This document shows positions 1 through 64,000 of a stretch of 64,000 bases of DNA, one piece after another. The stretch lies in contig DUKY01000007.1 in NCBI GenBank assembly GCA_013329055.1, positions 51,146-115,145 of the forward strand. The letters are read 5' to 3'. The position numbers and the translations under genes were made by a program. Each line of letters starts with the position of its first letter. Position 1 is the first letter of the stretch. The notes under the pieces were generated by a model. It was not told where the DNA came from. It saw only the letters and a list, made by a program, of their open reading frames with translations, and made no database searches. The stretch is from Nanobdellota archaeon (GTDB taxonomy: Archaea; Nanobdellota; Nanobdellia; Pacearchaeales; GW2011-AR1).

Positions 1-1
1 T

Positions 2-286
2 CAAAATGCAAAAATTGTTGAAGAAGATGGATTATCTTATCTTTTAAAACAAGATGATGAATCTAGCCTTGTTACAAGTTATGGAATAATTTGCCCAGAG
101 ATTTCTAGGATGAATAACAATGATTATTTTAAATTTTTAATAAAAGAAATTTATAGAGTCACACCAAAGAATGGGATAACTATGCATGTACACGGATTTG
201 AAAAAGAAAAAGCAATTAATTTATTTGGATCTTCTGGATTTAAACCCTTGGGAGATTGGATCCTCCAATTTGTCTGGAAAAAATAA
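2..286 (+). CDS. C-terminal fragment of a protein running off the window start, possibly a SAM-dependent methyltransferase C-terminus
   Basis: Frame open from nt 2 to the stop at 284-286 (…RVTPKNGITMHVHGFEKEK…). There is no start codon in the window. Function is a weak guess. Confidence 0.3.
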   Translation, partial: QNAKIVEEDGLSYLLKQDDESSLVTSYGIICPEISRMNNNDYFKFLIKEIYRVTPKNGITMHVHGFEKEKAINLFGSSGFKPLGDWILQFVWKK

Positions 287-332
287 TTCTTTTCGAACAA
301 ACATTTTTAATGTATTTTTTCTTTAGTTTTTA

Positions 333-1613
333 ATGGAAAATACGCCAATGTTTGGAGATTATGTTAGGATAAACCTAATAAAACAAACTTATGAGGGATT
401 TTTACTTGAAAGTTCTAATGAGGATAAAGGCATAGTTCTAATTAAGTTAAATTCCGGTTATAACATTGGTTTTTATCAAAAAGATATTCTAAACATTGAA
501 GTTATAAAAAAGGGAGAAATTCCAAAAAAAGAATCTACTGAATTGCAAAAAGATTCTAACTCTAAAAAACCTAACATTGCAATAATTATGACGGGAGGAA
601 CTATTGGTGCAAGATTAAACCCAAAAAAAGGAGGGGTTGATTATATTAATACTCCGGAAAGTTTGTTTAAAACTTATCCTGAGGCTTTTAAGGATGTCAA
701 TATCAAAGAGGTAGAAGTGCTTTTTAAAAAAGATTCATCAGACTTGGATTATAAAGATTGGAAAAAAATTGCAAAGACTGCTGAAAAATTTTTGAATAAT
801 TCAGAGATTCAAGGGGTAATTATTACGCATGGAACTGATACATTGCATTATACTTCTTCTGCATTAAGCTTTTTCCTGAAAAATGTAAATAAACCAGTTG
901 TGTTAGTTTATAGTCAGAGAAGTATTGACAGGGCGAGTAGCGATGCTAATTTGAATTTGCAATGTGCGACTACTGCTGTGATTTCAGATATTGCCGAGGT
1001 AATGATTGTTGGGCATGCTACGACTAATGATGATTATTGTTATGCTATGCCTGGTGCAAAAGTAAGGAAGATGCATTCTTCAAGAAGAGATGCGTTTAAA
1101 GTTATTAACGGCAAACCTTATGCAAAAATTATTCCCGGGCAAATTACAAGAATTTCAGGTTATCATTTAAGAAGCAAAGGAAAAGTTCAACTTGATTTAA
1201 AATTCGAAGAAAAAGTTGCATTATTAAAATTTTACCCCGGACAAGACCCAGAGATATTAGATTATTATTTTGAGAAAGGTTACAAAGGGATAGTTATTGA
1301 AATGTTTGGTTTAGGGCAGGCTGCAACTAAAGAAGCAAGACTTGGCTGGACTAAAAAACTTAAAGAAATGACAGAAAAAGGAATGATTATTTGTGCTACG
1401 ACTCAAACAATTTATGGTCGTATTGATCCTTTGGTTTATTCAGCCGGAAGAGAATTATATCATACCGGAATAATTTATCTTGAGGATATGATTTCTGAAA
1501 CAGCCTTTGTTAAACTTGGATGGGTTCTTGGTAAGACAAATGACCCAAAAGAGGTTAAAGAATTAATGTTAAAGAGTATTGCCGGAGAGTTAAATTACAG
1601 ACTTGAAGAATGA
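333..1613 (+). CDS. gatD: Asparaginase-family protein with a ~95 aa N-terminal extension, GatD-like (Glu-tRNA(Gln) amidotransferase subunit D)
   Basis: Asparaginase motifs are present (IAIIMTGGTIGA, HGTDTL). Length and N-domain fit archaeal GatD. No gatE is adjacent. Confidence 0.55.
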   Translation: MENTPMFGDYVRINLIKQTYEGFLLESSNEDKGIVLIKLNSGYNIGFYQKDILNIEVIKKGEIPKKESTELQKDSNSKKPNIAIIMTGGTIGARLNPKKGGVDYINTPESLFKTYPEAFKDVNIKEVEVLFKKDSSDLDYKDWKKIAKTAEKFLNNSEIQGVIITHGTDTLHYTSSALSFFLKNVNKPVVLVYSQRSIDRASSDANLNLQCATTAVISDIAEVMIVGHATTNDDYCYAMPGAKVRKMHSSRRDAFKVINGKPYAKIIPGQITRISGYHLRSKGKVQLDLKFEEKVALLKFYPGQDPEILDYYFEKGYKGIVIEMFGLGQAATKEARLGWTKKLKEMTEKGMIICATTQTIYGRIDPLVYSAGRELYHTGIIYLEDMISETAFVKLGWVLGKTNDPKEVKELMLKSIAGELNYRLEE

Positions 1614-4243
1614 ACAATTTTTATTCTAAAACAAAAGAGGAGATATTCAGGGAATTTAATAGTTCTGCAAATGGTTTAAATCAAAAAGAAGTTGATTTCA
1701 AACAGGAAAAATATGGAAAAAATGTTATAAAACAAATTCATAAATTAAGACCTTTGAAGATTTTTTTTGAACAATTTAATTCATTTTTAATTTACATTTT
1801 GATAATCGCAGCGGGAGTTTCATTTTTTATCGGACATTCTACAGATGGCTTTGTGATTTCAGCAATAGTTTTGCTTAATGCATTTATAGGATTTTTCCAG
1901 CAATTAAAGGCAGAAAAAGCGATTGTTAATCTTAGAAAATTAATTATTCCAATTTCAAAAGTTATTAGAAAAAATAAATTAATGGAAATTAATTCTGAGG
2001 ATTTAGTTCCGGGAGATATAATCATCCTTGAAGCAGGAGATAAAATTAACGCTGATTGCAGAATAATTGAATCAGAAAACTTGCAAACTAATGAAGCAAT
2101 ACTTACAGGTGAAAGTTTACCTGTTGATAAATGGGATATTCTTTTAAAAGATTCAACAATTATATCCAGACAAAGCAATATGCTTTTTGCAGGGACTCAA
2201 ATTGTAAGGGGCAATTCAAAAGCGATTGTTGTTGCAACAGGAATAAATACTGTTTTTGGAAATCTTGCAGAAACATTACAGGAGATAGAGATAACTAAAA
2301 CACCTATGCAAAAAAGATTGGATAATTTTTCCAAACAAATTGGGTTCATAATATTATTCGCGGTAAGTGCAATTATTTTAATGGGTTTTATGAAAGAGTT
2401 TGATACTTTAAACATGTTTATGATTGCGGTTGCTTTAGCGGTTTCAGCAATTCCGGAGGGGTTGCCTGCAGTTCTTGCAGTTTCATTTGCAATTTCTTCT
2501 TTATTAATGTCTAAACAAAATGTGATTATTAGAAGGTTGCCTGCAGTTGAAAGTCTTGGAAGTGTTACGATCATTTGTTCAGATAAAACCGGTACAATTA
2601 CCGAAGAAAAAATGGAGATTCGGGAGATTTTTGCAAATAATAATTTCTATATTAAAAACGGAAAAGAGATTTTTTTGAAAGATAAAAAAATAGATATTGA
2701 GAAAAATAAGGAACTTTACCAATTAATTAAAACAAGTCTTTTATGCAATAATGCCAGATTTGAAGAGAATAACGGGGAATATGAAGTAATTGGAGACCCT
2801 ACTGAGGGGGCATTAGTTTTAGCAGGTTTAGATTTGGGATTAAATAAAAAATTATTAATTGACAAAGAGCCAAGTATTCAAAGATTTGAATTTGATTCAA
2901 AGAAAAAGATGATGTCAATTCTTAGGGATAATGGGAGAAATAAAGTTCTTTATTCTAAAGGTGCACCGGAAAAGATTTTACAGATTTCAAGTTTTGAACT
3001 TGTTAATGGACAGATAAAAGAATTGACATTGAAGAGAAGAAAAGAATTATTAAATTCTTCAAGAAAATTGGAAAAAGATGCTTTGAGAGTGTTGGCATTT
3101 GGTTACAAAAATATTCCTGTTAAGAGCAAGGCTAAAGAAGGAAATTTGATCTTTTTAGGATTTGCCGGGATGATTGATCCTCCAAGAAAAGAGGTAAAAA
3201 ATGCGATACAAGAATGCAAGAATGCTGGGATTAAAGTTAAAATGATTACTGGGGACTCAGCATTAACTGCCAAAGCTATTGCAAAAGAAATTGGCATTGA
3301 GGGGGAGATTATTTCAGGAGAGGAGTTAGAGGAGATGAACGATATGACACTTACAAATAGAATTGATAATATTTCTATTTTTGCGAGGATTACTCCTTCT
3401 CAAAAATTAAGGATTACAAAGATTTTGCAACAAAAAGGGGAAGTGGTTGCAATGACTGGCGATGGGGTTAATGATGTTTTGGCGTTGAAATCTGCAGATG
3501 TCGGAATTGCAATGGGAAAAAGGGGTACAGATATTGCACGTGATGCTTCAGATATTGTTTTAGTTAATGATAATTTTGCTTCAATTGTTGAGGGGGTTAA
3601 ACAAGGGAGAAAAACATATGATAACATTAAAAAATTTACGAAATATTTTTTGGCAGTTAATTTTAGTGAAATTTTCTTAATTTTATTTGCGTTAATTATG
3701 GGATTATTTTATGGTCCTGAAAAATGGTTCTTGCCTCTTTTGCCTTTACAAATTTTATGGATTAATTTAATTACAGATTCTTTACCTGCTTTGGCTTTAG
3801 TTTTTGAAAAAGAAGAGAATGTTATGAATACTCCTCCAAGAAAAGAAAAAAGTTTATTAGACGGTATCTGGAAATTTGTGATTCTTGCGGGAATTTTAAC
3901 TTTTGCAATAAAATTAGCAATTTATTTGATTGAAGTCAGCAATACTTTATCAATTGACAGGACAAGAACACTTATTTTAACTACTGCAATTTTCTTTGAA
4001 TTATTTTTTGTTTATTCCTGCAGAACAGAAAGTTCATTATTGAAGAATGGAATTTTTTCAAATAAATGGTTAAATTATGCTGTACTTATATCAATAATAT
4101 TACACCTTATTTTATTGTATAGTCCGTTAGGAATTATATTCGGGGTTATTCCTTTGACTATAAAAGATTGGTTATTTATTTTACCATTTGTAGTTTCCGG
4201 TTTAGTTATTTTTGAAATTGGAAAATTGATTAAGAAGAAATAG
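1610..4243 (+). CDS. P-type cation-transporting ATPase (P2-type, Ca2+/Mg2+-like)
   Basis: It has the phosphorylation motif CSDKTGTIT and the hinge motif MTGDGVNDVLALKSADVGIAMG, with about 10 TM segments. The start overlaps the upstream stop by 4 nt. Confidence 0.85.
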   Translation: MNNFYSKTKEEIFREFNSSANGLNQKEVDFKQEKYGKNVIKQIHKLRPLKIFFEQFNSFLIYILIIAAGVSFFIGHSTDGFVISAIVLLNAFIGFFQQLKAEKAIVNLRKLIIPISKVIRKNKLMEINSEDLVPGDIIILEAGDKINADCRIIESENLQTNEAILTGESLPVDKWDILLKDSTIISRQSNMLFAGTQIVRGNSKAIVVATGINTVFGNLAETLQEIEITKTPMQKRLDNFSKQIGFIILFAVSAIILMGFMKEFDTLNMFMIAVALAVSAIPEGLPAVLAVSFAISSLLMSKQNVIIRRLPAVESLGSVTIICSDKTGTITEEKMEIREIFANNNFYIKNGKEIFLKDKKIDIEKNKELYQLIKTSLLCNNARFEENNGEYEVIGDPTEGALVLAGLDLGLNKKLLIDKEPSIQRFEFDSKKKMMSILRDNGRNKVLYSKGAPEKILQISSFELVNGQIKELTLKRRKELLNSSRKLEKDALRVLAFGYKNIPVKSKAKEGNLIFLGFAGMIDPPRKEVKNAIQECKNAGIKVKMITGDSALTAKAIAKEIGIEGEIISGEELEEMNDMTLTNRIDNISIFARITPSQKLRITKILQQKGEVVAMTGDGVNDVLALKSADVGIAMGKRGTDIARDASDIVLVNDNFASIVEGVKQGRKTYDNIKKFTKYFLAVNFSEIFLILFALIMGLFYGPEKWFLPLLPLQILWINLITDSLPALALVFEKEENVMNTPPRKEKSLLDGIWKFVILAGILTFAIKLAIYLIEVSNTLSIDRTRTLILTTAIFFELFFVYSCRTESSLLKNGIFSNKWLNYAVLISIILHLILLYSPLGIIFGVIPLTIKDWLFILPFVVSGLVIFEIGKLIKKK

Positions 4244-4337
4244 GAGAAAGATCCTTAAATATTGTTAACAATATTATACTCGAAAAGAATTTAAAACCTC
4301 ATTTTTTATAATTCTTAAGAGGTTTCTAAAATTTTAT

Positions 4338-7136
4338 TTGAAAATGAACGATAAAATAAAAATAAAAGGTGCCCGACAGCACAATTTGAAGAATATAAGT
4401 ATTGAATTACCTAGAGATAAATTAATAGTTATTACCGGTTTATCGGGGAGTGGAAAATCCACTCTTGCATTTGACACATTATATGCTGAGGGTCAAAGAC
4501 GATATGTTGAAAGTTTAAGTTCTTATGCTCGGCAATTTTTAGGTTTAATGAGCAAGCCGGATGTTGATTCTATAGAGGGGTTAAGTCCTGCAATTTCTAT
4601 TGAGCAAAAAACTACAAGCAAGAATCCTCGTTCTACTGTCGGAACAGTTACTGAAATTTATGATTATTTAAGGCTACTTTATGCTCGAATTGGAATTCCT
4701 CATTGTCCTATACATAATATTAAAATTGAAGCTCAATCTCCTGAAAAGATTTCTCAAAAAATTGCTGAAGATTTTACAGGACAAATTACTATTTTATCTC
4801 CTATTATTAGACAGCAAAAAGGAACTTACGAACAATTATTTTTAGATTTAAACAAAGAAGGTTATGCAAGAGCAAGAGTAAACGGACATATATTAAGAAC
4901 TGATGAAACAATCAAGCTTGAAAGATACAAAAAACATGATATTGAGGTAATAATTGATCGGTTAGATGTGAAGGATAAATCAAGGCTTGCTGAAGCAGTT
5001 GAAAATGCATTAATTAAATCTAAGGGATTACTAATAGTTGAAAATAATGGAAAGGATAAATTCTATTCAGGAAATATGACTTGCCCTAAGTGTGATATTT
5101 CATTTGAAGAATTGCAACCTAGAATGTTTTCATTTAATTCACCTTTTGGGGCTTGTGAAGGATGCCATGGATTAGGAATTAAAATGATTTTTGATGAAGA
5201 TTTAATTATTCCCGATAAAGAATTAAGTATCATTGACGGGGCAATAAAAATTTATGGAAAAATTGATATGTCTTGGCGTGGACAACAATTGCAGGCAGTT
5301 GGAAAAAAATTTGGTTTTGATATTTATACACCAATAAAAAAATTTAATGAAAAACAAATTCAAACATTATTTTATGGTTCAACTGAAGCAATTAAAGGCA
5401 AATGGGATACAGGGGCAAATATGAATTTTGAAAATGGATGGGAGGGTTTGATTCCTCAATCAGAAAGATTGTATAAATCAACAGATTCAGATTATCGAAG
5501 AAAATTTTTAGAAAAGTTTATGAGAGTGAATAAATGTTCAGTTTGTGACGGAAAAAGATTAAAGCAAAAAATATTAGCGGTTAAGATTAATAATAAATCA
5601 ATAATTGATGTTACAGACTTATCAATACAAGAAGTGATTGTATTTTTTAATAATTTAGAATTAACTAAACAAGAAGAAAAAATTTCAAGGCAGATTTTAA
5701 AAGAAATACGTGAGAGATTAGGATTTTTAGAGAGAGTTGGTTTAGGTTATTTGACATTGTCAAGAAATGCCGGGACATTATCAGGAGGAGAAGGGCAAAG
5801 AATCAGGCTTGCAACACAGATTGGATCAAATTTAACAGGAGTTTTATATATTTTAGATGAACCTTCAATCGGACTTCATCAAAGGGATAATCATAAATTA
5901 ATTGAAACATTACAAAAATTAAGAGACATTGGAAATACTTTGATTGTTGTTGAACATGATGAAGATACGATTATGAATGCTGATTATGTTGTGGATATTG
6001 GTCCTGGTGCAGGAATTCATGGAGGAGAAATTGTTGCAAAAGGTACTCCTCAAGAAATTATTAAAAATAAAAATTCTTTAACAGGACAATATTTATCAGG
6101 AGTTCAATTTATCGAAGTTCCTAAAATTCGACGAGAAAAGGGTGAACCAATTAAAATTGTTGGATGCACAGAAAATAACTTAAAAAATATTGATGTTGAA
6201 ATTCCTACAAGAATTTTAACTTGTGTTACGGGAGTATCTGGTTCAGGAAAATCTACATTAATTAATGAAATTTTATATAAAGGAATGATGAAAAAAATTC
6301 ATCAATCAAATATTAAAGCAGGAGAGCATAAAGGGATTTATACAGAAGCTTATATTGATAAAGTAATTGTTATTGACCAATCCCCAATTGGCAAGACTCC
6401 TAGGAGTAACCCTGCAACTTATATTGGAGTTTTTGATGAAATCCGAAAAGTTTTCGCGAGTACTAAAGAAGCTAAAATGAAGGGATATAAATTAGGAAGA
6501 TTTAGTTTTAATGTTCCTGGTGGAAGATGCGAAAAGTGCAGTGGAGATGGGACAATTAAAATTGAGATGAATTTTTTACCTGATGTTTACATTGAATGTG
6601 AAGAATGCAAAGGCAAAAGATATAATTCTGAAACATTGGAAATAAAATATAAAGATAAATCTATTGCAGAAGTTTTGGATATGAGTGTTGAGGAAGCTTT
6701 GGATTTTTTCAAATTTATTCCATCTATTAAAAATAAATTAGAAACATTAAATCAGGTGGGTTTAGGTTATATTAAATTAGGGCAAAGTTCAACAACTTTA
6801 TCAGGGGGTGAAAGCCAGAGAATAAAATTGACAAAAGAATTATCTAAACGTGGAACAGGACAGACATTATATTTACTTGATGAACCTACAACAGGGTTAC
6901 ATTTTCATGATACAAGAAAATTAATTGGGGTACTAAATAACTTAGTAGATAAAGGGAATACGATTATAGTAATTGAGCATAATTTAGATGTTATTAAATG
7001 TGCAGATCACATAATTGATTTAGGTCCTGAAGGAGGAGACGGGGGAGGATACATTGTCGCAACTGGAACTCCAGAAGAAATTGTTAAGGATAAAATAAGT
7101 TATACGGGCAAATATTTAAAGCCTTTACTTAAATGA
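4338..7136 (+). CDS. uvrA: Excinuclease ABC subunit A
   Basis: Two ABC ATPase modules ([18 protein letters not shown]), Zn-finger Cys pairs and LSGGE signature motifs are present. Confidence 0.95.
7090..7134. repeat. 45-bp direct repeat, copy 1 (covers the last 14 codons of uvrA)
   Basis: Perfect match to 8594-8638: ataaaataagttatacgggcaaatatttaaagcctttacttaaat. Confidence 0.9.
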
Positions 7137-7506
7137 TATCTATTCTAAATATTTTAATATAATATTAATTTTAAATCCTTTAATTCGTTGCTTCTCTTAT
7201 TTAATCTTTTATAAATATCTCTAAAATTGTTTTTGGGCTTTTTCTACAACTGACTTTCTAATTTAATCATACAAATAATAGTTAGTTGTCAGGAGATAAG
7301 TCTCTGAATTAGTTTTATTTGATTCTCTCCGATTTTTCATTCATATTGGGTAGTATCTGAAGCACACACACAGTACTAAAGAATACCTCAGACAAGAGAA
7401 ATGATGTCAATATTTTTTAATTGTCATAACTCATCAGTATCTTCGAGAACTTGGAGATACTGCTAATAAGAATAAGTTTTTAAATATTTAATCATTCTCT
7501 TCGATA

Positions 7507-8562
7507 ATGGAAGAAGAAAATACCACAAAAATAAATGTTTTAAGCATAATTTTCAAAATCACTTATTTTATTGCTTTAATAGGACTTTTATATTTTTATT
7601 TCTTTGATATAGGAAGAAATATTTCAATGATTAATGGAGATTTAATTAATTTTAAAGAATTTATTATTATGTTACCATTATTAATTATCCCATTATTAAT
7701 TCCAGTTAAAGAACTAAAATATAAATTATTATCTTTTATAGGATTGGCAATTATATTAACAACAATCGGAATAATTTGGATTCATTATGGGGAATGGGGT
7801 GATTTGATTTTTTATATATATGCTCTTGTAATTTTAATAATAATAATAATAAGCCATTATTTATTAAGATATGTTGATACAAAAGCAAATAAATTGGTGA
7901 AAATTATGGGAGTTATTATATTACTAATAATATTAATCTCTTATACAGCCTATTTTATATCTTCAAAAGCATACTTTCAAGATTATTTAAAGATAAGTGA
8001 ATCAAATGACAGATTAATTAATGAGATAAAATGTAAAGGTGCTTATACAACAACAGACTCTTTAGAATTAAAAAATCTTTGTGACCAAATAGAATATGTT
8101 CCACATGAAACTACTCACATTCATATGGTGCATTCAAATGAAGCATGGAGAGAATTCAAAGCATATTGTGAAGAAGTTGTTAAAAAGGTTCAAATAGATA
8201 AATATTATTTTGATGAATATGGTAATGCAGGGTATTTTTTTATAAGAAATCCCTCTTTATTTGATACTAATTGTAACCCTGAACAACCAAGACCCGAAAT
8301 ATTAGACCCTTATTTGTGTGATGTACTAGCAAAATCAAACTCAAAAATATTACAAGAATATTTTGATAATCCAAAGAGAACAGGTCCTGATTGTTATGAA
8401 AGAGTTGTTGCTGAAACGGGGCAAATAGAACTTTGTGAGAAATCATCAAGTCCTCAGTCATGTTATTTATATGTAGCTAAAGTAAGAGATGATAAAAGAA
8501 TATGTGATGAATTAATAAGATATCCGCTTGTAAGAGAAACTTGTTTAGATAATTTTAATTAA
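7507..8562 (+). CDS. Membrane protein with ~5 N-terminal TM helices and a C-terminal Cys-rich extracytoplasmic domain, function unknown
   Basis: Hydrophobic N-terminal half, then about 190 aa containing 10 or more Cys. It lies inside the segment flanked by the 45-bp direct repeats. Confidence 0.55.
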   Translation: MEEENTTKINVLSIIFKITYFIALIGLLYFYFFDIGRNISMINGDLINFKEFIIMLPLLIIPLLIPVKELKYKLLSFIGLAIILTTIGIIWIHYGEWGDLIFYIYALVILIIIIISHYLLRYVDTKANKLVKIMGVIILLIILISYTAYFISSKAYFQDYLKISESNDRLINEIKCKGAYTTTDSLELKNLCDQIEYVPHETTHIHMVHSNEAWREFKAYCEEVVKKVQIDKYYFDEYGNAGYFFIRNPSLFDTNCNPEQPRPEILDPYLCDVLAKSNSKILQEYFDNPKRTGPDCYERVVAETGQIELCEKSSSPQSCYLYVAKVRDDKRICDELIRYPLVRETCLDNFN

Positions 8563-8593
8563 TTCTAATGAATTTTGTAAAATGATAAAAAAA

Positions 8594-8638
8594 ATAAAAT
8601 AAGTTATACGGGCAAATATTTAAAGCCTTTACTTAAAT
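8594..8638. repeat. 45-bp direct repeat, copy 2 (retains a uvrA 3'-end coding fragment)
   Basis: Identical to 7090-7134. It overlaps the stop of the minus-strand gene 8633..9409. Confidence 0.9.
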
Positions 8639-9409
8639 AGAATTTATTTTTACACTAATAGGATTTTTAAAAACTTCTTCAAAATAAGTTTCAATATCTC
8701 CCATATATTCATCAAACCACTTTTCTTTTTTACCAAAATTTTCTTTTATTGAATGCAAATTTTGATAATTATCAGGAAATAAATCTGCCCCCCATCTCCA
8801 ATCAGTTTTGTATTCCCAGTTATTATGTTCAACAACAAAAATATTATTTCTGGGACGTTTAATATTTTTATCCCACCCCCACAATTGATTAGAGGTTGGA
8901 TCAGCAATGATAAAACCTTTTTTATCGTGCAATAAAAAAGGAAATGCAGTATAGCAATGATCATCATAAGAATCTAATAATACTGATGCATTTGCATATC
9001 CAATAGACATTCCTGCAAACATGACATTTTGTGCTGAAGGACAACATTCTGCATGGGGAAATGAAGAATTACTTTTTTTTCCAAGTATATAATGATGAAA
9101 CATTAAGTCATAGATAAAATCAATATGCCCCATAAGTTCTTTTTGATTATCAATTTTCATTGAACAAAATTCAGGAACATCCTTATGAATCTCTAAAAGA
9201 TATTTCATTTTTGACCCCCAAGTTTTGTCATCATATGCAATTAATCTATTTTTTGTAGGATCAATATTTTGAATATCAGATTGATATCTTAATGAATTTA
9301 GTTCAATTCCATATTTTTCATTTAAATCTTTTTCATAAGCATATGTGAAAATTGAAAAAGGGTTTATCGATTGACAATCTATATTTGATGCATCATTTAA
9401 ATTTTTCAT
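8633..9409 (-). CDS. Hypothetical protein with a Cys/His/Asp triad spaced as in arylamine N-acetyltransferase/transglutaminase-like folds (paralog 1)
   Basis: Candidate triad residues sit in ECCPSAQN, HCYTAFPF and IIADPTSNQLW. It is about 45% identical by eye to the adjacent ORF 9435..10196. Confidence 0.5.
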   Translation of the reverse strand: MKNLNDASNIDCQSINPFSIFTYAYEKDLNEKYGIELNSLRYQSDIQNIDPTKNRLIAYDDKTWGSKMKYLLEIHKDVPEFCSMKIDNQKELMGHIDFIYDLMFHHYILGKKSNSSFPHAECCPSAQNVMFAGMSIGYANASVLLDSYDDHCYTAFPFLLHDKKGFIIADPTSNQLWGWDKNIKRPRNNIFVVEHNNWEYKTDWRWGADLFPDNYQNLHSIKENFGKKEKWFDEYMGDIETYFEEVFKNPISVKINSI

Positions 9410-9434
9410 AATTCTTTATTTAAGGAATAGATTT

Positions 9435-10196
9435 TTATTCTTTTTGGTTATGCCTAATTTTTATCGAATGCTTAAAAACTTCTTCGAAATAAGTTTCAAT
9501 ATCATAAAAATAAATTCTTAAAGCATCTTTATTCCTTTTAAAAGAATCTAAATTTAGATAGCAATTTGGATAAAGATTATCATCTCCAAATTCATTACCT
9601 TTTTCATAATCCGTTTGATATTCCCAGTTATTATGTTTTACCACAAAAATATGATTTCGTGGAGGAATTATTTCCAGGCATTTCCAAAGTTGATTAGATG
9701 TTGGATCAGCAATAATAAAACCCTTGTCATTTTTTAATACAAAAGGAAATGCTGTATAACAATGATTATCTGTTTGATCGCATAAAACAGAAGCATTTGG
9801 ATAACCAGAAAGCATACTCGCAATCATAATATTATGTGCTGAAGGAGCACATTCATTAGTTGGAAAAACGTTGCTTCGTTTTTTTCCTAAAATATAATGA
9901 TGAAACATTAAATCATAGATAAAATCTATATGTTTCATTAATTCTTCTTCTTTATCTAATTTCATAGAACAAAAACCCTCGATATTTGGATACAGTTCTA
10001 AAATCGTTTTAATTTTACGTCTATTTTTTATATAACCATATTGCAAATTTCCTTCTTTAAAAATATCGATATGGTTTACATTAGAATTGTTATTAACTTT
10101 CTTTAATTCAATTCCATATTTTTCATTTAAACTTTTTTCATAAGCATTAGTCCAGATAGAAAAAGGTTGAATTTCTGCAAAATTTTCAAGTTTCAT
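9435..10196 (-). CDS. Paralog 2 of the NAT/transglutaminase-like Cys-His-Asp protein
   Basis: Blocks shared with 8633..9409: NECAPSAHN, HCYTAFPF, GFIIADPTSNQLW, IDFIYDLMFHHYILGKK. Confidence 0.5.
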   Translation of the reverse strand: MKLENFAEIQPFSIWTNAYEKSLNEKYGIELKKVNNNSNVNHIDIFKEGNLQYGYIKNRRKIKTILELYPNIEGFCSMKLDKEEELMKHIDFIYDLMFHHYILGKKRSNVFPTNECAPSAHNIMIASMLSGYPNASVLCDQTDNHCYTAFPFVLKNDKGFIIADPTSNQLWKCLEIIPPRNHIFVVKHNNWEYQTDYEKGNEFGDDNLYPNCYLNLDSFKRNKDALRIYFYDIETYFEEVFKHSIKIRHNQKE

Positions 10197-10356
10197 TCAA
10201 TCATAATTAGGGGTTATTTTATAAAATTATTTAAAAAATAGATTAATTCTGCGATTATAATCAGTGCTAAGATTTTTAAAGAGCTATCTTGTCGTCTTTT
10301 ATAAGTAACTAACATGAAATAATTAATCTTATTAATCTCAAAAACATGGGATATTT

Positions 10357-11139
10357 ATGACATTTATTGATATACATGCACATCTTGAATTTTTTGATGA
10401 CTTAAATATTCGGATTAAGAAAGCAAAAAAGAGGAATGTTAAGATAATTTTAGCGAATGGAATTGATGTTGAAACAAATAGAAAAGTTCTTGCATTTGCA
10501 AAAGAATATCCGGAAGTTCAAGCTTGTTTGGGGATTTATCCTGTAAATGCATTAAAGCTTATAAAAAAAGAAATAAATTCAGAAATAAAATTTATTAAAG
10601 AAAATAAAGATAAAATCATTGCTATTGGGGAAGTTGGCTTGGATTTAAAAGAAGCAGGGGTTGAAACTCTTGTAACACAAAAAGAGATTTTGAAAAAATT
10701 TGTAAAATTAGCTAAAGAATTGGATAAACCAATTTTTATTCACTCAAGAAAAGCTGAAAAAGAAACAGTTGAGTTACTGGAAACTTTAGATTATAACAAA
10801 ATTATTATGCATTGTTTTAATGGAAAATTAAATTTGGTTGAAAAAGGAATTCACAGAGGCTGGTTTTTTTCTATTCCAGCAAGTGTAAAATTTAATGAAC
10901 AATTTCAAGAGATGATAAAAATAATCCCAATTGAACAATTATTTTGTGAAACAGATGCTCCATTTTTACATCCGGATAAAAAATTTCCAAATGAGCCTGC
11001 AAATGTTATTGAAAGTTATAATAAAATTGCAGAAATTAAAGGAATACCAATAGCAGATGTTGAAAAAAAGATTGAAGAGAATTATAGAAAATTATTTTTA
11101 GTTAAAACAACTCAACAATCCTTGGATAAATATTTATAA
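10357..11139 (+). CDS. TatD-family metal-dependent hydrolase/DNase
   Basis: N-terminal IDIHAHL and the overall TIM-barrel TatD pattern (GEVGLD, HCF). Confidence 0.85.
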   Translation: MTFIDIHAHLEFFDDLNIRIKKAKKRNVKIILANGIDVETNRKVLAFAKEYPEVQACLGIYPVNALKLIKKEINSEIKFIKENKDKIIAIGEVGLDLKEAGVETLVTQKEILKKFVKLAKELDKPIFIHSRKAEKETVELLETLDYNKIIMHCFNGKLNLVEKGIHRGWFFSIPASVKFNEQFQEMIKIIPIEQLFCETDAPFLHPDKKFPNEPANVIESYNKIAEIKGIPIADVEKKIEENYRKLFLVKTTQQSLDKYL

Positions 11140-11143
11140 AAAA

Positions 11144-11596
11144 TTAACTAAACCAACCAGCAATTTTTAAACCAAAATTTATCCAGAATTGTTTAAATTT
11201 TTTTCCTGCTGTTACACCTTTAATCTGGATATCACCATTTGATTTTTTTTCATTAAATATTTTTAATGGTGCATTTGATTCAATTATCTCTTTTAATGTT
11301 TGAACATCTTTTATATAAATATTATAAGTTGGATTTTCATTCATCTCGCAACCAAAAGATTCAATTTTATTTTCTTTAATAACTAAACTTGCAATATATG
11401 TTTCTTCTCCTTCGTATAAATTAAAAATTTCATTTTTATAAGGCACTCCTGAAGGCAATTCCGTATTTGCAATCTCATTATTTATTTTTTCACTTTGCGA
11501 ACATAAATCTTTTAGTGAAGAAAGTTCAAAATCTTGAGCAGAGATTAAACTAAATGATAAAACAAAAAAAATACCAAAACAAATTATCTTATTCAT
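11144..11596 (-). CDS. Small secreted/membrane-anchored hypothetical protein
   Basis: N-terminal signal/TM helix (MNKIICFGIFFVLSFSLISA). No recognisable domain. Confidence 0.45.
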   Translation of the reverse strand: MNKIICFGIFFVLSFSLISAQDFELSSLKDLCSQSEKINNEIANTELPSGVPYKNEIFNLYEGEETYIASLVIKENKIESFGCEMNENPTYNIYIKDVQTLKEIIESNAPLKIFNEKKSNGDIQIKGVTAGKKFKQFWINFGLKIAGWFS

Positions 11597-11678
11597 AGAT
11601 ATTTATAGAAAAAATTATTTATAAATTTACCTACAAATAGATAGTTAAGTATATAAGATAAATAATCTTTAATCAATA

Positions 11679-11876
11679 ATGAAAAATGAAAAGAATTTTC
11701 CAAAGAAAAATTCTTATGCATTACCTACTTTGACACAACCAAACAAAAAAAAATTAAATACAGTAGGTAATAAAGGATTTTTTACAAGAATAATTGAAAA
11801 ACTTGATAAAAAAATGGAAGAAAAATCTAAAGAAAGCAGTTGCAATTGTAAAACTAAGAAAAAATGTTGCAATTAG
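11679..11876 (+). CDS. Possible small Lys-rich peptide with a C-terminal Cys cluster (SCNCKTKKKCCN)
   Basis: A 65-aa ORF whose stop overlaps the permease start. It may be non-coding. Confidence 0.25.
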   Translation: MKNEKNFPKKNSYALPTLTQPNKKKLNTVGNKGFFTRIIEKLDKKMEEKSKESSCNCKTKKKCCN

Positions 11877-12823
11877 TAGTTGATAAATTACTTTACGAAA
11901 TATTAAATTTAGATGGTTCTTTAAAATTTGTTCAATCATTAAATTTTTTTATTTATGATTCAATAAAAATAATTTTACTTTTATTTTTCATGATTTTTCT
12001 TTTAGGATTTCTAAGGACATATATTCCGCATGAAAAAGTTAAAGATTGGTTAAGCAAACAAAAAAGAGGAGTTGGAAATTTAATGGCTTCATGTTTTGGT
12101 GCTGTGACGCCATTTTGTTCATGTTCATCTATTCCAATATTTTTAAGTTTTTTAGAAAGTGGTGTTCCATTAGGAATAACATTTTCATTTTTGATTACTT
12201 CTCCGTTAGTTAATGAATATTTAGTAATTTTGATGCTGGGATTTTTTGGATGGAAAATTACTTTAATTTATGTTCTATTCGGCATTTTACTTGGAGTATT
12301 CTCCGGATTAATCCTCGGAAAAATGAAACTTGAAAAATATCTTGTAAAAGATTTAATTTCCCAAACAAAAAAGGTTGAAGAAAAAAAGTATAATAATTTA
12401 AAAGAGAGATTAGATTATGGATACACCGAATCGAGTTCTATGGTTAAAAAATTGTGGATATGGATTTTGGCAGGTGTTGGGCTTGGGGCGATAATTCATA
12501 ATTATATTCCTTCAGAATTAATTCAAGGATTAATTGCAAAAGGAGGAATATTCTCAGTTCCAATTGCTGTTCTTTTGGGAGTGCCAATTTATGCAAATTG
12601 TGTTGCGATTATTCCAATAGCGATTGTTTTATTTGAAAAAGGGTTGCCATTAGGAACAGCTTTAGCATTTATGATGGCAACTTCTGCATTAAGTTTGCCT
12701 GAGGCAATTATTTTAAGAAGAGCAATGAAATTAAAATTAATTGCAATATTTTTTGGAGTCACAACATTAGGGATTATATTAATTGGATATTTGTTTAACT
12801 TTCTTCAAAAGTTAATAATATAA
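11864..12823 (+). CDS. ArsP-like permease (COG0701/DUF318 family)
   Basis: Carries the TPFCSCSSIP motif typical of ArsP/YraQ permeases, with 8 or more TM helices. Confidence 0.7.
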   Translation: MLQLVVDKLLYEILNLDGSLKFVQSLNFFIYDSIKIILLLFFMIFLLGFLRTYIPHEKVKDWLSKQKRGVGNLMASCFGAVTPFCSCSSIPIFLSFLESGVPLGITFSFLITSPLVNEYLVILMLGFFGWKITLIYVLFGILLGVFSGLILGKMKLEKYLVKDLISQTKKVEEKKYNNLKERLDYGYTESSSMVKKLWIWILAGVGLGAIIHNYIPSELIQGLIAKGGIFSVPIAVLLGVPIYANCVAIIPIAIVLFEKGLPLGTALAFMMATSALSLPEAIILRRAMKLKLIAIFFGVTTLGIILIGYLFNFLQKLII

Positions 12824-12834
12824 AATTAAAAAAA

Positions 12835-15222
12835 TTATTTCTTTTTTTCCTGTTCTGCAATTTTTATTCTTGTCTTAATTATAGTATCAGGATTTAAAGA
12901 AATTGAATCAATTCCTTCTTTTACTAAAAATTGTGCAAAGTCTGGAAAATCCGAAGGAGCTTGACCGCATATTCCGATTTTTCTTTTATTCTTTTTTGCT
13001 TTTTTAATCATGATTGAAATTAATTCTTTAACTGCCTCATTTCTTTCATCATAAACATCTGAAACAATTTCTGAATCACGATCAACACCTAAAGTTAATT
13101 GTGTTAAATCATTTGAACCTATGCTAAATCCGTCAAAAATTTTACTAAATTCATCAGCCAAAATTACATTTGATGGAATCTCGCACATTACATAAATCTC
13201 TAACTCATCTTTTCCACGAGATAATCCTTCTTTTGCCATTATCTCCTGAACTTTTTTTCCTTCCTCTATTGTTCTGCAAAATGGAATCATTACTTTTACA
13301 TTCTTTAAACCAAATTGATTTCTAACTTTTTTTATAGCTTTGCATTCCAATTCAAAACTTTTTCTAAATGCTTCCTTATAATAACGGCTTGCACCTCTCC
13401 AGCCAATCATAGGATTATCTTCTGTTGGTTCATAAAGTTCTCCGCCGATTAAATTTCTATACTCGTTTGTTTTAAAATCAGACATTCTTACTATAACATC
13501 TTTAGGATAAAAGGCTGCGGCAATCATTGCAATTCCTTCTGCTAATTTATCTATGTAAAATTGTTTTTTATCTTTGTATCCAAAAGTTAAATCATCAATT
13601 TTTTTCTTTATGTTTTTATCACTTAATTTATCATAATCAATTAATGCATTAGGATGTATTTTTATATGTGAATTAATAATAAATTCTTCACGAGCTAAAC
13701 CTACTCCGTCATTTGGGATAAAACTTTGTTCAAATGCCTGTTCAGGATTTCCGAGGTTCATCATAATTTTTGTTTTTGTTTTTGGTAATTTTTCCAAATT
13801 ATGTTTTTCTATAACATATTTTAACTTTCCTTCATAAACTCTGCCTTCTTCTCCATCTGCACAGGAAACTGTAACAAGGTCGCCATTTTTTAGTTTTTTA
13901 GTTGCGTCATCTGTTCCAACTAAACAAGGAATTCCAAGTTCCCTGGAAATAATTGCAGCATGACAAGTTCTTCCACCCTTATCGGTTACAATTGCCGAAG
14001 CGATTTTCATTATTGGCTCCCAATCAGGGTCAGTCATTTCAGTTACCAGAACTTCTCCTTTTTTAAAATCATGAATTCCTGAAACATTTTTTATAACCCT
14101 GACTTTTCCGGAACCGATTCTTGAACCAACACTTTGTCCTTTTGATAAAATTTTACCTTTTTCTTTTAAAACATATTCTTCTAAAATATTTACATTCCTT
14201 TGACTTTGAACAGTTTCAGGTCTTGCCTGAACAATATAAAGCTTATTTGTTTTTCCATCTTTTGCCCATTCAATATCCATTGCTTTTTTATAATGATCCT
14301 CGATAGTTATTGCCATTTTTGCAAGTTTTAATATTTCATCATCAGTAATAGAAAATTCTTTTTGTTTATCTTCCGAAACAGGAATATTTTTTACCTGTTT
14401 TAAATATTTTAAACCATAGATCATTCTTATTTTTTTATTCCCTAATTTTTTGGAGATAATTGACTTATAACCTTTTTTTAAAGTTGGTTTATGCACATAA
14501 AATTCGTCGGGATTAACTGCTCCCTGAACAATATTTTCTCCTAATCCATAAATAGAAGTGATAAATACTGCATCTTTAAATCCGGATTCAGTATCTATTG
14601 AAAACATTACTCCTGAAGAGGATAAATCAGACCTTACCATTTTTTGAACACCAATAGAAAGTGCGATAGTGAAATGATCAAATCCTTTATCCACTCTATA
14701 AGATATTGCTCTATTTGTAAATAATGATGCAAAGCATTTTTTGCATGATTTTAATAACTCTTTTTCTCCTCGAACATTCAAGTATGTTTCTTGCTGTCCT
14801 GCAAATGAAGCATCGGGCAAATCTTCTGCTGTTGCACTTGAACGAACCGCTACATCAGTATAATCCTCTTTAGATTCTTTAGATAATAATTTATAATTTT
14901 CAATAATTTCTTTTTGTAAGTCTAAAGGCAATTCTGCTTTTAAAATTAAATTACGAACTTTTTTGCCTCGCTTCATTAAATTACGAGTACTGGTTGTATC
15001 TAAATCGGAGAGGATTTTATGAATTTTATCTTTTAATCCTGCAGATTCAATAAAATATCTATATGCTAATGCAGTTATTGCAAATCCATTTGGAACAGTT
15101 ACGCCTTTTTTATTTAATTCACGATACATCTCCCCTAAAGATGCATTTTTTCCACCAACAATTGGAACATCTTCAATATGTAAGTCCTTAAATGGTATAA
15201 CTAAAATTCTTTTGCTATTCAT
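12835..15222 (-). CDS. ppsA: Phosphoenolpyruvate synthase (pyruvate, water dikinase), paralog 1
   Basis: It has the N-terminal ATP-grasp domain and the phospho-His domain (GGRTCHAAIISRELGIPCLVG). The C-terminal PEP-utilising barrel is also present. Confidence 0.9.
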   Translation of the reverse strand: MNSKRILVIPFKDLHIEDVPIVGGKNASLGEMYRELNKKGVTVPNGFAITALAYRYFIESAGLKDKIHKILSDLDTTSTRNLMKRGKKVRNLILKAELPLDLQKEIIENYKLLSKESKEDYTDVAVRSSATAEDLPDASFAGQQETYLNVRGEKELLKSCKKCFASLFTNRAISYRVDKGFDHFTIALSIGVQKMVRSDLSSSGVMFSIDTESGFKDAVFITSIYGLGENIVQGAVNPDEFYVHKPTLKKGYKSIISKKLGNKKIRMIYGLKYLKQVKNIPVSEDKQKEFSITDDEILKLAKMAITIEDHYKKAMDIEWAKDGKTNKLYIVQARPETVQSQRNVNILEEYVLKEKGKILSKGQSVGSRIGSGKVRVIKNVSGIHDFKKGEVLVTEMTDPDWEPIMKIASAIVTDKGGRTCHAAIISRELGIPCLVGTDDATKKLKNGDLVTVSCADGEEGRVYEGKLKYVIEKHNLEKLPKTKTKIMMNLGNPEQAFEQSFIPNDGVGLAREEFIINSHIKIHPNALIDYDKLSDKNIKKKIDDLTFGYKDKKQFYIDKLAEGIAMIAAAFYPKDVIVRMSDFKTNEYRNLIGGELYEPTEDNPMIGWRGASRYYKEAFRKSFELECKAIKKVRNQFGLKNVKVMIPFCRTIEEGKKVQEIMAKEGLSRGKDELEIYVMCEIPSNVILADEFSKIFDGFSIGSNDLTQLTLGVDRDSEIVSDVYDERNEAVKELISIMIKKAKKNKRKIGICGQAPSDFPDFAQFLVKEGIDSISLNPDTIIKTRIKIAEQEKKK

Positions 15223-15284
15223 TTCTCACCTCTAAAGATAAATAATTTATTTTATATTATAAATGTATCTAAGAGAATAAAAAA

Positions 15285-15899
15285 TTATTTTTTTAAAAAT
15301 ACTTTTTGAATTTTATCCGGAGAAATAACTTTCATTTCTAATCCTTCTGTTCCAGAATCTTTTGAAGCACTATAAATTAAAGCTCCTGAAACTAATTTTA
15401 ATCCTTCATCCAATGAAAAACCTTTTTCTTTAAAAGACACTATTTTATTTTGGATAAATTCCCACGCAAATTGAGACCCGGATCCAAATGAATAAAAATT
15501 AGTTTCTTCAATTAAACCGAGTTCCCAACAGATATATAGACGAGGTTTATCAAAACGCGTGGCGAGCAAATAATGAATAAAATTATTATTGGGGCAACGA
15601 CCTCCCCACATTTCATAATTTAATGTTAATACTTCTTGAAAAAAACGCTTAGAAATTTTTTCGGGTAAATTTATTCTTGATTCTGAAAAATCTTTTAAAA
15701 TTTCTTTACCTTTTTTATTAATTGTGCCAGCATAACTTAAAACTGCTGTTTTTTCTTTGTTTGAATATAATTTTGTTGAATGTGAATAATTACCGGTTTT
15801 TTCATATTTTCCTTTTTCATTAATTATAACATCTTGATGTAATGTGTCTGCTCCAAGAATTATTCCTGCTCGGGTTTTAATTCCAACAATTGTTGTCAT
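15285..15899 (-). CDS. Proteasome beta subunit-like Ntn hydrolase
   Basis: N-terminus MTTIVGIKTRAGIILGADT matches the mature proteasome beta N-terminal Thr. There is no propeptide. Confidence 0.65.
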   Translation of the reverse strand: MTTIVGIKTRAGIILGADTLHQDVIINEKGKYEKTGNYSHSTKLYSNKEKTAVLSYAGTINKKGKEILKDFSESRINLPEKISKRFFQEVLTLNYEMWGGRCPNNNFIHYLLATRFDKPRLYICWELGLIEETNFYSFGSGSQFAWEFIQNKIVSFKEKGFSLDEGLKLVSGALIYSASKDSGTEGLEMKVISPDKIQKVFLKK

Positions 15900-15942
15900 T
15901 AATATTTGAAAGATTAAATTATTTAAAAAGACTTATATAAAA

Positions 15943-16497
15943 TTAAGATTCTTTCAAAATCCTTGCCTGAGTGATTGTTGCAATAACCTGAATTATTCCC
16001 ATAGTAATAAAGAGTACATCAAAGGATAAATAATTCACAATTAAACCCCCGATAATTATTGCAATACCGGTAATTATTTGTGCTGTTCCTCCTGCAAGTC
16101 CCCATTGAAATCCACCATTTCTTCGGTCTTCATGTTTTGCATAAAGTGCAAACCATGTAGGTGTTGCCAAAGCGGTTGAAATTCCAAGACCTGCTTGAAC
16201 AATAAAAAGATGCATTGGAGAAGATACAAACAAATAACCAAATGTAAAGAATGCATTAAGTGCATATCCTAAGACCATAATTTTTCTTTTATGATGATAA
16301 GTATCTGTAAATTTACCAACAAGAATATATAATAAACCTGCAACGATTAAATAAGTAGCCCATGCCCAAGTCATATTTAGAATAGTACCTCCAACCTTTT
16401 CTGCAAAAATCGCGAAAAGGGGTCCAAACATTCCTTCTCCAAAATACCATAAACCTCCCCCATAAAGAAGAAGTTTAATTTTTCTATTTATCACCAT
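15943..16497 (-). CDS. Six-TM half-size MFS-like membrane protein
   Basis: Resembles the C-terminal 6-TM half of MFS transporters. No partner N-half is adjacent. Confidence 0.45.
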   Translation of the reverse strand: MVINRKIKLLLYGGGLWYFGEGMFGPLFAIFAEKVGGTILNMTWAWATYLIVAGLLYILVGKFTDTYHHKRKIMVLGYALNAFFTFGYLFVSSPMHLFIVQAGLGISTALATPTWFALYAKHEDRRNGGFQWGLAGGTAQIITGIAIIIGGLIVNYLSFDVLFITMGIIQVIATITQARILKES

Positions 16498-16556
16498 AAA
16501 GGTTAAATGTTTAATAAATATATAAACATTGCTTAGAATATATTTTATATAAATTC

Positions 16557-16904
16557 TTAGAGATTTTTCTTTTTTATAATTTCATAAATTTTAATTATCA
16601 ATACTCCAACAAAGAAAAAATAAATTATACTTGAAATTTTCATAAAGATTATTCCTTGAGGAAACATTCCGAGAGATTCATAACCTACACCTGTATTAAA
16701 AATTAAATCTATTGCAAATCCAATATAAGCATAAAGAATCAATAAAGGCAAAGAAAGAATTAAGAGTGGAACAGTTATAATTCTAACAAGAATATTTTCT
16801 TTTATTGAATCAAAATGACTTATTAAAAAAGTTATTAAAATATAAAATAATGAACTAAGACATCCTCCTTTAAACCATAATGGAATTTTATTTATTTTAA
16901 ACAT
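16557..16904 (-). CDS. Small integral membrane protein (3 TM), hypothetical
   Basis: Hydrophobic segments only. Confidence 0.4.
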   Translation of the reverse strand: MFKINKIPLWFKGGCLSSLFYILITFLISHFDSIKENILVRIITVPLLILSLPLLILYAYIGFAIDLIFNTGVGYESLGMFPQGIIFMKISSIIYFFFVGVLIIKIYEIIKKKNL

Positions 16905-16980
16905 GTGATTATTAACAGATTTATAATATAAAAAACTAATGATTGAAAGATTTTTTAAAGAGTATTAGCATTTTAAAAAA

Positions 16981-17628
16981 ATGAAAGATTTATTGGAAAA
17001 AGAAATTGATTTTTTATGTGAAGATCTTTTTTTAGAAAGAAAAAATCATGTTCTTTTATATGGAAAGCATGAAGACACTTTTGCAGTTTTGCAAGGTATT
17101 TATGAAAGAGCAAAAAAAGATAAAACATTTTTATGTTCATGGCATGATGCTTCAAAAATTATTAATCCCATGGATTTTTTTGAACCGATTTTAAGATTAA
17201 AATATGAAAAAGGATATGAGGTCTTAAAAGAAAAAGACTGGTTTAAGGAATTAATTGAAAAAAATACTATGGATGGAATTTTTAAGTTAACAGAATTTTG
17301 CGGAAAAGAAAAAAACTCTAAATTTCAAAATGCAAGAAAGTTGCCAATTTTTTTTATTGATGGAATTGAAGATTTATTTTTTAAATTTGATTATAGCCAT
17401 TTAGATGAAGAAGGAAGAAAAAAATTACTTTCTATTAATTTTTTGGAACAACCATTACCTAAGGGATTTGGTAATCATTTAAGGAATTTGCATCAATCCG
17501 GAAAAGGAATTTTTTATGGTCTGGTGAAAAATACTGAAAGTTTAGAATTTAAATCAACTTTAGGAAATTATAATTATTTATTTTATAACGAAAATTTTAG
17601 AAATCATGATGTATGGAGAGAAGATTAA
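16981..17628 (+). CDS. Hypothetical cytoplasmic protein
   Basis: Intact 215-aa ORF with no recognisable motif. Confidence 0.4.
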   Translation: MKDLLEKEIDFLCEDLFLERKNHVLLYGKHEDTFAVLQGIYERAKKDKTFLCSWHDASKIINPMDFFEPILRLKYEKGYEVLKEKDWFKELIEKNTMDGIFKLTEFCGKEKNSKFQNARKLPIFFIDGIEDLFFKFDYSHLDEEGRKKLLSINFLEQPLPKGFGNHLRNLHQSGKGIFYGLVKNTESLEFKSTLGNYNYLFYNENFRNHDVWRED

Positions 17629-17679
17629 ACTTCATAGATTATTCAAAACCCTTAAATTCTAATTTAAACTTTATTTATT

Positions 17680-19236
17680 ATGAAAAAAATAAATTTATCA
17701 AAAATACCCAGTAATCCCGGATGTTATCTCTTTAAAGATAATTTAAATTTAATAATTTATGTGGGCAAAGCTAAAAATCTGAAAAAAAGAGTGAAATCAT
17801 ATTTCCAAAATAAAGAACAGGATGAAAAAACAAAAGCAATGATTTCTCATATTAATGATGTTGAATTTATTGTTACAGATACGGAGATTGAATCATTTTT
17901 ATTGGAAAATACTTTGATTAAAAAGCATAATCCTAAATATAATATTAATTTAAAGGATTCTAAGAGATATGCTTTTATTGAAAAAACAAATGAAGAATTT
18001 CCAAGATTAATCATCGCAAGAACAAAAGATGTTGAAGGAAAACTTTTTGGACCATTTATCTCTGCGTCTATGCGGGATGAAATAATTTATCTTTTAAATA
18101 AAATATTTAAGTTGAGGACTTGCAAAAGATTGCCTAAAAAAGTTTGTCTAAGATATTCTTTAGGATTATGTTCTGCACCATGCGAAAAAAAGATTTCTAA
18201 AAAAGATTATTTAGAGGATATTAATTCTTGTCAAAAAATTTTGCAAGGAAATATCAAAGGATTATCAAAAGAATTAAATGAAAAAATGCAAGAGGCTTCA
18301 AATAAAAATAATTTTGAAATGGCAATGAAATTAAGAGATCAAATTAATGCTATTAAAATTTTAACTGAAAAACAAAATGTTGAAAGACAAAAAAACTATG
18401 ATGAAGACATTATCAATTATTTAATTAGAAAAGATAAAGTTTATCTTATGCTTTTTAATATTAATAAAGGAGTTTTAGAGAATACGCAGGAATTTATTTT
18501 TGAGTATAGAAAATATTTTTTTGAAGAATTTTTATCTAGATATTATTCTGAAAATCAAATTCCAAAAGTAATAATTTTACCTAAAGAGATTGATGAATCT
18601 TTAATTAAATATTTAGAATTAAAAAGAAAACAAAAAATAAAAATAATTATCCCAAAGATAGGTGAATTGAAAGATTTAATAACATTAGTTAAAAAGAATA
18701 TTGAAGCAACATTTTTTCCAAAAGAGGAAGGTTTGATTGAATTAAAAGATAAATTGAATTTAGATAAAATTCCTTCAATAATAGAATGTTTTGATATTTC
18801 ACATTTAAGCGGAACAGAAACAGTTGGTTCAATGGTGCAATACAAAGATGGAATTTCAAATAAATCTGAATATAGAAAATTTAAAATTAAAGGAGATTAT
18901 GGAATTGATGACTTTGCTTCAATTGAAGAAATTGTTTATAGGAGATATTATCGGATTGTTAAAGAAGGATTAAAATTGCCTGATTTAATCATTGTTGATG
19001 GCGGGGCAGGACAATTAAGTTTTGCACTTAAAGCATTAGAAAAATTAAAAATTAAAATTCCGGTAATTGGTTTAGCAAAAAAAGAAGAAGAAATTTATTT
19101 GCCAAATAAGGATATACTAAGATTAAACAATAAAAATAAAGGGTTGCTGTTATTAATTTCTATAAGAGATGAAGCACATAGATTTGCTATTAGTTTTCAA
19201 AGGCTGAGAAGAAGAAAAATATTATTTAAGAAATAA
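17680..19236 (+). CDS. uvrC: Excinuclease ABC subunit C
   Basis: N-terminal GIY-YIG (GCYLFKD…YVGKAKNLKKR), UvrBC-interaction region, and C-terminal RNaseH-like/HhH regions. Confidence 0.9.
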   Translation: MKKINLSKIPSNPGCYLFKDNLNLIIYVGKAKNLKKRVKSYFQNKEQDEKTKAMISHINDVEFIVTDTEIESFLLENTLIKKHNPKYNINLKDSKRYAFIEKTNEEFPRLIIARTKDVEGKLFGPFISASMRDEIIYLLNKIFKLRTCKRLPKKVCLRYSLGLCSAPCEKKISKKDYLEDINSCQKILQGNIKGLSKELNEKMQEASNKNNFEMAMKLRDQINAIKILTEKQNVERQKNYDEDIINYLIRKDKVYLMLFNINKGVLENTQEFIFEYRKYFFEEFLSRYYSENQIPKVIILPKEIDESLIKYLELKRKQKIKIIIPKIGELKDLITLVKKNIEATFFPKEEGLIELKDKLNLDKIPSIIECFDISHLSGTETVGSMVQYKDGISNKSEYRKFKIKGDYGIDDFASIEEIVYRRYYRIVKEGLKLPDLIIVDGGAGQLSFALKALEKLKIKIPVIGLAKKEEEIYLPNKDILRLNNKNKGLLLLISIRDEAHRFAISFQRLRRRKILFKK

Positions 19237-19432
19237 TCTTTTTATTTATTTTTTCCATATATTTTTTAGCAATTTTTGTCGGGAAAAGTTTTGCATATGT
19301 CTCTTGTTGCCATTTCATAAATTTATTAATACAATCTAAACAAATATTAACCTTATGAGATTCATCAATTTTTAGTTGATTGAATTCCGAGTGATAATTC
19401 TCAATTGATTTTTTACATAATTTGCAATTCAT
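19226..19432 (-). CDS. Small Zn-ribbon-like protein
   Basis: CKLC…CLDC Cys pairs in a 68-aa ORF. Confidence 0.35.
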   Translation of the reverse strand: MNCKLCKKSIENYHSEFNQLKIDESHKVNICLDCINKFMKWQQETYAKLFPTKIAKKYMEKINKKIIS

Positions 19433-19535
19433 ATTAAAGAATAATAATTCAAATTATTTAAAATTTTGGTAAGAATTGGAAAGAAATTCTTTTTTATTCA
19501 GCAAGATTTATAATTCAAAAGTTTTCTATTAAATT

Positions 19536-19964
19536 ATGAAAAAATTGACTCTCGAAGAAATTTCAAAAGATCCAAATACAAAAATATTAATCTTTCAAAC
19601 TCCCACAGATTATGCATATAATGAAAATGGGATTAATTTTGTAAAGAAAAATTTTGCTATAAAAAATGTAACTAATTCACAGGGGGAGGATATTAGATTT
19701 GTAGCAGGAGAAATGATTTCAAATGCAGTAATGCATGGAAACAAAAGGAATTCTGATAAAAAGATTGAAATTTATTGTTTATGGTTTGAAAAAAATTTTT
19801 ATTTTGTAATTAAAGATGAAGGAGAAGGTTTTGATATTGATAATCCTCTTTACAGTGTAATTTGTCCCCCTGAAGGAAGTTTAGGAATTGAATTGACAAA
19901 AACCAAAATGAATTTAGTTTATAATTTTAAAGATTCTGCTTCATATATTTGTAAGAAAATTTAA
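19536..19964 (+). CDS. GHKL-type histidine kinase-like ATPase domain protein (RsbW/anti-sigma-factor-like fold)
   Basis: N-box-like GEMISNAVMHGNKR and G-box-like VIKDEGEGFD. Confidence 0.5.
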   Translation: MKKLTLEEISKDPNTKILIFQTPTDYAYNENGINFVKKNFAIKNVTNSQGEDIRFVAGEMISNAVMHGNKRNSDKKIEIYCLWFEKNFYFVIKDEGEGFDIDNPLYSVICPPEGSLGIELTKTKMNLVYNFKDSASYICKKI

Positions 19965-20020
19965 TTTATTTTTTAGCAACTTTTTTCTTTTTTCTGGAGG
20001 GGATTTCAGCCCAAATATTT

Positions 20021-20248
20021 TTATTCTTTTTCAGGTTCATTAACAGAGATTTCTTTTTTATTTGTGGATATTCCATATAATTTATAGAATACACAATAAC
20101 CGGTAAATGCTTCAATAATTAAAATTATAGCAATAACATAAAATAAAATTTCCCAAAAACCTACTGCAAAAAAATAAGATAAAAATAAAATTATAATCCC
20201 TACAAAAAGTCTTATTGTTCTATCCATTAAACTTTCATTTTGTTCCAT
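20021..20248 (-). CDS. Small 2-TM membrane protein
   Basis: 75-aa ORF with two hydrophobic helices. Confidence 0.35.
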   Translation of the reverse strand: MEQNESLMDRTIRLFVGIIILFLSYFFAVGFWEILFYVIAIILIIEAFTGYCVFYKLYGISTNKKEISVNEPEKE

Positions 20249-20360
20249 TGGATTATAAATTAATTGGATTTTAAAAAGTGATTGGATAATATATTCTTAT
20301 AAACTTATCAGAATTTTCTTTCGCCAAAACCCTTATAACGTTAATATTTTTTGATTTATT

Positions 20361-22316
20361 ATGGTAAATAATAAATTTAACCTTATAACAGAACTAAAAC
20401 CGCAAGGTTCACAACCGGAAGCGATAAAAGAACTTACAGAAGGGATATTAAAAGGAGAAAAGATGCAAACCTTACTTGGAGTTACTGGAAGTGGTAAAAC
20501 TTTTACTATCGCTAACGTTATTAAAAACGTGAATAAACCAACATTAGTTTTAGCACATAATAAAACTCTTGCAGCACAATTATATGAAGAATTAAAATCA
20601 TTTTTCCCGGAGAATAGAGTTGAATATTTTGTTTCTTATTATGATTATTATCAACCTGAAAGTTACATCCCTTCAACAGATCAGTACATTGAAAAAGATT
20701 CTAAAATAAACGCTAAAATTGAGCAAATGCGTTTATCAACTGCAGCATCCTTAATGGGAAGAAAAGATGTTATTGTTGTTTCATCTGTTTCATGTATTTA
20801 CGGTTTAGGTAAACCTGAGAATTTTGAAAAGTTTAGATTCGGTCTAAGAGTTGGACAAAATATTTCACGAAAAGAAATTTTATTAAAATTAATTAATTCA
20901 CAGTATGAAAGAAATGATACAGATTTATCTGCGGGAAAATTTAGAGTTAAAGGGGATATTATAGATTTAGCTCCTGGTTATTTTAATAATACAATCCGGA
21001 TTGAATTATTCGGAGATGTTGTTGAGAAAATATTTGAGATAGACAAAATTACCGGTAAAAAGATTGATTCTTTAGATTATTTTTCTGTTTATCCTGCAAA
21101 ACATTTTATTGTTCCGGAAGAAGATATTACTCCTGCACTTGAGTTGATAAAAAAAGAACTAAAAGAAACTTTAACGAAAATGCCTATGCTTGAAGCACAT
21201 CGATTAAAACAAAGAACATTGCATGATATTGAGATGATTAAAGAAACAGGTTATTGCAAGGGTATTGAAAATTATTCAAGACATTTTGACGGAAGAAAAT
21301 CCGGTGAACCCCCGTATACATTAATGGATTATTTTAGCGATGATTCCCTGATTATTATTGATGAATCGCATCAGACAATTCCACAGATTCATGGGATGTA
21401 TAAGGGAGATAAAGCGAGAAAGAAAAATTTAATTGATTTTGGTTTTCGTCTTCCTAGTGCATATGATAATAGACCATTAAAATTTGATGAATTTGAAAAA
21501 ATAATGGATAGACGTCAAACAATTTTTGTTTCAGCTACACCTTCAGAATATGAGAAAGAAAATTCTTCAAGAATAGTTGAGCAAATTATCAGGCCAACTG
21601 GTTTAGTTGACCCAGAAGTATCGGTTAAACCACTGGATAATCAGGTTGAAGATGTGAAGATTGAAATTGACAAGGCTATAAAAAAGGGTCATAGAATTTT
21701 GGTTACTACATTAACAAAAAGATTAGCAGAAGAGTTAACAGAATATTTAGCCGAATCCGGGATTAAAACAAGATATTTACATTCGGAAATTGATACTCTT
21801 GAACGTACTGAAATTATTCGGCAGTTAAGATTAGGGGAGTTTGATGTTTTGGTTGGAATTAATTTATTGAGAGAAGGAATTGATATTCCGGAGGTTGGTT
21901 TTGTAGGAATTTTAGATGCTGATAAAGAAGGATTCTTGCGTAATGATAAATCTTTAATTCAAACAATTGGGCGGGCTGCGAGAAATTCTGAGGCAAAAGT
22001 TATACTTTATGCAAATAACATGACTGATTCAATAAAAAAGGCGATTGATGAAACTAACAGAAGAAGAAAAATTCAGGAGGATTATAATAAGAAACACCAT
22101 ATTGAACCTAAAACAATTATTAAGCCTATTAAAGAAAAAGAAGTTGATGTGAAAGATATTAAACATATTCCAAAAAAAGAAATTCCAAACATTTTAATTG
22201 AACTTGAAGCAGAGATGAGGGACATGGCAGAAAAATTGGAGTTTGAAAAAGCTATTAATATTAGAAATAGGATGAAAAAATTAAAAGAAAAAATCGGTAT
22301 GAAAGATTTTGATTGA
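20361..22316 (+). CDS. uvrB: Excinuclease ABC subunit B
   Basis: Helicase motifs (GVTGSGKT, DESH), the beta-hairpin region and a C-terminal UvrB/UvrC interaction domain. Confidence 0.95.
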   Translation: MVNNKFNLITELKPQGSQPEAIKELTEGILKGEKMQTLLGVTGSGKTFTIANVIKNVNKPTLVLAHNKTLAAQLYEELKSFFPENRVEYFVSYYDYYQPESYIPSTDQYIEKDSKINAKIEQMRLSTAASLMGRKDVIVVSSVSCIYGLGKPENFEKFRFGLRVGQNISRKEILLKLINSQYERNDTDLSAGKFRVKGDIIDLAPGYFNNTIRIELFGDVVEKIFEIDKITGKKIDSLDYFSVYPAKHFIVPEEDITPALELIKKELKETLTKMPMLEAHRLKQRTLHDIEMIKETGYCKGIENYSRHFDGRKSGEPPYTLMDYFSDDSLIIIDESHQTIPQIHGMYKGDKARKKNLIDFGFRLPSAYDNRPLKFDEFEKIMDRRQTIFVSATPSEYEKENSSRIVEQIIRPTGLVDPEVSVKPLDNQVEDVKIEIDKAIKKGHRILVTTLTKRLAEELTEYLAESGIKTRYLHSEIDTLERTEIIRQLRLGEFDVLVGINLLREGIDIPEVGFVGILDADKEGFLRNDKSLIQTIGRAARNSEAKVILYANNMTDSIKKAIDETNRRRKIQEDYNKKHHIEPKTIIKPIKEKEVDVKDIKHIPKKEIPNILIELEAEMRDMAEKLEFEKAINIRNRMKKLKEKIGMKDFD

Positions 22317-22318
22317 TT

Positions 22319-22669
22319 TTATTCCCATTTGTCAATTTCTTCTTCAACTTTTTTATTCCAATTTTTTATTATTTCTTTGAGAATTATTTTTATCTGGGAT
22401 TTATAATTAACTTCATAAACATAAATATATCCCCCATAATCTAAATTTTTTTTGTATTTTAATAGAATCTTTTTTTCAGATAACTTTTTAACAGCTTTTT
22501 GGATAGTTGTTAAATTTAAATTTAATTTATCTTTAATTTTTAAAGTGGTTAATTCCATATCTGAATTATCAATTAGATGCTTCAAAACAATAAATTCTTT
22601 TTTTGTTAGTCCTAAACTATATTTAAGTATGTCATCAAAGATAAATTTTTTACATGTAAAGTCGACCAT
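22319..22669 (-). CDS. Small winged-helix DNA-binding protein
   Basis: wHTH-like segment KKEFIVLKHLIDNS…LTTIQKAVKKLSEKKIL. Confidence 0.45.
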   Translation of the reverse strand: MVDFTCKKFIFDDILKYSLGLTKKEFIVLKHLIDNSDMELTTLKIKDKLNLNLTTIQKAVKKLSEKKILLKYKKNLDYGGYIYVYEVNYKSQIKIILKEIIKNWNKKVEEEIDKWE

Positions 22670-22878
22670 ATTATAGTACTCTTATCTTGAGTATTTAAAC
22701 TATACTTCTAAAAAATAGAAGTCGCCATAACCATTTTTTGGGGGTGAAATAAAACCTTATTGAAGAAGTTATTTTAAAAAAAAGTTCATATTTTCGTCGA
22801 TTATTTGAAAAATTAAAAAAAGTTTCATATTTGATAAGTTTATTTTTAGGATAATCAATTTTTCACTGGTTTGAAGGA

Positions 22879-23220
22879 ATGAACATATACGTTTCAAAAC
22901 ATTTAAAAGGAAAATACCTTCTGGATATATATATTAAACTATACAAGTCTAAGATGAAAAACAATTTTGACGTATTTTTTCGAAGAAAGCCAGCGATGAT
23001 TCTGGTAGCTTTGAAAAAGAACACAAGGATGAGGTATGGTAGTGTTTTGGCTAAAGAAGTGGATTGCACTTATAGCCATGCAGTGAAAATTCTGCAAACC
23101 CTGGAAGAACTAAAGTTAGTTGAATTTAAGAAAAAGGGGCGAATAAAGGTGATTAAACTAACTAAGAAGGGTAACGATGTTGCAGATGCTATTGAGAATA
23201 TCAATAAGCTGATAAAATAA
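22879..23220 (+). CDS. Small winged-helix transcription regulator
   Basis: wHTH-like segment MRYGSVLAKEVDCTYSHAVKILQTLEELKLV. Divergent from 22319..22669. Confidence 0.45.
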   Translation: MNIYVSKHLKGKYLLDIYIKLYKSKMKNNFDVFFRRKPAMILVALKKNTRMRYGSVLAKEVDCTYSHAVKILQTLEELKLVEFKKKGRIKVIKLTKKGNDVADAIENINKLIK

Positions 23221-23503
23221 AACCGCCAAGCCCCTGAAAGAAGATATGATTTAAATCATATTATAAACCACTGATAGGAATAGTGGACATTATTTATTTT
23301 TTTATTTAATTCCTTAAAATTTTATAAAATCCCGACGGGATTTTCCTCATAACCCATGAAAGCTTCTTTAAATTCACCCTCAAAAGTTATTCGTTCATTT
23401 ATTCGAACTTTCAGAGTTACTCGCCCGCAACTTTTAAAGTTTTTTGAATCTACTCAGATTAAACCCTTGAAATAAATATATACCTTTCTGTTTGTATATA
23501 TTA

Positions 23504-23599
23504 TGACCCCGACGGGAGTTGAACCCGCGACACCCAGATATCTCCATTGATAATTAAATCTAAGAGTCTGGTGCTCTAACCAGGCTGAGCTACGGAGCC
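23504..23599 (-). tRNA. tRNA-Lys (anticodon CUU) with a ~21-nt intron at the canonical 37/38 position
   Basis: Manual fold: acceptor GGCUCCG/CGGGGUC, D arm GCUC-AGCCUGGUUA-GAGC, anticodon stem CCAGA/UCUGG with loop CUCUUAA interrupted by GAUUUAAUUAUCAAUGGAGAU. T arm GCGGG-UUCAACU-CCCGU, discriminator A. Confidence 0.75.
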
Positions 23600-24030
23600 A
23601 TAGTAAAACATTAGTGATTTACTTTAAAAATATGTTGATTTACGTTAGCACCAGACGTAACTGGGGACGTTGAAAATTTGCCAAAAAGAAATTTTTAACA
23701 ATCAGAGAATTAAATTACAATTCTCTGAATCTAACCAGGCTGAAGCTACTGCAGCCATAGTAAAACATTAGTGATTTACTTTAAAAATATGTTGATTTAC
23801 GTTAGCACCAGATGTAAAGAGTCTGGAGACGTTGAAAATTTGCCAAAAAGAAATTTTTAACGATCAGAGAATTAAATTACAATTCTCTGAGTCTAACCAG
23901 GCTGAAGCTACTGCAGCCATAGTAAAACATTATTGATTTACTTTGGCACCAGACGTAAAGAGTCTGGGGACGTTGAAAATTTTGTAAAAAGAAATTTTTA
24001 ACGATCAGAGAATAGATTGATTGAAAATTT
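23600..24030. repeat. Tandem array upstream of tRNA-Lys: about 2.7 units of ~160 bp, each carrying a promoter-like segment, a 27-nt degenerate copy of the tRNA 5' end and a 10-bp-stem hairpin
   Basis: Repeated gcagccat (complement of the tRNA 5' end GGCUGCAG…) at ~23751-23758 and 23911-23918. Repeated cagagaattaaattacaattctctg hairpin. Confidence 0.8.
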
Positions 24031-24033
24031 TTT

Positions 24034-24342
24034 TTATCGGTATTGCTTAAAAGTATGATTACATTTTACACATTCAAAGAATCGTGTTTCAGCTTCATCA
24101 CTTCCACGAGTTTGTCTTGTCCAAAAATAGCATTTCCCATGACTACATTTCATACATTTTTCATCAGTTATTGGCCGAACATCAAGAGTATTATCTTTTA
24201 TTACTGCAATTTCTTTTTTTTCTTCAATTTTTTCAGAAATCGAAAGATTTACTTTTCCTTTGATTATAAACCCGCATCTTAGGCATTCACCATTAGTTCC
24301 TTTTTGCATAACAACAGCACCGCATTTGGGACAAAATTCCAT
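24034..24342 (-). CDS. tfs: Transcription factor S / RNA polymerase subunit M
   Basis: N-terminal Zn ribbon (CPKCG…CLRCG) and C-terminal TFIIS-type Zn ribbon with RGSDEAETRFFEC. Confidence 0.85.
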   Translation of the reverse strand: MEFCPKCGAVVMQKGTNGECLRCGFIIKGKVNLSISEKIEEKKEIAVIKDNTLDVRPITDEKCMKCSHGKCYFWTRQTRGSDEAETRFFECVKCNHTFKQYR

Positions 24343-24386
24343 ATATTGTGATGAGAGAATTAGTTTAAAAAGGTTGTTACAAATAC

Positions 24387-26975
24387 ATGAAAACCTTTAT
24401 TAAGTTCTCAGGATATTTTAATTATATGATGAAAGATGGTGAAAAAAAGGTGGATTTTATTAAATGGTTTTCAGAATTAAATAAAAATTCCGGAGATGTT
24501 GCCGGCGGAAAAGGTGCAAATCTTGCAGAAATTTATAATCTGGGGGTGTTAGTTCCTCAAGGATTTGTTATTACAGCTCAAGCTTATAATTATTTTATTG
24601 AAAAAGCTAAATTAAAAGATAAAATGATTAGCATTTTAGAAGGATTAAATTATGAAGATACAGAAAAATTAGATAAAGTTACAGCAGAAATTCGTTCATT
24701 AATTGTGAATTCTAAAATCCCCGAAGAGATGAGTGAAGAAATTTTAGAAGCTTATGAACAATTGGGGACTGATTTATCTGAAATTGGAAAAAGTTCTGCT
24801 TTGGACATCTTAAAAAGATCTGCTGAACCAACTTTTGTGGCTGTAAGAAGCAGTGCGACGGCAGAGGATTTAGCAGAAGCAAGTTTTGCAGGTCAGCAAG
24901 ATTCATTTCTAAACATTAAAGGTAATTATGAACTATTGACTCATGTCAAAAAATGCTTTGCATCACTTTTTACTTCCAGAGCAACTTATTATAGACATAA
25001 GCAAGGATTCAAACATGAAAAAGTTAGTCTTGCAGTAGTTATCCAAAAAATGGTTGATTCAGATAAATCAGGTGTATTATTTTCAAAAGATCCTGCTTAC
25101 AAAAAAGAGGATATTACTATTGAAGCTGTATGGGGTCTTGGAGAAGGAATTGTCTCTGGAAAAATTACTCCTGACCATTATGTTATTTCAAGAGATTTAG
25201 AGATTTTAGAACAAAAAATTGCAGACAAAAAAATTGTAATAACAAGAGATTCTGGAGGCAAACAGATAATTCTCAAATTAAGAGATGAGAAATCAAATGC
25301 AAAAGTATTAACAGATTATGAGATGAGAAAATTAACTGAATTAGCAATAAAATTAGAAAAACACTATAAAAAACCACAAGATATTGAATTTGCGATAGAG
25401 GGCAATGATATTTTTATTACCCAAACTAGACCAATTACAACAATGGAAAAGAGAATTGATGAATCTTTAGAAAATCGAGAAATAAAAGGTACTCCAATAT
25501 TAACAGGTTTAGCAGCTTCTCCGGGAATAGCTTCTGGGAAAGTTAAAATTGTTCATAATTTAAAAGATTTACAAAAGGTAAATGTTGGGGATATTTTAGT
25601 TACAAAGATGACTAATCCGGATATGGTTGTTACAATGCAAAAGTCCGCAGCGATTGTGACCGATGAAGGAGGTCTTACTGCACATGCTTCAATTGTTTCA
25701 AGAGAAATGGGTATTCCTGCAATTGTTGGAACTCAAAATGCTACAACGCAATTTAAAGATGGAGATTTAATAACTGTTGACGGATTTAGCGGAAAAATAT
25801 ATTCCGGAAAAACTGCTGAAGATACTAAAAAAGAAATCTTGCCAGTAACAGCTAAAACTAAAACAAAAGTTAAAGTTATTGTTGATCTTCCAAATTTTGC
25901 ATCTCGTGCAGCAAAAACTGGGATTAGTAAAATTGGTTTAACAAGAATTGAAGGGATAATTGCTGAATCAGGAAAACATCCGGAATTTTTCCTGAAACAA
26001 AATAAAATTAAAGAATATGAAGAAATAATTTTCAAGGGTATTAATACAATTATGGAACATTTTGATGAAATCTGGGTTAGAACGTCGGATATTCGAAGTG
26101 ATGAATTTAATAATTTGGAAGGGGCCCCTAAAGAAATTGAAGCTAATCCAATGTTAGGATTTCATGGGATCAGATACAGTTTAAAAAATCCTGAGATTTT
26201 AAAAGCTGAATTCAGGGCTTTACAAAGAGTTGCTTCAAAAGAAAAAACAGTTGGATTACTATTGCCTCAAGTTATTTCTGTAGAAGAAGTTCAGGGAGTT
26301 AAGAAAATTCTAAAAGAGATTAATTTTAGTAATGTAAAAGTAGGGGTTATGATTGAAACGCCTGCAGCGGTGCAAATAATTAAAGATTTATGTACTGAAG
26401 GAATTGATTTTATTTCATTTGGAACGAATGACTTGACTCAATATATGCTGGCAGTTGATAGAGGCAATAAAAAAGTTCAATATCTTTACAATGAAATGCA
26501 TCCTTCAGTTTTATACCAACTTGAATATGTAATTCGGGTATGCAAGAGAAATAATGTTGAGACAAGCATTTGCGGACAAGCTGGGAGTCAAAAAGAGATG
26601 GTAAAATTTTTAGTCCACAAAAATATTGATAGTATAAGTGTTAATGCTGATGTTGCAAAAGAAATTTCTGATTATATTTTTGAAATTGAAGAAAATAAAG
26701 TTAAGGGAACTGATGAAGAACCAAGGCAATATCAACCATCAACAGAAGATAAGAATATTGAACAAAATTTAGAAAAAGATATACAGGCAATTGAAAAAGA
26801 AAAACAAGAATATCTTAAAACAAAAGAGAATACTAAAAAAACTGAAGAAAAACCGGAATTTGAAGAACCGCAAAAAATCGAGGATAATGAGGATTTTTCA
26901 ATAGTTGAAGATTTCGATAAATTAGAAGAAGATTTGGAAGCAATTGAAAAAGAAAGAAAGGAATACATAAAATAA
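24387..26975 (+). CDS. ppsA: Phosphoenolpyruvate synthase paralog 2 with a ~90 aa acidic, repeat-containing C-terminal tail
   Basis: Phospho-His domain GGLTAHASIVSREMGIPAIVG. The tail contains AIEKEKQEYLK and AIEKERKEYIK repeats. Confidence 0.85.
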   Translation: MKTFIKFSGYFNYMMKDGEKKVDFIKWFSELNKNSGDVAGGKGANLAEIYNLGVLVPQGFVITAQAYNYFIEKAKLKDKMISILEGLNYEDTEKLDKVTAEIRSLIVNSKIPEEMSEEILEAYEQLGTDLSEIGKSSALDILKRSAEPTFVAVRSSATAEDLAEASFAGQQDSFLNIKGNYELLTHVKKCFASLFTSRATYYRHKQGFKHEKVSLAVVIQKMVDSDKSGVLFSKDPAYKKEDITIEAVWGLGEGIVSGKITPDHYVISRDLEILEQKIADKKIVITRDSGGKQIILKLRDEKSNAKVLTDYEMRKLTELAIKLEKHYKKPQDIEFAIEGNDIFITQTRPITTMEKRIDESLENREIKGTPILTGLAASPGIASGKVKIVHNLKDLQKVNVGDILVTKMTNPDMVVTMQKSAAIVTDEGGLTAHASIVSREMGIPAIVGTQNATTQFKDGDLITVDGFSGKIYSGKTAEDTKKEILPVTAKTKTKVKVIVDLPNFASRAAKTGISKIGLTRIEGIIAESGKHPEFFLKQNKIKEYEEIIFKGINTIMEHFDEIWVRTSDIRSDEFNNLEGAPKEIEANPMLGFHGIRYSLKNPEILKAEFRALQRVASKEKTVGLLLPQVISVEEVQGVKKILKEINFSNVKVGVMIETPAAVQIIKDLCTEGIDFISFGTNDLTQYMLAVDRGNKKVQYLYNEMHPSVLYQLEYVIRVCKRNNVETSICGQAGSQKEMVKFLVHKNIDSISVNADVAKEISDYIFEIEENKVKGTDEEPRQYQPSTEDKNIEQNLEKDIQAIEKEKQEYLKTKENTKKTEEKPEFEEPQKIEDNEDFSIVEDFDKLEEDLEAIEKERKEYIK

Positions 26976-27033
26976 GTTAATTCTGGAATATTTAAAAACA
27001 AAATTTTATAAATCACTATTCATTTAAGAATCT

Positions 27034-27522
27034 ATGAAAAAAGAGAGCGTGAGTAAAAAAGTGGAATCTCCTAAAAATGAAAGGGATATTCAAACAGAAA
27101 AAATTCTTGTTGAAAATTTCGTGGCATTGCAAAAGGTGATGGTTAATCTTTCAATTAAGTTTGATAATCTTTCAGGGCAGATTTCAAAATTATTAGAATT
27201 ATTTGAAATTTCAGCAAAAGCATTGGCTGAGAAAGATTTTGATTTAGAAAAAGATACTAAAGATAAAGAGAAAATTTTGAAAAAACTGGATGATTTATTT
27301 GATCAGAATAAAGTTATTGCAAGAGGTTTAACATTACTTCATGAACCTGTTCAAAAAATGGAACCACCAAGTCCGCAACAATCAGAACCTTCACAAATGC
27401 AACCGCCAGTTCCAAGTCCAAAGATACAGCAATTGCCTCCGGTACAAATGATTCCAAGAGATCAATATCAATTATCAATCTCTTCAAATCCTCAAAGATT
27501 TAAGCAATTACCAAGAGGTTAG
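27034..27522 (+). CDS. Hypothetical coiled-coil protein with a Pro/Gln-rich C-terminus
   Basis: Composition only. 6-nt gap to the next gene. Confidence 0.4.
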   Translation: MKKESVSKKVESPKNERDIQTEKILVENFVALQKVMVNLSIKFDNLSGQISKLLELFEISAKALAEKDFDLEKDTKDKEKILKKLDDLFDQNKVIARGLTLLHEPVQKMEPPSPQQSEPSQMQPPVPSPKIQQLPPVQMIPRDQYQLSISSNPQRFKQLPRG

Positions 27523-27527
27523 AGACA

Positions 27528-28256
27528 ATGATTGATTCAAATTCTCAAGAATATAGGACTTTTTTTTTGAAACAATTTACCAGACAGTTAATTCAAAATT
27601 CCGGAACAGGCTATCTTTTTACATATGAACATTTAATTCAAAAAAAAGAAGCTAAAGAAGAACATGAAAAGAAAAAATTAGTATCAGTTGCAGAGAAGGA
27701 AATATATTTACCGAAGAAAGAAAAAATAAAACAGGTAGTTCATAGAATTGAAGTTAAGAAAATTCTACCAATTCAACAAAAACAAGAAGAACCATTTTTT
27801 CCAAGACCTCAGAGAATTATTCAGCCAACTAATATTGGAGCACAACAACCTTCACGAAAATTAGTTATTCCTCAAACCAGACTTCCGGAATATCTTCAGC
27901 ATATTAAACCTGTTCCGTCACAAACTCAAATTAATTTAAAAAAATTAAATAAATTAGTAAGTGATCCAATGGTTCAATATATTGAATGTGTTGGGGAAAA
28001 TGAAAATATATTAGTTAGTGGTAAAATGGGATTAAGAAAAACAGAGATTATTCTGGATAGGCAGGAGATTTCAGAGATTATTGATATATTTTCTGAAGCT
28101 GCGAGAATTCCGGTTTCTGAGGGAATTTTCCGTGTTGCTGTTGGAAAATTAATCCTTTCGGCAATAGTTTCTGATGTGGTTAGTACAAAATTTACTATTC
28201 AAAAGATGAATCCTTTAACTTCAGGAATTAATCCGCAAATAAGAAGAAATTTTTAA
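27528..28256 (+). CDS. Protein carrying only the N-terminal domain of a FlaI/VirB11/PilT-type secretion ATPase (no ATPase core)
   Basis: C-terminal ~90 aa (YIECVGENENILVSG…FRVAVGKLILSAIVSDVVSTKFTIQKM) matches the T2SS-E N-domain pattern. No Walker A follows. Confidence 0.4.
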   Translation: MIDSNSQEYRTFFLKQFTRQLIQNSGTGYLFTYEHLIQKKEAKEEHEKKKLVSVAEKEIYLPKKEKIKQVVHRIEVKKILPIQQKQEEPFFPRPQRIIQPTNIGAQQPSRKLVIPQTRLPEYLQHIKPVPSQTQINLKKLNKLVSDPMVQYIECVGENENILVSGKMGLRKTEIILDRQEISEIIDIFSEAARIPVSEGIFRVAVGKLILSAIVSDVVSTKFTIQKMNPLTSGINPQIRRNF

Positions 28257-28291
28257 TGATAAAATTTTTATAAACAAAATTTAATATAAAA

Positions 28292-29329
28292 TTATTTTTT
28301 CATATGAACATCCATTTGAGGGAATGGAATTTCTATTTTTTCTTTTTTAAAAGAGTTATAAATTCTTGTATAAACCTCGTCCATTGTATCAAGTCGATTA
28401 TCAAAAGTATCTATATAAAAATAAGCTTTAAAATTTAATGATGAATCTCCCATTTCTAAAAATCGAACAACAGGTTCATCAGGCTTAAACTCTATATTTT
28501 TCGATTTTTTGATTTCATCTAAAACAATTTTTTTTACTTTTTCAATATCACTTCCGTAAGCAACTCCAAAAGGTAAAACTACTCTTGTTCTTGGTTCTGG
28601 TAAAGCAACATTTTGAATATTTGATTCAGCTAATTTACTGTTAGGTACAATTAAGTATTCATTATCAAAAGTTTTAATTTTTGTACTTCTAAAACCAATT
28701 TTTTCTATCTTTCCTCCGGTAGTTTTATCTATATAAACTAAATCTCCGACTCTTACAGATTGGTCAAGAACTATCGATGCACCTGAAAAAATATTGCCTA
28801 AAATTGGCTGAAGTCCTAAAGCAATAGCAATACCTGCAATACCCAAACCTGCTAATAATGGACCAATTTCTACGCCCCACAAACTAAGAATGTATAAAAA
28901 GATAATAATTACTACTGAAACATTTATAGTGCTACTAAATAAAGTTAAAACTGTATGGTCTAATCGTGATTTAGTTTTTCTTGCAATATATTTAAACCAA
29001 GTTAAAATAACTAAATCAAAAGTGACATAAATAATATAAGCAATCACAATTGCAATTAATGAATGAATTATTCTAATAGAAAGAGTCATCATCATTTCAT
29101 CTAAAGTTAATTCAATAATTGATATCCTGAATGCAAAAAATAAAGATAAAAGAATTAAAGGTTTGAAAGTTTTTGAAAGTAATCTGTCGTCGATATCGGT
29201 CTTGGTCTTGTTTGTTAATTTTAATAATAATTTCTGCAACAATATTAAAGCAAGACTGATAATTAAAAAAGCTCCGATAAAGATTATAGAAGTTCTTGCA
29301 TATTCATTGACAATATACTGTTCAAACAT
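28292..29329 (-). CDS. Mechanosensitive ion channel, MscS family
   Basis: TM helices plus the MscS beta-domain signature (…GDLVYIDKTTGGKIEKIGFRSTKIKTFDNEYLIVPNS…). Confidence 0.85.
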   Translation of the reverse strand: MFEQYIVNEYARTSIIFIGAFLIISLALILLQKLLLKLTNKTKTDIDDRLLSKTFKPLILLSLFFAFRISIIELTLDEMMMTLSIRIIHSLIAIVIAYIIYVTFDLVILTWFKYIARKTKSRLDHTVLTLFSSTINVSVVIIIFLYILSLWGVEIGPLLAGLGIAGIAIALGLQPILGNIFSGASIVLDQSVRVGDLVYIDKTTGGKIEKIGFRSTKIKTFDNEYLIVPNSKLAESNIQNVALPEPRTRVVLPFGVAYGSDIEKVKKIVLDEIKKSKNIEFKPDEPVVRFLEMGDSSLNFKAYFYIDTFDNRLDTMDEVYTRIYNSFKKEKIEIPFPQMDVHMKK

Positions 29330-29485
29330 ATTATATTAAAATAATCATATTATTTAAATCTTTTTTGCCGAAAGGAATTTTTATTCTTTTTATGATTTGC
29401 AAAAGGATTATTACTGGGAAATAAATAATTAGGGATAATATAACAGTGTTCTACTCCAAAATTTGCTTTTTTTCTAAAACCCTAA

Positions 29486-29496
29486 CTTTTAAAAAT
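29486..29496 (+). promoter_or_regulatory. Duplicated copy of the tRNA-His promoter-like A/T box upstream of the tRNA-His pseudo-copy
   Basis: ttttaaaaatc lies ~30 nt upstream of the GGCGG start. The whole ~75 bp upstream segment is duplicated at 29440-29525 and 29740-29805. Confidence 0.3.
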
Positions 29497-29525
29497 CTCA
29501 TAATTTATCTATAAACATTCATAAT

Positions 29526-29736
29526 GGCGGTTGTGGTATACAGAAATTAAAAATTTCTGTCCCTACAGGATTAAACTGTGCCTTCGCACAGAAAGATATT
29601 AAAAATCCTGAAGGTACAGAGATTAAAAATTCTGTCCTACAGGATTAAACTGTGCCTTCGCACAGAAAAATATTAAAAATCCTGCAGGTAACGGTTATTA
29701 CATACGGTTGGGGTCAGAGCAAAGAGGGTTCGACTC
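29526..29736 (+). pseudogene. Truncated/disrupted tRNA-His copy: 5' 15 nt, then a 150-bp hairpin-dimer insertion, then a mutated anticodon/T region, with no 3' acceptor strand
   Basis: GGCGGTTGTGGTATA | 29541-29690 insertion | ACGGTTATTACATACGGTTGGGGTCAGAGCAAAGAGGGTTCGACTC, then the duplicated promoter region. Confidence 0.55.
29541..29690. repeat. Tandem dimer (76 + 74 bp) of a cruciform-like hairpin module inserted in the D-loop of the tRNA-His pseudo-copy
   Basis: Each unit has cagaaattaaaaatttctg and caggatt…ctgtgccttcgcacag…aatcctg hairpins and ends in ggta. Confidence 0.8.
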
Positions 29737-29766
29737 AAAAATTCGCTTTTTTTCTAAAACCTTAAC

Positions 29767-29778
29767 TTTTAAAAATCT
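29767..29778 (+). promoter_or_regulatory. Candidate archaeal TATA-like box for tRNA-His
   Basis: cttttaaaaatc lies about 28-40 nt upstream of the tRNA start at 29806. Confidence 0.3.
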
Positions 29779-29805
29779 CATAATTTATCTATAAACATCA
29801 ATAAT

Positions 29806-29878
29806 GGCGGTTGTGGTATAACGGTTATTACGTCCGGTTGTGGTCCGGGCAAAGAGGGTTCGACTCCCTCCATCCGCT
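29806..29878 (+). tRNA. tRNA-His (anticodon GUG) with an encoded G-1
   Basis: Manual fold: G-1, acceptor GCGGUUG/CAUCCGC (one U·U), D arm GUAU-AACGGUUA-UUAC, anticodon stem UCCGG/CCGGG with loop UUGUGGU. T arm GAGGG-UUCGACU-CCCUC. Confidence 0.75.
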
Positions 29879-30352
29879 TAATAAATCAGAGACGAACCCT
29901 GGGTTCGATGAAAAATTTTGTGGTAGAAACTTATTCTTTCAGATAAAAATTCAAGCATTGAATAAAAGAGTTTCGTGCAAGATTTTGAACATCCCTCCAT
30001 CCGCTTATTTTCTTTACAGAAAATTGCGTAAGTTCGGGAGTCTTCGACTCCACAATTCGCATTCCGTGAAAGCTTCTTTAAATCAAGGAAAATTTTGATT
30101 TATTTGAACTTTCAGAAATGCTCAATTCGCATTCCGTGAAAGCTTCTTTAAATCAAGGAAAATTTTGATTTATTTGAACTTTCAGAAATGCTCACCATCC
30201 GTTTAATAAATAAGAGGCGAACCCCGGAGTTCGATGAAAAATTTTGTGGTAGAAACTTATTTTTTCAGATAAAAATTCAAGGATTGAACAAAAGAGTTTC
30301 GTGCAAGATTTTTAACATCCCTCCATCCGCGTTTTATTTTTAAGAAAGATTT
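29879..30352. repeat. Array of 3-4 modules downstream of tRNA-His, each bounded by a copy of the tRNA 3'-terminal 12 nt (CCCTCCATCCGC)
   Basis: 3'-end copies at 30003-30014, 30195-30201 (partial) and 30319-30330. Modules 29879-30002 and 30202-30318 are ~90% identical. The middle module has a tandem ~82-bp duplication (30046-30189). Confidence 0.8.
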
Positions 30353-30393
30353 TAATAAGTTCTATTCTAATATAATTATATTAAAGAGATAAA

Positions 30394-30828
30394 ATGAAAT
30401 ACAATAATATAAAAAATATTCTTTTTGTTTGCAAGTATAACGCTTTTAGGAGCAGATTTGCAGAGTCTTATTTTAATAAATTAAATAAAAATAAATCAAT
30501 TAAGGCAATTAGCAGAGGGTTTATTATGAATGCTAGTTCAGATTCTGTTCAAAGAAAGATTGCTAAGAAATTTAATGGTGATATTATTGGAGAACCTAAA
30601 CCCGTCAAATTAAATGAAATGATTGAAGCAGATTTGATTGTAATTGTTGCAAATGATGTTCCAAAAATTATGTTTAATTATGCCCTTAAACCTATTTATA
30701 AAAAAGTTGTTGTTTGGAAGATAAAAGATGAACAAAAGAAAAATGAAAAAAATATTATTAAAATTGTTAAAAAAATTCAAAAGAAAGTTGAGAGATTAAT
30801 TAAAAAATTGGAGAAAGAACTAAAATGA
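30394..30828 (+). CDS. Low-molecular-weight phosphotyrosine phosphatase / ArsC-like (LMWP family)
   Basis: P-loop CX5R (LFVCKYNAFRSR). The C-terminus is Lys-rich. Confidence 0.65.
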   Translation: MKYNNIKNILFVCKYNAFRSRFAESYFNKLNKNKSIKAISRGFIMNASSDSVQRKIAKKFNGDIIGEPKPVKLNEMIEADLIVIVANDVPKIMFNYALKPIYKKVVVWKIKDEQKKNEKNIIKIVKKIQKKVERLIKKLEKELK

Positions 30829-31265
30829 AGATTAATTTAGTTAAATCTAAGAAAAATGAATTAAAAGAAATTTCAAAGATTTATATGGAAGCGTTTTCTA
30901 AACCCCCTTATGAAGAAATTTGGACTTTAAAAAAAGCTTCAAATAAAATAAAATTTTTTTATGAATTCTATGATTTATATTCGATAAAAGCAGATAAAAA
31001 ATTAGTTGGTTTTGCAGTAATTAATCCTAATTTTATGTGCCCCGGGGAGGTTGCTTTTGGAGAAGAAATTGCGATTAAAGAAAATTTTCAAGGAAAGGGG
31101 ATTGGAACAATTGTGAATAAAAAACTTTTTGAAATTTATAAGAAAAAAGGCTATGGATCATTTATGATTATTGCACATAAAAAATCTAAAGCAGTTAAAT
31201 TATATAAAAGACTGGGGATTAATATATCTAAAGAAGGAATACTCATGGAGAAAGAACTAAAATGA
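30825..31265 (+). CDS. GNAT-family N-acetyltransferase
   Basis: Acetyl-CoA binding motif QGKGIGTIVNKKLFE. 4-nt overlaps on both sides. Confidence 0.65.
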   Translation: MKINLVKSKKNELKEISKIYMEAFSKPPYEEIWTLKKASNKIKFFYEFYDLYSIKADKKLVGFAVINPNFMCPGEVAFGEEIAIKENFQGKGIGTIVNKKLFEIYKKKGYGSFMIIAHKKSKAVKLYKRLGINISKEGILMEKELK

Positions 31266-32419
31266 ATACCGATACAATAAAAGGTTTTGATGATTATGTC
31301 GGGGAATTAGCTACTAAGAGAGCGGTTATTCAGGAAATCGTCAGGCAAAATTTTGAACGGTTTGGTTTTAATCCTACAGAGACTCCGATTATAGAGTCAG
31401 AAGAATTTGTTAGAGGAGAAAATCCAAATGATGAGGCAGTTTCAGATATTTTTAAACTTAAAGATAAAGGGAACAGAAAATTGGCTTTGCGTTATGAATT
31501 AACTTTTCCATTAAAACGTATTGCAAAAAATAAAAAATTGCCGTTTAAAAGATATCAAATTGGCCCGGTTTTTAGGGATGAACCAATAAAAGGAAATCGT
31601 GGCAGGCAGTTTATTTCTTGTGATGTTGATATTGTTGGTTCAACAATTAAAGATGATGCAGAGATTCTTTCATTAGTAAGTAATATTTTAAAAAGTCTAA
31701 AGATTGAAGGTGTGATTTATATTAATAACAGAAAACTTCTTAATGAAATTTTAAATACAGAAAAGATAGATAAAAAATATTTTGAGGAAGTGATTAGAGA
31801 GATAGATAAATTAGATAAACTTTCTTCTAAAGAAGTTTATGATAATTTAAAGAAATATAATGCTGAAAATTTATTAAAAATTTTTAATAAGGAAGAAAAA
31901 TATTTTGAGAGATATGAATCATACAATGAGATTAAAGAATTAAGAGAGTATTGCAATAATTATTCTGTAAAATTTGAATTTATGCCCAGCCTTGCAAGAG
32001 GTTTAAGTTATTATACCGGAACAGTTTTTGAGATTAAAACAAAGAATATTAAAGAGACTATTTTTGGAGGGGGAAGTTATAATTTTGATGGAATTCAGGG
32101 AGTCGGTTTTGGAGTTTCTATTGAAAGATTAGAATTAGTTACAAATTTACAAATTGAACTTGAAAAATATTTAATTGTTTCTTTGAATGAAGATAAAAAA
32201 GCAATTAAACTTGCAAATCAATTGAGAGAACAAGGAAAAAATGTTTCAATTTTTTATGGCAAACCGTCTAAAGCATTAGATTATGCAAATTCTTACAAGA
32301 TACAGAAAGTTATTTTTGTCGGAAAAAAAGAAGTTGAAAAAAAACAAATGATTGTGAAAGATATGAAAACAGGAAAACAAATAATTTTTAAAATTAAAGA
32401 AAGTTCTAAATTAAAATGA
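31262..32419 (+). CDS. hisS: Compact histidine--tRNA ligase (class II aaRS, HisRS-like)
   Basis: Motif 2 GPVFRDEPIKGNRGRQFISCDVDIVG, motif 3 FGGGSYNF, and a C-terminal anticodon-binding-like domain. Shorter than typical HisRS. Confidence 0.6.
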   Translation: MNTDTIKGFDDYVGELATKRAVIQEIVRQNFERFGFNPTETPIIESEEFVRGENPNDEAVSDIFKLKDKGNRKLALRYELTFPLKRIAKNKKLPFKRYQIGPVFRDEPIKGNRGRQFISCDVDIVGSTIKDDAEILSLVSNILKSLKIEGVIYINNRKLLNEILNTEKIDKKYFEEVIREIDKLDKLSSKEVYDNLKKYNAENLLKIFNKEEKYFERYESYNEIKELREYCNNYSVKFEFMPSLARGLSYYTGTVFEIKTKNIKETIFGGGSYNFDGIQGVGFGVSIERLELVTNLQIELEKYLIVSLNEDKKAIKLANQLREQGKNVSIFYGKPSKALDYANSYKIQKVIFVGKKEVEKKQMIVKDMKTGKQIIFKIKESSKLK

Positions 32420-33393
32420 ATAATTCTCACGAAAAGAGTTCTATAAATGAGCATATAATTCATAAAATCCCGATTATAGACGAGGATTCGACAATAAAAG
32501 ATGCTCTTTTAATGCTAGAAAAAATCAGCAATAAATATGATAGCGTTGACAATATTTTTGTTTTAGATCAAAAAGATAATCTTATTGGATTATTTGATAT
32601 TCAAGAATTATTTAACAAGCCAAAAAATACTCTTATCAAAAAAATTATGCAAAAAAAGATCATCACTGTTTCATTAGATACAGAAATAGAAAAAGTTGCA
32701 CATATTGCATTAAAACATAATTTAAAACAAATACCAGTTACAAGATCACGAAAACTTATTGGAGTTGTTGCAACAAAAGATATTTTGTCTACGATAAACA
32801 AATCATTAAAGAGGGATATTTTTCATTTTGCGGGAATACATAAATCTCATTTAGATTTTGAAAATAGTATGGAAATTCCATTATTTAAAGCAGTAAAAAA
32901 TAGATTATTGTGGATAATTCTTGGTCTTATGGGAGCAATAATTATGGCATTATATATTGGGCTTTTTGAAGAAACTTTAAGGAAGTATATGATTATAGCA
33001 TCTTTTGTTCCTGCAATTGTATATATTAGTGATGCTTTGGGAACTCAATTTCAAACAGTATTTGTAAGAGATTTAGCAATCTTAGGTAAAGAACTTAATA
33101 TTAAAAAATATTTTTTAAAACAAATGGTTATTGGTTTTGTAATTGCATGTATCATAAGTATTCTTATGTTTTGTTCTATTTTTTTAATTTGGAAAATCCC
33201 TCATATTGCTTTTATAATCTCTTTAGCATCTTTTATTACACTTATTGCTACAAGTTTTTTTGCTCTTTTAATTACATTATTGATTAAAAAATTTAAATGG
33301 GATCCAGCAATGGGTAGCGGACCGATTGCGACAATTATTTCAGATATGACTTCAATAGTTATTTATTTTATTATTGTTGTTTTGTTTATTTAG
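32416..33393 (+). CDS. mgtE: MgtE-family divalent cation (Mg2+) transporter
   Basis: Tandem CBS-like region followed by a 5-TM MgtE-like domain. Confidence 0.75.
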   Translation: MNNSHEKSSINEHIIHKIPIIDEDSTIKDALLMLEKISNKYDSVDNIFVLDQKDNLIGLFDIQELFNKPKNTLIKKIMQKKIITVSLDTEIEKVAHIALKHNLKQIPVTRSRKLIGVVATKDILSTINKSLKRDIFHFAGIHKSHLDFENSMEIPLFKAVKNRLLWIILGLMGAIIMALYIGLFEETLRKYMIIASFVPAIVYISDALGTQFQTVFVRDLAILGKELNIKKYFLKQMVIGFVIACIISILMFCSIFLIWKIPHIAFIISLASFITLIATSFFALLITLLIKKFKWDPAMGSGPIATIISDMTSIVIYFIIVVLFI

Positions 33394-33421
33394 AAAAAAT
33401 TCTTAATAAAGAATAAGAATA

Positions 33422-34117
33422 CTATTTTGCTTTTTGTGCCGGAGACATATCAGGATATTTTCTAATAAGTTTTATTCCTTCTTTTATATATTCATCAAAG
33501 TTTTTCTTTTTTAGAAAAATTGTTTTAAGTTTATTTTGAATTTCAACAATCTGAGGGTAATTGTGATTAGTATAATATTCTGTGTTCCATGGCCACCATT
33601 TTTTTACATCTTTTGTTAAAGAGGTTAAAGCAAAGGCAGCAATTTCTGCAAGAGCCCAAACTTGTCCGTCTTTCAATCCTTCATCTTTGTAATACCTTTT
33701 ATAAATTTCAAAATAATGCGAAAGAATTAATTCGTGAGCAGTAATTCTTCTCATGTAATAAGAATTTTCTTTCCAATGTCTGACAATTTTTGGAGAAGTC
33801 CCAAAATTAGAAATTCCAGGATGAATAACTGAAACAACACATTCATATTTTGGATAAAACCATTTATATCCTGTTTCTTTTTCAATATAGTCTGAAAATT
33901 CTTTATTTATTTCATTCCAAGATTTTTGATAAAGATCTTTTGTTAGTTCTAAAAATGGCAAAGAAGTTTTATATGTAGCATCAATTTTTTTGAACACTTC
34001 GTTTGAAAAACCAAAATCTTTAGCCATTCTTTTATCATATTTTTTATCGATTGTAAATTCAAGTTTCATAAAAGGTAATAGAAAAGTAAACCTATAAACT
34101 TTTTGATAGTAAACCAA
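33422..34117 (-). CDS. Hypothetical protein
   Basis: Intact 231-aa ORF. It has an HELILSH segment but no canonical HExxH. Confidence 0.4.
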   Translation of the reverse strand: MVYYQKVYRFTFLLPFMKLEFTIDKKYDKRMAKDFGFSNEVFKKIDATYKTSLPFLELTKDLYQKSWNEINKEFSDYIEKETGYKWFYPKYECVVSVIHPGISNFGTSPKIVRHWKENSYYMRRITAHELILSHYFEIYKRYYKDEGLKDGQVWALAEIAAFALTSLTKDVKKWWPWNTEYYTNHNYPQIVEIQNKLKTIFLKKKNFDEYIKEGIKLIRKYPDMSPAQKAK

Positions 34118-34174
34118 TAAAATATTCTAAAAGATTTATACATAAATTTATAATTAGATACTCTATTTAACTCA

Positions 34175-34594
34175 ATGCAAGATGTTAACAAAGTAGCTAA
34201 CGAGGCCAGAAAATCTCTAAGTAAATATTGCATGGAAGAATGCAAATCATATTGTTGCAGAAAAGGGTATATTATTTTAAAACCAACAGAGTTGGATTTA
34301 GTCATTGGAGATAAAAAAGATAAATTAATGGAAGAAGAATCATTAAGAGAATTATCTTTCTCTGGAAAATATTCATTTAATCTATCAAATTCATTTGGGA
34401 GTTGCACACAATTAAAAGATGAAAAATGTTTGATTCATCAAAATGTTAACAGACCAAGTGTTTGCAAGGAATTCCCAATTTTTATAACAGGAAAGATAAT
34501 TAGAATATCTCCAAGATGTTATGGGCATAAAGCAGGATTGCTATATCCTTTTATAAAAAAATTTAAAGAATTAGGTTATGATGTTGAGGAATAA
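34175..34594 (+). CDS. YkgJ/UPF0153-family putative Zn/Fe-S binding protein (CxxCxxCC)
   Basis: CKSYCCRKG motif and further Cys residues downstream. Confidence 0.55.
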   Translation: MQDVNKVANEARKSLSKYCMEECKSYCCRKGYIILKPTELDLVIGDKKDKLMEEESLRELSFSGKYSFNLSNSFGSCTQLKDEKCLIHQNVNRPSVCKEFPIFITGKIIRISPRCYGHKAGLLYPFIKKFKELGYDVEE

Positions 34595-34674
34595 ATTCCC
34601 GCAGGAAATTTTTATGATTTTACTCTAGATACATCTTTTTAGGCTCACCATATTTTGACTCATATGCACAGCAT

Positions 34675-34800
34675 CTACAATAAGTTTCTGTTTTGTCTTT
34701 CAAAAGATTTAGGCACATATCCGCAATTTGATTTTGCAATCGATTTTTCAAGTTGGTTAACAAATTCTTTATAATCTTTACAATCTTTTCTGCATTTCAT
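34675..34800 (-). CDS. Possible 41-aa Cys-containing peptide (MKCRKDCKDYKEFVNQLEKSIAKSNCGYVPKSFERQNRNLL) immediately downstream of the radical SAM gene
   Basis: Manual translation of the minus strand. It is below the ORF-track size cutoff and is speculative. Confidence 0.2.
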   Translation of the reverse strand: MKCRKDCKDYKEFVNQLEKSIAKSNCGYVPKSFERQNRNLL

Positions 34801-34850
34801 ATTTTTTTTATAAAATCAAACTTTAAAAAAATTCCCCTAAATTAAAATAT

Positions 34851-35963
34851 TCAAGGTATTATCTCAGGTCCAAAATATTTTTCATAATCAAAATCTTTTT
34901 GAGAGATTATTTTTTTATCAATTAATTTTTTTATTTCCGGCAAAGCAGATTGCAATTCACTAATTAAATGCTTAATTGATCTACAAACTAATTTGTCTCC
35001 GGTTTTAGGCCAAAGTTTTGCTTTTCTCCAATACATGCATCTTCCTCCGCAAATATCTTTTACATCACAAGAATCACATTCATTAACTAAAATCTTTTTT
35101 AATTTATTTGGTGAATCTTCGATTGTTCCGCAAACAAAGTCTTCGATATTATTCATTATCGGACAAGCAGAGATTTTGCCGTTAGTGGTTATTGCATAAC
35201 CTGAATGACCTGCTCCACAACGAATTAAAGTTTTTTCTTTTTTAAGCAAACTTTCAATAATTCCTAAGAAAGGATAAAGTTTCAATACTTTTCCTTCTTT
35301 CATTCTTTCAATCCAATATTTAATTAATTTTGAAGTTGATTCATTAACTTTATTTATAAAATTTGTAATTTTCTCTTTGTTAAAATCTTCCTTATAAAAA
35401 CCAATATCTAATTGCCAATGTATTGAATCAAAACCTGCGTTTATTAAATTTAAAACCTGTTCATAAATGTCAGGACAATCCTGAGCGATAGTCATTCTTG
35501 CAATTAACTCTCCGTTATATCCGTTTTTTTTCATTAAAGAAATATTTTGCATTATTTTATCATAAGTTCCTTTACCACGGTTAGAATCTGTCCTTTCTTT
35601 ATCGCCGTCTAATGAAATTAAGATTTTTGTAATTTTATTTAAATATTCTTTTGGTAAAAGGTTTAATAATTGACCGTTAGTTTGCATACGATATTTTAAG
35701 TTTAAATTTTTTAGATAATCCATTATTTCAATAATTTTATTTTTTTGCAGTAATGGTTCTCCTCCATAGAAAATTAATACGGGATTAGAATCTTTTTCTA
35801 AAAACTTTTTTAATTTTTCTAAATCAATATCTAAATCACAGGGTGCAGAAAAATCAAATTTGAATCTTTTTTCTAATCCATTCTCAAACTCTTGCATTGA
35901 TTTTTCATAGCAATATCTGCATTGCAGATTACATTTTTCTGTTAGGATAATGTGATAGTGCAT
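34851..35963 (-). CDS. Radical SAM enzyme with C-terminal SPASM/twitch domain (anSME-like maturase family)
   Basis: CNLQCRYCY (CxxxCxxC) motif. C-terminal Cys clusters CGAGHSGYAITTNGKISACP and CDSCDVKDICGGRC. Confidence 0.85.
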   Translation of the reverse strand: MHYHIILTEKCNLQCRYCYEKSMQEFENGLEKRFKFDFSAPCDLDIDLEKLKKFLEKDSNPVLIFYGGEPLLQKNKIIEIMDYLKNLNLKYRMQTNGQLLNLLPKEYLNKITKILISLDGDKERTDSNRGKGTYDKIMQNISLMKKNGYNGELIARMTIAQDCPDIYEQVLNLINAGFDSIHWQLDIGFYKEDFNKEKITNFINKVNESTSKLIKYWIERMKEGKVLKLYPFLGIIESLLKKEKTLIRCGAGHSGYAITTNGKISACPIMNNIEDFVCGTIEDSPNKLKKILVNECDSCDVKDICGGRCMYWRKAKLWPKTGDKLVCRSIKHLISELQSALPEIKKLIDKKIISQKDFDYEKYFGPEIIP

Positions 35964-35964
35964 T

Positions 35965-36507
35965 TTAAAATTTACAAAAGTTTTTTATTAATTCAGGATT
36001 TTTTACTTCCGGATGAAAGGATATTCCATAAATCTCTTTAGATTTATGTTTAATAATTGCATTATCAATATCTGTTTTGCCTAAAATTTCAAAATTATGC
36101 AATTCTTTTAATGACATATTATGCACAAAATATGCTTCGAAAGATTTTGGAAGGTTGAAAAAATCTGATTTTAATTTTACTTCTTTTAATCCGATTTCCT
36201 GGTTAAATTTTGGCTTTGCACCGAATACAAAACCGACTATATGCATACCTGCACATATTCCCAGAATTGGTTGATTAATATTTTTTATCCATTCAAATTT
36301 ATCCCCTGAGTGAAGATATTCAAAATCTTTTAGTGACGTTCCTGGAATAATTATTTTATCATAATTGTTTAAATTATCCTGTGAAAAATTTTTATAATTA
36401 ATTGTTGAAAATTGAATTTCATTTTTTAGTAAAATCTTTTCAATAGGTTTTACAAATTCTAATTCATGTAATTTTTCCTTGCATGTTGAAATAATTAATA
36501 TTTTCAT
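35965..36507 (-). CDS. Class I glutamine amidotransferase (GuaA subunit A-like)
   Basis: Catalytic Cys in GICAGMHIV and the His-Pro-Glu motif ISFHPE. About 180 aa. Confidence 0.8.
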   Translation of the reverse strand: MKILIISTCKEKLHELEFVKPIEKILLKNEIQFSTINYKNFSQDNLNNYDKIIIPGTSLKDFEYLHSGDKFEWIKNINQPILGICAGMHIVGFVFGAKPKFNQEIGLKEVKLKSDFFNLPKSFEAYFVHNMSLKELHNFEILGKTDIDNAIIKHKSKEIYGISFHPEVKNPELIKNFCKF

Positions 36508-37172
36508 TCTACATCTATTTCCATTCTCCAGGAATTTTTTTCTCCGGAAATTTTTTTGTCAGTTATATTTAAGGATTTTTTAAATAACGGGCAATTCAAA
36601 GTAAATGTTTCAAATTCTCCTCCTTCTCCGGCAGGGTGAATTTGATATTTTTGATTTAATTTTTTTACTTTATCAATAAATTCTTCGTTAATTTCTTTTC
36701 CTAACCATGATTCATCCAAAGGATAAGCAAATACCCCGACGATAATTACTTTAAATTTTAGGTTAATGATTTCATGCAAATATTCAAATTCATCTTTTTG
36801 CCATAATGGATTAAAGCATTCTAAATCCAGTTCATTACAAATTTTCTGAATTCTTGATGCCTGATAAATAGATTGCAGAGCACCGGTAACAATCCCTCCT
36901 ATGTGATATTCGTCTTTTGCTTTTTTTATTGCTTTTTTCAAATCTTTCAGTTCAATTTCTTTTTTTCCTTTAGTTTTTTGAATAATTAACGGAATTTGCA
37001 TTACTTCTGCCTGTTTTTTAGTCTTTTCAATTGAAGGCGTATGAAACATATAACTTTCTTTATTTTCAGATACGATTGAAATTAAGCATGACAATTCATG
37101 ACCTGCTTCTTTTGCTAAATAAGAAGCCATACATGAATCTTTTCCTCCGGAAAATAATACTGCAACTTTCAT
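36504..37172 (-). CDS. PP-loop ATP pyrophosphatase of the MJ0570/Dph6 (diphthine--ammonia ligase) family
   Basis: PP-loop SGGKDS and the family hallmark GEGGEFETF. 4-nt overlap with the downstream GATase. Confidence 0.8.
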   Translation of the reverse strand: MKVAVLFSGGKDSCMASYLAKEAGHELSCLISIVSENKESYMFHTPSIEKTKKQAEVMQIPLIIQKTKGKKEIELKDLKKAIKKAKDEYHIGGIVTGALQSIYQASRIQKICNELDLECFNPLWQKDEFEYLHEIINLKFKVIIVGVFAYPLDESWLGKEINEEFIDKVKKLNQKYQIHPAGEGGEFETFTLNCPLFKKSLNITDKKISGEKNSWRMEIDVE

Positions 37173-37242
37173 GGAAAATCAAATAAAAAATAGTTTTTAA
37201 GTTTTACATAAAATTTAAATTCTTTATTTACAACATTATTTT

Positions 37243-37749
37243 ATGGCAAAATATGATTTTAAAACAAAAGAAGAAAAGTGCATATTTTGTGAGATTACAA
37301 AAAAGAATATTAAACCTTTAGGAGAAGGACTTTTTTATGAAGATAAAGAATACATGGCATTTTTATCTCCTTTCCCGAATACAAAAGGTTTTTCAATTGT
37401 TATTCCAAAAAAACATTTTGATGGTGATGTTTTGAAGATGCCAGATAAAGAACTAAATAAATTTATACTAACATCAAAAAAAGTTGCAAATATTTTATTA
37501 AATTATTTTGAAGATGTTGGAAGAATTGGGCTGATAATGGAAGGAACAGGAATTGATCACGCACATATTAAACTTTTCCCAATGCATAATACCCCCGAAT
37601 TAAAAAGAGGAGAATTTAAACAATTTAATAGTTCAAATAACAAATATTTTGAAACTTACGAAGGATATATTTCTTCGCATGACAGTTTAAAAGCTGATGA
37701 AAAAGAACTTCAAAAACTTGCTAAAAGATTACAGGAATCTCAAAGATAA
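37243..37749 (+). CDS. HIT-like family protein (degenerate HxHxK motif)
   Basis: N-terminal CIFCEI and a DHAHIKLFPMH segment. Confidence 0.55.
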   Translation: MAKYDFKTKEEKCIFCEITKKNIKPLGEGLFYEDKEYMAFLSPFPNTKGFSIVIPKKHFDGDVLKMPDKELNKFILTSKKVANILLNYFEDVGRIGLIMEGTGIDHAHIKLFPMHNTPELKRGEFKQFNSSNNKYFETYEGYISSHDSLKADEKELQKLAKRLQESQR

Positions 37750-38646
37750 TTATTTTTTTTCTTCAACTTCTTCTTCAATAACAAATTCTTCGTCAATCAT
37801 ATCTTTCATTTTAGCTAATTCTTCAAGGTCTTCAATTTCCTCTTCCATTTCTTTTTTTAGGTCTGCAAAAGGGTCAGGATTATGTTTTAGGTATGTTTCT
37901 TTTAACCAAATATCGATTTCTTTAAAGTGACCTTCTTGTTCAAGCCAAATTTTTTTTTGATTCTCTAAATGCAATAAGGGGTAAAATGAAACAGCCCTCT
38001 CTTCTTTACTTTCTCCAATTAATTGGGTGAAGGTTATTTTTTTAATTTTTTCTTCATTTTTAAGCTGTTCAAATAATTTATCGTAAATTTCTTTAATTTT
38101 ATCTTTAATGCTAAAATTTCTTTTAGGCATTGAATAAGAGGACATTCTTAATGCATTTTTATCGATTATTATTTTCTTGATTCTTCGATTTTCAGTGACT
38201 ATTGCCTTATTTAATGATTCAATTAACTCATTTAATGTGACTTTCTTGAATCGGGGCATTGGACTTCGTGGGATTAATTCAGGAATTTCTTCATTAAATT
38301 CAATTCTTTCAAAAGCAATCTTTGATCCTGTTTCTTTTTTTCCAAATAAAATTTCGTCAATACTTTTTACATATTTATTCAATAATATTTCAGATTTAAT
38401 TCTTAGCAATAACGCTGCGGCCAAAAGGACTTTACTTGAAATGAAAAAATTAGTTTCTTCAATTTGCCTGATTTTTTCTAAGAATTTATCAGTTAGAAGT
38501 ACTATGTTTATGTCCCAAGGATCTAATTGTTCAGTATTAATTAAATCATAAATGATGTCTTTCCAACCTATTTCTCGATTAAACAAAATATCATGTATTT
38601 GTTCTTGCTGGATTTTTTTATGCAGATTTATGTCCTCTTTTTCCAT
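37750..38646 (-). CDS. scpA: Segregation and condensation protein A (kleisin)
   Basis: ScpA-like N-terminal region (LDPWDINIV…) and an acidic C-terminus. Confidence 0.75.
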   Translation of the reverse strand: MEKEDINLHKKIQQEQIHDILFNREIGWKDIIYDLINTEQLDPWDINIVLLTDKFLEKIRQIEETNFFISSKVLLAAALLLRIKSEILLNKYVKSIDEILFGKKETGSKIAFERIEFNEEIPELIPRSPMPRFKKVTLNELIESLNKAIVTENRRIKKIIIDKNALRMSSYSMPKRNFSIKDKIKEIYDKLFEQLKNEEKIKKITFTQLIGESKEERAVSFYPLLHLENQKKIWLEQEGHFKEIDIWLKETYLKHNPDPFADLKKEMEEEIEDLEELAKMKDMIDEEFVIEEEVEEKK

Positions 38647-39003
38647 TATTTTTAAAGCAAAAATGCTTTTATTACCTTTTTGGTTTAATGTTTACAAGGG
38701 TTTGCGAGTCCAAAAAGGGAATTAGAAATTTTTCTGTTTTTGTTATAATTTGTTAATTCTGTAGCAACCTTTTAAAAACTCAAATTTTCGCTGTCATTTT
38801 ACAAGGGTAACAAAACCGAAAGGTTTAAATAATCCAAAGGCATGAGTATATTATCACCTCTTTTTACCCAGGAGGAGCTTCAGATCAACTATTTTTTTGG
38901 TTTGGAGAACCTCCTAGGTTTTATAATCTTTAAAGATTAATTTTAATATAAGACCTAAGATTGAGCAAATAACTCAAAGGCAATTAATAATTTTATTGAT
39001 AAA

Positions 39004-39477
39004 TTAAAAGGGGGGCAAATTATCAAGTTTTGTTTTAGCTCTAACTCTTTCATCTGGATTTGGGGAACTGCAAGAGATTTTTACCAATTCTAAATATTCT
39101 TTTTCTTCTCTTTGTACATCCTGATCTCTCTTTTTTGCAAAATTATATGCTTCTCTTACAAGATTTGCTATATCTTTTCGGTTATGAAGAATTTTTTTTG
39201 CAAATCGGGTAATTGCAAATTCTGCACATTCGTTCATTCTTTCAGATTTAATTGTATAACTTAGAAATTTAGGATGAAAATGTAGGATTTCATGTGCAAT
39301 TGTTAAAACTTGTTGTTTTATAGGATATGAATCACTAATATAAATTGTATCTTTCGAAATATAACCATAATTACGGTTATCCTGATAAAAGAAAATTTTA
39401 TGAGTATCAAGAGATGTTTTAAATAATTTAAACAAATAATCTAATGACATATTAGAACTATCCTTTGTATTATCCAT
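39004..39477 (-). CDS. ImmA/IrrE-family Zn metallopeptidase (COG2856-like)
   Basis: HEILH (HExxH) motif in a ~150-aa protein. Confidence 0.55.
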   Translation of the reverse strand: MDNTKDSSNMSLDYLFKLFKTSLDTHKIFFYQDNRNYGYISKDTIYISDSYPIKQQVLTIAHEILHFHPKFLSYTIKSERMNECAEFAITRFAKKILHNRKDIANLVREAYNFAKKRDQDVQREEKEYLELVKISCSSPNPDERVRAKTKLDNLPPF

Positions 39478-39553
39478 ATGTATTACCTTTTAGTTAATAA
39501 AATATATAAATATTAGAAAAAAATTTTAAGTTAAAGATTAGCATAACAAAAAC

Positions 39554-39904
39554 CTATGATCTTTTTAAAGATCTTAATTCTAAAAGCTCATGATGATAAT
39601 CATCACATAAGTCAAGATGACCAATTATCTTTGAAAGAATATATTTTTCTTCTTTTTTATCAAATTCTCTAAAAGAGTTAGATTTAGAGGGTATACAATC
39701 CAGAAGAGATCTTGATTCTGTTAAATGCCTCTGTTGCAAAATTTGATATAATAGCATTTCTTGATTTATATTTAAAGGTCCAAGATTATTAATAAATTCT
39801 TTATCTTTTCTTAAAAGACTTTCATATGCTTCTTTAGCATCTTTAATTTCATGAATATATCTGCTATCTTTTGCAAGTTGTTCATATATTTCTTTAGTTC
39901 TCAT
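39554..39904 (-). CDS. Hypothetical protein upstream of the ImmA/IrrE-like gene
   Basis: Intact ORF with no recognised motif. Confidence 0.4.
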   Translation of the reverse strand: MRTKEIYEQLAKDSRYIHEIKDAKEAYESLLRKDKEFINNLGPLNINQEMLLYQILQQRHLTESRSLLDCIPSKSNSFREFDKKEEKYILSKIIGHLDLCDDYHHELLELRSLKRS

Positions 39905-39930
39905 TTTAAAAATTATTCTTATTTAACAGA

Positions 39931-40155
39931 TTATTTACTTTCAGGAGCAACCTTTTTGCTCATAAATTCCGAATAATGACATTTTCCGCAGTAAAGTCTT
40001 CCTTGTGAATTCATTAAAAATACTCCTGGTCCACATCTTGGACAGAATTTTTCTTTTGTAATTTTATTTCCTTCAATTTTATATTTAGTATATTTTTTAC
40101 TTGTAGGTTTATTCTTATGCGGTTTCTTTCCCTTCTTGATTACTTTTTTTGCCAT
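39931..40155 (-). CDS. rps27ae: Ribosomal protein S27ae (eS31)
   Basis: Zn ribbon CPRCG…CGKCH in a short basic protein. Confidence 0.85.
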   Translation of the reverse strand: MAKKVIKKGKKPHKNKPTSKKYTKYKIEGNKITKEKFCPRCGPGVFLMNSQGRLYCGKCHYSEFMSKKVAPESK

Positions 40156-40156
40156 T

Positions 40157-40489
40157 TTATTCTGTTTTTTCCTCTACTTTTTCTGGATTTTGAGCTTTTT
40201 CTTCTTCAATTTCTCTTTTTTTCTTTAGTTCTACTTTGTTTTTTTCTTCTTTTGAAGGATAAATATTTGCATAGATAGTAAATGTTTTTGAACCAAATTT
40301 TCCAAGAATATTTTTTATTTTAATTGCATTTTCTTCAACTGAAAATTTTTCAGCAATTGATTTTTTAATATCTTTATGATTTGGAACAATCTCAGCATCA
40401 ACAGTTAATTGCAATTCTCTTCTTGCAAATAATGGATTTTTAGTTTCTTTAATAATATTCATTTTCATTTTATCTTGTTTTAATAGCAA
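40157..40489 (-). CDS. rps24e: Ribosomal protein S24e
   Basis: N-terminal KETKNPLFARRELQLTVD is typical of S24e. Confidence 0.85.
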   Translation of the reverse strand: MLLKQDKMKMNIIKETKNPLFARRELQLTVDAEIVPNHKDIKKSIAEKFSVEENAIKIKNILGKFGSKTFTIYANIYPSKEEKNKVELKKKREIEEEKAQNPEKVEEKTE

Positions 40490-40661
40490 AATTTCCTTTA
40501 TTTTTTAAATGTAGTCTTTGTGCAACTTCAGATTTCTCAGGATTAAGTATTACAATTCTTCCTTTAAATCCTTCAGTATTTTCTCGTGAATCACAAGCAG
40601 GACATTTTTCTCCTTCTTCGAAAATTGTATTGCAGATTTTACATGCTTTTGGTTTTGCCAT
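40470..40661 (-). CDS. spt4: Spt4 / DNA-directed RNA polymerase subunit E''
   Basis: CKIC…CPAC Zn ribbon in a 63-aa protein, in the conserved rpoE'-spt4-S24e-S27ae order. Confidence 0.8.
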   Translation of the reverse strand: MAKPKACKICNTIFEEGEKCPACDSRENTEGFKGRIVILNPEKSEVAQRLHLKNKGNFAIKTR

Positions 40662-41278
40662 TATTTTTTTCCTCCCTTGGTAGTTTTTTCTCCTTTAGTC
40701 TTTTTTTCTTCAGATTTTATTAATTTTTCAGCTTCTTTTTGCTTTTTAATTTGATCTTCTTTAATCCATTCAATTTTTCCTAATCCGGGTTGTCTCATTG
40801 TAAGTCCGATTTTTGGTGATTCTCCTTTATGGCTTATAGCTACAACTCTTGCAAGGCATAAATCTCCTTGTTTAAGGTTTCTTTTACTTGCCTTTCCCAT
40901 TAATGAATTTGTTTTGCTAAAACTTACATAATCGTCCATTGTTTGTGAAATATGAATCATTCCTTGCATTGAACCCATGTTAATAAATGCACCAAAAGTT
41001 GTAATTTCAGAAATTTCACCAAAAACTAATTCATGCAATTCAACTTTCCAGATTAATAGTTTAAACTTAGCACTGTAATATGCTGCTCCATCTCCAGGGA
41101 TGATTATACCTTCTCCAACTTCTAAAACTTCAACAACTGAAATTACAGAACCTAATTTTTTATCATAATATTTAACGTATGTTTCTCGAAGTTGTTTGTC
41201 AACTGCTTCCTTAGTTGGTAAGCCAAATAACTTTGGCTCAACTCTTACATGGTCCTGAACTTCTGCAATATAGAACAT
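40661..41278 (-). CDS. rpoE: DNA-directed RNA polymerase subunit E' (Rpb7 homolog) with S1 domain
   Basis: N-terminal Rpb7-like domain plus an S1 domain. Conserved neighbourhood. Confidence 0.8.
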   Translation of the reverse strand: MFYIAEVQDHVRVEPKLFGLPTKEAVDKQLRETYVKYYDKKLGSVISVVEVLEVGEGIIIPGDGAAYYSAKFKLLIWKVELHELVFGEISEITTFGAFINMGSMQGMIHISQTMDDYVSFSKTNSLMGKASKRNLKQGDLCLARVVAISHKGESPKIGLTMRQPGLGKIEWIKEDQIKKQKEAEKLIKSEEKKTKGEKTTKGGKK

Positions 41279-41321
41279 TTTAACAAAATTTAGAGTAAAT
41301 ATTGCTTTTTAAAAGTTACTA

Positions 41322-41669
41322 TCATATTACTTCTAACTTTTTTCTCCCCCTTATAACCATTTTCTCATTTTTAACGCTCTTTTTTATTTCTTTATCTAAA
41401 GTTGCAATAATAATAAGGGGATTCTTTTTTGCAAAATTTATTAATAATTCGTCGACAATTCCTTTGCCTAAGCTTATTTTTTGATAATTTGCTTTATTTA
41501 ATAATGCTAATGCAATTTGTGCAGAAGAATTAGAGATGCTTAAACCTTCAATTTCTTTAATAACTTCCAGAGGGATAATAATTTTAAAACCGATAAGTTC
41601 TTCAAAAAAATCAATCTTTTGCTTAATACAGGTTAAGATAAAACTTGTATCCATTATTATTTCTTTCAT
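41322..41669 (-). CDS. PIN-domain protein (conserved neighbour of rpoE' in archaea)
   Basis: IMDTSFIL start and IIATLD acidic motifs. Confidence 0.6.
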   Translation of the reverse strand: MKEIIMDTSFILTCIKQKIDFFEELIGFKIIIPLEVIKEIEGLSISNSSAQIALALLNKANYQKISLGKGIVDELLINFAKKNPLIIIATLDKEIKKSVKNEKMVIRGRKKLEVI

Positions 41670-41784
41670 TTTTTTATATTTCCTGAAATAATAATGTTAG
41701 AAAATCTTTGATTTTCTATATATTCAAAACTTTTACTTCTGATCTTTGCGTAGGCAAAGTTTAGTTTTGAATTGATTATCTCTT

Positions 41785-42024
41785 TCATGGTCTCCTCAAT
41801 CGTTTTAATGCAATTGTAAATCCTATTACTCTTGCATAATAATTCTTTCCTAATTTTTCTAAAATTTCAGTTGAATATTTCTTTACAGAATCTTTTCCAT
41901 CTCTTGCACTTGGTAAAACCGAAATTTTTACATTTTTGCAAGTCTTAAATTGATTTTTCAGACTTTCAATAAAATTATCTGTTACTCCTAGTTTTCCTAA
42001 TTGTATGTTTCTTATTGCTACCAT
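41785..42024 (-). CDS. YhbY/CRS1 (CRM) RNA-binding domain protein
   Basis: GKLGVTDNFIESLKN…KISVL pattern in a ~80-aa protein. Confidence 0.6.
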   Translation of the reverse strand: MVAIRNIQLGKLGVTDNFIESLKNQFKTCKNVKISVLPSARDGKDSVKKYSTEILEKLGKNYYARVIGFTIALKRLRRP

Positions 42025-42314
42025 TATTTAATATTAGCTCTTCTTAATTTAATTCCTGTTTTATTTTCCAAACCTAATTTTGCTCCTCTAATAAAATTAA
42101 TCTCTCCTCCTATTTCTATTAAGGGAAATGCCAGAAATTCCGGCTTGGTGCAAATAATCGTGGTTCCTTGATAATGAATTACTTCTCCTTTTCTCATTAT
42201 CTCTATTCCTTCTTCAATTTGCAATTCATTAATCTTCTGAGATAAATTAATTCTTCTTTGAAGATAATGTTCTCTATCTTTTTTAGGGGTTGGATTATAA
42301 TATTCTATTACCAT
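42024..42314 (-). CDS. Small conserved hypothetical protein (possible beta-barrel RNA-binding)
   Basis: Intact 96-aa ORF, start overlapping the upstream stop. No confident assignment. Confidence 0.4.
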   Translation of the reverse strand: MVIEYYNPTPKKDREHYLQRRINLSQKINELQIEEGIEIMRKGEVIHYQGTTIICTKPEFLAFPLIEIGGEINFIRGAKLGLENKTGIKLRRANIK

Positions 42315-42673
42315 TACTTTATTAATTCCTTTTTTACTTTTATAACCTTCCTTTTCTTAACGCCAAAAGTTCCTAGGTTCATGTCTTTAGTTTTATAAAT
42401 ATCTTTACCTAAAAAACGATGAATGATTACATCTGATTGATTTGTTTTCCAATCTTTACTATATTTTGCACAAAAAATAGCGGCTTCTTCGATGTCTCCT
42501 TTTTTTGGTTTGCCTTTTATATTTACGAATGGACTTCCTACGGCAGCGGTATGAAAAACTTCTTCATCGGGTTTAACCTGTGCAATCAATTCTTCGTTAT
42601 TTTTTGCATCACGCCCTGCAAGAATTAATGTTTCATTTTCAGTTATAAGTTTTCTAAAATTTGGTTCTTTCAT
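42314..42673 (-). CDS. NFACT-R / DUF814-domain protein
   Basis: ILAGRDAKNNEEL…FHTAAVGSPF is typical of DUF814. Confidence 0.6.
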   Translation of the reverse strand: MKEPNFRKLITENETLILAGRDAKNNEELIAQVKPDEEVFHTAAVGSPFVNIKGKPKKGDIEEAAIFCAKYSKDWKTNQSDVIIHRFLGKDIYKTKDMNLGTFGVKKRKVIKVKKELIK

Positions 42674-42726
42674 ATCCTATTAAAAGAAAGAGGTTTTATT
42701 ATCTTTTGGGTTAATCATTAATTCCG

Positions 42727-43170
42727 TTAATCAAATAATTTTTTTAATTTATTTACTTCATTTAAAACTTTTTTTTCTGAATAAAAATTTCTTTTATCTC
42801 CTTCCTGACTCATATGAACAACTTTCTTTTTTGGGACCAAGTGAATATGCATATGATTAATTGATTTTCCTGCAGAGATTAAGTCGTCTCCTTCTTTATA
42901 TGAAACTTCAACTCCGGGATAAATTTTATGCAAATGATTCATTCCAAATAAAATTAATTTTCCGATTCCAACTTGTTCCTTGTATCTTAAGTTATGAAGT
43001 TTTATTACATGTCTTTTTGGAAAAACAAGCAAATGGTCTTTAATATAAGGAGCTCGTGCGATTGTTAATATTGCATAATAATTTTCTTTAATAATCAATT
43101 TTTTATTTAAATTACAAAATGGACAAGTATGGTCTTTGTAAATTTTATTTAAGAAAATTTGATATATCAA
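42727..43170 (-). CDS. HIT-family hydrolase
   Basis: Canonical HMHIHLVP HIT motif and an N-terminal CPFC Zn site. Confidence 0.75.
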   Translation of the reverse strand: MIYQIFLNKIYKDHTCPFCNLNKKLIIKENYYAILTIARAPYIKDHLLVFPKRHVIKLHNLRYKEQVGIGKLILFGMNHLHKIYPGVEVSYKEGDDLISAGKSINHMHIHLVPKKKVVHMSQEGDKRNFYSEKKVLNEVNKLKKLFD

Positions 43171-43265
43171 ATTAATTTCCTCCCGTGGTTTAATTTGATT
43201 ATTAGAAAACTTAAAAAGTTTTTATTTTTTTTGAGTTTTGTATATCTCAACTAAATTTACCTCTT

Positions 43266-43607
43266 TTATTTAAATCCATAAGGACCAATTTTAATTAATA
43301 TTTGTCTTATTTCATCAATGGTTTTTTGCTGTGTTTTTTTATCAGACATTCTCACAAATTTTAATAACAAATCGGAAAGTTCTTCTTCGCTCATCACTTT
43401 TATTTTATATCCGTCAGCAATAAAATAAAATCTAAATGACTTGTACTTTAATTCTTTTATAGAAGTTCCTGAAACATTTCCGAGAAATTTCCCCTTTTTT
43501 GGATTATCTTCTAAAGAATATAATAATTTAACAATCTGATGAGATTCACCTTTAAACTTTTTTTTAATTTCTTCACCAAGAGATTTAATTATTTCAACTC
43601 TGGCCAT
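43266..43607 (-). CDS. RelE/ParE-like type II toxin candidate (with ~40 aa C-terminal extension)
   Basis: PKKGKFLGNVSGTSIKELKYKSFRFYFIADGYKIKV resembles the RelE/ParE core. 19-nt overlap with the upstream small ORF. Confidence 0.45.
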   Translation of the reverse strand: MARVEIIKSLGEEIKKKFKGESHQIVKLLYSLEDNPKKGKFLGNVSGTSIKELKYKSFRFYFIADGYKIKVMSEEELSDLLLKFVRMSDKKTQQKTIDEIRQILIKIGPYGFK

Positions 43608-43795
43608 TTTTTATCAATCTCTTTTTTAAATTCATCAAGAGAAATACAATTTTCTGAAGACATTAAGAATTGCCTTGCCTGATCTTTTACTGCTCGTTCA
43701 TATAACCTTCTTATTATTGTTTCAAAACTTTCGCCTTTAAGACCAAATGTAGAAATTAGTTTCTTGGTTTCTTCACTTACCTGAATTGTGCTCAT
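43589..43795 (-). CDS. Small putative antitoxin partner
   Basis: 68-aa ORF directly upstream of and overlapping the RelE-like gene. Confidence 0.4.
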   Translation of the reverse strand: MSTIQVSEETKKLISTFGLKGESFETIIRRLYERAVKDQARQFLMSSENCISLDEFKKEIDKKWPELK

Positions 43796-43869
43796 TTTAT
43801 AACTCCTATAATTACTATAACGGCTATAATTTATAAATTTTACTTATTTAAAAGCAGGTGATTTTACAT

Positions 43870-45165
43870 TTATCTAACATTGCTCCAATATTCCAAAGCC
43901 GTTTTTAACTCAGGGTGTGTTTTTGCATATTCATCTAAAGAAATTTTTTTCATGGTAGCATCAACAGCTTGACGCATTGCCCTTGCTCCGACAATTGTCC
44001 CTTGTGGATGACCGTGAATTCCTCCACCTGCCTGAATTACAACATCTTTACCCATAAAGTCTATAATTTTATCTACAATTCTTGGATAAACTCCTCCTGA
44101 AGCTACTGCGAACACAGGTTTAGTTCCATACCATTTTTGTTCAAGATTATTTTTTGTTTCAGGAGTAAAGTTATTTTCAATTTCTTGTTCTATATGCAAA
44201 ACTTCATTTTTATCTCCGGTCATTTTTCCATAGGCAGTTCCAATATGAAGCGTATCTACACCGACCATTCTAGCCCACTGTGCAATAATTTCCATGCTCA
44301 TGCCATGTTCAGGATTTCTATCAAACATTGCATGTCCTGCCCTATGTGCATGAATTGGAAGCTTTGTAAAGTTTCTTGCAGTTTGCAATGCACTCCAACC
44401 TAATGTGAGAATATCAAGCATAATATAATTTCCCCCATTTTCTTCCACAAATTTAATCCGCCTTTTCATCTCTTCACATTCTGCTGTGCAATTAATCAAA
44501 TAAACTTTCTTTTCCCCTGTTTCTTTTTCTGCTTTTTTTAAAGCTTTAATTGTCAACAAAAATCTTTTTTTGAATTTGTTAAAATTTTGACTTGTTAAAT
44601 TCTCGTCATCTTTTACAACGTCACATCCGCCTAACCATGATTCATATGCTACTTTTGCATGTTCTTTAGAAGTTAAACCTACTTTTGGTTTTACAATTGT
44701 TCCTACTAATGGTCTGTCTTTAATTTTCAAATATTTTCTTATACCTTTAATTCCATAACGTGGACCTTTAAAACTTTTTAACATTTTTTTTGGGATTCTT
44801 ACGTCTTCCCATAAAATTCCATCTGCACTTTTCATTCCGTAAATATTTCCGCCGATAGAAGACATTACACAGGGTAAATTTCCAAGTTCAAATAAATCCA
44901 GAGGATAAGCAATTCTAATTCGTTTATTTTCTTTATCAAGATAATATACTTTTGGAGCTAATTTTTTACCTATTTTTGGATTCATTGTTTTTACATCTGT
45001 CCATGTTCCAACACTACTTTCTCCTGCAACCATGCTTGCTACATCATTAAATTCATAACCTTTTGCGGGAGTTATTTTAAATTGGCAAAGAACATCAGTA
45101 TCTCTTGGCTTATATTTTAAATCAATAAAACTTCTATAACCGGATTTCAATTTTGTTTCCACCAT
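43870..45165 (-). CDS. rbcL: Ribulose-1,5-bisphosphate carboxylase large subunit, archaeal form III (or II/III)
   Basis: Active-site region GGCDVVKDDENLTSQ, CO2-acceptor Lys context, and C-terminal GGGIHGHPQG. Confidence 0.9.
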   Translation of the reverse strand: MVETKLKSGYRSFIDLKYKPRDTDVLCQFKITPAKGYEFNDVASMVAGESSVGTWTDVKTMNPKIGKKLAPKVYYLDKENKRIRIAYPLDLFELGNLPCVMSSIGGNIYGMKSADGILWEDVRIPKKMLKSFKGPRYGIKGIRKYLKIKDRPLVGTIVKPKVGLTSKEHAKVAYESWLGGCDVVKDDENLTSQNFNKFKKRFLLTIKALKKAEKETGEKKVYLINCTAECEEMKRRIKFVEENGGNYIMLDILTLGWSALQTARNFTKLPIHAHRAGHAMFDRNPEHGMSMEIIAQWARMVGVDTLHIGTAYGKMTGDKNEVLHIEQEIENNFTPETKNNLEQKWYGTKPVFAVASGGVYPRIVDKIIDFMGKDVVIQAGGGIHGHPQGTIVGARAMRQAVDATMKKISLDEYAKTHPELKTALEYWSNVR

Positions 45166-45191
45166 CTTCTTTCTTTAAAGATTAAATTTAT

Positions 45192-46373
45192 TTAAATATC
45201 TTTACTTCTCTCTATAAACATTAATTCATATTTCTTTTTTTTCATTCGATATGAAAGGAACCAATCTAATAAGAATGCAATAGCACTCAAAGAAACAAGA
45301 TAAAGGAATCCATTTAGACTTATTTTTGGCAAGAAATATTCTTTATTTAAATAGCCAAGAATTCCGGTTATAACTCCGATACTTGCTAAAAGCTGGATTG
45401 ATCTAAGATTTTTACTTGTGGTTTTTCCTTCAATATCTCTTAATATTTGTATTGCAGAATTAACATAATCAGAAGTCATTTTCCAAATCTCTTTAATGTA
45501 TTCTAAGCTGTTAAACAAATCTTCATATTTATATTGAAAATGAGAAATTAAAGCCTGATCAACTCCTAATTGTTTTGACAACGAGGATCTGGTCTTTGCA
45601 TAAGAACCCATTTGATTGATTCTGTTACTTATGAGACTTACAGTTTTTGCATAACTTTCAAGCTTTGCTTTTTGTATAGAGATTTTATCCCCTTCTATAA
45701 ATTTTTGTTCTTTAATTTTTGATATTTCTTCCCATATCGCCCGATGAATATTAAGATATTTATGAAGTTGAGATTTAAATTCTTTAAAGAATATTTGCAT
45801 TTCGATTAAATCAGATAATTCTCTTTTTTCTGGTCTTGATGATAAAACAATTATATATTTGTTGGTCTTTAAAACTCTGATATCTTTTGAATTAGTATCA
45901 GAATAGATTTTTCCATAAATTTTTTCATTAAATTTTTTCATTTTTATATCTGAAGTAATTTCTCCAATTACAATCGGATGGTCATCTTTAATATTTGCAA
46001 GAATTTTAGGAGTTGGTGCACCAAGAGAGAAAAGGTAGTTTATCGCAGGGTTATATTTTGTATCAAAATATTCTTTTAATTTTTTTATGTCTTTTTCTAA
46101 ATCTTTTTCTAAGTCCTTTTCTTCAATTTTAAGAATATACAGACCATCTTCATAATAATTTATTATGATATTTTCTTTTGTAATAGCTTCAATATATTCA
46201 AGATAATCATTTTTTCGCTCTACTTTTTTAATCTCCATATTTTTTAGCAATTCTGTAAGTTTATCCTTATCCAGATCTAATTTTGAAGTTCCTTCTGAAA
46301 GAAATTGAAAAACTTCTGATAAGTGCATAGTTGTTCGCTGATACCATCCACCAAATGTAATTGTGTTCACCAT
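45192..46373 (-). CDS. Hypothetical protein with a soluble N-domain and two C-terminal TM helices
   Basis: Topology only (CorA/DUF155-like arrangement). No GMN motif. Confidence 0.4.
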   Translation of the reverse strand: MVNTITFGGWYQRTTMHLSEVFQFLSEGTSKLDLDKDKLTELLKNMEIKKVERKNDYLEYIEAITKENIIINYYEDGLYILKIEEKDLEKDLEKDIKKLKEYFDTKYNPAINYLFSLGAPTPKILANIKDDHPIVIGEITSDIKMKKFNEKIYGKIYSDTNSKDIRVLKTNKYIIVLSSRPEKRELSDLIEMQIFFKEFKSQLHKYLNIHRAIWEEISKIKEQKFIEGDKISIQKAKLESYAKTVSLISNRINQMGSYAKTRSSLSKQLGVDQALISHFQYKYEDLFNSLEYIKEIWKMTSDYVNSAIQILRDIEGKTTSKNLRSIQLLASIGVITGILGYLNKEYFLPKISLNGFLYLVSLSAIAFLLDWFLSYRMKKKKYELMFIERSKDI

Positions 46374-46510
46374 CTTTAATTATAAATAAAGTTGATTTTA
46401 TTTAAATGTTATTAATTTAAATATTGAATAATGTCCTTACTTAACAAAAGTAACAATATCAAAAGATTTATAAATGGATGTTCCTACTCATTAGTTATTA
46501 AAAAACTAAA

Positions 46511-47278
46511 ATGTTACTTAAACAAGACCTCATTGGGAAAATCAAAGATTACTTTGATTTGAATATTTACGAGACAAAAGTATGGCTAGCTTTGCTTGGA
46601 AAAGGTATTGCTTCAGCCGGAGAAGTTGCGTCAATTTCCAGAGTTCCAAGATCAAGGACTTATGATGTGCTTGAGAGTTTAGAAAAAAAAGGATTTGCAA
46701 TTGTTAAAATTGGCAAGCCTGTAAAATACATTGGTGTTAAGCCCAGAATTATTCTTGAAAAATTAAAAAATAATGTTAGAACTGATGCAGATGAAAAAAT
46801 GTTAACATTATCAAATATCAAAAATACTGAAGAATTTACTAAATTAGAAGAATTGTATGATGAAAGCATTAATACTGTTAAAAGGGAAGATATTTCTTCT
46901 GCATTAACCGGAAAATCAAACATTACTAATCATCTTAGAGAAATTATTTTAAATGCCAATAAAGAAGTTATAATCTGCACAAATGTTATGGAGATTATTT
47001 CTAAAATAAAACTATTCCAAAAAACAGTAGAGCAACTTAAAAAAGCTAATGTTGATATTAAATTTGCATTATCCGGAGATGAAAAATTAGTTAAACAAAT
47101 TGAAACAAAATTAGATGTTAAAATTAAATTTGTTAATATTGATGCAAAATTCTTTATTGTTGACAGAACAGAAATTTTATTTTATATTTCAAAAGATTCA
47201 GATATTGCAATTTGGTTAAATTCTGATTTCTTTTCTCAGGCATTTGCAGAATTATTTGATAAAGTTATTAAAAATTGA
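46511..47278 (+). CDS. TrmB-family transcriptional regulator
   Basis: N-terminal wHTH YETKVWLALLGKGIASAGEVASISRVPRSRTYDVLESLEKKGF. Confidence 0.7.
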   Translation: MLLKQDLIGKIKDYFDLNIYETKVWLALLGKGIASAGEVASISRVPRSRTYDVLESLEKKGFAIVKIGKPVKYIGVKPRIILEKLKNNVRTDADEKMLTLSNIKNTEEFTKLEELYDESINTVKREDISSALTGKSNITNHLREIILNANKEVIICTNVMEIISKIKLFQKTVEQLKKANVDIKFALSGDEKLVKQIETKLDVKIKFVNIDAKFFIVDRTEILFYISKDSDIAIWLNSDFFSQAFAELFDKVIKN

Positions 47279-47996
47279 GGATTTTAATATGGATAAATCT
47301 AAATCTTCAATAATCCTTGAAGATGTTTCTTTATGTGCAATTGTTAGAGACGAAAAAATGAATCCTGCAGGAGGAATTCAAAGATTTATTGAGTCTCATG
47401 TACCATTTGTTGAAGAAGCAGTTATTGTCGATACTGGTTCAAAGGATGGCACGAGAGAAATATTAGAAGAATTAGAATCCAGATATTCAAATTTAAGAAT
47501 TTTTGATCATCCGTTTGATGGATATGGTCCTTCAAGAAATTATTCATTAGAAAAAGCAAATTGCAAATATGTATTAGTTTTAGATGCAGATGAATTATTA
47601 ACTCAGACACAACCAATAAATGATTGGAAGATTATTCATAAAAAAATAAAAAAAGGAAATTTTGAAAGATTATTATTTGGGGTACAAAATGTTTGTTTTA
47701 AAGGGGAGTCAGTAATTTATGGATTACATCCGGAGAGACTTTTTGTAAATTCTTCTAAACTTAAGTTTGAAAATTTAGCAGGGGAATATCTAAATATTCG
47801 AGGAGGACAAAAAGTAAATGTTAAAATTAAACATTTTTTACCCAGAGCAAGAGCAAAAAATTTAAAGAATGATGATTGGTATTCAAGCCAATTTAGTCCT
47901 GGTTATATTGAATTAATTGGAAATAAGGCTCCTTCAGAGATTGAAAGTTTTGCAGAATGGAAAGAATATAATCCAAAAAGGGATTTATTTAAATAA
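47244..47996 (+). CDS. Family 2 glycosyltransferase
   Basis: VDTGSKDGT and LVLDADE (DxD) motifs. Confidence 0.6.
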   Translation: MQNYLIKLLKIEDFNMDKSKSSIILEDVSLCAIVRDEKMNPAGGIQRFIESHVPFVEEAVIVDTGSKDGTREILEELESRYSNLRIFDHPFDGYGPSRNYSLEKANCKYVLVLDADELLTQTQPINDWKIIHKKIKKGNFERLLFGVQNVCFKGESVIYGLHPERLFVNSSKLKFENLAGEYLNIRGGQKVNVKIKHFLPRARAKNLKNDDWYSSQFSPGYIELIGNKAPSEIESFAEWKEYNPKRDLFK

Positions 47997-48002
47997 ATTA
48001 AA

Positions 48003-48863
48003 ATGAAATCACAGGAAATATTAAAACTTGAAGAAAGATTGTTTAATGAAGTTAAAGATAGAGGAACGTGTGTATCTGAACCAACTGCAATAATGCTTGC
48101 AAGTCATGATTTTAAAAATATTGAAGAATTATATCAAGCACAGGAAAATTTTGAAAAACTTATTTTAAAATTCAAAAACAGTTCTAAATATAAAGAACTT
48201 CTAGAATATCATCAAAGATATGAATATCCTATCTCTGAATTTCAATTTTGTGAAATAATTGCAATGCATGAATGGATGTATCGAAATAATGAAGACATTT
48301 ATGACAAAACTCAAACAAGTGTACCGATTGCAATAGAAAAAATATTAAATGATGAAGATAAAGTCGGACAATGCACTGCATTAACCGGACTAATGTGGGC
48401 TTTCGGAGCAGTTGAAGGGATTAATTTAACAGCATACTCTACAATTGACCATGTACTAACTTGCTATAATGATACACAAAAAAATATTCCATTGGAAAAT
48501 ACTTCGAAATATAATTTCACTCCGATGTATCCCCCTGTTAGATCAAAAAAAATAAAATTTCCAGCATTTTTAGCAGAATGTTTTAGTAATAAGGGATCTG
48601 CAAAAAATAATTTAGGAGATGATCATGGGGCAATAAAAGATTATGATGAAGCAATTAGATTAAACCCAGAAAACGAAAAAGCATGGAATAATAGAGGAGT
48701 AGCTAAGTATAGATTAGGGAGATATTCGGAAGCAATAAAAGATTATAAGGAAGCAATTAGATTAAATCCAAAATATACAACTGCACAAGATAATAGAAAA
48801 TTAGCTTTAAGAAAATTAAACAAGTTTTCGAGGATATTTACCCAACTATCAAACTATTTCTAA
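48003..48863 (+). CDS. TPR-repeat protein
   Basis: C-terminal tandem TPR units (AWNNRGVAKYRLGRYSEAIKDYKEAIRLNP). Confidence 0.6.
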   Translation: MKSQEILKLEERLFNEVKDRGTCVSEPTAIMLASHDFKNIEELYQAQENFEKLILKFKNSSKYKELLEYHQRYEYPISEFQFCEIIAMHEWMYRNNEDIYDKTQTSVPIAIEKILNDEDKVGQCTALTGLMWAFGAVEGINLTAYSTIDHVLTCYNDTQKNIPLENTSKYNFTPMYPPVRSKKIKFPAFLAECFSNKGSAKNNLGDDHGAIKDYDEAIRLNPENEKAWNNRGVAKYRLGRYSEAIKDYKEAIRLNPKYTTAQDNRKLALRKLNKFSRIFTQLSNYF

Positions 48864-50129
48864 TTTTTCGATATACATCTCTTTAATTTTCTTTAAATTT
48901 TTCTTTTTCCAAAATTCAATAAATTGAGGGAGATTCATAGAAATTTTTTCTTTTGAATAAATTTTATCTTCTTTTGTAAAAGTTTTTTTATGTTCCTTTT
49001 TGAATTTTAAAACACTTTCTTTATCTTTAATAAGTGGTCCCTCAAAGATAATTTCATTTCTTTTTTTTGCTACAAAAAAATATCTTGCAGATTGCTTTTT
49101 ATTATAATTAAAACCTTTATTTTTAATCTCAAAAGAATTATTTATTTCTTCACTTAGATGTTTATAAAATTTTAATAATTTGCTTCCTGCAACATCTCCT
49201 GGCTGTTTAGGGGTCATTGATTCCAGCAAAACAAATTCGTCTTTCTTTTTTATTGCATCACTTTTGATTTTTTCAAGATCTGTTTTTTGAACCTCAAAAG
49301 ATTTTATCGAGGGATTTTTCAAAAATCCTGAGCATTCTGTCTGAAATTTATTAAATGTTTCCTGCGATAACGCGGCTAAAGTATTACGCTGTTTATATGT
49401 GGGGTCAACTAAAATAATTGGGGAATTTAATTTAGAACTATTTATATCCATTAAAACAACAGATTTATTTTTATAATATTTTTCAATGTCAATAACTAAT
49501 TTATCTTTTTTTACTTTTGTCATTGCTTTTAAGAAATTTATAAAACCTTTATAATAATAGACTAATAATTCTAAAGAATATCCGGAAAAACCTCCGATAT
49601 AAGATTCTGCTCCATAGCAATGATTGGCATGACAAAATGCTTTTGCAATTTTTATGTCATTTAAAATTTCCTGAGATTTAATGTTTTTATTAATATATTT
49701 AACATGCGAGTAAGATAAATCAGTTATGTTTTCTGCCTGTTCCGGGCTATTTATTTTTTTTACAGGAATTAATTCAATATATAATTCAGAATTGATAATC
49801 ACCCGATAATAATCCCTTGATCCATGAACTTTTAAAAGATTTTTAAAACCTTTCAAAGCTTTAGCAGTTAATCCCGAAAGGTCTTTGTCGTCGTATTTTT
49901 TATCAAAACGGACAAATACATCCACATCATAAGAATCTTTTTTTATTACAGTTTTTTTTGCAAAACTTCCGCCAATAAATACTTCAGCTTTAATTTTTAA
50001 TTTTTTTAGATTTTGATTAAATTTTTTTAAAAAATCTTTCAAGGATGTATCAATAAGTTTCAAATCTTCTTTTGAAGGTTCAACCTGAATCAAAACCTGA
50101 TTTAAAATTTGATTAATTTTTTTTGTCAT
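48849..50129 (-). CDS. cca: Archaeal class I CCA-adding tRNA nucleotidyltransferase
   Basis: FIGGSFAKKTVIKKDSYDVDVFV nucleotidyltransferase motif and archaeal CCA architecture. Confidence 0.8.
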   Translation of the reverse strand: MTKKINQILNQVLIQVEPSKEDLKLIDTSLKDFLKKFNQNLKKLKIKAEVFIGGSFAKKTVIKKDSYDVDVFVRFDKKYDDKDLSGLTAKALKGFKNLLKVHGSRDYYRVIINSELYIELIPVKKINSPEQAENITDLSYSHVKYINKNIKSQEILNDIKIAKAFCHANHCYGAESYIGGFSGYSLELLVYYYKGFINFLKAMTKVKKDKLVIDIEKYYKNKSVVLMDINSSKLNSPIILVDPTYKQRNTLAALSQETFNKFQTECSGFLKNPSIKSFEVQKTDLEKIKSDAIKKKDEFVLLESMTPKQPGDVAGSKLLKFYKHLSEEINNSFEIKNKGFNYNKKQSARYFFVAKKRNEIIFEGPLIKDKESVLKFKKEHKKTFTKEDKIYSKEKISMNLPQFIEFWKKKNLKKIKEMYIEKLEIV

Positions 50130-50167
50130 ATTAATTTCAAGAAAAAAATGGTTTTTATAATTTTACT

Positions 50168-50554
50168 TTATTTTTGATTTTTCATATTTTGCCTTAGTGT
50201 TGTTGCTAAGTCAATTAAATATTTTCCTTCTTCAAATTTATATATTAATGGACGATCTTTATTAAATAAATTTACAACATCAATTTCAAATTTACCTGAA
50301 CCAATAGCTCTTATGGATTCAATATCTAAAATTACCGGCATGCTTTCATCAGTTATTCCTGCAATATCACGAATATCTCTTTCAACAATTTTTCTTTCAT
50401 CTTCAGGTATTTCTATTGGATTATTCCTTATTTTCTCTAATTGCTCTTCTTTTATATAAAAAAAGAATTTACTTTTGCAATTCCCGCACCCTTCCAGTAA
50501 TTCTTTGCTTCCAACAGGAATAAACCTAGAACACTTTGTACACTGGTGTGGCAT
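50168..50554 (-). CDS. Zn-ribbon protein (DUF2072-like), part of the archaeal GTPase module
   Basis: CTKC…CGNC motif. Confidence 0.55.
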   Translation of the reverse strand: MPHQCTKCSRFIPVGSKELLEGCGNCKSKFFFYIKEEQLEKIRNNPIEIPEDERKIVERDIRDIAGITDESMPVILDIESIRAIGSGKFEIDVVNLFNKDRPLIYKFEEGKYLIDLATTLRQNMKNQK

Positions 50555-50574
50555 GATTATCTAAAGCTTAAGGA

Positions 50575-50928
50575 CTATTTAATATTTTCTAATGTCGTCT
50601 TTAATTTACCATCTAACCAAAATCTGGCTGTTGCATGATTCTCTTTTTTTAATAATTCATAATATTCGTGATTAATAAAAAAACTAATATTATCTGCTTT
50701 GGCAATATAAGCATCCTGAGGGGACAAAATTACATTAACTTCTTCTCTTTGAGAATAATCAATTTTTAAGGAAAATGGAATTTGTACTTCGGGTGTAGGA
50801 CCATCATTATTCGAAAAAATTTCTGTATATTTAAGCATTCCAAATAAACTTTGCGATTCTAATTGACTTAATTCTTCCATAGATTGTAATTTTACAAATA
50901 TTTCTGTTCCCCTTGAAATTGCCTTCAT
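50575..50928 (-). CDS. Small protein, possibly roadblock/LC7-like, in the GTPase module
   Basis: Size and position only. Confidence 0.35.
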   Translation of the reverse strand: MKAISRGTEIFVKLQSMEELSQLESQSLFGMLKYTEIFSNNDGPTPEVQIPFSLKIDYSQREEVNVILSPQDAYIAKADNISFFINHEYYELLKKENHATARFWLDGKLKTTLENIK

Positions 50929-50976
50929 AAAAAAATAGATTATTATCGATTATAAATATTTTTATTAGATCAAAGA

Positions 50977-51393
50977 TTATTTATTTAATAATAATTCAAT
51001 CTTCTTAGGATTCTTTTTTATTTCTTTAACAATTGTTGCAGGACCAATGATTGTTATTGCACCAAGGTCTCCGCCACTAATAAGATTCACAACTCCTTTT
51101 TTTAAAGTTCCAAAAAAACTTAAATCATCTTCAGAAATTACTGCTAATTCAATACCTGTAAAACCTTTAACATGATCAACCATTGCCATTGTATCCCAGA
51201 TTAATCTTGTTTCTTCTTCGTTTCTTAATCGACCTTGCAATATTAGGATATTATTTCCCAAAACAATCTTTAAAATCTTTTGAATTCTTTCGTTGCCATC
51301 TAAAGATTTCATTTCCGAATAGGGTAAGAACTGAATAGAAAAGCCTTTAATCTTTCCAAGATTTTTTTTCATTCCATCATTTTTTTGAGTCAT
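50977..51393 (-). CDS. DUF2073-like conserved archaeal protein
   Basis: Conserved position between the small GTPase and Zn-ribbon genes. Confidence 0.45.
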   Translation of the reverse strand: MTQKNDGMKKNLGKIKGFSIQFLPYSEMKSLDGNERIQKILKIVLGNNILILQGRLRNEEETRLIWDTMAMVDHVKGFTGIELAVISEDDLSFFGTLKKGVVNLISGGDLGAITIIGPATIVKEIKKNPKKIELLLNK

Positions 51394-51432
51394 TTTAATA
51401 TATATATCGAAGAATATACTTTTTAATTATTA

Positions 51433-52074
51433 CTAAAGATCTTTTGTTAATTTAAATATTGATTCGTAAAATTCTTCTAAATTTTTTCCGTATTTTGCAC
51501 TTATTCCCACAACATCATAATCAGGAAATGCTGATTCAATTTGCTTGATATTCGCTTTTTTCATATCAATTTTATTTGCAACAATTAAAACAGGTATTTT
51601 TCTTGCAACTAAATTGCCGATAATTGTGATATTTACCTGATTATACGGATTTTCTGTTGCATCTAAAACAATAACCACCATATCCATATCATCAAGCCAT
51701 TTTATACTTTCGATAATTCCCTGAGTTGCTTCTTTTGACCGTTGTTTTGCATCTTTTTTATTTACATTATATTTTAAAAATTCTTCATAATCAATCTTTG
51801 TTGCAATTCCAGGCGTGTCAATCATTTTGAAGGTCATGGTTTTTCCTTTATGACTTATTTCAACTTTTTCCTTAAATTGAACTTTTCTTGTTTCATGCGG
51901 GACTTTACTTACACTTCCAATTTCTTCACCGGTAAAATCTTTACAAATTCGGTTTGCAAGACTAGTTTTTCCGGCATTTGGAGGACCATAAAACCCTAAA
52001 CTAATATCTCTTTTATCTTTGTAAAGACCAGAAAACATCCTTCTTACAAAATTTTTTAAGACTTTTATTACCAT
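51433..52074 (-). CDS. Small Ras/Arf-like GTPase
   Basis: GPPNAGKTSL (G1), DTPG (G3), ANKID (G4). Confidence 0.75.
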   Translation of the reverse strand: MVIKVLKNFVRRMFSGLYKDKRDISLGFYGPPNAGKTSLANRICKDFTGEEIGSVSKVPHETRKVQFKEKVEISHKGKTMTFKMIDTPGIATKIDYEEFLKYNVNKKDAKQRSKEATQGIIESIKWLDDMDMVVIVLDATENPYNQVNITIIGNLVARKIPVLIVANKIDMKKANIKQIESAFPDYDVVGISAKYGKNLEEFYESIFKLTKDL

Positions 52075-52090
52075 ATTATTACCAAATCCC

Positions 52091-54802
52091 TTATAGTTTA
52101 TTAAACTTTTGTGTATTTGAAGAAAATTTGCCTCTTGGGGCTACTTGAGAACCAAAAGGGGTTTTTTCTTGAATAGGTTTTTTTTGAATACTTACTTTTG
52201 AGGGCAGATTTTTTAATTTTTCAAATAATTCTTTATGAGGAATTTCAACCATTCCTGTTCTTTTACCTGCATATTTTCTTAAAACATAAGTAATTTGCTC
52301 CATAGTCCAACCTTCTTTTTTTAAATTCAAAGTTATATCCTGATCAGACATTCCAGATTGTTTTGCATTTTGGATGTAATTTATTAAATTAAATAAATGA
52401 TTTTTATTTTTAAATAAGTAATCTTCATATTTCTTTTTGTACCATTCTTGTAAAATAATATATGCTACTATTCCCAATATAATTAATAAAAATAATATAA
52501 ACATAAAAAGAAATAATTTAAACTTTTTTTCTTCAGCAAGTTTAACTTCTTCTTCAAGATTTAATCTTTCAAGAGCAGGAGAAATAAACAACGGCAAATT
52601 GGTAAAGTCTACATTTTCAGTTGTGGAAAAAACAATCTCATAAGAAGGATCAATTAATTCTATTACTATATAACCTGATTCTTCTTTATCTAAATAATTT
52701 TCTTTTAATTTTAAATTTTCAAGTTTTTTTAGTATTAAATAAGGGGTATGCACGATTTCACCTTTTTCAGTAATTTCAATAGTAAATACTTTTAGAACAC
52801 TATCAATAGAAGATTCATAACCTACATCGTATCCTTCAAAAATAATTTTTACGTCTAAATTTGCCTGACCCCATCTTTGAATAGCTTTAATATATGCTTC
52901 TTCACCTTGTATAGAATAATCGCCTCCGCCAATTAATTGAAGGATATCAAGGTTTATATTTTGAGGGGTTGGATAAAAAGAGATTTTATCTGTTTTCATA
53001 CTTTGAACTAAATATTTTGGAATATCCATAGCTAATAATTTTACAAGAATAACATTATACTCTTCCACAGAACTTGCTCCGTAAAATTCTGTTTGAATTC
53101 CTTTTAGTTCTCCCTCAATATTATAAGTATCCAGTGATTCTTCCAAGCCTTTTTTTACAAAAGGGGTGAATGTATTTATTTGGGTTAAAACATTAGATAA
53201 ATCAGCTTGTTTTCCAGCTAAAATCTCCTCTATAATTTCTTTTGGAGAACCGACAGTTACACTAAAAGTTTTAGATACAACTCGCTGTTTTGAATCTGTA
53301 ATTGTGACGGTAATGTCATATTGACCTAAATTTTCAAATGTATGGGTGATTGTGTTTACAGAAGTTATATTTGTGCTATTTCCTCCAAAATTCCATTCAT
53401 ATTTGACAATTGTGCTATTTTCAAATGTTTCAGCATTGATTTTAAAATCAGTAGGATATCCTGTTACAGTTTTTGTTGGTTTAATGCTTTGCAAGATTGG
53501 AATTCTTTCAACAAAAATTTTTTGAGTGAAAATGCTTTTGTTATTTAAAGTTAATGTAAAATTCTTTTCTCCATAATTATTTGGAGTTAAAAATTTGGCA
53601 GGATTTAATTGAAGCTGTTGAAAATCTGCAGTGATATTTGATGAAACTCTGTCTAAGTCGTAAAATTTATTACTTATTGTTGGACCTAAAGTTGTGTCAT
53701 AATTAATTTTTAAATTTGAAAGATTAATATTTTGATTTGCCCCTGAGTAAAAAACGATTGGGATAATGCAATTATTTGAACAGTCTAAAGAACCATATCT
53801 TTGAATTATATAATCGCTCATCAGGCTATTTAATGATATTTGACCTTCTAAATAACTTGTAATGTTAATTTTTCCTATGCTATCGAAACTTTTACCTTGT
53901 GCAAAGATCTCAAAAGAAGCTATTTCAAGACCGATGTCTGAACCATAAAAACCACATCCATTTTCTGCATCCTGATAACCTCTTATTTTTGAAGTTCCCT
54001 GATCTTTTTCTGAATAAATACAAACAAAATATTCTTGTGATTCTGTAACTAAGTATTCTACATCACAAGAATATTCTCCTATTTGATTTACTAAAGGCAA
54101 TTTGCAATCTTTTAATTTTTCTCCGTATAAATTATAAAGTCCCATTGATAAATTTCTTGTATCCCCCGAAGGATTAATCCATGCACCTAATTTAAAACCA
54201 GGAGATTCAGTAAGTTTTATTCTTTGGCAATGCTTATTTGGATAAGTTCCAATAGTAAATTCGCTTAATGTCTTATTTCCAGAAAAACATCCTCTTGTTT
54301 TTAAATAATTACAGGCTTGTGCATCTGAAACTCTTGAATTTCCAGATTCAATTAATCCATCTTTGGTAAAGTCTATTTTAAGTTGATTTGTGCAAGACGG
54401 ACCTGCATCGCTATCAATAGTAAAATTAATAGAATTAATATTCAAGATATTACCTTGAAGATTTAATCCGATCATTTGATTACTTCCACTACTTAAATAA
54501 AAACTTTTTACTTCCTGACCATTTTTTGGGAGATATTCGACTTCACAAGCTAAATTTGTACATTTATAATCAGCCTCTTCATTAATCTTTAATAAATTAA
54601 TTAAACTAATTATTTTTCCGCTTGAATCACGAAATAGAGAATCAGAAGGTTCATTATTTAAACTAATATTTATCCAGCCATTAATTATTTTTTGAGGACC
54701 ATAATAAGTGTCGATACTATGAGAAAGGTTACCTACTTGGAAACTTGCACTTACAAAACTAATTAAAAACATGCAAATTATAAAAAATTTTATCATCCTC
54801 AT
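52091..54802 (-). CDS. Large secreted/membrane-anchored surface protein with PKD-like domain and C-terminal TM plus cytoplasmic tail
   Basis: Signal peptide, PKD-like YEWNFGG…TVTITD, and a TM helix near residue 760. Confidence 0.65.
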   Translation of the reverse strand: MRMIKFFIICMFLISFVSASFQVGNLSHSIDTYYGPQKIINGWINISLNNEPSDSLFRDSSGKIISLINLLKINEEADYKCTNLACEVEYLPKNGQEVKSFYLSSGSNQMIGLNLQGNILNINSINFTIDSDAGPSCTNQLKIDFTKDGLIESGNSRVSDAQACNYLKTRGCFSGNKTLSEFTIGTYPNKHCQRIKLTESPGFKLGAWINPSGDTRNLSMGLYNLYGEKLKDCKLPLVNQIGEYSCDVEYLVTESQEYFVCIYSEKDQGTSKIRGYQDAENGCGFYGSDIGLEIASFEIFAQGKSFDSIGKINITSYLEGQISLNSLMSDYIIQRYGSLDCSNNCIIPIVFYSGANQNINLSNLKINYDTTLGPTISNKFYDLDRVSSNITADFQQLQLNPAKFLTPNNYGEKNFTLTLNNKSIFTQKIFVERIPILQSIKPTKTVTGYPTDFKINAETFENSTIVKYEWNFGGNSTNITSVNTITHTFENLGQYDITVTITDSKQRVVSKTFSVTVGSPKEIIEEILAGKQADLSNVLTQINTFTPFVKKGLEESLDTYNIEGELKGIQTEFYGASSVEEYNVILVKLLAMDIPKYLVQSMKTDKISFYPTPQNINLDILQLIGGGDYSIQGEEAYIKAIQRWGQANLDVKIIFEGYDVGYESSIDSVLKVFTIEITEKGEIVHTPYLILKKLENLKLKENYLDKEESGYIVIELIDPSYEIVFSTTENVDFTNLPLFISPALERLNLEEEVKLAEEKKFKLFLFMFILFLLIILGIVAYIILQEWYKKKYEDYLFKNKNHLFNLINYIQNAKQSGMSDQDITLNLKKEGWTMEQITYVLRKYAGKRTGMVEIPHKELFEKLKNLPSKVSIQKKPIQEKTPFGSQVAPRGKFSSNTQKFNKL

Positions 54803-54844
54803 TTTTAAAAAGGAACCAATACAGATTTATAAATATTTGTCCAA

Positions 54845-56563
54845 TTAATTTTTTCTTAAAGATATCATTGAATAAATTCCAACAATTAGGAAAATAGTAA
54901 TGATTAAATTATAAAATCCAAAGAATGGAAGTTGTATCTCAGCAGGACAAGGGATAATATTTGAACCCCCGATACATTTTTGAGATAATTTAAATGGATC
55001 ATAATAATAAAGTCCATTTGCTAAAACATAATCAGCGACTTCATCAGAAGGACCATTACCATATGCTGTGTATCCATTATCAGCTCCCCAAGCCCAAATA
55101 GTTGACCAAGAATATTCTAAAAATCCATCATCACATGTATCTACTGTGCTTTCACTATATTTACAATTACCAATTGCGGGGATACTACTATCAGGATCAC
55201 AATCTAGTCCAGGAGAAGAACCCCATGTATAATCACATTTATTAGTTGAAGAATTCCATATACATTTACATAACATTAAATATGTGCATGAGGGGTCAGG
55301 ACCTGCTACTTCATCGCCACATTTTGTATCATTCCAAATATCGGGAAATGCTTCAAAGACTTTTTCATTTACACTATTTTCTGCTGCATCACAACCAATA
55401 TAATTACAATCTTTACAAGATGATTCATCTTCATAATTTGAGCACCAGGGTGTAACATCTGAAGGTAAAATTCTTAATTTAGGACTTTCATATCCTTCAA
55501 CTTTAAAATAAAAACCATCATAATCACCTATTTCAGTGATTGAATAATCTTCTTCAGTTATTGTCCAAACACCAATTACTCTTCCCCAACCTGCCCTACT
55601 AAATGTTCCGGGAATAGCATTTATACCTGTTCTAATTTCATCATCAAAAGCAGGGTCATCTTCAAAGATTTCAAAAGAGTATGAACCAGTTAAATCACGA
55701 CCAGTGTTATTAAATATCAATTGAACAGTTTCACCAATATGAGCAGGGATATCTGTTGAATTAAAAGTACCAATTCTTTGTCCTTCAGAATTTACCCAAA
55801 ATGCTGCTGTTTCTAATTTACAAATATTTGAACATCCATCTTCACTTAATTTACCACCATCATCACATGTTTCAAAAGAAATATCTATAACATCATCTCC
55901 ACAATGAGGTCCAGTACCATTGCAATATTTGTTACAATTATAAGGGGCAATATCACTATATACTCCATTTAATGCACCATCATCACAAATTTCATTAATT
56001 AAATAACTATTTGGTTTTTGAAGAATACCATCCCCACAAGGTCTTGCCTGTTTGCAACATACTTTTAAGTTATATTCATTAAAAGTTCCAACATGTGCAT
56101 TTGTTGCACCAGATAATGAAAACATTTGAATAGGATAAGTTGAACTGCAAGAGCCACTGCTACTTACACAATTCAAATCGCCAAAATAAACATTATTTGT
56201 GTAACTTGTTTGTTCTGGTGCTTGAACATGAGCGTTAGTTATGCTTGAAAGACTTGCAACTTTATTTTGCCTGCTATCACTGTTTGTATGTGGATTGGGA
56301 TAAGAAAAATCACAACATAAATAATAATTAAAATTTGTTTGATCATATCTTTCAGCATGAGAATTTGATTGAGAAAACATTTTGAATACAGTATTATTAG
56401 GATTACAAGATGATTGCACACTACAAAGATCAGAGCTTACCAATCCAAATGAAAATATTAGATAAATTAAACTTACGTTAAAAATCACCAATTTTTTTGC
56501 TTCCATTAAGACTTTATTGTAAAAGATATTTTTAAATGTTTTTAATAAAGAAATTATAAACAA
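54845..56563 (-). CDS. Cys-rich surface protein with CGDG…E.CDDG repeats and a C-terminal TM anchor
   Basis: Signal peptide. CGDGILQKPNSYLINEICDDGALNG and CGDDVIDISFETCDDGG resemble the Myxococcus-type cysteine-rich repeat. Confidence 0.6.
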   Translation of the reverse strand: MFIISLLKTFKNIFYNKVLMEAKKLVIFNVSLIYLIFSFGLVSSDLCSVQSSCNPNNTVFKMFSQSNSHAERYDQTNFNYYLCCDFSYPNPHTNSDSRQNKVASLSSITNAHVQAPEQTSYTNNVYFGDLNCVSSSGSCSSTYPIQMFSLSGATNAHVGTFNEYNLKVCCKQARPCGDGILQKPNSYLINEICDDGALNGVYSDIAPYNCNKYCNGTGPHCGDDVIDISFETCDDGGKLSEDGCSNICKLETAAFWVNSEGQRIGTFNSTDIPAHIGETVQLIFNNTGRDLTGSYSFEIFEDDPAFDDEIRTGINAIPGTFSRAGWGRVIGVWTITEEDYSITEIGDYDGFYFKVEGYESPKLRILPSDVTPWCSNYEDESSCKDCNYIGCDAAENSVNEKVFEAFPDIWNDTKCGDEVAGPDPSCTYLMLCKCIWNSSTNKCDYTWGSSPGLDCDPDSSIPAIGNCKYSESTVDTCDDGFLEYSWSTIWAWGADNGYTAYGNGPSDEVADYVLANGLYYYDPFKLSQKCIGGSNIIPCPAEIQLPFFGFYNLIITIFLIVGIYSMISLRKN

Positions 56564-57075
56564 GATTTGTATTTTAATAGAGATCTATATTTCCAAAGAG
56601 CTTTTGTTGCAGGCAAGTTCATTTCAACACCTAAGTCTCCGTTTTTATTTGCTGACTTAATAATTGAGCAAACACTATAAGAGTTTAATGCGGCAAGATA
56701 ACTTGAATGCATATATAATAAAAGGTCATAGTCTTCTGTAGATCCTTCAACAAAAGTTCCTAAATTAAATACATATGATTTTTCCCATTGCCTAAATCCG
56801 CTATTAAAATTGTAAAATCTTAACAATATTTTTGTGTCTTTTGGCAAATCTTTCATCATTTCATTATTTGTAAATTCCTGATTTAAATTTTGGTAATCCA
56901 TTTCAGATGCTTTTAGAGGAAGATTCATTACTACTTTTCCTGTTGAAGGACCAAAAAGAGATTTATCTTCAGAATTAATAGATAAAATTAATCCAAAGAT
57001 TATAAGAGCTAATAATAATAAATAAAATCTAAAATTTATATTTTTTAATAATTCATTAAAATTTATTTTCTTCAT
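56554..57075 (-). CDS. Small secreted protein, first gene after the tRNA-Trp repeat array
   Basis: N-terminal TM/signal. Stop overlaps the next gene's start. Confidence 0.45.
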   Translation of the reverse strand: MKKINFNELLKNINFRFYLLLLALIIFGLILSINSEDKSLFGPSTGKVVMNLPLKASEMDYQNLNQEFTNNEMMKDLPKDTKILLRFYNFNSGFRQWEKSYVFNLGTFVEGSTEDYDLLLYMHSSYLAALNSYSVCSIIKSANKNGDLGVEMNLPATKALWKYRSLLKYKSCL

Positions 57076-57128
57076 TATTAATTTTAAATTTATTTAATTT
57101 AAATATTTATTCCAAAATTCAGGGATGT

Positions 57129-57685
57129 TCACTACTTACAGAGAATCAAAGATTCTCTGAAACACAAAATCTATACTGTGCCTACGCACAGATCAGAAGT
57201 ACAGATTTTGTTGTGTCCTAAAAAATTTCTAAAGAAATTTTTGGGAATTCAGAGATTGAAAATCTCTGGAACTTCAGGGAACCTGAAGTCTTCAAAAGGC
57301 GTTACTTTTGAAGTAATCTAACCCTTGGGTTATATTCACTTCAAAATATACTTGTTTTGAAGTCCCAGAGAATTTGAAAAATTCTCTGAGCCTCCTTAAT
57401 GGGTACGGAGGTACAGAGAATCAAAGATTCTCTGAAACACAAAATCTATACTGTGCCTACGCACAGATCAGAATTACAGATTTTGTTGTGTCCTAAAAAA
57501 TTTCTAAAGAAATTTTTGGGAATTCAGAGATTGAAAATCTCTGGAACTTCAGGGAACCTGAAGTCTTCAAAAGGCGTTACTTTTGAAGTAATCTAACCCT
57601 TGGGTTATATTCACTTCAAAATATACTTGTTTTGAAGTCCCAGAGAATTTGAAAAATTCTCTGAGCCTCCTTAATGGGTACGGAG
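57129..57685. repeat. Two tandem ~285-bp units, each a string of ~9 short hairpins, each ending in a copy of the tRNA-Trp 3' end
   Basis: Unit period 57129 to 57414. Hairpins include cagagaatcaaagattctctg, ctgtgcctacgcacag, cagagattgaaaatctctg, cttcagggaacctgaag. Terminal ccttaatgggtacggag occurs at 57394-57410 and 57669-57685. Confidence 0.85.
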
Positions 57686-57746
57686 GGAATCTAACCCCCG
57701 TCTGCCGGGCTGGAGCCGACCATAATAAACATTATACTACGCACCC
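57675..57746 (-). tRNA. Candidate tRNA-Trp (anticodon CCA) with atypical D- and T-loops
   Basis: Manual fold: acceptor GGGUGCG/CGUACCC, anticodon stem GUCGG/CCGGC with loop CUCCAGC, T arm GGGGG-UUAGAUU-CCCUC. D-loop AAUGUUUA lacks GG and T-loop lacks C56. Confidence 0.5.
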
Positions 57747-57796
57747 GTATAATTTAAGTTAAAGAATTCAATTTTTAAAATGTTCCCTTTTAATTT

Positions 57797-58483
57797 TTAA
57801 CCAATTGCTTTTATTTCCTGGATTTCTTTTTCGCTTATTGCACAACCTTTGAATTTTACAGCCCAAAGCATAGCATCTAAAATCCTTGAATCATTCCATC
57901 TTGAAAGATTCTTTTTATATAATACATAAATTAATTCGGCAGATCTAATTAATTTTAATCCTTCAAAAATAGGATAATTATTTTTATTTGAAGTAATTTT
58001 TGTCTTTAATTTGTCTTCAAATAATTTTCTTAAATTTTCCGGTTTTTCACATAACATTCTTGTTGTTCTTTCATCAATTACAATGACATTCATTATTCCT
58101 TTTTTTTCAAAAATTCTACTTAAGGCTAAGCAAGAAGCTTCACCTAGATGAATTAAATTAATATTTTTTTGCTTTTCGTAAAAAGTCGTATTTGCTAGAT
58201 TCAAAAAATGAGTTGTTCCCCTTGATATTTCATCATCACTTATACCCACTGCAGAGGGCAGTTCAATAATTTTATCATCTAATAATTTTTTTAATTTTAG
58301 GGCTTCTAATTCAAAACGCTTAATTGTTAAAGGCCTATCAATTATTTCTGATTTAACTTCGTTAGTAATAATAAATTTTCCATTAAAAATTTTTCTTAGC
58401 TCGATTAATTCGTGGAGTAATCCGTTTATTGCAAAACTAATTAAAGAACTTGCATCAAAAATCATCATTTTCTCTTCGGTCAT
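57797..58483 (-). CDS. PIN-like domain protein (extended)
   Basis: MIFDASSLI start, and later GEASCLAL and NVIVIDERT acidic motifs. Confidence 0.4.
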   Translation of the reverse strand: MTEEKMMIFDASSLISFAINGLLHELIELRKIFNGKFIITNEVKSEIIDRPLTIKRFELEALKLKKLLDDKIIELPSAVGISDDEISRGTTHFLNLANTTFYEKQKNINLIHLGEASCLALSRIFEKKGIMNVIVIDERTTRMLCEKPENLRKLFEDKLKTKITSNKNNYPIFEGLKLIRSAELIYVLYKKNLSRWNDSRILDAMLWAVKFKGCAISEKEIQEIKAIG

Positions 58484-58484
58484 T

Positions 58485-59033
58485 TTAGTTAAACATATCC
58501 ATTGCTAATTTAATTCTATCTTTTGTGTCAAGAGTCTTACCAAGTAAAACATCTGAAATACCTGTTTGTCCTGCATAATCTGCTAATTCATACATTGAGA
58601 TGCCTAATAATTCTGCAGTTTTTTCCATAGAGATACCATGCTCATAAATTCTCGAGGCTTTGTTTATACTTGCTTTTCTAAAAACTTCTTTGATGTAAAC
58701 TTTTAATTTTTTAGAAAATTGATTTATAGAATGCCTAATTTTTTGCAAATCCTTTCTAAAAAGTTTTGTATCATCTTTTTGCAAATCCTGAATTATATTC
58801 TCAACAATTAAAATAATTTCATCACTCCATTTTGAATTTTTATGATAATTTCTTTCAATAATTTTACTTAATGAATAAACAATTATTGCAACAGCAATGC
58901 TATCCGGATCCTGAACTATTGAAGCAGTATGAATTGTTTGATTTCCTAATTCTTTTAATTTAAGAACATCCTCTCTTTTTATTGCCTCTTTTGTTTCCTG
59001 AAAGATTTTTAATAAATTTTCCCTTTCTTCCAT
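58485..59033 (-). CDS. Hypothetical protein with a possible C-terminal HTH, partner of the PIN-like gene
   Basis: EKTAELLGISMYELADYAG segment. 1-nt gap to the next gene. Confidence 0.4.
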   Translation of the reverse strand: MEERENLLKIFQETKEAIKREDVLKLKELGNQTIHTASIVQDPDSIAVAIIVYSLSKIIERNYHKNSKWSDEIILIVENIIQDLQKDDTKLFRKDLQKIRHSINQFSKKLKVYIKEVFRKASINKASRIYEHGISMEKTAELLGISMYELADYAGQTGISDVLLGKTLDTKDRIKLAMDMFN

Positions 59034-59067
59034 TTTAATTTAAAGATTAATTAGTTGTTAATAAATG

Positions 59068-60213
59068 TTATTTAATTTTTTCTTTTGTGAAGATTAAAAA
59101 AATAATTGCGGATACTGACATAAATCCAAGGTAAATGAACATAGCATGGACAGATATATTCCAGAAAAATCCTGCGATGATTCCTGCAGGGATACTGACT
59201 AAACCATTAACCATATAATAAATGCCTAATGAAGTTCCTTTGCATCCCTTAGAAAGATCTAAAATATATGCTCTTTGATTTGATTGTGTGCAGGCATAAA
59301 CAAGACCGTAAAGAATGAATGTAATTACGAGCATGATGAAATTTTGATACAATGCCATAAAGACATTTATTATCAAAAATAAACAATAACCGAGCATTAA
59401 AACAGTTTTTCTTCCAATTTTATCTGAAAGGTCTCCAAATGGAATTGCAAAGATTGCCCAAACAATATTGAATAAAACATACAACAAAAGACCAATACTT
59501 ACACTTCCGGTCATTTGTTTTGCCATTAGAACCAAGAACATATAAAGACCAAAATTTGCAAGCGTAAAGATAGAGGTTACTAAAATTAAATATTTTAAAT
59601 TATGATTTAAGCATTTAATATCCTTGAAAAAATTACCGCTCATTTTTTTTGACTTTGACTTAGATTCTTTTACAAAAAATAAAGGCAAGATAGAAAATGC
59701 TGAAAGAAATCCGGCAATTATAATGATTGTCGTAAAACTTAATTGAAGTTTCCAGAATAAAATTAAAACAAGTATTGAACCTATTACTGAACCGGTTGTA
59801 TCCATCATTTGATGAATCCCAAAACCTTCTCCACGCCTTTTTGTTAAATCAGAAATCATAACATCTCTTGGAGCATCTCTAATTTTTCCGAATCTTTCAA
59901 ACGAAACAAGAGCAATAATATATTGCCAACTAGTGGCTAGGGAGAGCAATAATCTTGCAAGAACAGAGAAAAAATATCCAAAAAATACAAACGGCATTTT
60001 TTTACCTGTTTTATCAGATATCCAACCTCCAAAAAGCCTAAATAAACTTGCTAAGCCTTCTCTTAATCCGCTTAATGCTCCGACAGCAACGCCACCTCCG
60101 CCTAAAGAGTTAATTAATAAAGGTAATAATGGAGTAATCATTTCACTACCCACATCATTAAACATACTTGCTGTGCCTAATTTTATAATATCTTTTTTTG
60201 ATTTTTTTATCAT
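59068..60213 (-). CDS. MFS transporter
   Basis: 12 predicted TM segments and MFS loop motifs. Confidence 0.75.
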   Translation of the reverse strand: MIKKSKKDIIKLGTASMFNDVGSEMITPLLPLLINSLGGGGVAVGALSGLREGLASLFRLFGGWISDKTGKKMPFVFFGYFFSVLARLLLSLATSWQYIIALVSFERFGKIRDAPRDVMISDLTKRRGEGFGIHQMMDTTGSVIGSILVLILFWKLQLSFTTIIIIAGFLSAFSILPLFFVKESKSKSKKMSGNFFKDIKCLNHNLKYLILVTSIFTLANFGLYMFLVLMAKQMTGSVSIGLLLYVLFNIVWAIFAIPFGDLSDKIGRKTVLMLGYCLFLIINVFMALYQNFIMLVITFILYGLVYACTQSNQRAYILDLSKGCKGTSLGIYYMVNGLVSIPAGIIAGFFWNISVHAMFIYLGFMSVSAIIFLIFTKEKIK

Positions 60214-60896
60214 TTTAATTTAGATAAATTTTTTTCAGTTTCAAGAATAATTTTTTTCAGATTTTTTATAACCAGAACAGGATGCTTTCCAATAGCAGTT
60301 TCCTCCGAGAGCATTAAACTTTCAGTACCTTCAATAATTGCATTTGCAATATCGCTTACTTCGGCTCTTGAAGGACGGATATAATTTATCATTGATGGCA
60401 TAACCTCTGTGGCAGTTATAGACATAATATTTTTTTTATTGCATTTTTTTGTGATTAATTTTTGAACAAAAGGCACTTTCTCAATAGAAATATTTCTTCC
60501 TAAATCTCCTCTTGCAATCATTATTCCATCACTAACTTGCATTAGTTTATCAAGATTATCAACGCCCTTTTTTGTTTCTATTTTTGAGATAACCTTAACA
60601 TTTTTATTAAAAATGTTTTTAATTTTTTTAATTTCAATTTCTTTTTCCGCAAATGATACAGCTAAATAATCGATTTTTTTATTTTTATATTCTTCAAGAA
60701 GATTTCTATCTTTAATATCAACCATTATCTTAATTTTTTTGAAATTTTTTATTTTATTATAAAATTTATCAAATTCTTCAACAGAAACATATTTTGTATT
60801 TAATCTTAAAACATTAACTCCTTCCTGAATCATTTGTCTAAGAATGTTTAAATTTGAACTTGCTGGACCAATTGTTGCAATAATCTGAGTATTCAC
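60210..60896 (-). CDS. Mini pyruvate kinase-like protein: A (TIM-barrel) domain only, no B lid domain and no C-terminal domain
   Basis: IIATIGPAS, MIARGDLG, ATEVMPSM and SEETAIGKHP match PK A-domain motifs. Only 228 aa. Confidence 0.6.
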   Translation of the reverse strand: MNTQIIATIGPASSNLNILRQMIQEGVNVLRLNTKYVSVEEFDKFYNKIKNFKKIKIMVDIKDRNLLEEYKNKKIDYLAVSFAEKEIEIKKIKNIFNKNVKVISKIETKKGVDNLDKLMQVSDGIMIARGDLGRNISIEKVPFVQKLITKKCNKKNIMSITATEVMPSMINYIRPSRAEVSDIANAIIEGTESLMLSEETAIGKHPVLVIKNLKKIILETEKNLSKLK

Positions 60897-60958
60897 TTTT
60901 TCACCTCTATTAAAATAAAAGAAGGAACATATTTAAATTATTCTTAATTAATTATCGA

Positions 60959-61966
60959 GTGTTCAAAAAAGGGTTTGATTATGAAAAGTACATCTATGCT
61001 CAAAAAGCAGAAGTGTTCAAACGTTTAAATAGATTTGACCGACTTTATTTAGAATTTGGAGGGAAATTATATTATGATGGTCATGCTTCGAGAGTTTTAC
61101 CGGGTTATAAAAAAAATACCAAAATTAAGTTATTAAAAGAGTTGGGAGATTTTGATTTAATTTATTGCGTTAATTCTAAAGAACTTGCATATAAAAGAGT
61201 TTCAAATGATTTTAATTTAACTTATTTTAAACAGACGATTAAAGATATTAAGGAGATTGAAAAAGCAGGATTTAAGGTAAGTTATGTTATTATTACTAGA
61301 TATGAAGGGGAGCAAGAAGCCAGAGATTTAAAACGAAAGCTTGAAAAAAAAGGCAGAAGAGTTTTATTTCATTTTGAGATAAAGGATTACCCTTCGGATT
61401 TAGAAAAAGTTTTGAAAGGTTATAGTGAGCAACCATTTGTTCATTTAAAACATAAATTAGTTATTGTTACCGGTGCTGCAGGGGGTTCAGGAAAGATGGC
61501 TGTTTGCTTAAGTCAGATTTATAATGAAAGCCGAAGCGGGATGAAAACCGGTTTTGCTAAATTTGAAACTTTCCCTATCTGGAATTTGCCATTATCTCAT
61601 CCAATTAATATTGCTTATGAAGCGGCAACAGCAGATTTGGGGGATAAAAATATGTTTGATCCTTATCATTTGAAGGCATATAAAAAAAAAGTTGTTAATT
61701 ATAACAGAGATATTGAAAATTTTGCAATATTACAAAAAATTGCTCAAAAAATTACTGATAAAAAATATCCATTTGGGTATAAATCTCCGACAGATATGGG
61801 GATTAATATGGCTTCTACAGGGATAATAAATGATGAAATTTGCAGAAAGGCAGCGATTAAAGAGATTCATAAAAGATATAAAACTTATTTAAAAGAATAT
61901 GCAAAAGGAAGAGAAAAGATAGAAACAATTGAAAGAATGAAAAAGATTTTAAAGAAAATCTCCTAA
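60959..61966 (+). CDS. Hypothetical protein, possibly UPF0371/DUF1846-like
   Basis: N-terminal GFDYEKYIYAQ…LYLEFGGKL…HASRVLPG. Family assignment is recalled, not verified. Confidence 0.4.
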   Translation: MFKKGFDYEKYIYAQKAEVFKRLNRFDRLYLEFGGKLYYDGHASRVLPGYKKNTKIKLLKELGDFDLIYCVNSKELAYKRVSNDFNLTYFKQTIKDIKEIEKAGFKVSYVIITRYEGEQEARDLKRKLEKKGRRVLFHFEIKDYPSDLEKVLKGYSEQPFVHLKHKLVIVTGAAGGSGKMAVCLSQIYNESRSGMKTGFAKFETFPIWNLPLSHPINIAYEAATADLGDKNMFDPYHLKAYKKKVVNYNRDIENFAILQKIAQKITDKKYPFGYKSPTDMGINMASTGIINDEICRKAAIKEIHKRYKTYLKEYAKGREKIETIERMKKILKKIS

Positions 61967-62053
61967 AAAAAGGGTTTTTAGATAAAATAATTCTTAACTT
62001 AAGATTCTTACTAAAACCCAAAAAAATATAAACCCTCAGTATCCTTGGAATTG

Positions 62054-64000
62054 ATGGTTAATTTAAAAAATAAGGATATTAAAGAAACTTTATTGAATTT
62101 AGGACTAGATGAAAAATCAATTACAACTTTTTGCAAATATATCAACGAAAAGGATTGGTTTGAGGCAATAAAAATTTATAAAAAGTTAGAGATTACCAGA
62201 AAAAATTTAGATTCAAAAGATAAGATATATGTTTTATTAAAAGTCGATAATAAAGGTTATGATGTTAATTTAGAAATTGATAAAGATAAACTTATTCATT
62301 TTTGCAACTGTTCACATAGAGAGGATGATAATGGATGCGAACATGCAGGGGCGGTTTTATTGTATAAAATGTTACAAAAAGAAAAAAATGATTTTAATCA
62401 TAAGATTGGCAACATTTTATTATCTAAAGAGAAAGAAAAGGATTTAGATTATTTTAAAGGATTATTTCCGAATATCCCGAATGTTGAAAAAAAGAGCATG
62501 ATTTATTTTAATTTTGAAGAATTCAATAAGGATAGACAGCTATTAAAAGTTCAAAAAGGAAATGTCAAAAAAGATAGCAACTATGGGATTCCAATAAAAT
62601 TTGTTACAAAAGATTTTGATTCACCTAAATGGCAAATCAGCAAAAATACCCGTAATGTTCTTAGGTTTATTGATGAAGGGGACAACTATGGGATTAGTTA
62701 TACAAATTTAGGTTTTATAAAAACTAAATTTAATGATGTCAGCACTGACTTGATGATGCCGATTTTAAGGAGATCATATTTTGAAGAGCAGGAAATAATT
62801 TTGGGGGCAGTTTTCTCGAATGATAAATTTAAAATTGTTTGGGAAATCGAGAAAAAAGATGATTTGCTATATACTCTTGAACCATTTTTTGTTACAAAAA
62901 AAAGAAAAAGCGGAATTTCAAAGATGAATTTAGTTGAAATGGGGATAAATAGTTTATGGGTTTTTGATTGCAACAGAAGATGCTTTTATGAATATGCCGA
63001 CGATTTAAATCTGGAAATTGTTAGAAGCATTATAAAAAATCCAAAAAAGTTAGAACTTAATGAAGAAGAATTAAAAGATTTTTTTTCAAAATATTATCAA
63101 AAGATATTAAATAATTTTGATTTTAATATTTCGGATGATTTGCAAAGAAAATCTAAATGTGTTATCCCAAAAGCTACATTATATTTAGAAAGATTAGACA
63201 ATAAAATAAAAATTAAGCTTAAATTTGATTATGCTTCCAGAGAGGTTAATTATTTTTCATCAAATAAAGAAATGATTTTAGTGGAAAAAGATATTATTTA
63301 TAATATCCCAAGAGATTTTGAACAAGAAGATGAAATTGTTGAACAGCTTAATTCCATGGGGGTTATTACGCATGATGAACTTGATTATTTTGTAATTGAC
63401 GGAGATTTAATTGATTTTGTAATGGAAAAAATCCCTCAAATCAGCCAAAAAGGAATTCAAATAATGGGAGAGGAAAAATTATTTAATTTCAAGGTTGTAA
63501 AACATAAACCAAATATGAGTTTAAATGTGACTAAAAAAATTGATTGGCTTGAAATTAAAGGAACAATTAAATTTGGACATGATTCTGTGGATATACAGGA
63601 TGTTTTGGAAACAATTTTCAAAAATAAAAGATTTATTGATTTATCTGACGGGAAAAAAGCGGTAATCCCTCAGGAATGGATTAATAGTCTTAAATGTTAT
63701 TCAGGTCTTGTTCAGCTTGAAAATTCTCAGGCTAAATTATCACAATATCATATGGCAATATTGAATAATTTAATTGAATTTTCAGCAGATGTCAGCATGG
63801 ATAATAATGTCCAAAAAATGTTAACAATCTTTAAAGAATTTGAAAAAATTAAACCTGAAAAAATTTCAAAAAATGTTAATGCAGAACTTAGACCTTATCA
63901 AAAAGCCGGATATGATTGGCTTTGTTTTTTGAATAAATCCGGATTTAACGGAATTTTAGCAGATGATATGGGTTTAGGTAAAACATTGCAAACATTAAGT
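62054..64000 (+). CDS. SNF2-family helicase with N-terminal SWIM zinc finger (3' end beyond window)
   Basis: SWIM CNCSH…CEHAG, then a helicase N-lobe ending [15 protein letters not shown] at the window edge. Confidence 0.7.

Follow-up and report, generated by a model that had tools for sequence, protein, structure and literature searches.

The last codons of uvrA occur twice in the 64,000-nucleotide stretch of archaeal DNA analysed here (the window), and a segment carrying a single gene lies between the two copies. An earlier note on this DNA had read the arrangement as site-specific integration into the 3' end of a gene. We asked whether the repeats are the attachment sites of an integrated element or the trace of another kind of insertion. 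On balance, our analysis favours one old duplicative insertion, probably by illegitimate (microhomology-type) recombination filtered by selection.

The repeated uvrA end and the inserted gene

The locus comprises the following features, numbered by position in the window.

4338..7136, plus strand: uvrA, taken from the ORF list, with UvrA Pfam domains on the called product and a TGA stop codon at 7134-7136.
7090..7144, plus strand: repeat copy 1, 45 bp exact (7090-7134) followed by 10 bp partly conserved; the functional 3' end of uvrA.
7145..7506, plus strand: insert leader, non-coding, with a 12-bp-stem hairpin (7436-7463) and a TATA-like A/T-rich stretch (about 7477-7489).
7507..8562, plus strand: cargo gene for a 351-aa protein with five transmembrane helices and a Cys-rich, all-helical C-terminal domain.
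8563..8593, plus strand: short 3' spacer that closes the insert where copy 2 begins; between lineages, the conserved block runs on to 8597.
8594..8648, plus strand: repeat copy 2, the displaced uvrA 3' end, with an in-frame TAG.
8633..9409, minus strand: gene for a 258-aa protein, convergent with uvrA and overlapping the uvrA stop region in the empty-site state.

The exact 45-bp direct repeat described in the earlier note is real, both by direct comparison (7090-7134 is identical to 8594-8638) and against simulated sequences: the longest exact direct repeats in 30 Markov-1 simulated 64-kb sequences measured 17-22 bp, which rules out a chance origin. Similarity between the copies extends to 55 bp at 93% identity (7090-7144 versus 8594-8648), and no further copy with up to 12 mismatches was found on either strand of the window. 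The repeat had been described as the last 14 codons of uvrA plus TAA. The 14 codons are indeed there, preceded by two nucleotides of an Asp codon, and the exact repeat takes in only the T of the stop codon; copy 1 ends in TGA and copy 2 in TAG (8638-8640), with a TAA at neither.

The uvrA product measures 932 aa from a TTG at 4338 (gene callers take the ATG at 4344, giving 930 aa), and its nearest named homologues are from Pacearchaeota, at 78% identity. The gene keeps its full length and its own stop codon despite the insertion, so that the predicted entry into the uvrA 3' end, with a duplication that leaves uvrA intact, is borne out. The minus-strand 258-aa gene takes its C-terminal codons and its stop from the last 6 nt of copy 2 and the sequence beyond; because this stop (8633-8635) lies inside copy 2, the displaced copy is more than a dead fragment of uvrA. 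A tandem paralogue of the 258-aa gene occupies 9435-10196. The label of NAT-like given earlier to these downstream genes gained no support from the searches, in which neither matches Pfam, PHROG or PADLOC.

The 1.46-kb insert consists of a 362-bp non-coding leader and one gene. The longest ORF in the leader encodes at most 31 aa, its RNA fold has a z-score of -3.1, and a search for a non-coding RNA in the leader or the repeats gave no Rfam match, even at E = 1. The TATA-like stretch lies directly upstream of the ATG of the cargo gene and may serve as its promoter. The single 5-TM, Cys-rich protein reported between the repeats is confirmed by the ORF, by a model that places a helical C-terminal domain after five N-terminal helices, and by ten Cys residues that are invariant across the family. 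The protein matches no Pfam family, and only one species-representative genome encodes a relative, at 31% identity; the protein belongs to a very rare family. Members of the family adjoin uvrA here and rad50 in a second genome, perhaps by coincidence.

Lineages with and without the insert

Comparison of strains makes the insertion, the duplication, an empty site, the allelic states of the repeats and a mosaic of divergence directly visible. All 24 contigs read that encode the exact 351-aa protein, from ENA, JGI, NCBI and Logan assemblies, carry the same arrangement, and its recurrence in so many independent assemblies leads us to reject an assembly artefact. Two contigs that break at the repeat (L016 and L017) were considered as a sign of heterogeneity and set aside, the break being a likely k-mer effect in assembly.

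The insert is present in lineages A (the window), B and D and absent from lineage C. There, in L021 and in an independent 180-kb contig (L033), a single copy of the uvrA end is followed by the DNA that follows copy 2 in the window, reading ...CCTTTACTTAAATAATATCTATTTTTACATTAATAGG. The empty site predicted earlier thus exists, with uvrA running directly into the 3' region of the downstream gene. One of two metagenome scans for the repeat gave no match and the other found lineage C only. No outgroup sets the polarity of the change among the relatives retrieved, since those at 79% UvrA identity and the relatives of the 258-aa gene lack synteny. We conclude that this Pacearchaeota-like DPANN archaeon from groundwater forms a recombining population in which the insert is an accessory gene, carried by some strains and not by others.

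The repeat copies are identical in lineage A as represented by the window. Contig L015 equals the window over 3801-10231 (6.4 kb) except at 7106 and 7118, which are positions 17 and 29 of copy 1 and also differ from the window in lineages B, C and D. Both copies carry G17/A29 in lineage A and T17/G29 in lineages B and D, and L015 combines a T17/G29 copy 1 with a G17/A29 copy 2. In lineages B and D, positions 5 and 8 of the repeat also distinguish copy 2 from copy 1. Between lineages, copy 2 shows four allelic differences (8598, 8601, 8610 and 8622), every one of them at a third codon position of the uvrA frame, which indicates that the alleles arose in functional uvrA ends.

Divergence along the locus is uneven. 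Lineages A and B are about 4-5% apart in uvrA and 5-11% apart in the downstream flank, whereas the insert shows one SNP in about 1.5 kb (99.93% identity, against 4-11% in the flanks). This SNP, at 8130, is the only one in a block that starts between 7119 and 7144 and ends at 8597; with L015 taken as the A sequence, the conserved block starts at 7011.

The earlier note had held that relatives with the same arrangement and diverged repeats would speak for an ancient, fixed duplication. This is what we find in part, with 2 mismatches in 45 positions between the copies in lineages B and D and 2 in 45 in L015. Non-identical repeats in relatives argue that the repeats are old and occasionally homogenised rather than fresh att sites. 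The perfect identity in the window accordingly looks like a local, recent homogenisation and gives no sign of recent site-specific integration.

Mobility genes and comparable insertions

No integrase, transposase, recombinase or pseudogene trace was found in the insert, in keeping with the earlier statement that the cassette lacks an integrase: its sole ORF is that of the 351-aa protein, and the leader, searched as six-frame fragments, has no Pfam match up to E = 1. Neither the neighbouring proteins nor ten uncharacterised proteins of the window that were scanned include an integrase. The insert has no terminal inverted repeats (TIRs), the best end-to-end inverted match being a 24-nt A/T-rich pair at 71%, and no attC-like palindrome occurs in 8563-8593. 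A search for homologues of the cargo gene in mobile contexts found none in the viral contigs scanned, which also hold neither an attP-like copy of the repeat nor a copy of the leader. As the protein relatives, the repeat and the leader are all without a match there, a viral or plasmid origin gains no support from these collections; the accompanying search gave no PHROG match and a single, marginal PADLOC match (E = 0.01). No second locus for the cassette was found, and none of the loci retrieved holds a larger, full-length relative at the uvrA site. Nothing shows the insert to be moving now.

Transposons and casposons make short target duplications of fixed length (2-15 bp) and carry TIRs with a transposase or Cas1. 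The insert resembles them in that its flanking direct repeats copy target sequence. It differs from DDE transposons, insertion sequences and MITEs in its 45-55-bp duplication and its lack of TIRs and of a transposase gene, and from casposons, which duplicate about 14-15 bp, in a duplication three times longer and the lack of a Cas1-type gene and of TIRs. With integron cassettes it shares the form of a promoter-proximal single-gene unit without a recombinase of its own; unlike them, it has no attC-like palindrome at its end, no array and no intI nearby, and its repeats derive from the target.

Parallel events occur in the sister lineages and relatives. A 136-aa cassette in L021 (lineage C) lies between two copies, 99-110 bp long, of the 3' end of the neighbouring gene. 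Its donor, at 93% identity, is chromosomal (site X of lineage B, L001 12723-13327), and both of its junctions show 5 bp of microhomology (TTGAA and TAATA). A hairpin insert of about 125 bp comes with a 21-bp duplication of the uvrA start, a 28-bp duplicated ORF end flanks a 131-aa gene in L024, and L011 and L028 hold a 44-50-bp duplicated rad50 end. Together with the 45-55 bp described here, these duplications lie at five different gene ends, and by inspection their termini share no motif. Four other indels in the same region fall in intergenic spacers and lack long repeats. The duplication of other gene ends at differing lengths, together with a chromosomal donor with microhomology in one case, points to an integrase-independent route. 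At the right junction of the 351-aa insert itself, GATAAAA is a possible match, though no more than suggestive.

Routes of insertion

The main rival to an illegitimate insertion is a possible, if unlikely, origin as the decayed, non-autonomous remnant of a site-specific element. An integrase-bearing plasmid or virus would have entered the uvrA 3' end by way of an attP mimicking that end over about 45-55 bp, and internal deletions would have left one cargo gene between attL and attR. [quoted passage not shown] The geometry is the classic one of integrase-made attL and attR: the direct repeats duplicate the target's 3' end and stop and leave the gene whole, its original end is found displaced at the far junction, and a close relative has the single-copy empty site. 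The repeat also matches archaeal att sites in length: a review of archaeal integrated elements (PMC6563490) quotes 29-69 bp, median 45, for Crenarchaeota, and gives 3'-distal parts of protein genes as the targets of 14 of 68 thaumarchaeal elements. L015 and lineages B and D share one copy 1 sequence, and copy 2 changes along with the downstream flank; this fits a copy 1 supplied by an element. Displaced 3'-end fragments also occur near tRNA-His. However, neither the insert nor the ten window proteins scanned hold an integrase or a fragment of one, no attP-like copy, leader or homologue occurs in the viral contigs, and we found no full-length or integrase-bearing relative in the loci retrieved and no mobile-element hallmark gene, the insert having one gene only. 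The left edge of the block conserved between L015 and lineage B lies about 80 bp ahead of copy 1 rather than at a crossover inside the repeat, the repeats vary between strains following the host flanks, and similar duplications in the same lineages use other targets and lengths (21-110 bp), one of them with a chromosomal donor. Of the site-specific integration proposed earlier, the insertion at the 3' end of uvrA stands, whereas no integrase remnant, attP-like copy in the viral contigs or second locus marks the repeats as att sites. Worked through by hand, a simple Campbell single-crossover integration needs a further conversion step to arrive at the lineage A repeat alleles.

Two further readings bear on the shared alleles and on the empty site. 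A non-autonomous cassette that still moves between strains, through a trans-acting site-specific mechanism that duplicates about 45 bp of host target at each insertion, would explain why both copies carry the alleles of their lineage and why the insert is nearly invariant between lineages with diverged flanks. We consider it very unlikely: the mixed alleles of L015 break the pattern, copy 2 of lineages B and D departs from copy 1 at positions 5 and 8, only one locus carries the cassette, and recombination with cassette-less alleles, halted at the heterology boundary, gives the same pattern. To our knowledge, no enzyme makes target duplications of 45-55 bp. It is also highly improbable that uvrA, the 351-aa gene and the partial uvrA end are ancestral for the species and that the lineage C site is a deletion through the repeats. 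Deletion can act on direct repeats that lie 1.5 kb apart, and the lineage C junction (AAATAATATCTATT followed by TTTACA) can be obtained if the copies recombined within the final 4 nt of the 55-bp similarity and one base was substituted as well; but so narrow a crossover position, 4 of 55 bp, is unlikely, and the duplicated uvrA fragment is itself derived, so that some insertion must have occurred. With synteny gone at the next relatives (79% UvrA identity), this reading has no outgroup.

We therefore return to a single duplicative insertion. A single, not very recent event would have placed the 1.46-kb segment where uvrA and the 258-aa gene, on opposite strands, overlap at their 3' ends, bringing in a membrane-protein gene together with 362 bp of upstream sequence of its own. 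It would have duplicated about 45-55 bp of the target, with copy 1 serving as the end of uvrA and copy 2 as that of the 258-aa gene. Short-tract recombination, whether as gene conversion from one copy to the other or through exchange with further uvrA alleles, would keep the copies similar and would have made them identical in the window. By analogy with the 136-aa cassette of lineage C, the insertion was probably integrase-independent and illegitimate, and gene-end insertions would survive only with such a duplication because of purifying selection.

Set against illegitimate microhomology-mediated insertion as otherwise described (homology-facilitated illegitimate recombination, template switching and staggered-break repair), the locus is alike in having no recombinase and no terminal motifs and in a duplication length that varies by event (21, 28, 44-55 and about 100 bp); the donor and the 5-bp junction microhomology are a likeness of the sister 136-aa cassette only. 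It is unlike in that several events are grouped at gene ends here, although the usual description of such insertions is of rare accidents. We also count against an illegitimate insertion that a 45-55-bp block of identity over a gene end is what integrase-type elements leave, and that the genome holds tRNA-linked duplications that may be integrase scars. The right edge of the conserved block is sharp, at most 4 bp from the junction of insert and copy 2, and such an edge is also expected from a discrete unit moving between lineages.

The locus illustrates cleanly, in nature, how an accessory gene enters a very compact archaeal genome between overlapping convergent genes and leaves both undamaged, and it shows short-tract recombination editing a 45-bp repeat over a very short timescale. 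More speculatively, and with considerable doubt on our part, Pacearchaeota-like DPANN archaea may have a recurrent, integrase-independent process that adds single-gene cassettes at gene ends and duplicates 20-110 bp so that packed or overlapping genes stay intact, with this insert, the 136-aa cassette of lineage C, the 131-aa gene of L024 and the rad50-end duplication of L011 as its products. If small insertions with duplicated ends prove systematic in DPANN archaea, they would point to an unrecognised route of gene gain where known mobile elements are few.

Duplication of the uvrA 3′ end and its empty site

The 45 bp at 7090-7134 (copy 1) match 8594-8638 (copy 2) exactly, which confirms the duplication of the uvrA end described in the earlier note, and correspond to the last 14 codons of uvrA followed by the first base of its stop codon. 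The stop is TGA after copy 1 and an in-frame TAG after copy 2, rather than the TAA previously assigned to the repeat. Similarity runs 10 bases past the 45-bp block (55 bp at 93%). Scanning both strands of the window yielded no third copy at up to 12 mismatches, and the longest exact repeat in simulated sequences of the same dinucleotide make-up was at most 22 bp.

Features of the uvrA locus
4338..7136: uvrA, with copy 1 at its end
Between copy 1 and the cargo gene: 362-bp leader without an ORF longer than 31 aa
7507..8562: cargo gene, a 351-aa ORF and the sole one between the copies
From the end of the cargo gene to copy 2: 31-bp spacer
8633..9409, minus strand: 258-aa gene, its stop codon (8633-8635) within copy 2

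The exact 351-aa protein occurs in 75 indexed blocks of the assembly collection, and all 24 contigs examined that carry it have the same arrangement. Since these contigs come from ENA, JGI, NCBI and Logan assemblies (NCBI GCA_013331835.1 being identical to the window), an assembly artefact is ruled out. Contigs retrieved with the 258-aa protein, among them GCA_000805965.1 and one from a run labelled as groundwater metagenome, agree. Among named UvrA proteins, those of Candidatus Pacearchaeota are nearest (78% identity), one tRNA of the window contains an intron and G+C is ~20-35% across the insert region. On two JGI contigs (L003 and L014, 3300025013), uvrA is called as two overlapping ORFs of 709 and 232 aa; this indicates a frameshift, which may reflect a genuine pseudogene variant or an error in sequencing.

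UvrA variants form one group at 98-100% identity, the next being at 79%. The 98% variant (P0015) is located on contig L021, which represents lineage C among the four strain groups compared (A-D; the window belongs to A). There, uvrA ends in CCTTTACTTAAATAATATCTATTTTTACATTAATAGGATTTTTAAAAAC, a single repeat copy joined directly to the sequence found after copy 2 in the window, and the same junction is present on L033, an independent 180-kb JGI contig 99.9% identical to L021. The empty site predicted by the earlier note thus exists, and its reading of the cassette as an insertion was right. In the empty state, uvrA and the downstream gene are convergent and overlap by a few bases, so that an insertion there would truncate one of them unless the overlap region is duplicated; a 45-55-bp duplication achieves exactly that.

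Repeat haplotypes and divergence between lineages

Four haplotype combinations of the repeat copies were found among the loci compared.

Repeat haplotypes (base and position within the repeat)
Lineage A (window, L002, L003, L006, L008, L013, L014, L018): copy 1 A5 A8 G17 A29; copy 2 identical
Lineage A variant (L015): copy 1 T17 G29; copy 2 G17 A29
Lineages B (L001, L004, L005, L007, L009) and D (L022, L023): copy 1 A5 A8 T17 G29; copy 2 G5 G8 T17 G29
Lineage C (L021, L033): single copy T17 G29 plus T20; no copy 2

Over 3801-10231, L015 differs from the window only at 7106 and 7118, both changes being synonymous in uvrA. Because the two are otherwise identical, one short recombination event separates them: in the window's line, copy 2 would have converted copy 1, or else L015 would have taken up a B-like tract. 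The perfect identity of the repeats in the window reflects recent homogenisation. The earlier note had held that diverged flanks in relatives would speak for an ancient fixed duplication; such divergence is present in L015 and lineages B and D, and this expectation is borne out in part.

Taking L015 as the lineage A sequence, A differs from B at 6977, 6992 and 7010, then at 8130 alone until 8598, from which point differences are dense (8598, 8601, 8610, 8622, 8655 and onward). Divergence between A and B is ~4-5% in uvrA (94/106 at third codon positions) and 5-11% in the downstream genes, and the insert is 99.93% identical. Both lineages are again nearly identical upstream of 4600, and the population is broadly mosaic. 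The conserved block ends at most 4 bp from the insert/copy 2 junction on its right and begins ~80 bp upstream of copy 1 (L015 as reference) or inside copy 1 (window as reference). In copy 2, the A and B alleles differ at four sites, all of them third codon positions of the uvrA frame (K/K, I/M, T/T, L/L; chance probability ~0.012). As copy 2 is free of uvrA constraint at its present position, these alleles originated in functional uvrA genes.

Most simply, a single insertion would have been followed by exchange of the flanks through homologous recombination with cassette-less alleles, the exchange being forced to stop at the insert, where homology ends; conversion of one copy by the other would occasionally contribute to the pattern. 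Repeated site-specific insertion into different hosts may be expected to give a similar picture of divergence.

Downstream lie tandem paralogues (8633-10196; 258 and 253 aa, ~56% identical), termed NAT-like in the earlier note. Neither matched a family in Pfam, PHROG or PADLOC, and 5.8 billion proteins contain just 8 relatives (clusters at 90% identity). Of the region's genes, these two diverge fastest (5-11% between lineages).

Other duplicated gene ends and tRNA-linked repeats

Seven indels separate the lineages in the insert region. Three touch a gene end, all with long duplications; the other four (a ParE/antitoxin pair, an APH gene, the 136-aa gene at site X and a 144-aa gene) lie in intergenic spacers, without long repeats. 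Two further cases were found in more distant Pacearchaeota (L024 and L011/L028).

Insertions with duplicated gene ends
uvrA 3′ end: 351-aa insert
L021 10797-11602 and L033 5281-6075 (lineage C): 136-aa gene, flanking 99-110-bp direct duplication
L021 7848-8024, just upstream of uvrA: ~125-bp insert with hairpin CTGTGCCTACGCACAG
L024 5433-5931 (Pacearchaeote with 79% UvrA identity): 131-aa gene, perfect 28-bp flanking repeat
L011 9593-9745 and L028 7677-7823: 53-bp G-rich insert between two copies of the final 44-50 bp of rad50

The 99-110-bp duplication (94-98% identical) copies the 3′ end of a neighbouring 252-aa gene. The 136-aa cassette that it flanks has a counterpart of 93% identity elsewhere in lineage B (L001 12723-13327), lies at this different site (site X) without repeats in lineages B and D, and shares 5-bp microhomology with its target at both lineage C junctions (TTGAA and TAATA). 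The match in lineage B and the microhomology indicate that it was copied from a chromosomal locus, not brought by an att-bearing element. The ~125-bp insert lies between perfect 21-bp copies of the uvrA start (AAAATGAATGACAAAATAAAA), and its hairpin motif occurs 4 times in the window versus 0.01 expected. In L024, the 28-bp repeat duplicates the end (8 codons plus the stop) of a 48-aa ORF adjoining tRNA-Trp. At rad50, copy 1 ends in TGA and copy 2 in TAG, as at uvrA, and a homologue of the 351-aa gene follows the duplication at a distance of 43 bp (true start in L011 at 9788, not 10001 as called). Across cases, the duplications vary in length, have different targets and share no terminal motif, which favours a general illegitimate process, with selection acting as a filter, over a single integrase.

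Repeats also adjoin three tRNA genes of the window. A near-copy of the promoter and both tRNA halves precedes the tRNA-His gene (29806-29879; region 29442-30351) and is broken by two tandem 74-nt units, each with hairpin CTGTGCCTTCGCACAG; 3′ of the gene are several fragments resembling the tRNA 3′ end (CCCTCCATCCGC) and 70-bp and ~130-bp repeats. From its sequence, this locus looks like stacked integration scars or intron-like inserts. At 57137-57686, a 275-bp unit in tandem duplicate (99.6-100% identity) borders directly on tRNA-Trp (57675-57746, minus strand); the unit is a run of ~10 consecutive short hairpins, CTGTGCCTACGCACAG among them, and has no Rfam match at gathering score. Three tandem ~160-bp units (23596-24013, 88-100% identical) adjoin the intron-containing tRNA (23503-23600, minus strand) and repeat its first few bases and upstream region.

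Contents and origin of the insert

The 351-aa protein matched no Pfam or PHROG family and gave a marginal PADLOC match only (E = 0.01). Its relatives number 6 in 5.8 billion proteins, and a set of 1.84 billion contains 21 representatives; conserved across the family are ten cysteines as well as motifs including SHYLLRY, CKGAYTTT and DKYYFD. The leader has no Rfam match, its translated fragments no Pfam match; it folds somewhat better than its shuffled versions (z = -3.1), and a 12-bp hairpin is present at 7436-7463. P0004, the cargo gene's closest homologue (46-49% identity; L010 9215-10001), lies among NYN and SLFN/AlbA genes, a ParE toxin and a gene with weak similarity to DDE transposases, and the 290 bp upstream contain a transposase-like C-terminal remnant, judged by eye. 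This neighbourhood suggests that the family may travel in variable regions.

Crenarchaeal att sites are quoted as 29-69 bp (median 45), and 14 of 68 thaumarchaeal elements lie in 3′-distal parts of protein genes (PMC6563490). The geometry and repeat length of the insert match such att scars, and an element retaining attL and attR without its integration genes is known as a CIME (PMC5704250). Membership among these elements fails on the integrase, none being found in the insert. No recombinase was seen among ten uncharacterised proteins scanned elsewhere in the window, and the viral contigs searched contained no relative of the 351-aa protein and no copy of the repeat or leader. We lean towards an integrase-independent duplicative insertion and regard a decayed integrase-type element as less likely. 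Terminal inverted repeats are absent from the insert, and membership among transposons, casposons or integrons fails outright in each case.

No sign of current mobility was seen; the insert is a strain-variable accessory gene that is old and has been stably inherited. The scar at the uvrA end is a further example of an already known type, to which its recurrence within Pacearchaeota-like archaea adds some interest.

Follow-up and report, generated by a model that had tools for sequence, protein, structure and literature searches.

A single working, intron-containing tRNA-Lys(CUU) gene of a groundwater population of Pacearchaeota (DPANN) lies amid what are, on balance, probably relics of its own older parts, left by recombination that rebuilt the gene and then multiplied by unequal crossing-over. 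These relics are not tRNA parts in use. A preliminary description had treated the arrangement as a feature of the window, by which we mean the whole 64,000-nucleotide stretch of DNA analysed; it instead characterizes the tRNA-Lys locus across Pacearchaeota, and the recurrence of the pattern in many related DPANN archaea suggests that their tRNA genes have repeatedly been rebuilt, with relics left behind.

The tRNA-Lys gene and its flanking repeats

The intact tRNA-Lys(CUU) gene occupies 23504-23599 on the minus strand, as do all features of the locus described below, with exon 1 at 23561-23599, a canonical 21-nt intron at 23540-23560 and exon 2 at 23504-23539. It matches Rfam RF00005 at 52.7 bits against a gathering threshold of 29, and this was the sole family match when 23150-24100 was searched against Rfam 15, other hits having E-values of ~1-5. 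ARAGORN also finds a tRNA-Lys, with an odd four-base anticodon that is due to the intron. The fold is a cloverleaf with a bulge-helix-bulge at position 37/38, the canonical place for an intron. The motif combines the anticodon stem with a central helix of 4 bp (CUCU/GGAG); its 3′ bulge is 3 nt long, and UAG can be drawn as the 5′ bulge. A promoter box read from the sequence, TTTTTAAA at 23623-23630, ends 23 nt before +1.

Upstream of the gene, TRF reports a tandem repeat at 23575-23944 (period 162, 2.3 copies, 93% matches, score 639), and a repeat search adds a third copy, diverged and shortened, that reaches 24013 (88% identity, spacing 141 nt). The array totals ~2.7-2.9 units, two full 162-bp units and one truncated, running head-to-tail at 93-97% identity, and self-comparison by both methods bears out the ~2.7 periodic units first described. 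Unit A, which adjoins the tRNA (23600-23729; TRF, repeat search and alignment to the variant assembly L007), carries a hairpin, a T-run and a promoter box, together with a relic of the anticodon arm that has lost 5 nt by deletion. Unit B (23757-23891; TRF and repeat search) is full and shares 97% identity with unit A across 122 nt, and the truncated distal unit C′ (23919-24013; repeat search and assembly alignment) ends distally in half a hairpin adjoining the TFS stop codon.

Four elements recur in each full unit: the promoter box of the tRNA, a degenerate version of its nt 1-27, a perfect 10-bp hairpin with a T-run and a spliced copy of the anticodon arm. The 27-nt pseudo-copies of the tRNA 5′ end that had been noted upstream are indeed present and number two, a proximal one at 23730-23756 (GGCTGCAGTAGCTTCAGCCTGGTTAGA; repeat search and species comparison) and a distal one at 23892-23918 (repeat search and assembly alignment), and relative to the tRNA's true 5′ end they have a single mismatch and two insertions of 1 nt. 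The proximal pseudo-copy is preceded by an intact promoter box (23780-23787), which ends 23 nt before it; the distal pseudo-copy has none, since a 21-nt deletion took out the box, so that the promoter-like stretch once ascribed to every unit exists in two of three. Similarly, of the perfect hairpins ascribed to every unit, those at 23702-23728 (TCAGAGAATT-7-AATTCTCTGA, of the AGARAAT...ATTYTCT family, followed by the T-run TTTCTTTTT at 23683-23691) and 23864-23890 (repeat search) stand, but the third is the half hairpin at the array edge. A scan of the window for the AGARAAT...ATTYTCT pattern gave eight matches against 0.00 expected, all in the Lys and Trp loci, and the 82-nt RNA of a pseudo-unit has a folding z of -4.1.

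The preliminary account of unit content was otherwise sound but had overlooked the anticodon-arm copy, CCAGACTCTTTACATCTGG. This relic of spliced tRNA nt 27-43 lies at 23800-23827 in unit B (local alignment 17/19 nt; shared 10-mers), with equivalents at 23643-23666 in unit A, where it carries the deletion, and at ~23941-23968 in unit C′; against shuffles its match has p=0.0005 in unit B and 0.001 in unit C′. Because of this copy, the unit is the relic of a longer gene part, and the upstream units are relics of nt 1-43 or more, interrupted by a 62-nt hairpin and T-run insert, rather than mere 27-nt fragments. The relics in the window are intronless, while the gene has its intron. A farther candidate T-loop relic within the unit (TTCAACGTCCC) was not significant (p=0.16).

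On the downstream side, 165 nt beyond the gene, the 13 nt at 23331-23343 (AAATCCCGTCGGG on the tRNA strand; repeat search and motif scan) are a relic that covers the T-loop and the 3′ strands of T-stem and acceptor, with an extended match of 12/13 nt. The degenerate 3′-end copy claimed there is upheld by CCCGACGGGA, which occurs in the window at exactly two sites, 23331 and 23508, against 0.00 expected. This relic fits the T-arm of another species, L089 (CAAATCCCGTCGGGG), better than that of the window's own tRNA (CAACTCCCGTCGGGG). Between relic and gene lies a hairpin-rich module (23344-23503) with a copy of the T-stem 5′ strand, TGCGGG, and the hairpin GAAAGCTTCTTTAAAT...GAACTTTCAGA (23356-23415); its layout is that of conserved downstream modules in four other species (L016, L047, L035 and L054). 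Exact sites of GAAAGCTTCTTTAAAT in the window are at 23358, 30068 and 30138 and nowhere else, in agreement with the claim that the His locus shares this hairpin family.

The statement that the other two tRNA loci have the same architecture holds for tRNA-His, which has relic copies on both sides, but not fully for tRNA-Trp, where relics are downstream only. The His pseudo-copy in the window carries the anticodon-stem 5′ strand of a relative strain, L153, and the Trp module, of 263 nt, ends in similar hairpins at both sides. The relative strain also differs in the numbers of units at the His and Trp loci.

tRNA-Lys loci of other Pacearchaeota

Among 80 other Pacearchaeota species, we found 46 direct matches to the tRNA at tRNA-Lys and two inverted ones. 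The 28 upstream direct matches all fall in the tRNA 5′ part, with none of 5′ type downstream, and the 18 downstream direct matches all fall within the 3′ part, most extending to the 3′ end. Most 3′ copies start at nt 54-61, in the T-loop, and the longest 5′ copies end at nt 40-43, in the anticodon arm. Four species have arrays of their own (5 x 63 nt in L088, 2 x 73 in L065, 2 x 60 in L077 and at least 3 x ~97 in L053), which would be the expected product of unequal exchange between repeats. Most species are without any leader.

Fifteen loci have 'self-copy leaders', in which the 5′ end of the tRNA is repeated at the start of the leader, and in nine of them a promoter box precedes the first fragment, ending 22-26 nt before it. 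Those loci never have the box within 60 nt of the working tRNA; in at least nine species the one before the upstream copy is the only one, and its position indicates that in these nine loci the fragment marks an old gene start. In L011, the leader is made up of nt 1-15, a hairpin and a ~55-nt block, and alignment shows it to be homologous to exon 1 and the canonical intron in three other species (L035, L058 and L032); it is plainly an old intron. The L011 tRNA itself is intronless while its leader relic aligns with an intron, the reverse of the situation in the window. In L060, a HicA/HicB pair lies between fragment and gene, and the tRNA behind hicBA seems to lack a promoter of its own; in L084, ORFs lie between duplicated tRNA-Lys copies. 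No integrase was seen among this cargo of sister species (HicAB, TrmB-like).

Of 83 tRNAs scanned, 33, including that of the window, have a box 21-26 nt before +1, most commonly at 23 nt, against a background rate of 0.9% per 6-nt window; 31 of the 33 are in loci of other species and nearly all are Pacearchaeota tRNA-Lys. This fixed distance, with the box centred near -27, resembles the strict promoter placement of leaderless tRNAs in Nanoarchaeum equitans (PMC10100707) and is consistent with leaderless transcription of Pacearchaeota tRNA-Lys. Unlike in N. equitans, loci with 60-190-nt leaders and the tRNA behind hicBA imply some 5′-processing activity. The AT-rich relative L141 encodes a Pop5-like ORF, and, according to a review (PMC6380272), every archaeal genome examined has a gene for some RNase P protein.

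Origin of the relics

We favour a history of recombination at the gene. In its anatomy, each upstream unit is a truncated old copy, comprising promoter box, nt 1-27, the 62-nt insert and nt 27-43 without intron; the downstream stretch is an old 3′ part, in which an inserted hairpin module separates the copy of the T-stem 5′ strand from the T-loop and acceptor 3′ strand. Recombination would have inserted DNA and simultaneously restored a complete tRNA, pushing the old 5′ part with its promoter upstream, and a separate event would have moved the old 3′ part downstream. Short direct repeats would then permit unequal crossing-over or replication slippage, yielding a tandem array and copy-number variation, a step that is partly shown. 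If a relic promoter were active, transcription would stop at the hairpin and T-run after ~70 nt, and this stop may act as insulation, so that the tRNA, with its promoter positioned for leaderless transcription, would not gain a 5′ extension by read-through.

The predicted geometry is the one left by the tRNA-targeting integrases of archaea, among them the pTN3 type, for which the 5′ half of the gene is the target. The locus shares with att duplication by integrases the bracketing of inserted DNA by direct repeats of a tRNA end, the restoration of an intact tRNA at one junction and the position of 5′ copies upstream and 3′ copies downstream, and some sister species hold gene cargo between fragment and gene; the boundaries in the window and its sisters, in the T-loop and anticodon arm, are in known crossover regions of these integrases, which comprise the anticodon loop, the T-loop and the 3′ end (PMC8371274). 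Unlike in att duplication, the DNA between repeats is 60-160 nt and non-coding, units are tandemly amplified, displaced copies carry inserted hairpin modules and the working tRNA of sister species is without its own promoter. A further precedent for relics is Caldiarchaeum subterraneum, in which a mobile element parts a 5′ fragment of tRNA-Thr from the gene downstream of it and an intron has been gained (Sugahara et al. 2012, PMC3293823): there too a relic fragment precedes a working gene from which it differs in its intron, and the arrangement is variable within the population. The insert there is 1.8 kb and encodes a recombinase, whereas those here are tiny and several relics stand in tandem.

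Rebuilding is suggested by the anatomy of the locus and its statistics, the variant L007 with one unit fewer, the lineage-wide geometry, the promoter placement, the old intron in L011, relics that carry other alleles and the gene cargo. Counting against an integrase origin, no integrase or mobile-element gene lies in or beside the window modules, whose 130-160 nt contain no ORF, and the 'inserted' DNA is only 60-160 nt long, well below the size of any known integrative element. Two scans of viral contigs (IMG/VR) with the module motifs gave chance matches only and no circular or viral source; a viral or plasmid source drew no support from these scans, the matches being unrelated, three from genomes of 48-59% G+C and two without similarity beyond the motif. 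Nor does the integrase model predict the pairing seen in the longer self-copy leaders between a fragment and its own degenerate inverted copy. Modules of both kinds, leader and downstream, are also kept between species that are nearly saturated at synonymous sites of TFS (for L017 and L077, 82% module identity over 143 nt vs 7/19 four-fold sites in TFS), which is unexpected for scars; introns are similarly conserved, which weakens the objection.

Local replication errors alone, without mobile DNA, are a possible but less probable source. Slippage or template switching would have duplicated in tandem a stretch that begins before the promoter and reaches into the tRNA body, further slippage would have expanded the array, and a survival filter, by which only duplications leaving one complete gene persist, would explain the geometry. 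The near-identical head-to-tail units accord with this, as does the assembly L007, which lacks exactly one unit (unit A), though a short-read assembly may have collapsed the repeat. Fold-back template switching would also account for the perfect hairpin exactly at the fragment/unit junction and for an inverted match to tRNA nt 23-32 within the unit (GTCTGGTGCT/AGCACCAGAC). The inverted fragment copies in self-copy leaders of other species accord with local errors too. However, a simple tandem duplication would copy upstream sequence, and in two single-fragment species, L089 and L038, the spacer between fragment and tRNA is unlike the sequence upstream of the fragment, which counts against it. 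The same hairpin families recur at three different tRNA loci and one non-tRNA site, and cargo genes lie between fragment and gene in L060 and L084; neither fits local duplication. A simple fold-back leader model (direct, inverted copy, inverted upstream, direct) was rejected, as the linker before the tRNA mismatches the inverted upstream sequence in L089 and L038.

We give rather low credence to the proposal that units and self-copy leaders are functional RNA, either a structured pre-tRNA leader or a short transcript controlling how tRNA-Lys is folded, processed or expressed, with the hairpin modules as recognition sites for an RNA-binding or RNA-cutting protein. The promoter box is correctly spaced from the fragment behind it; in 13 of 15 leaders the fragment pairs with the leader 3′ end, a pairing that is individually significant in six with fragments of at least 22 nt (z -1.9 to -4.0); L038 and L089 differ by a compensatory change (TGGTA/TACCA vs TGGTT/AACCA); and the conservation of modules between species points the same way. 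A related two-hairpin element, common to many different genomes, has an invariant 18-nt core and covarying flanks: its inner stem shows compensatory changes and its outer stem covaries (14/16 instances at p<=0.04). RNAalifold on a MAFFT alignment recovered the invariant inner stem alone because the outer stems are out of register, and it was replaced by per-sequence duplex tests against shuffles, from which the outer-stem figures come.

Against such a function, the fragments in the window are degenerate, the distal one is without a promoter and no Rfam family matches. The window modules have no detectable homologue among other species' modules (blastn, none at E<1e-4), the sole matches being to the conserved downstream wHTH gene; the absence of a leader from most species indicates that it is dispensable; and at least one leader, that of L011, is plainly an old intron. 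Two known RNA classes were considered separately and set aside. For guide RNAs, neither consistent C/D boxes nor an ACA box nor the geometry of a pocket could be made out by eye (Rfam snoRNA hits were weak, E ~1-5), and no Rfam ribozyme reached the gathering threshold in the window and 15 related loci.

REP elements, MITEs and PATEs are short palindromic intergenic repeats, which the locus resembles in that short hairpin families recur in non-coding DNA and the Trp module ends in similar hairpins. Unlike them, no transposase is linked and no target-site duplication was seen, and an invariant core with covarying flanks, as in the two-hairpin element, is more typical of a functional RNA motif.

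A split or multi-part tRNA, of which the fragments would be parts joined to others by the splicing endonuclease, as in N. equitans or Caldivirga, is very improbable. The organism belongs to the phylum of N. equitans, the fragments begin where transcription should start and, as in the split and permuted genes of N. equitans, Caldivirga and Thermofilum (PMC4033280, PMC3218864), tRNA pieces each stand behind a promoter. Yet a complete tRNA-Lys(CUU) gene is present and the pieces are degenerate; the acceptor strand of the proximal pseudo-copy, GGCUGCA, read from the sequence, cannot pair with the 3′ strand CGGGGUC; and no complementary leader/trailer pair was found, nor did the folds, or a look at the window and L089 by eye, allow a bulge-helix-bulge to be drawn between the fragment and the rest. 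The upstream fragment was likewise rejected as a true 5′ exon, bulge-helix-bulge splicing being impossible in the D-arm or acceptor stem. This reading is close to refuted, and its revival would need a mature tRNA carrying GGCUGCAGUAGCUUCAGCC.

Chance resemblance or assembly artefact is hardly credible and, for the existence of the array, refuted: short-read metagenome assemblies can mis-assemble tandem repeats, but the 813-bp spacer is identical in eight of nine independent assemblies of the population from different samples and pipelines, the motif matches (0.00-0.01 expected), the TRF score and geometry in dozens of species disprove chance matching, and the copy-number variant L007 alone is still exposed to the artefact reading.

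Proposed rebuilding of tRNA genes in DPANN archaea

A broader proposal, which we consider doubtful, is that leaderless promoter placement and repeated tRNA rebuilding go together with self-copy leaders, hairpin/T-run insulators and a two-hairpin motif with the invariant core ACUGUGCCUNCGCACAGA as an RNA system not described before rather than debris, in which the leader would start with a copy of the tRNA 5′ end and fold back on an antisense copy. If true, this system would mark processing or termination sites beside tRNAs and inside information-processing operons of DPANN archaea.

In annotating these genomes, tRNA-flanking repeats ought not to be taken for extra tRNA genes, split tRNAs or CRISPR-like arrays. 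How archaeal tRNA genes come to be interrupted, split or furnished with introns is a long-standing question with very few natural cases 'caught in the act'. Rebuilding of the gene would make this locus and its 80 sister loci a series of intermediates, with an intact gene beside 5′ and 3′ relics, differences in introns and arrays that grow and shrink, and this in a lineage that resembles the RNase P-free N. equitans in where its promoters are placed. Both intron gain and loss by recombination and 5′-end maturation in DPANN archaea would be testable here with existing metagenomes and metatranscriptomes.

The tRNA-Lys gene and its relics

The window, with a G+C content of 23–32%, encodes archaeal proteins, namely TFS (24034-24342(-)), two PEP-utilising enzymes, UvrB and UvrC. 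An identical TFS protein is present on aquifer-metagenome scaffolds and in MAG GCA_013331835.1; in a collection with one genome per species, the nearest TFS relatives are 47–61% identical and carry the labels Pacearchaeota, Woesearchaeota or Nanoarchaeota, which makes the source a Pacearchaeota-type DPANN archaeon. The tRNA-Lys(CUU) gene (23504-23599(-)) is real and intact: it scores 52.7 bits against Rfam and folds into a cloverleaf; its 21-nt intron, at position 37/38, lies in that fold within a bulge-helix-bulge.

Upstream, the tandem units of ~160 bp proposed in the preliminary description were recovered by TRF with a period of 162 bp (2.3 copies, 93% matches, score 639), and a third, shorter copy extends to 24013. 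The 27-nt pseudo-copies of the tRNA 5′ end (23730-23756 and 23892-23918) and the perfect 10-bp hairpins (23702-23728 and 23864-23890) were found by repeat search in the form which that description gave. Every full unit additionally carries CCAGACTCTTTAC(A/G)TCTGG, a copy of the spliced anticodon arm (17/19 nt; p=0.0005 and 0.001 against shuffles), and units run from promoter box to nt 1-27, a 62-nt insert with a hairpin and T-run (TTTCTTTTT), and nt 27-43 with the intron absent; because this arm is present, each unit is the relic of a larger portion of the gene, not a 27-nt scrap. The promoter-like stretch attributed to each unit held for two of the three: a box ending 23 nt before +1 is retained at the proximal relic and at the working tRNA-Lys, and was removed from the distal relic, farther from the gene, by a 21-nt deletion. 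The 813-bp spacer between TFS and wHTH genes that holds this locus is identical in eight of nine independent assemblies; L007, an assembly of the same population, lacks exactly one unit, the one adjoining tRNA-Lys, reflecting either natural copy-number variation or repeat collapse in assembly.

Downstream, the recurrence of a 10-mer from the tRNA 3′ end was borne out (23331 and 23508; 0.00 expected), as was a hairpin word common to the His locus, GAAAGCTTCTTTAAAT, with three exact occurrences in 64 kb (one Lys, two His). The hairpin family GTGAAAGCTTCTTTAAAT...ATTYGAACTTTCAGA, found at 23356-23415, 30066-30120 and 30136-30190 and at 832-960 of L153, a relative-strain His locus, is conserved in its outer part, and its inner stem shows compensating changes (TCAA/TTGA in the window versus TCGAG/CTCGC in the relative strain). 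A downstream module common to four sister species (L016, L047, L035 and L054) is a second tRNA 3′ part, TCG[N]GGGT followed by a 57-nt insert and AAATCCC...GGCCA, in which N is each species’ own tRNA base (T, G, G and A, respectively); the downstream module in the window has the same layout. Relics also keep other alleles: the T-loop of the window 3′ relic is of the type seen in the sister species L089, and the anticodon-stem 5′ strand of the window His relic is of relative-strain type.

The tRNA-His and tRNA-Trp loci and a two-hairpin element

At the tRNA-His locus (29450-30340), a truncated copy upstream comprises the promoter region and nt -1 to 61, its D-loop holding a 152-nt insert (a double element). 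Downstream, the last 13 nt of the tRNA recur at 29993 and 30321, with a degenerate copy at 30196, and 3′-end copies bracket small modules of ~114 nt (two copies) and 70 nt (two copies). L153 has at least three tandem 214-nt units, each a near-complete tRNA-His copy with its anticodon arm intact and the element within the D-loop. Relic copies of tRNA-Trp lie downstream only: two 275-nt units (57137-57686; 99% identical) start with its last 12 nt and end with AGAGAAT-type hairpins on both sides. Units at the relative-strain Trp locus L150 are 101 and 179 nt long, and on contig Ga0208953_1000024 of a close relative strain unit numbers and lengths differ at both the His and Trp loci. Within the window, the CAGAGAWT...AWTCTCTG family has eight matches (0.00 expected), restricted to tRNA loci; CTGTGC...GCACAG has four at tRNA loci (0.01 expected), plus a diverged copy away from them (41700-41775(-)).

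A two-hairpin element, whose invariant core ACTGTGCCTNCGCACAGA sits inside an outer stem covarying from genome to genome, lies in the window at 29537-29690 (two copies), 57137-57240(+), 57412-57515(+) and 41700-41775(-), and elsewhere on AT-rich, DPANN-like metagenome contigs (L096, L104, L105, L116, L117, L122-L124, L128, L132, L133, L141, L146 and L149), often a few nucleotides from tRNA genes or in spacers of ribosomal-protein/RNA-polymerase operons. For the outer stem, 14 of 16 instances reach significance (p<=0.04); compensatory variants of the inner stem occur (CTTTGC/GCAAAG, CTGCGC/GCGCAG and TTGTGC/GCACAA), and an Rfam search gave no match; the element looks like a structured RNA motif so far undescribed. 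In L141, an AT-rich relative, it is directly followed by a candidate Pop5-like ORF (4033-4335; an RNase P protein by N-terminal likeness) and then the proteasome alpha subunit gene.

End copies, promoters and leaders across sister species

The gene order TFS to tRNA-Lys(CUU) is preserved in most of 80 other Pacearchaeota species. We compared every mature tRNA in these loci with its own flanks, 700 nt per side, and also ran an exact-word version; all 28 upstream direct matches were to the tRNA 5′ part and all 18 downstream ones fell within the 3′ part, most extending to the 3′ end, with just two inverted matches. Arrays occur at the tRNA-Lys loci of L088 (5 x 63 nt), L065 (2 x 73), L077 (2 x 60) and L053 (at least three units). 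The end-copy geometry and arrays are therefore a trait of the Pacearchaeota lineage and the tRNA-Lys locus. In L060 (6640-7275), a HicB/HicA toxin-antitoxin pair sits between a tRNA-Lys 5′ fragment (nt 3-40) and the intact gene, and in L084 (9395-11840) TrmB-like and unknown ORFs are enclosed by two copies of tRNA-Lys, separated by 1.7 kb, together with a 3′ half fragment; this makes tRNA-Lys a hot spot for gene insertion as well. A box scan found no promoter box close to tRNA-Lys in L060, where the gene follows hicBA, so it may be co-transcribed with them.

The box TTTTWAAW ends 21–26 nt before +1, mostly 23 nt, at 33 of 83 tRNAs scanned (31 in sister loci, nearly all tRNA-Lys, and two in the window), against a background of 0.9% per 6-nt window. 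This placement resembles that of Nanoarchaeum equitans leaderless tRNAs, whose promoters are strictly placed 26–27 nt upstream (PMC10100707). Fifteen species with an upstream fragment have no box within 60 nt of the working tRNA; in nine of them a box ends 22–26 nt before the first fragment, so transcription of the precursor should begin at the fragment, giving a 60–190-nt leader that opens with a copy of the tRNA’s own 5′ end. In folds, the leader 3′ end pairs with the fragment in 13 of 15 cases, and all six leaders with fragments of at least 22 nt are individually significant. Because several species have long leaders, some 5′-processing activity must exist in these archaea. In the window, given leaderless promoter placement, the hairpin and T-run of the proximal relic would stop transcription after ~70 nt and would guard the working tRNA from 5′-extended read-through, a role we infer. 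The pseudo-copies were rejected as tRNA parts, since their acceptor strand and the 3′ strand do not pair and a splicing motif could not be drawn.

The leader of L011 (8512-8634(-)), comprising nt 1-15, a hairpin and a ~55-nt block, aligns to exon 1 and the canonical intron of L035 (4442-4526), L058 (5193-5277) and L032 (7099-7195), while the L011 tRNA-Lys itself is intronless. The leader is therefore what is left of an earlier 5′ part of this gene, one that contained the intron, and one module can occupy leader or intron; the working gene behind the leader is the newer copy and has no intron. The window is opposite: its relics lack the intron and its working gene has one. Introns of tRNA-Lys are 90–96% identical between some species, so module conservation is consistent with an intron origin and need not, taken alone, imply a new function. 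The leader and downstream modules share 71–82% identity across species pairs in which TFS four-fold sites approach saturation. Between L017 and L077, the leader region and tRNA are 81–95% identical, the TFS proteins 67%, and the genes inserted between TFS and tRNA-Lys differ; the tRNA cassette may have been transferred horizontally or may be under strong constraint. In L077, a palindrome, CCAAGCTTGG, lies on both flanks of tRNA-Lys.

Origin of the relics

The layout of the copies is the one that tRNA-targeting integrases leave: 5′ copies on the upstream side, 3′ copies on the downstream side and a single intact gene. Most 3′ copies begin in the T-loop, and the anticodon arm is where the longest of the 5′ copies stop. 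Integrases of the 5′-half type are documented among pTN3-like elements, the rebuilt gene being expressed from the element promoter (PMC8371274), and Caldiarchaeum has relic fragments whose intron content is unlike that of the gene (PMC3293823), much as relic and working tRNA-Lys differ in the window and L011. The cargo between fragment and gene in L060 and L084 may point the same way. Against an integrase origin, no integrase was seen anywhere, scans of viral contigs for module motifs found no free form, and the inserts at the window tRNA-Lys are tiny. A serious rival is a wholly local origin, through slippage or template switching; inverted matches inside units and leaders favour it, and the spacers of single-fragment species, which hold no copy of upstream sequence, speak against it. 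Whatever the first event, later tandem amplification of units by unequal exchange is well supported.

The tRNA-Lys feature is real and is best described as a tRNA gene’s own ends kept as relic copies, tandemly amplified and with hairpin modules intruding into them. The locus is a new variation on two known kinds, integrase-type duplication of ends and disruption of tRNA genes; what makes it valuable is less the single tRNA-Lys locus than the series of intermediates that it led to across the lineage.

Follow-up and report, generated by a model that had tools for sequence, protein, structure and literature searches.

A tRNA-His gene set in an array of its own fragments and small hairpin cassettes in a Pacearchaeota-type archaeon

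The host is a tiny Pacearchaeota-type DPANN archaeon from groundwater. The window (the whole stretch of DNA analysed, 64,000 nt) contains three tRNA genes, tRNA-His, tRNA-Lys and tRNA-Trp, and all three carry arrays. These arrays are the only large-period tandem repeats of the 64 kb, with head-to-tail units of 74 nt (x2), 70 nt (x2, 100%), 162 nt (x2.3) and 275 nt (x2). The array around tRNA-His comprises the following elements.

29442..29466 (+): oldest remnant, a T-loop-like piece and decayed 3' end (GTTCTACTCCAAAATTTGC) followed by a T run; 81% identical to 29724-29749
29467..29525 (+): promoter/leader duplicate of tRNA-His (copy 1), within a 99-nt repeat of 92% identity
29526..29753 (+): degenerate promoter-bearing duplicate of tRNA-His
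29541..29614 (+): H cassette unit 1, 74 nt, flanked by TA at 29539-40 and TA at 29615-16
29617..29688 (+): second H cassette unit, 72 nt, with TA after it at 29689-90
29754..29805 (+): promoter/leader (copy 2) in front of the functional tRNA-His; 56/60 positions identical to the sister species (L011)
29806..29879 (+): functional tRNA-His(GTG) with encoded G-1, 53 bits; 3' 12-mer at 29866-29877
29889..29900 (+): anti-T-arm segment GAGACGAACCCT, complement of tRNA nt ~49-61 (inverted match of 12 nt, 92%)
29901..29909 (+): second T-arm 5' half GGGTTCGAT, i.e., T-stem 5' strand and T-loop nt 54-59
29910..29991 (+): cassette A, a long and imperfect hairpin that splits the T loop of a partial copy between nt 59 and 60
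29992..30007 (+): 3' copy no. 2, the 16-nt exact repeat TCCCTCCATCCGCTTA, then a T-rich run TTATTTTCTTT
30036..30051 (+): T-arm-like hairpin GGGAGTCTTCGACTCC of the middle module, fold z -3.2
30053..30194 (+): S cassette, palindromic, as a perfect tandem of two 70-nt units; its conserved arms are TGAAAGCTTCTTTAAAT / TTTATTYGAACTTTCA
30194..30202 (+): degenerate 3' copy no. 3, ACCATCCGT, with the A67 state of the tRNA
30203..30318 (+): module A' (second anti-T segment, T-arm 5' half and cassette A), 89% identical to the first copy
30319..30330 (+): 3' copy no. 4, the exact 12-mer CCCTCCATCCGC, then GTTTTATTTTT

The promoter and first ~15 nt of tRNA-His are duplicated 280 nt upstream, as the first-pass annotation had noticed, in a 99-nt block (29442-29540 versus 29722-29820, 92% identity). 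The duplicate runs from nt -1 to 14, is interrupted by a dimer of the H cassette, and continues with nt 15 to 61, a decayed 3' end (AAAAATTCGC) and a T7 run. The interruption is located in the D loop, after GGTAT, and is indeed a tandem dimer of a strongly folding ~74-nt unit spanning 29539-29690 (period 74, 2.0 copies, 93% matches, folding z-score of -12); other assemblies have a single unit there. H unit 1 displays a first hairpin, followed by an outer stem around an invariant hairpin (CTGTGCCTTCGCACAG). Past the dimer, tRNA sequence picks up again for 48 nt with 90% identity. The five substitutions in nt 15 to 61 all fall within the anticodon arm, where the anticodon is GGG and the 5' strand of the stem, ATACGG, is the allele of L011; the duplicate of the window is a mosaic of two tRNA alleles. 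This copy had been thought to lack its 3' strand. It possesses instead a decayed or replaced 3' end, in which GACTC-AAAAATTCGC-TTTTTTT aligns with GACTCCCTCCATCCGC-TT.

On the downstream side, CCCTCCATCCGC had been counted three further times. Two of these copies are exact (29993 and 30319), and the third is degenerate (ACCATCCGT at 30194-30202). The repeats of the first-pass annotation are real, and its 12-mer count and upstream 3' end are what had to be corrected. The true exact repeat is longer, with 16 nt (TCCCTCCATCCGCTTA, 29865-29880 and 29992-30007), and CCCTCCATCCGC exceeds chance even with two mismatches allowed (3 matches versus 0.39 expected). Two modules described as ~90% alike prove to be 89% identical (29870-30025 versus 30195-30351); the one described as internally duplicated is the middle module, owing to the perfect tandem of S. 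Module A' is absent from L011. The anti-T-arm segment has homologues in L011, L008 and L037 and pairs with the T arm in the minimum free energy (MFE) fold, and the second T-arm 5' half shows an equal design in L011, L037, L008 and L095. A universal anti-T-arm in tRNA trailers was considered and rejected: its count (18/91 versus 6/273) is confounded by the GGAGG of the next gene pairing with the CCUCC of tRNA-His. The motif is real at about ten loci. In the middle module, the continuation of the T-arm-like hairpin, CACAATTCGC, matches the 3' end of the upstream pseudo-copy. Judged from their sequence context, the 12-mers are best described as the T-stem-3'/acceptor-3' ends of partial tRNA copies that cassettes would have split in the T loop; a cassette is placed inside a T arm because the T-stem 5' strand and the T loop stand on its far side.

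The first-pass annotation had read these repeats, which span 12-16 nt, as attL/attR cores left at the tRNA 3' end by the serial integration of miniature elements with a tyrosine recombinase acting in trans. Each insert is flanked by direct repeats of the tRNA 3' end, and these repeats begin in the T loop, which, as Williams is said to have shown in 2002, is an integrase sublocation in tRNA genes. Partial tRNA gene duplications are reportedly left when viruses, plasmids and genomic islands insert by means of an integrase, an observation going back to Reiter in 1989 and Williams in 2002. With such scars the array shares a complete tRNA gene, a same-strand partial 3' copy, foreign sequence between them and a repeat starting in the T loop or close to it. 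Furthermore, A-type inserts with a shared left end (GAG..GAACCCWGGGTTCGA) are found after tRNA-His in lineages whose HisRS is only 63-72% identical and are missing from the lineages in between, and in L016 a 582-nt insert with a 99-aa ORF lies between such repeats. The documented archaeal scars, however, are repeats of ~44 bp around gene-carrying elements of 9-23 kb with an integrase (PMC9897764), whereas the repeats are here 10-16 nt long around inserts that are, as had been stated, tiny, non-coding and iterated (39-280 nt, tandem units). One insert family is found at different tRNAs with different flanks; these flanks are pieces of the tRNA at hand, and S and H are inserted either way round, which is not what a sequence-specific att system would do. 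The cassettes lie within a T arm rather than between two complete cores, the arrays change by whole tandem units, and att sites at the tRNA 3' end leave the upstream promoter-bearing 5' arrays and the TA-flanked D-loop inserts unexplained. No gene of the 64 kb or of the neighbouring loci belongs to an integrase, recombinase or transposase Pfam family, and the window holds no other candidate enzyme. The S, H and A patterns have 0 matches in viral contigs, module copies are absent from phage and plasmid collections, and no attP-like copy turned up in any of these sets, the viral matches of the tRNA 3' end being unrelated bacteriophage tRNA-Gly/Leu genes. The integrase reading is therefore improbable, with its short repeats, T-arm position, changing flanks and lack of an integrase in the 64 kb. 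Some dispersal of miniature, non-autonomous elements is nevertheless real in some form, since the S, H and B families recur at several tRNA loci. An explanation by degenerate whole-tRNA duplications only holds for much of the array, which is tRNA-derived, but not for the cassettes. Casposon/Cas1-type insertion, suggested by repeats clustering at 13-16 nt, was rejected as the inserts lack terminal inverted repeats; this length arises because the repeat starts in the T loop and stops at the end of the gene.

The array type is not specific to tRNA-His, as the other two tRNA genes of the window are surrounded by equivalent arrays.

23331..23944 (-): tRNA-Lys array, around tRNA-Lys(CTT, with an intron; 23503-23600)
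57137..57746 (-): tRNA-Trp array, with tRNA-Trp at 57675-57746 and a 275-nt x2 tandem (99%)

The downstream side of tRNA-Lys harbors a module with an S cassette, terminating in TCCCGTCGGG. Its upstream side is the 162-nt x2.3 tandem, each unit of which combines the promoter, the 5' 27 nt, a CAGAGAATT hairpin and an anticodon-arm-like piece. Each unit of the tRNA-Trp array includes an anti-T/T-arm 5' half (AACCCAAGGGTTAGATT), ~190 nt of hairpins with a member of the H family, and CCTCCGTACCCA. These two arrays bear on the idea that the tRNA-His array acts on the downstream LMWPc-acetyltransferase-HisRS genes as a regulatory leader or tRNA mimic, through a conserved tRNA-His/HisRS linkage. In most of 80 related loci tRNA-His is just upstream of HisRS, and the array holds tRNA-His acceptor and T-arm pieces as well as the T-arm-like hairpin. 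Yet the tRNA-Lys and tRNA-Trp arrays are alike without a synthetase nearby, and in many relatives the modules are missing and the next gene follows tRNA-His directly. Moreover, the copies run in the sense of the tRNA 3' end and cannot read the tRNA in T-box fashion. A leader function is hardly credible.

Among related Pacearchaeota-type loci, an exact copy of at least 11 nt of the tRNA's own sequence occurs within 1 kb of 16 of 89 tRNAs (control: 18/1780 flank sets positive). The 5' pieces are upstream (7) and the 3' pieces downstream (10), nearly all on the strand of the tRNA. The same kinds of array are present in NCBI MAG, ENA and JGI assemblies and in the sister species, and this recurrence in independent assemblies rules out an assembly artefact. 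Broken tRNA self-copies and small hairpin cassettes around tRNA genes form an arrangement so far undescribed. The arrays also break assemblies: one contig ends inside an array, and N-gaps interrupt two scaffolds within the His and Trp arrays, the tRNA-Trp locus of L106 being at a scaffold gap. Array fragments are open to mis-calling as tRNAs or integration scars. Default tRNA finders, on their side, miss unusual genes, such as a tRNA-Glu with a 109-nt intron, and a tRNA-His is called as Tyr.

The cassettes belong to a few families. S is found at tRNA-His, Lys, Leu, Phe and Met, at least 6 tRNA loci in all, with arms conserved at 17/17 and 17/18 positions; a metagenome-wide scan places it beside these tRNAs only, the remaining 7 matches being chance hits in a transposase ORF. 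H is located at tRNA-His and tRNA-Trp, two loci in the window, and B is common to the tRNA-His modules of L037 and L008 and the tRNA-Phe module of L095. All BLAST matches of H, A, S and the Lys unit lie at most 548 nt from a tRNA in 1.15 Mb of related sequence, and the families are confined to the neighbourhood of tRNA genes in these about 1.1 Mb. The hairpin CAGAGA..TCTCTG occurs 8 times versus 0.01 expected. On one side, the cassettes are flanked by the T-stem 5' strand and part of the T loop of the local tRNA, and on the other side by its T-stem 3' and acceptor 3' strands. At loci whose tRNAs are on opposite strands, S and H occupy one and the same DNA strand. S is antisense to the tRNA at Lys, Leu, Met and Phe and sense at His. 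A and B are always tRNA-sense.

Insertion sites, placed by comparison with the intact tRNA in cis, are precise. Three independent D-loop insertions (His in the window and L011, Val in L086, His in L033) have the form TA-[insert]-TA, and the H member of the tRNA-Trp array likewise has TA..TA flanks. A (window, L011) and B (L037, L008, L095) lie exactly between nt 59 and 60; S is a few nt away from this point, in either orientation. T-loop cassettes show no target duplication, their junctions being precise at 59/60 or minus 1-3 nt, and H lacks terminal inverted repeats. With relaxed E-values, tRNA is the sole Rfam match of the cassettes. A C/D-box or K-turn sRNA was rejected by eye, as A has GAUGA without CUGA beside the closing stem and H has CUGA without a C box. 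A micro-ORF in cassette A (MKNFVVETYSFR) was also discarded: it is identical in L011 and missing from the homologous modules of L008 and L037.

The cassettes are short (50-85 nt) and non-coding, form hairpins, and belong to multi-copy families whose arms are conserved; S and H are inserted in either orientation. In this they resemble MITEs, IS200/IS605-derived PATEs and bacterial REP/REPIN elements, and the TA flank recalls IS630/Tc1-type insertions. Unlike these elements, the cassettes are found strictly at tRNA loci, in D and T loops of sequence derived from a tRNA. They also differ in the missing terminal inverted repeats of H and the missing target duplication of the T-loop cassettes. No transposase that might serve them is found in the 64 kb and the scattered loci of relatives, and no single known transposition chemistry fits all cassettes.

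The arrays vary in unit number and, in part, hardly at all in sequence. Within one population, assemblies differ by entire units: L001 has a third upstream copy, and L003/L005 have a single S unit. These differences rest on short-read assemblies and may partly reflect assembly collapse. L099 has the Lys module x3, with a 180-nt x3 tandem. Changes in the tRNA are mirrored in its 3' copies: in L011, T64C in copy no. 2 parallels A50G in the tRNA body. Degenerate copies are found in L008, L054 and L072. Of the four-fold degenerate sites, 17.4% differ between the window and L011, whereas cassette A is identical at 90/92 positions and cassette H differs at 1/75. Selfish insertions would be expected to diverge at the neutral rate, and the near-invariance of A and H would therefore point to function or homogenisation. 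REPINs are also reported to persist for long at orthologous sites, as these cassettes do.

This conservation weighs against the idea that the arrays are by-products only, made by error-prone replication at hairpin-forming tRNA genes (slippage, fold-back, template switching via T-/D-loop microhomology) and then decaying; 98-99% conservation of A and H against 17% neutral divergence is not expected of decaying debris. The origin of much of the sequence does suit such errors. The array is largely tRNA-derived in both orientations (CGAACCC-T-GGGTTCG, TAACCC-AA-GGGTTA, CTGCG-TTT-CGCAG), cassette A has arms that look like T-loop plus 3'-end sequence duplicated in inverted form, perfect tandem units exist, and a TTCGACTCC microhomology is common to the junctions. 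H and the Trp unit are almost without G.U pairs, as DNA palindromes would be. However, S, H and B are unlike the local tRNA and nonetheless recur at different tRNA loci with conserved arms, the junctions are precise (TA..TA; 59/60), and the outer stem of H covaries between the His and Trp copies around its inner hairpin. Debris alone is quite an unlikely explanation.

Another reading starts from the insertion point of A and B. As 59/60 is a known RNA splice junction, these two cassettes may be RNA-level elements and not DNA insertions. They would be BHB-type intron-like insertions in a duplicated 3' exon co-transcribed with the tRNA, excised by the splicing endonuclease, possibly as stable circular RNAs, or copy no. 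2 would be an alternative 3' strand, and the arrays would be intermediates of tRNA intron gain or gene splitting. It is the exact junction of the permuted tRNAs of Thermofilum and Cyanidioschyzon. The constant tRNA sense of A and B agrees with this reading, as does their better folding on that strand (6/6 cassettes; for A, which has 4 G.U pairs, -20.7 sense versus -13.6 kcal/mol antisense), and cassette A is strongly conserved. The sequence from tRNA-His to copy no. 2 has no T run that could end transcription ahead of this copy, and the MFE fold pairs this copy with the 5' acceptor strand. The covariation of copy no. 2 with the T stem of the tRNA body in L011 would also fit an RNA in which the two pair. 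For A, a BHB of relaxed form can be sketched by hand (h GGG/CCC, H UUCG/UGAA, 3' bulge CAU), giving a 7-nt T loop, UUCGAUU. In addition, tRNA-Val or tRNA-Trp is apparently missing from some Pacearchaeales in standard scans.

The BHB is nevertheless non-canonical for both cassettes: RNAfold prefers other pairings, for A the mirror image GAUG/CAUC, in which the bulges fall on the side of the central helix opposite to the one required; a 5' bulge would measure 5 nt, and the central helix of B is just 3 bp. The interrupted copy is without nt 1-48 and has a poor T-stem 5' strand of its own, so no tRNA would arise from that copy alone. An intact tRNA always adjoins, and none of 80 loci has its sole copy interrupted. 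S and H sit at other positions and in both orientations, no BHB can be drawn at the D-loop insertion, and the degenerate copies of L008, L054 and L072 also fit poorly. A trans-spliced tRNA-His, made from the upstream copy and a downstream 3' piece, was rejected: pairing of the pseudo-copy trailer with the cassette leader is weak in the window (about 8/10 pairs, AU-rich) and absent in L011. So was a trans-spliced tRNA-Lys, as no pairing is possible between its upstream 5' fragments (GGCTGCA) and the 3' strand at hand. An RNA-level origin of A and B is unlikely, if a little less so than debris alone. Copies made from cDNA halted at modified bases (m1A58, archaeosine-15) were dismissed as well: a genomic trailer stands in place of CCA, 5' fragments are unexplained, and no reverse transcriptase is seen.

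Disrupted archaeal tRNA genes offer a close comparison. They include non-canonical BHB introns, split and permuted tRNAs, intron transposition in Thermoproteales, and a mobile-element model (PMC3218864, PMC3293823, PMC4033280). The arrays share with them the loop interruptions, the 59/60 junction of permuted tRNAs, related inserts in different tRNAs, and a DPANN host. In Caldiarchaeum, a 5' tRNA fragment also lies upstream of an intact gene; the gap is there a 1.8-kb recombinase-encoding element, and here a 50-280-nt non-coding cassette. In contrast to disrupted genes, the interrupted copies are here redundant and incomplete, with an intact gene alongside, and there is neither a clean hBHBh' nor a complementary leader/trailer pair for trans-splicing. 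Small RNAs riding on tRNA transcription are also known, such as the C/D box sRNA in the tRNA-Trp intron of Haloferax and the tRNA-sRNA dicistrons of Nanoarchaeum equitans. The cassettes are similar in being RNA-like and structured, in or after tRNA-like sequence with its own predicted tRNA promoter, and differ in having neither C/D or K-turn motifs (by eye) nor an Rfam family.

The explanation held here, tentatively and at somewhat less than even confidence, is that each tRNA gene sits in a lineage-specific array of fragments and hairpin cassettes built at the DNA level by two joint processes. The first would be local, mostly tandem duplication breaking within the tRNA gene; whole copies in decay or 5' pieces with a promoter would gather upstream and T-arm/acceptor 3' pieces downstream, one intact gene being kept throughout. 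In the second, a small repertoire of miniature hairpin cassettes would colonise the redundant copies via two conserved tRNA loops. Cassette H would enter the D loop at nt 13-15, with its TA..TA flanks; in the T loop, A here and B in relatives would enter between nt 59 and 60, and S a few nt off in either orientation. The CCCTCCATCCGC repeats would then belong to the ends of interrupted partial copies and would not be cores for recombinase crossover. Copy number would change by unequal recombination between repeats, which would also keep the copies matched to the live tRNA, a homogenisation that this duplication and cassette model only assumes for A and H. The cassettes would insert as DNA and survive only in redundant copies, and A and B may be retained through co-transcription with the tRNA as structured RNA.

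Arguments on the origin of non-canonical introns and of split and permuted archaeal tRNA genes have mostly relied on end states, together with a single population snapshot of Caldiarchaeum. A whole Pacearchaeota-type DPANN lineage shows at many loci the presumed raw material of tRNA disruption, with partial copies interrupted at the exact loop positions of known disrupted genes and cassettes common to different tRNAs. With this material at many loci and its variation between close relatives, the question of tRNA disruption becomes testable. It is rather doubtful, though conceivable, that the arrays are live intermediates of this disruption, with a family of intron-like cassettes at 59/60 and in the D loop of redundant tRNA fragments; tRNA promoters would drive their transcription, and the splicing machinery would excise them as stable, possibly circular RNAs conserved for function. 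If true, this would show directly how introns and split and permuted tRNA genes of archaea come about and spread. That two cassettes are nearly invariant over 17% neutral divergence suggests that these very small genomes may carry unrecognised functional elements.

The host is a DPANN archaeon of Pacearchaeota type with a low GC content, and the best matches of its histidyl-tRNA synthetase (HisRS) are proteins named Pacearchaeota or Nanoarchaeota by their sources. The contig is also present in Rifle groundwater assemblies and in the MAG GCA_013331835.1. Three tRNA genes were identified in the window, and large-period tandem repeats are found only at these three. The tRNA-His locus is thus not a special case, as tRNA-Trp and tRNA-Lys carry arrays as well. 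The features concerned, and other genes of the window, are the following:

4338-7136: UvrA gene
17680-19236: UvrB gene
20361-22316: UvrC gene
23331-23944, minus strand: tRNA-Lys array on both flanks of the gene (upstream, 162-nt unit in 2.3 tandem copies; downstream, S-cassette module)
23503-23600, minus strand: tRNA-Lys(CTT), intron-containing (ARAGORN, Rfam)
29806-29879, plus strand: tRNA-His(GTG) (ARAGORN, Rfam)
29889-29900: segment antisense to the T arm, GAGACGAACCCT
29901-29909: local T-stem 5' strand and first T-loop bases, GGGTTCGAT
43870-45165: form III-type RuBisCO large subunit gene
48849-50129: CCA-adding enzyme gene, adjoining OapB/OapC-domain genes
57137-57746, minus strand: tRNA-Trp array (275-nt unit twice downstream, 99% identical)
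57675-57746, minus strand: tRNA-Trp (ARAGORN, Rfam)

The main description of 29440-30360 in that annotation, a duplication, a dimer and downstream modules, was borne out. The promoter region and the first ~15 nt of tRNA-His are duplicated 280 nt upstream as a 99-nt block of 92% identity. This copy is broken after GGTAT by two tandem ~74-nt units of cassette H, a small non-coding hairpin insert, with a very strong fold (z about -12), and picks up again past the dimer for 48 nt at 90% identity. It had been said to lack the 3' acceptor strand; its end, GACTC-AAAAATTCGC-T7, aligns with the real GACTCCCTCCATCCGC-TT, and the strand is therefore decayed or replaced rather than cleanly truncated. The anticodon-stem 5' strand of the copy, ATACGG, is of the type found in the sister species L011, which makes the copy a mosaic. 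Compared with GGTATAACGG in the live gene, the D-loop insertion reads GGTA-TA-[CAGAAA..CAGG]-TA-ACGG, and TA also stands between the two H units. An independent D-loop insertion in an upstream tRNA-Val copy of locus L086 reads AAGC-TA-[..]-TA-GCGG and starts with the same hairpin type as H (ACAGAAAATATGATTTTCTGT), and a third, in L033, reads GGTA-TA-[..]-TA-CCGG. The H-family member within the Trp array is likewise bordered by TA on both sides. RNAfold reveals no bulge-helix-bulge (BHB) at the D-loop insertion junctions. In the upstream tandem units of tRNA-Phe and tRNA-Glu, the breaks fall at nt 15/16.

Downstream of tRNA-His, two similar modules (~157-nt stretches, 89% identical) and the internal doubling of one module (a 70-nt unit, perfectly repeated twice) are as first described. 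The recurrence of the 12-mer CCCTCCATCCGC is far over chance (three occurrences in total against 0.39 expected even at two mismatches), but the extra exact copies number two and not three; the third, at 30194-30202, is degenerate (ACCATCCGT). The tRNA 3' end is repeated exactly over 16 nt (TCCCTCCATCCGCTTA). Read in the tRNA sense, all well-preserved downstream modules share one layout: a short spacer, often an anti-T-arm segment, the T-stem 5' strand with the first T-loop bases, a hairpin cassette, and then the remaining T loop with the 3' strands of the T stem and acceptor. With the T-stem 5' strand before the cassette and the 3' strands after it, the 12-mer is the end of a T-loop-split partial tRNA copy and not a free-standing repeat. 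Insertion positions were set by comparison with the adjacent intact tRNA, taken as the "empty site". Cassettes A (window and L011) and B (tRNA-His in L037 and L008, tRNA-Phe in L095) lie exactly between nt 59 and 60, in the tRNA sense in every case. With its flanks, A reads GGGUUCGAU-A-UCCCUCC in transcript form, while B starts with CGARCAAG and finishes with GGGCTTGKGAG. Cassette S, with conserved arms TGAAAGCTTCTTTAAAT and TTTATTYGAACTTTCA, lies a few nt off this position (55/57 in Leu, about 62/63 in Met), and runs in the tRNA sense in His but antisense in Lys, Leu, Met, and Phe. Taken together, the D-loop insertions, the breaks in the Phe and Glu units and the T-loop cassettes define two hot spots, one in the D loop (nt 13-16) and one in the T loop (nt 55-62). 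No other sequence blocks of tRNA genes are as conserved as these two. Cassette A also contains a 12-codon ORF (29908-29946, MKNFVVETYSFR*) with a GAGG-like motif 12-14 nt upstream, the same in L011 and missing from the homologous modules of L008 and L037.

In each 275-nt Trp unit, the Trp T arm is repeated as a short inverted-plus-direct copy (AACCCAAGGGTTAGATT), near-perfect hairpins take up ~190 nt, and CCTCCGTACCCA, the last 12 nt of tRNA-Trp, is present as well. The hairpins (z about -12) include the H-family member, on the strand opposite tRNA-Trp. A TTTAAATA box is found on the plus strand about 30 nt before the array, and antisense transcription is conceivable. In the 162-nt Lys unit, the promoter and the 27 nt at the 5' end of the tRNA come together with a CAGAGAATT..AATTCTCTG hairpin and a piece resembling an anticodon arm; the downstream module terminates in TCCCGTCGGG, the T-stem-3'/acceptor strand of tRNA-Lys itself.

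In 80 loci around HisRS from relatives (one genome per species), all tRNAs were scanned for self-copies. A second copy of a tRNA's own last 12 nt (at most one mismatch) occurs within 900 nt in 12 of the 89 non-redundant tRNAs (reversed-pattern control, 1) and of its own first 14 nt in five (control, 0); exact own-sequence matches of at least 11 nt accompany 16/89 tRNAs against 18/1780 control flank sets. Polarity is strict, with 5' pieces upstream (7) and 3' pieces downstream (10), and the opposite strand is rare. The tRNA-Glu of L006 is preceded by a perfect 91-nt tandem (2.5 copies) bearing its first 15-22 nt, and the tRNA-Phe of L095 by a 60-nt tandem (2.3 copies) with its first 15 nt, accompanied by a downstream module. 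Further independent examples are tRNA-Val and tRNA-Gly in L086, and tRNA-Ser and tRNA-Met in L096. The tRNA-Glu(CTC) of L006 (11431-11950, minus strand; = L014) has a 109-nt intron at the canonical position and is not detected by default ARAGORN and Rfam. A tRNA-His(GTG) with a ~87-nt intron (L088, 2666-2824) is labelled tRNA-Tyr by ARAGORN, and its intron holds a GGAGAACC-TAA-GGTTCTCC hairpin similar to the anti-T/T palindrome of module A. In L016 (5385-5966), a 582-nt insert with a predicted 99-aa ORF, the sole gene-carrying insert observed, separates tRNA-His from an 11-nt copy of its 3' end and is possibly a small integrated element.

The cassette families are dispersed, and they stay with tRNA genes. 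H at His aligns on the same strand with part of the Trp unit, and S at His with S at Lys, though the tRNAs of each pair lie on opposite strands. The inner hairpin of H is invariant (ACTGTGCCTNCGCACAGA), while its outer stem differs wholly in sequence between His and Trp with pairing kept (double changes in 5/25 pairs, all from one divergence). A scan for S across metagenomes gave 13 stretches, of which six are true S elements, every one adjoining tRNA genes (Leu, Phe (two), Met/Ser, Lys (three tandem units), and His), and seven are chance matches within a transposase reading frame. With H, A, S, and the Lys unit as BLAST queries against 1.15 Mb of fetched sequence, all matches are at most 548 nt from a tRNA. 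The first-pass annotation had read the 3'-end repeats as the attL/attR footprint of tyrosine-recombinase integration, a model that does not pass most of the tests that define it. Repeat length is 10-16 nt, where the documented archaeal case has about 44 bp. A single cassette family is bordered by different tRNAs, S and H are seen in either orientation, and the cassettes are situated inside a T arm. The model also leaves the upstream arrays unaccounted for, integrase and transposase domains are absent from the whole 64-kb window, and a search for episomal copies in viral, phage, and plasmid collections found none. There, the cassette patterns have zero occurrences in the viral contigs, and the whole His region yields a tRNA match only among phages and none among plasmids; Rfam assigns it no family.

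Within one population the contigs show no base differences, yet they vary by whole units. GCA_013331835.1 has a third upstream His copy bearing one H unit, and two assemblies have a single S unit in place of two. One contig terminates inside the His array and another has an N-gap there, and the differences in unit number may partly be assembly effects. In L011 (HisRS protein 98% identical, flanking DNA 93-95%), the orthologous His array includes two upstream copies, each with a single H; the A module has no second copy there, and assemblies show either one or two S units. The L011 tRNA-Lys locus has one upstream unit and three or more downstream units, and an intron of 55 nt against 21 nt in the window. 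The otherwise collinear L011 locus is missing the GNAT acetyltransferase gene (30825-31265) found between the LMWPc and HisRS genes. Gene order is conserved across Pacearchaeota-type genomes: tRNA-His directly precedes HisRS in ~65 of the 80 loci (L011-L090), where an LMW phosphatase gene often intervenes. The acceptor stem of tRNA-His has a U5.U68 mismatch (window, L008, L011, L016, L037, L055, and others) and, in most lineages, an additional U6.U67 mismatch, the 6:67 pair being re-formed by A67 in the window. Between the two species tRNA-His is 18% divergent, against ~5% for the flanking DNA.

At four-fold degenerate sites of six flanking genes, the window and L011 differ by 17.4% (84/484). 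Of the 73 positions compared in the functional tRNA-His, 13 are different, and several of these changes are compensatory; for cassette A the count is only 2/92 and for the H unit only 1/75. Relative to the outgroup state CCCTCCTTCCGC, T67A is found in all four tRNA-His 3' copies of the window, and T64C in tRNA-His and copy no. 2 (the first repeat beyond the live gene end) of L011, alongside A50G in the tRNA body. Cassette A, which lies between tRNA-His and copy no. 2, is unaltered while these change. Either the cassettes would be functional, with the 3' copies under selection to stay matched to the tRNA, or homogenisation would be strong. No simple model accounts for the conservation of A and H or for the parallel change of the tRNA and its 3' copies.

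H (one G.U in 47 pairs) and the Trp unit (4-6 in about 98) are almost pure Watson-Crick palindromes, folding equally on both strands as DNA palindromes do. In all six A/B cassettes, the tRNA-sense strand folds better by 2.5 to 8 kcal/mol, and up to seven of its G.U pairs turn into mismatches on the antisense strand. No T run occurs between tRNA-His and cassette A, and T-rich runs are present after copy no. 2 and after the upstream pseudo-copy. By strand folding and T-run positions, A and B resemble sense RNA hairpins that may be co-transcribed with the tRNA, and H and S resemble DNA-type palindromic elements. An origin of the cassettes as RNA introns or from split genes gains from this better sense-strand folding, from covariation with the tRNA body and from the exact 59/60 position, at which the permuted tRNAs of Thermofilum and Cyanidioschyzon have their junction. 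Against it, a BHB can be drawn in relaxed form only, the interrupted copies are without nt 1-48, and an intact gene adjoins in every case. No cassette was found to interrupt the sole copy of a tRNA gene, apparent absences being canonical long introns or unrelated sequence.

We found no description of such arrays in the literature. In a 2026 preprint, which covers 208 complete Nanobdellota genomes, the only related remark is that tRNA-Val and tRNA-Trp go undetected in some Pacearchaeales, with speculation on split genes. The closest precedent comes from a Caldiarchaeum population study, in which a 5' tRNA fragment and a gained intron are tied to a 1.8-kb recombinase-bearing element. The present arrays differ in scale, with many loci affected, and in cassettes that are miniature, non-coding, confined to tRNA loops, and conserved. 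They are related to disrupted tRNA genes and to miniature repeat elements, yet belong to neither kind.

Pure replication-error debris explains only part of the arrays, namely the direct and inverted tRNA-derived pieces, and leaves the shared non-tRNA cassettes, the precise junctions, and the conservation unexplained. A composite origin, which we put forward tentatively and at somewhat less than even chances, joins duplication, loop-targeting cassettes and unequal recombination. Redundant tRNA fragments would arise by tandem and partial duplication around tRNA genes, miniature hairpin cassettes aimed at D-loop and T-loop sequences would build up in them, and unequal recombination would continually reshuffle and homogenise the array. 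Cassettes A and H, at least, would be kept under constraint, most plausibly because they may be expressed from the tRNA promoters as structured RNA.
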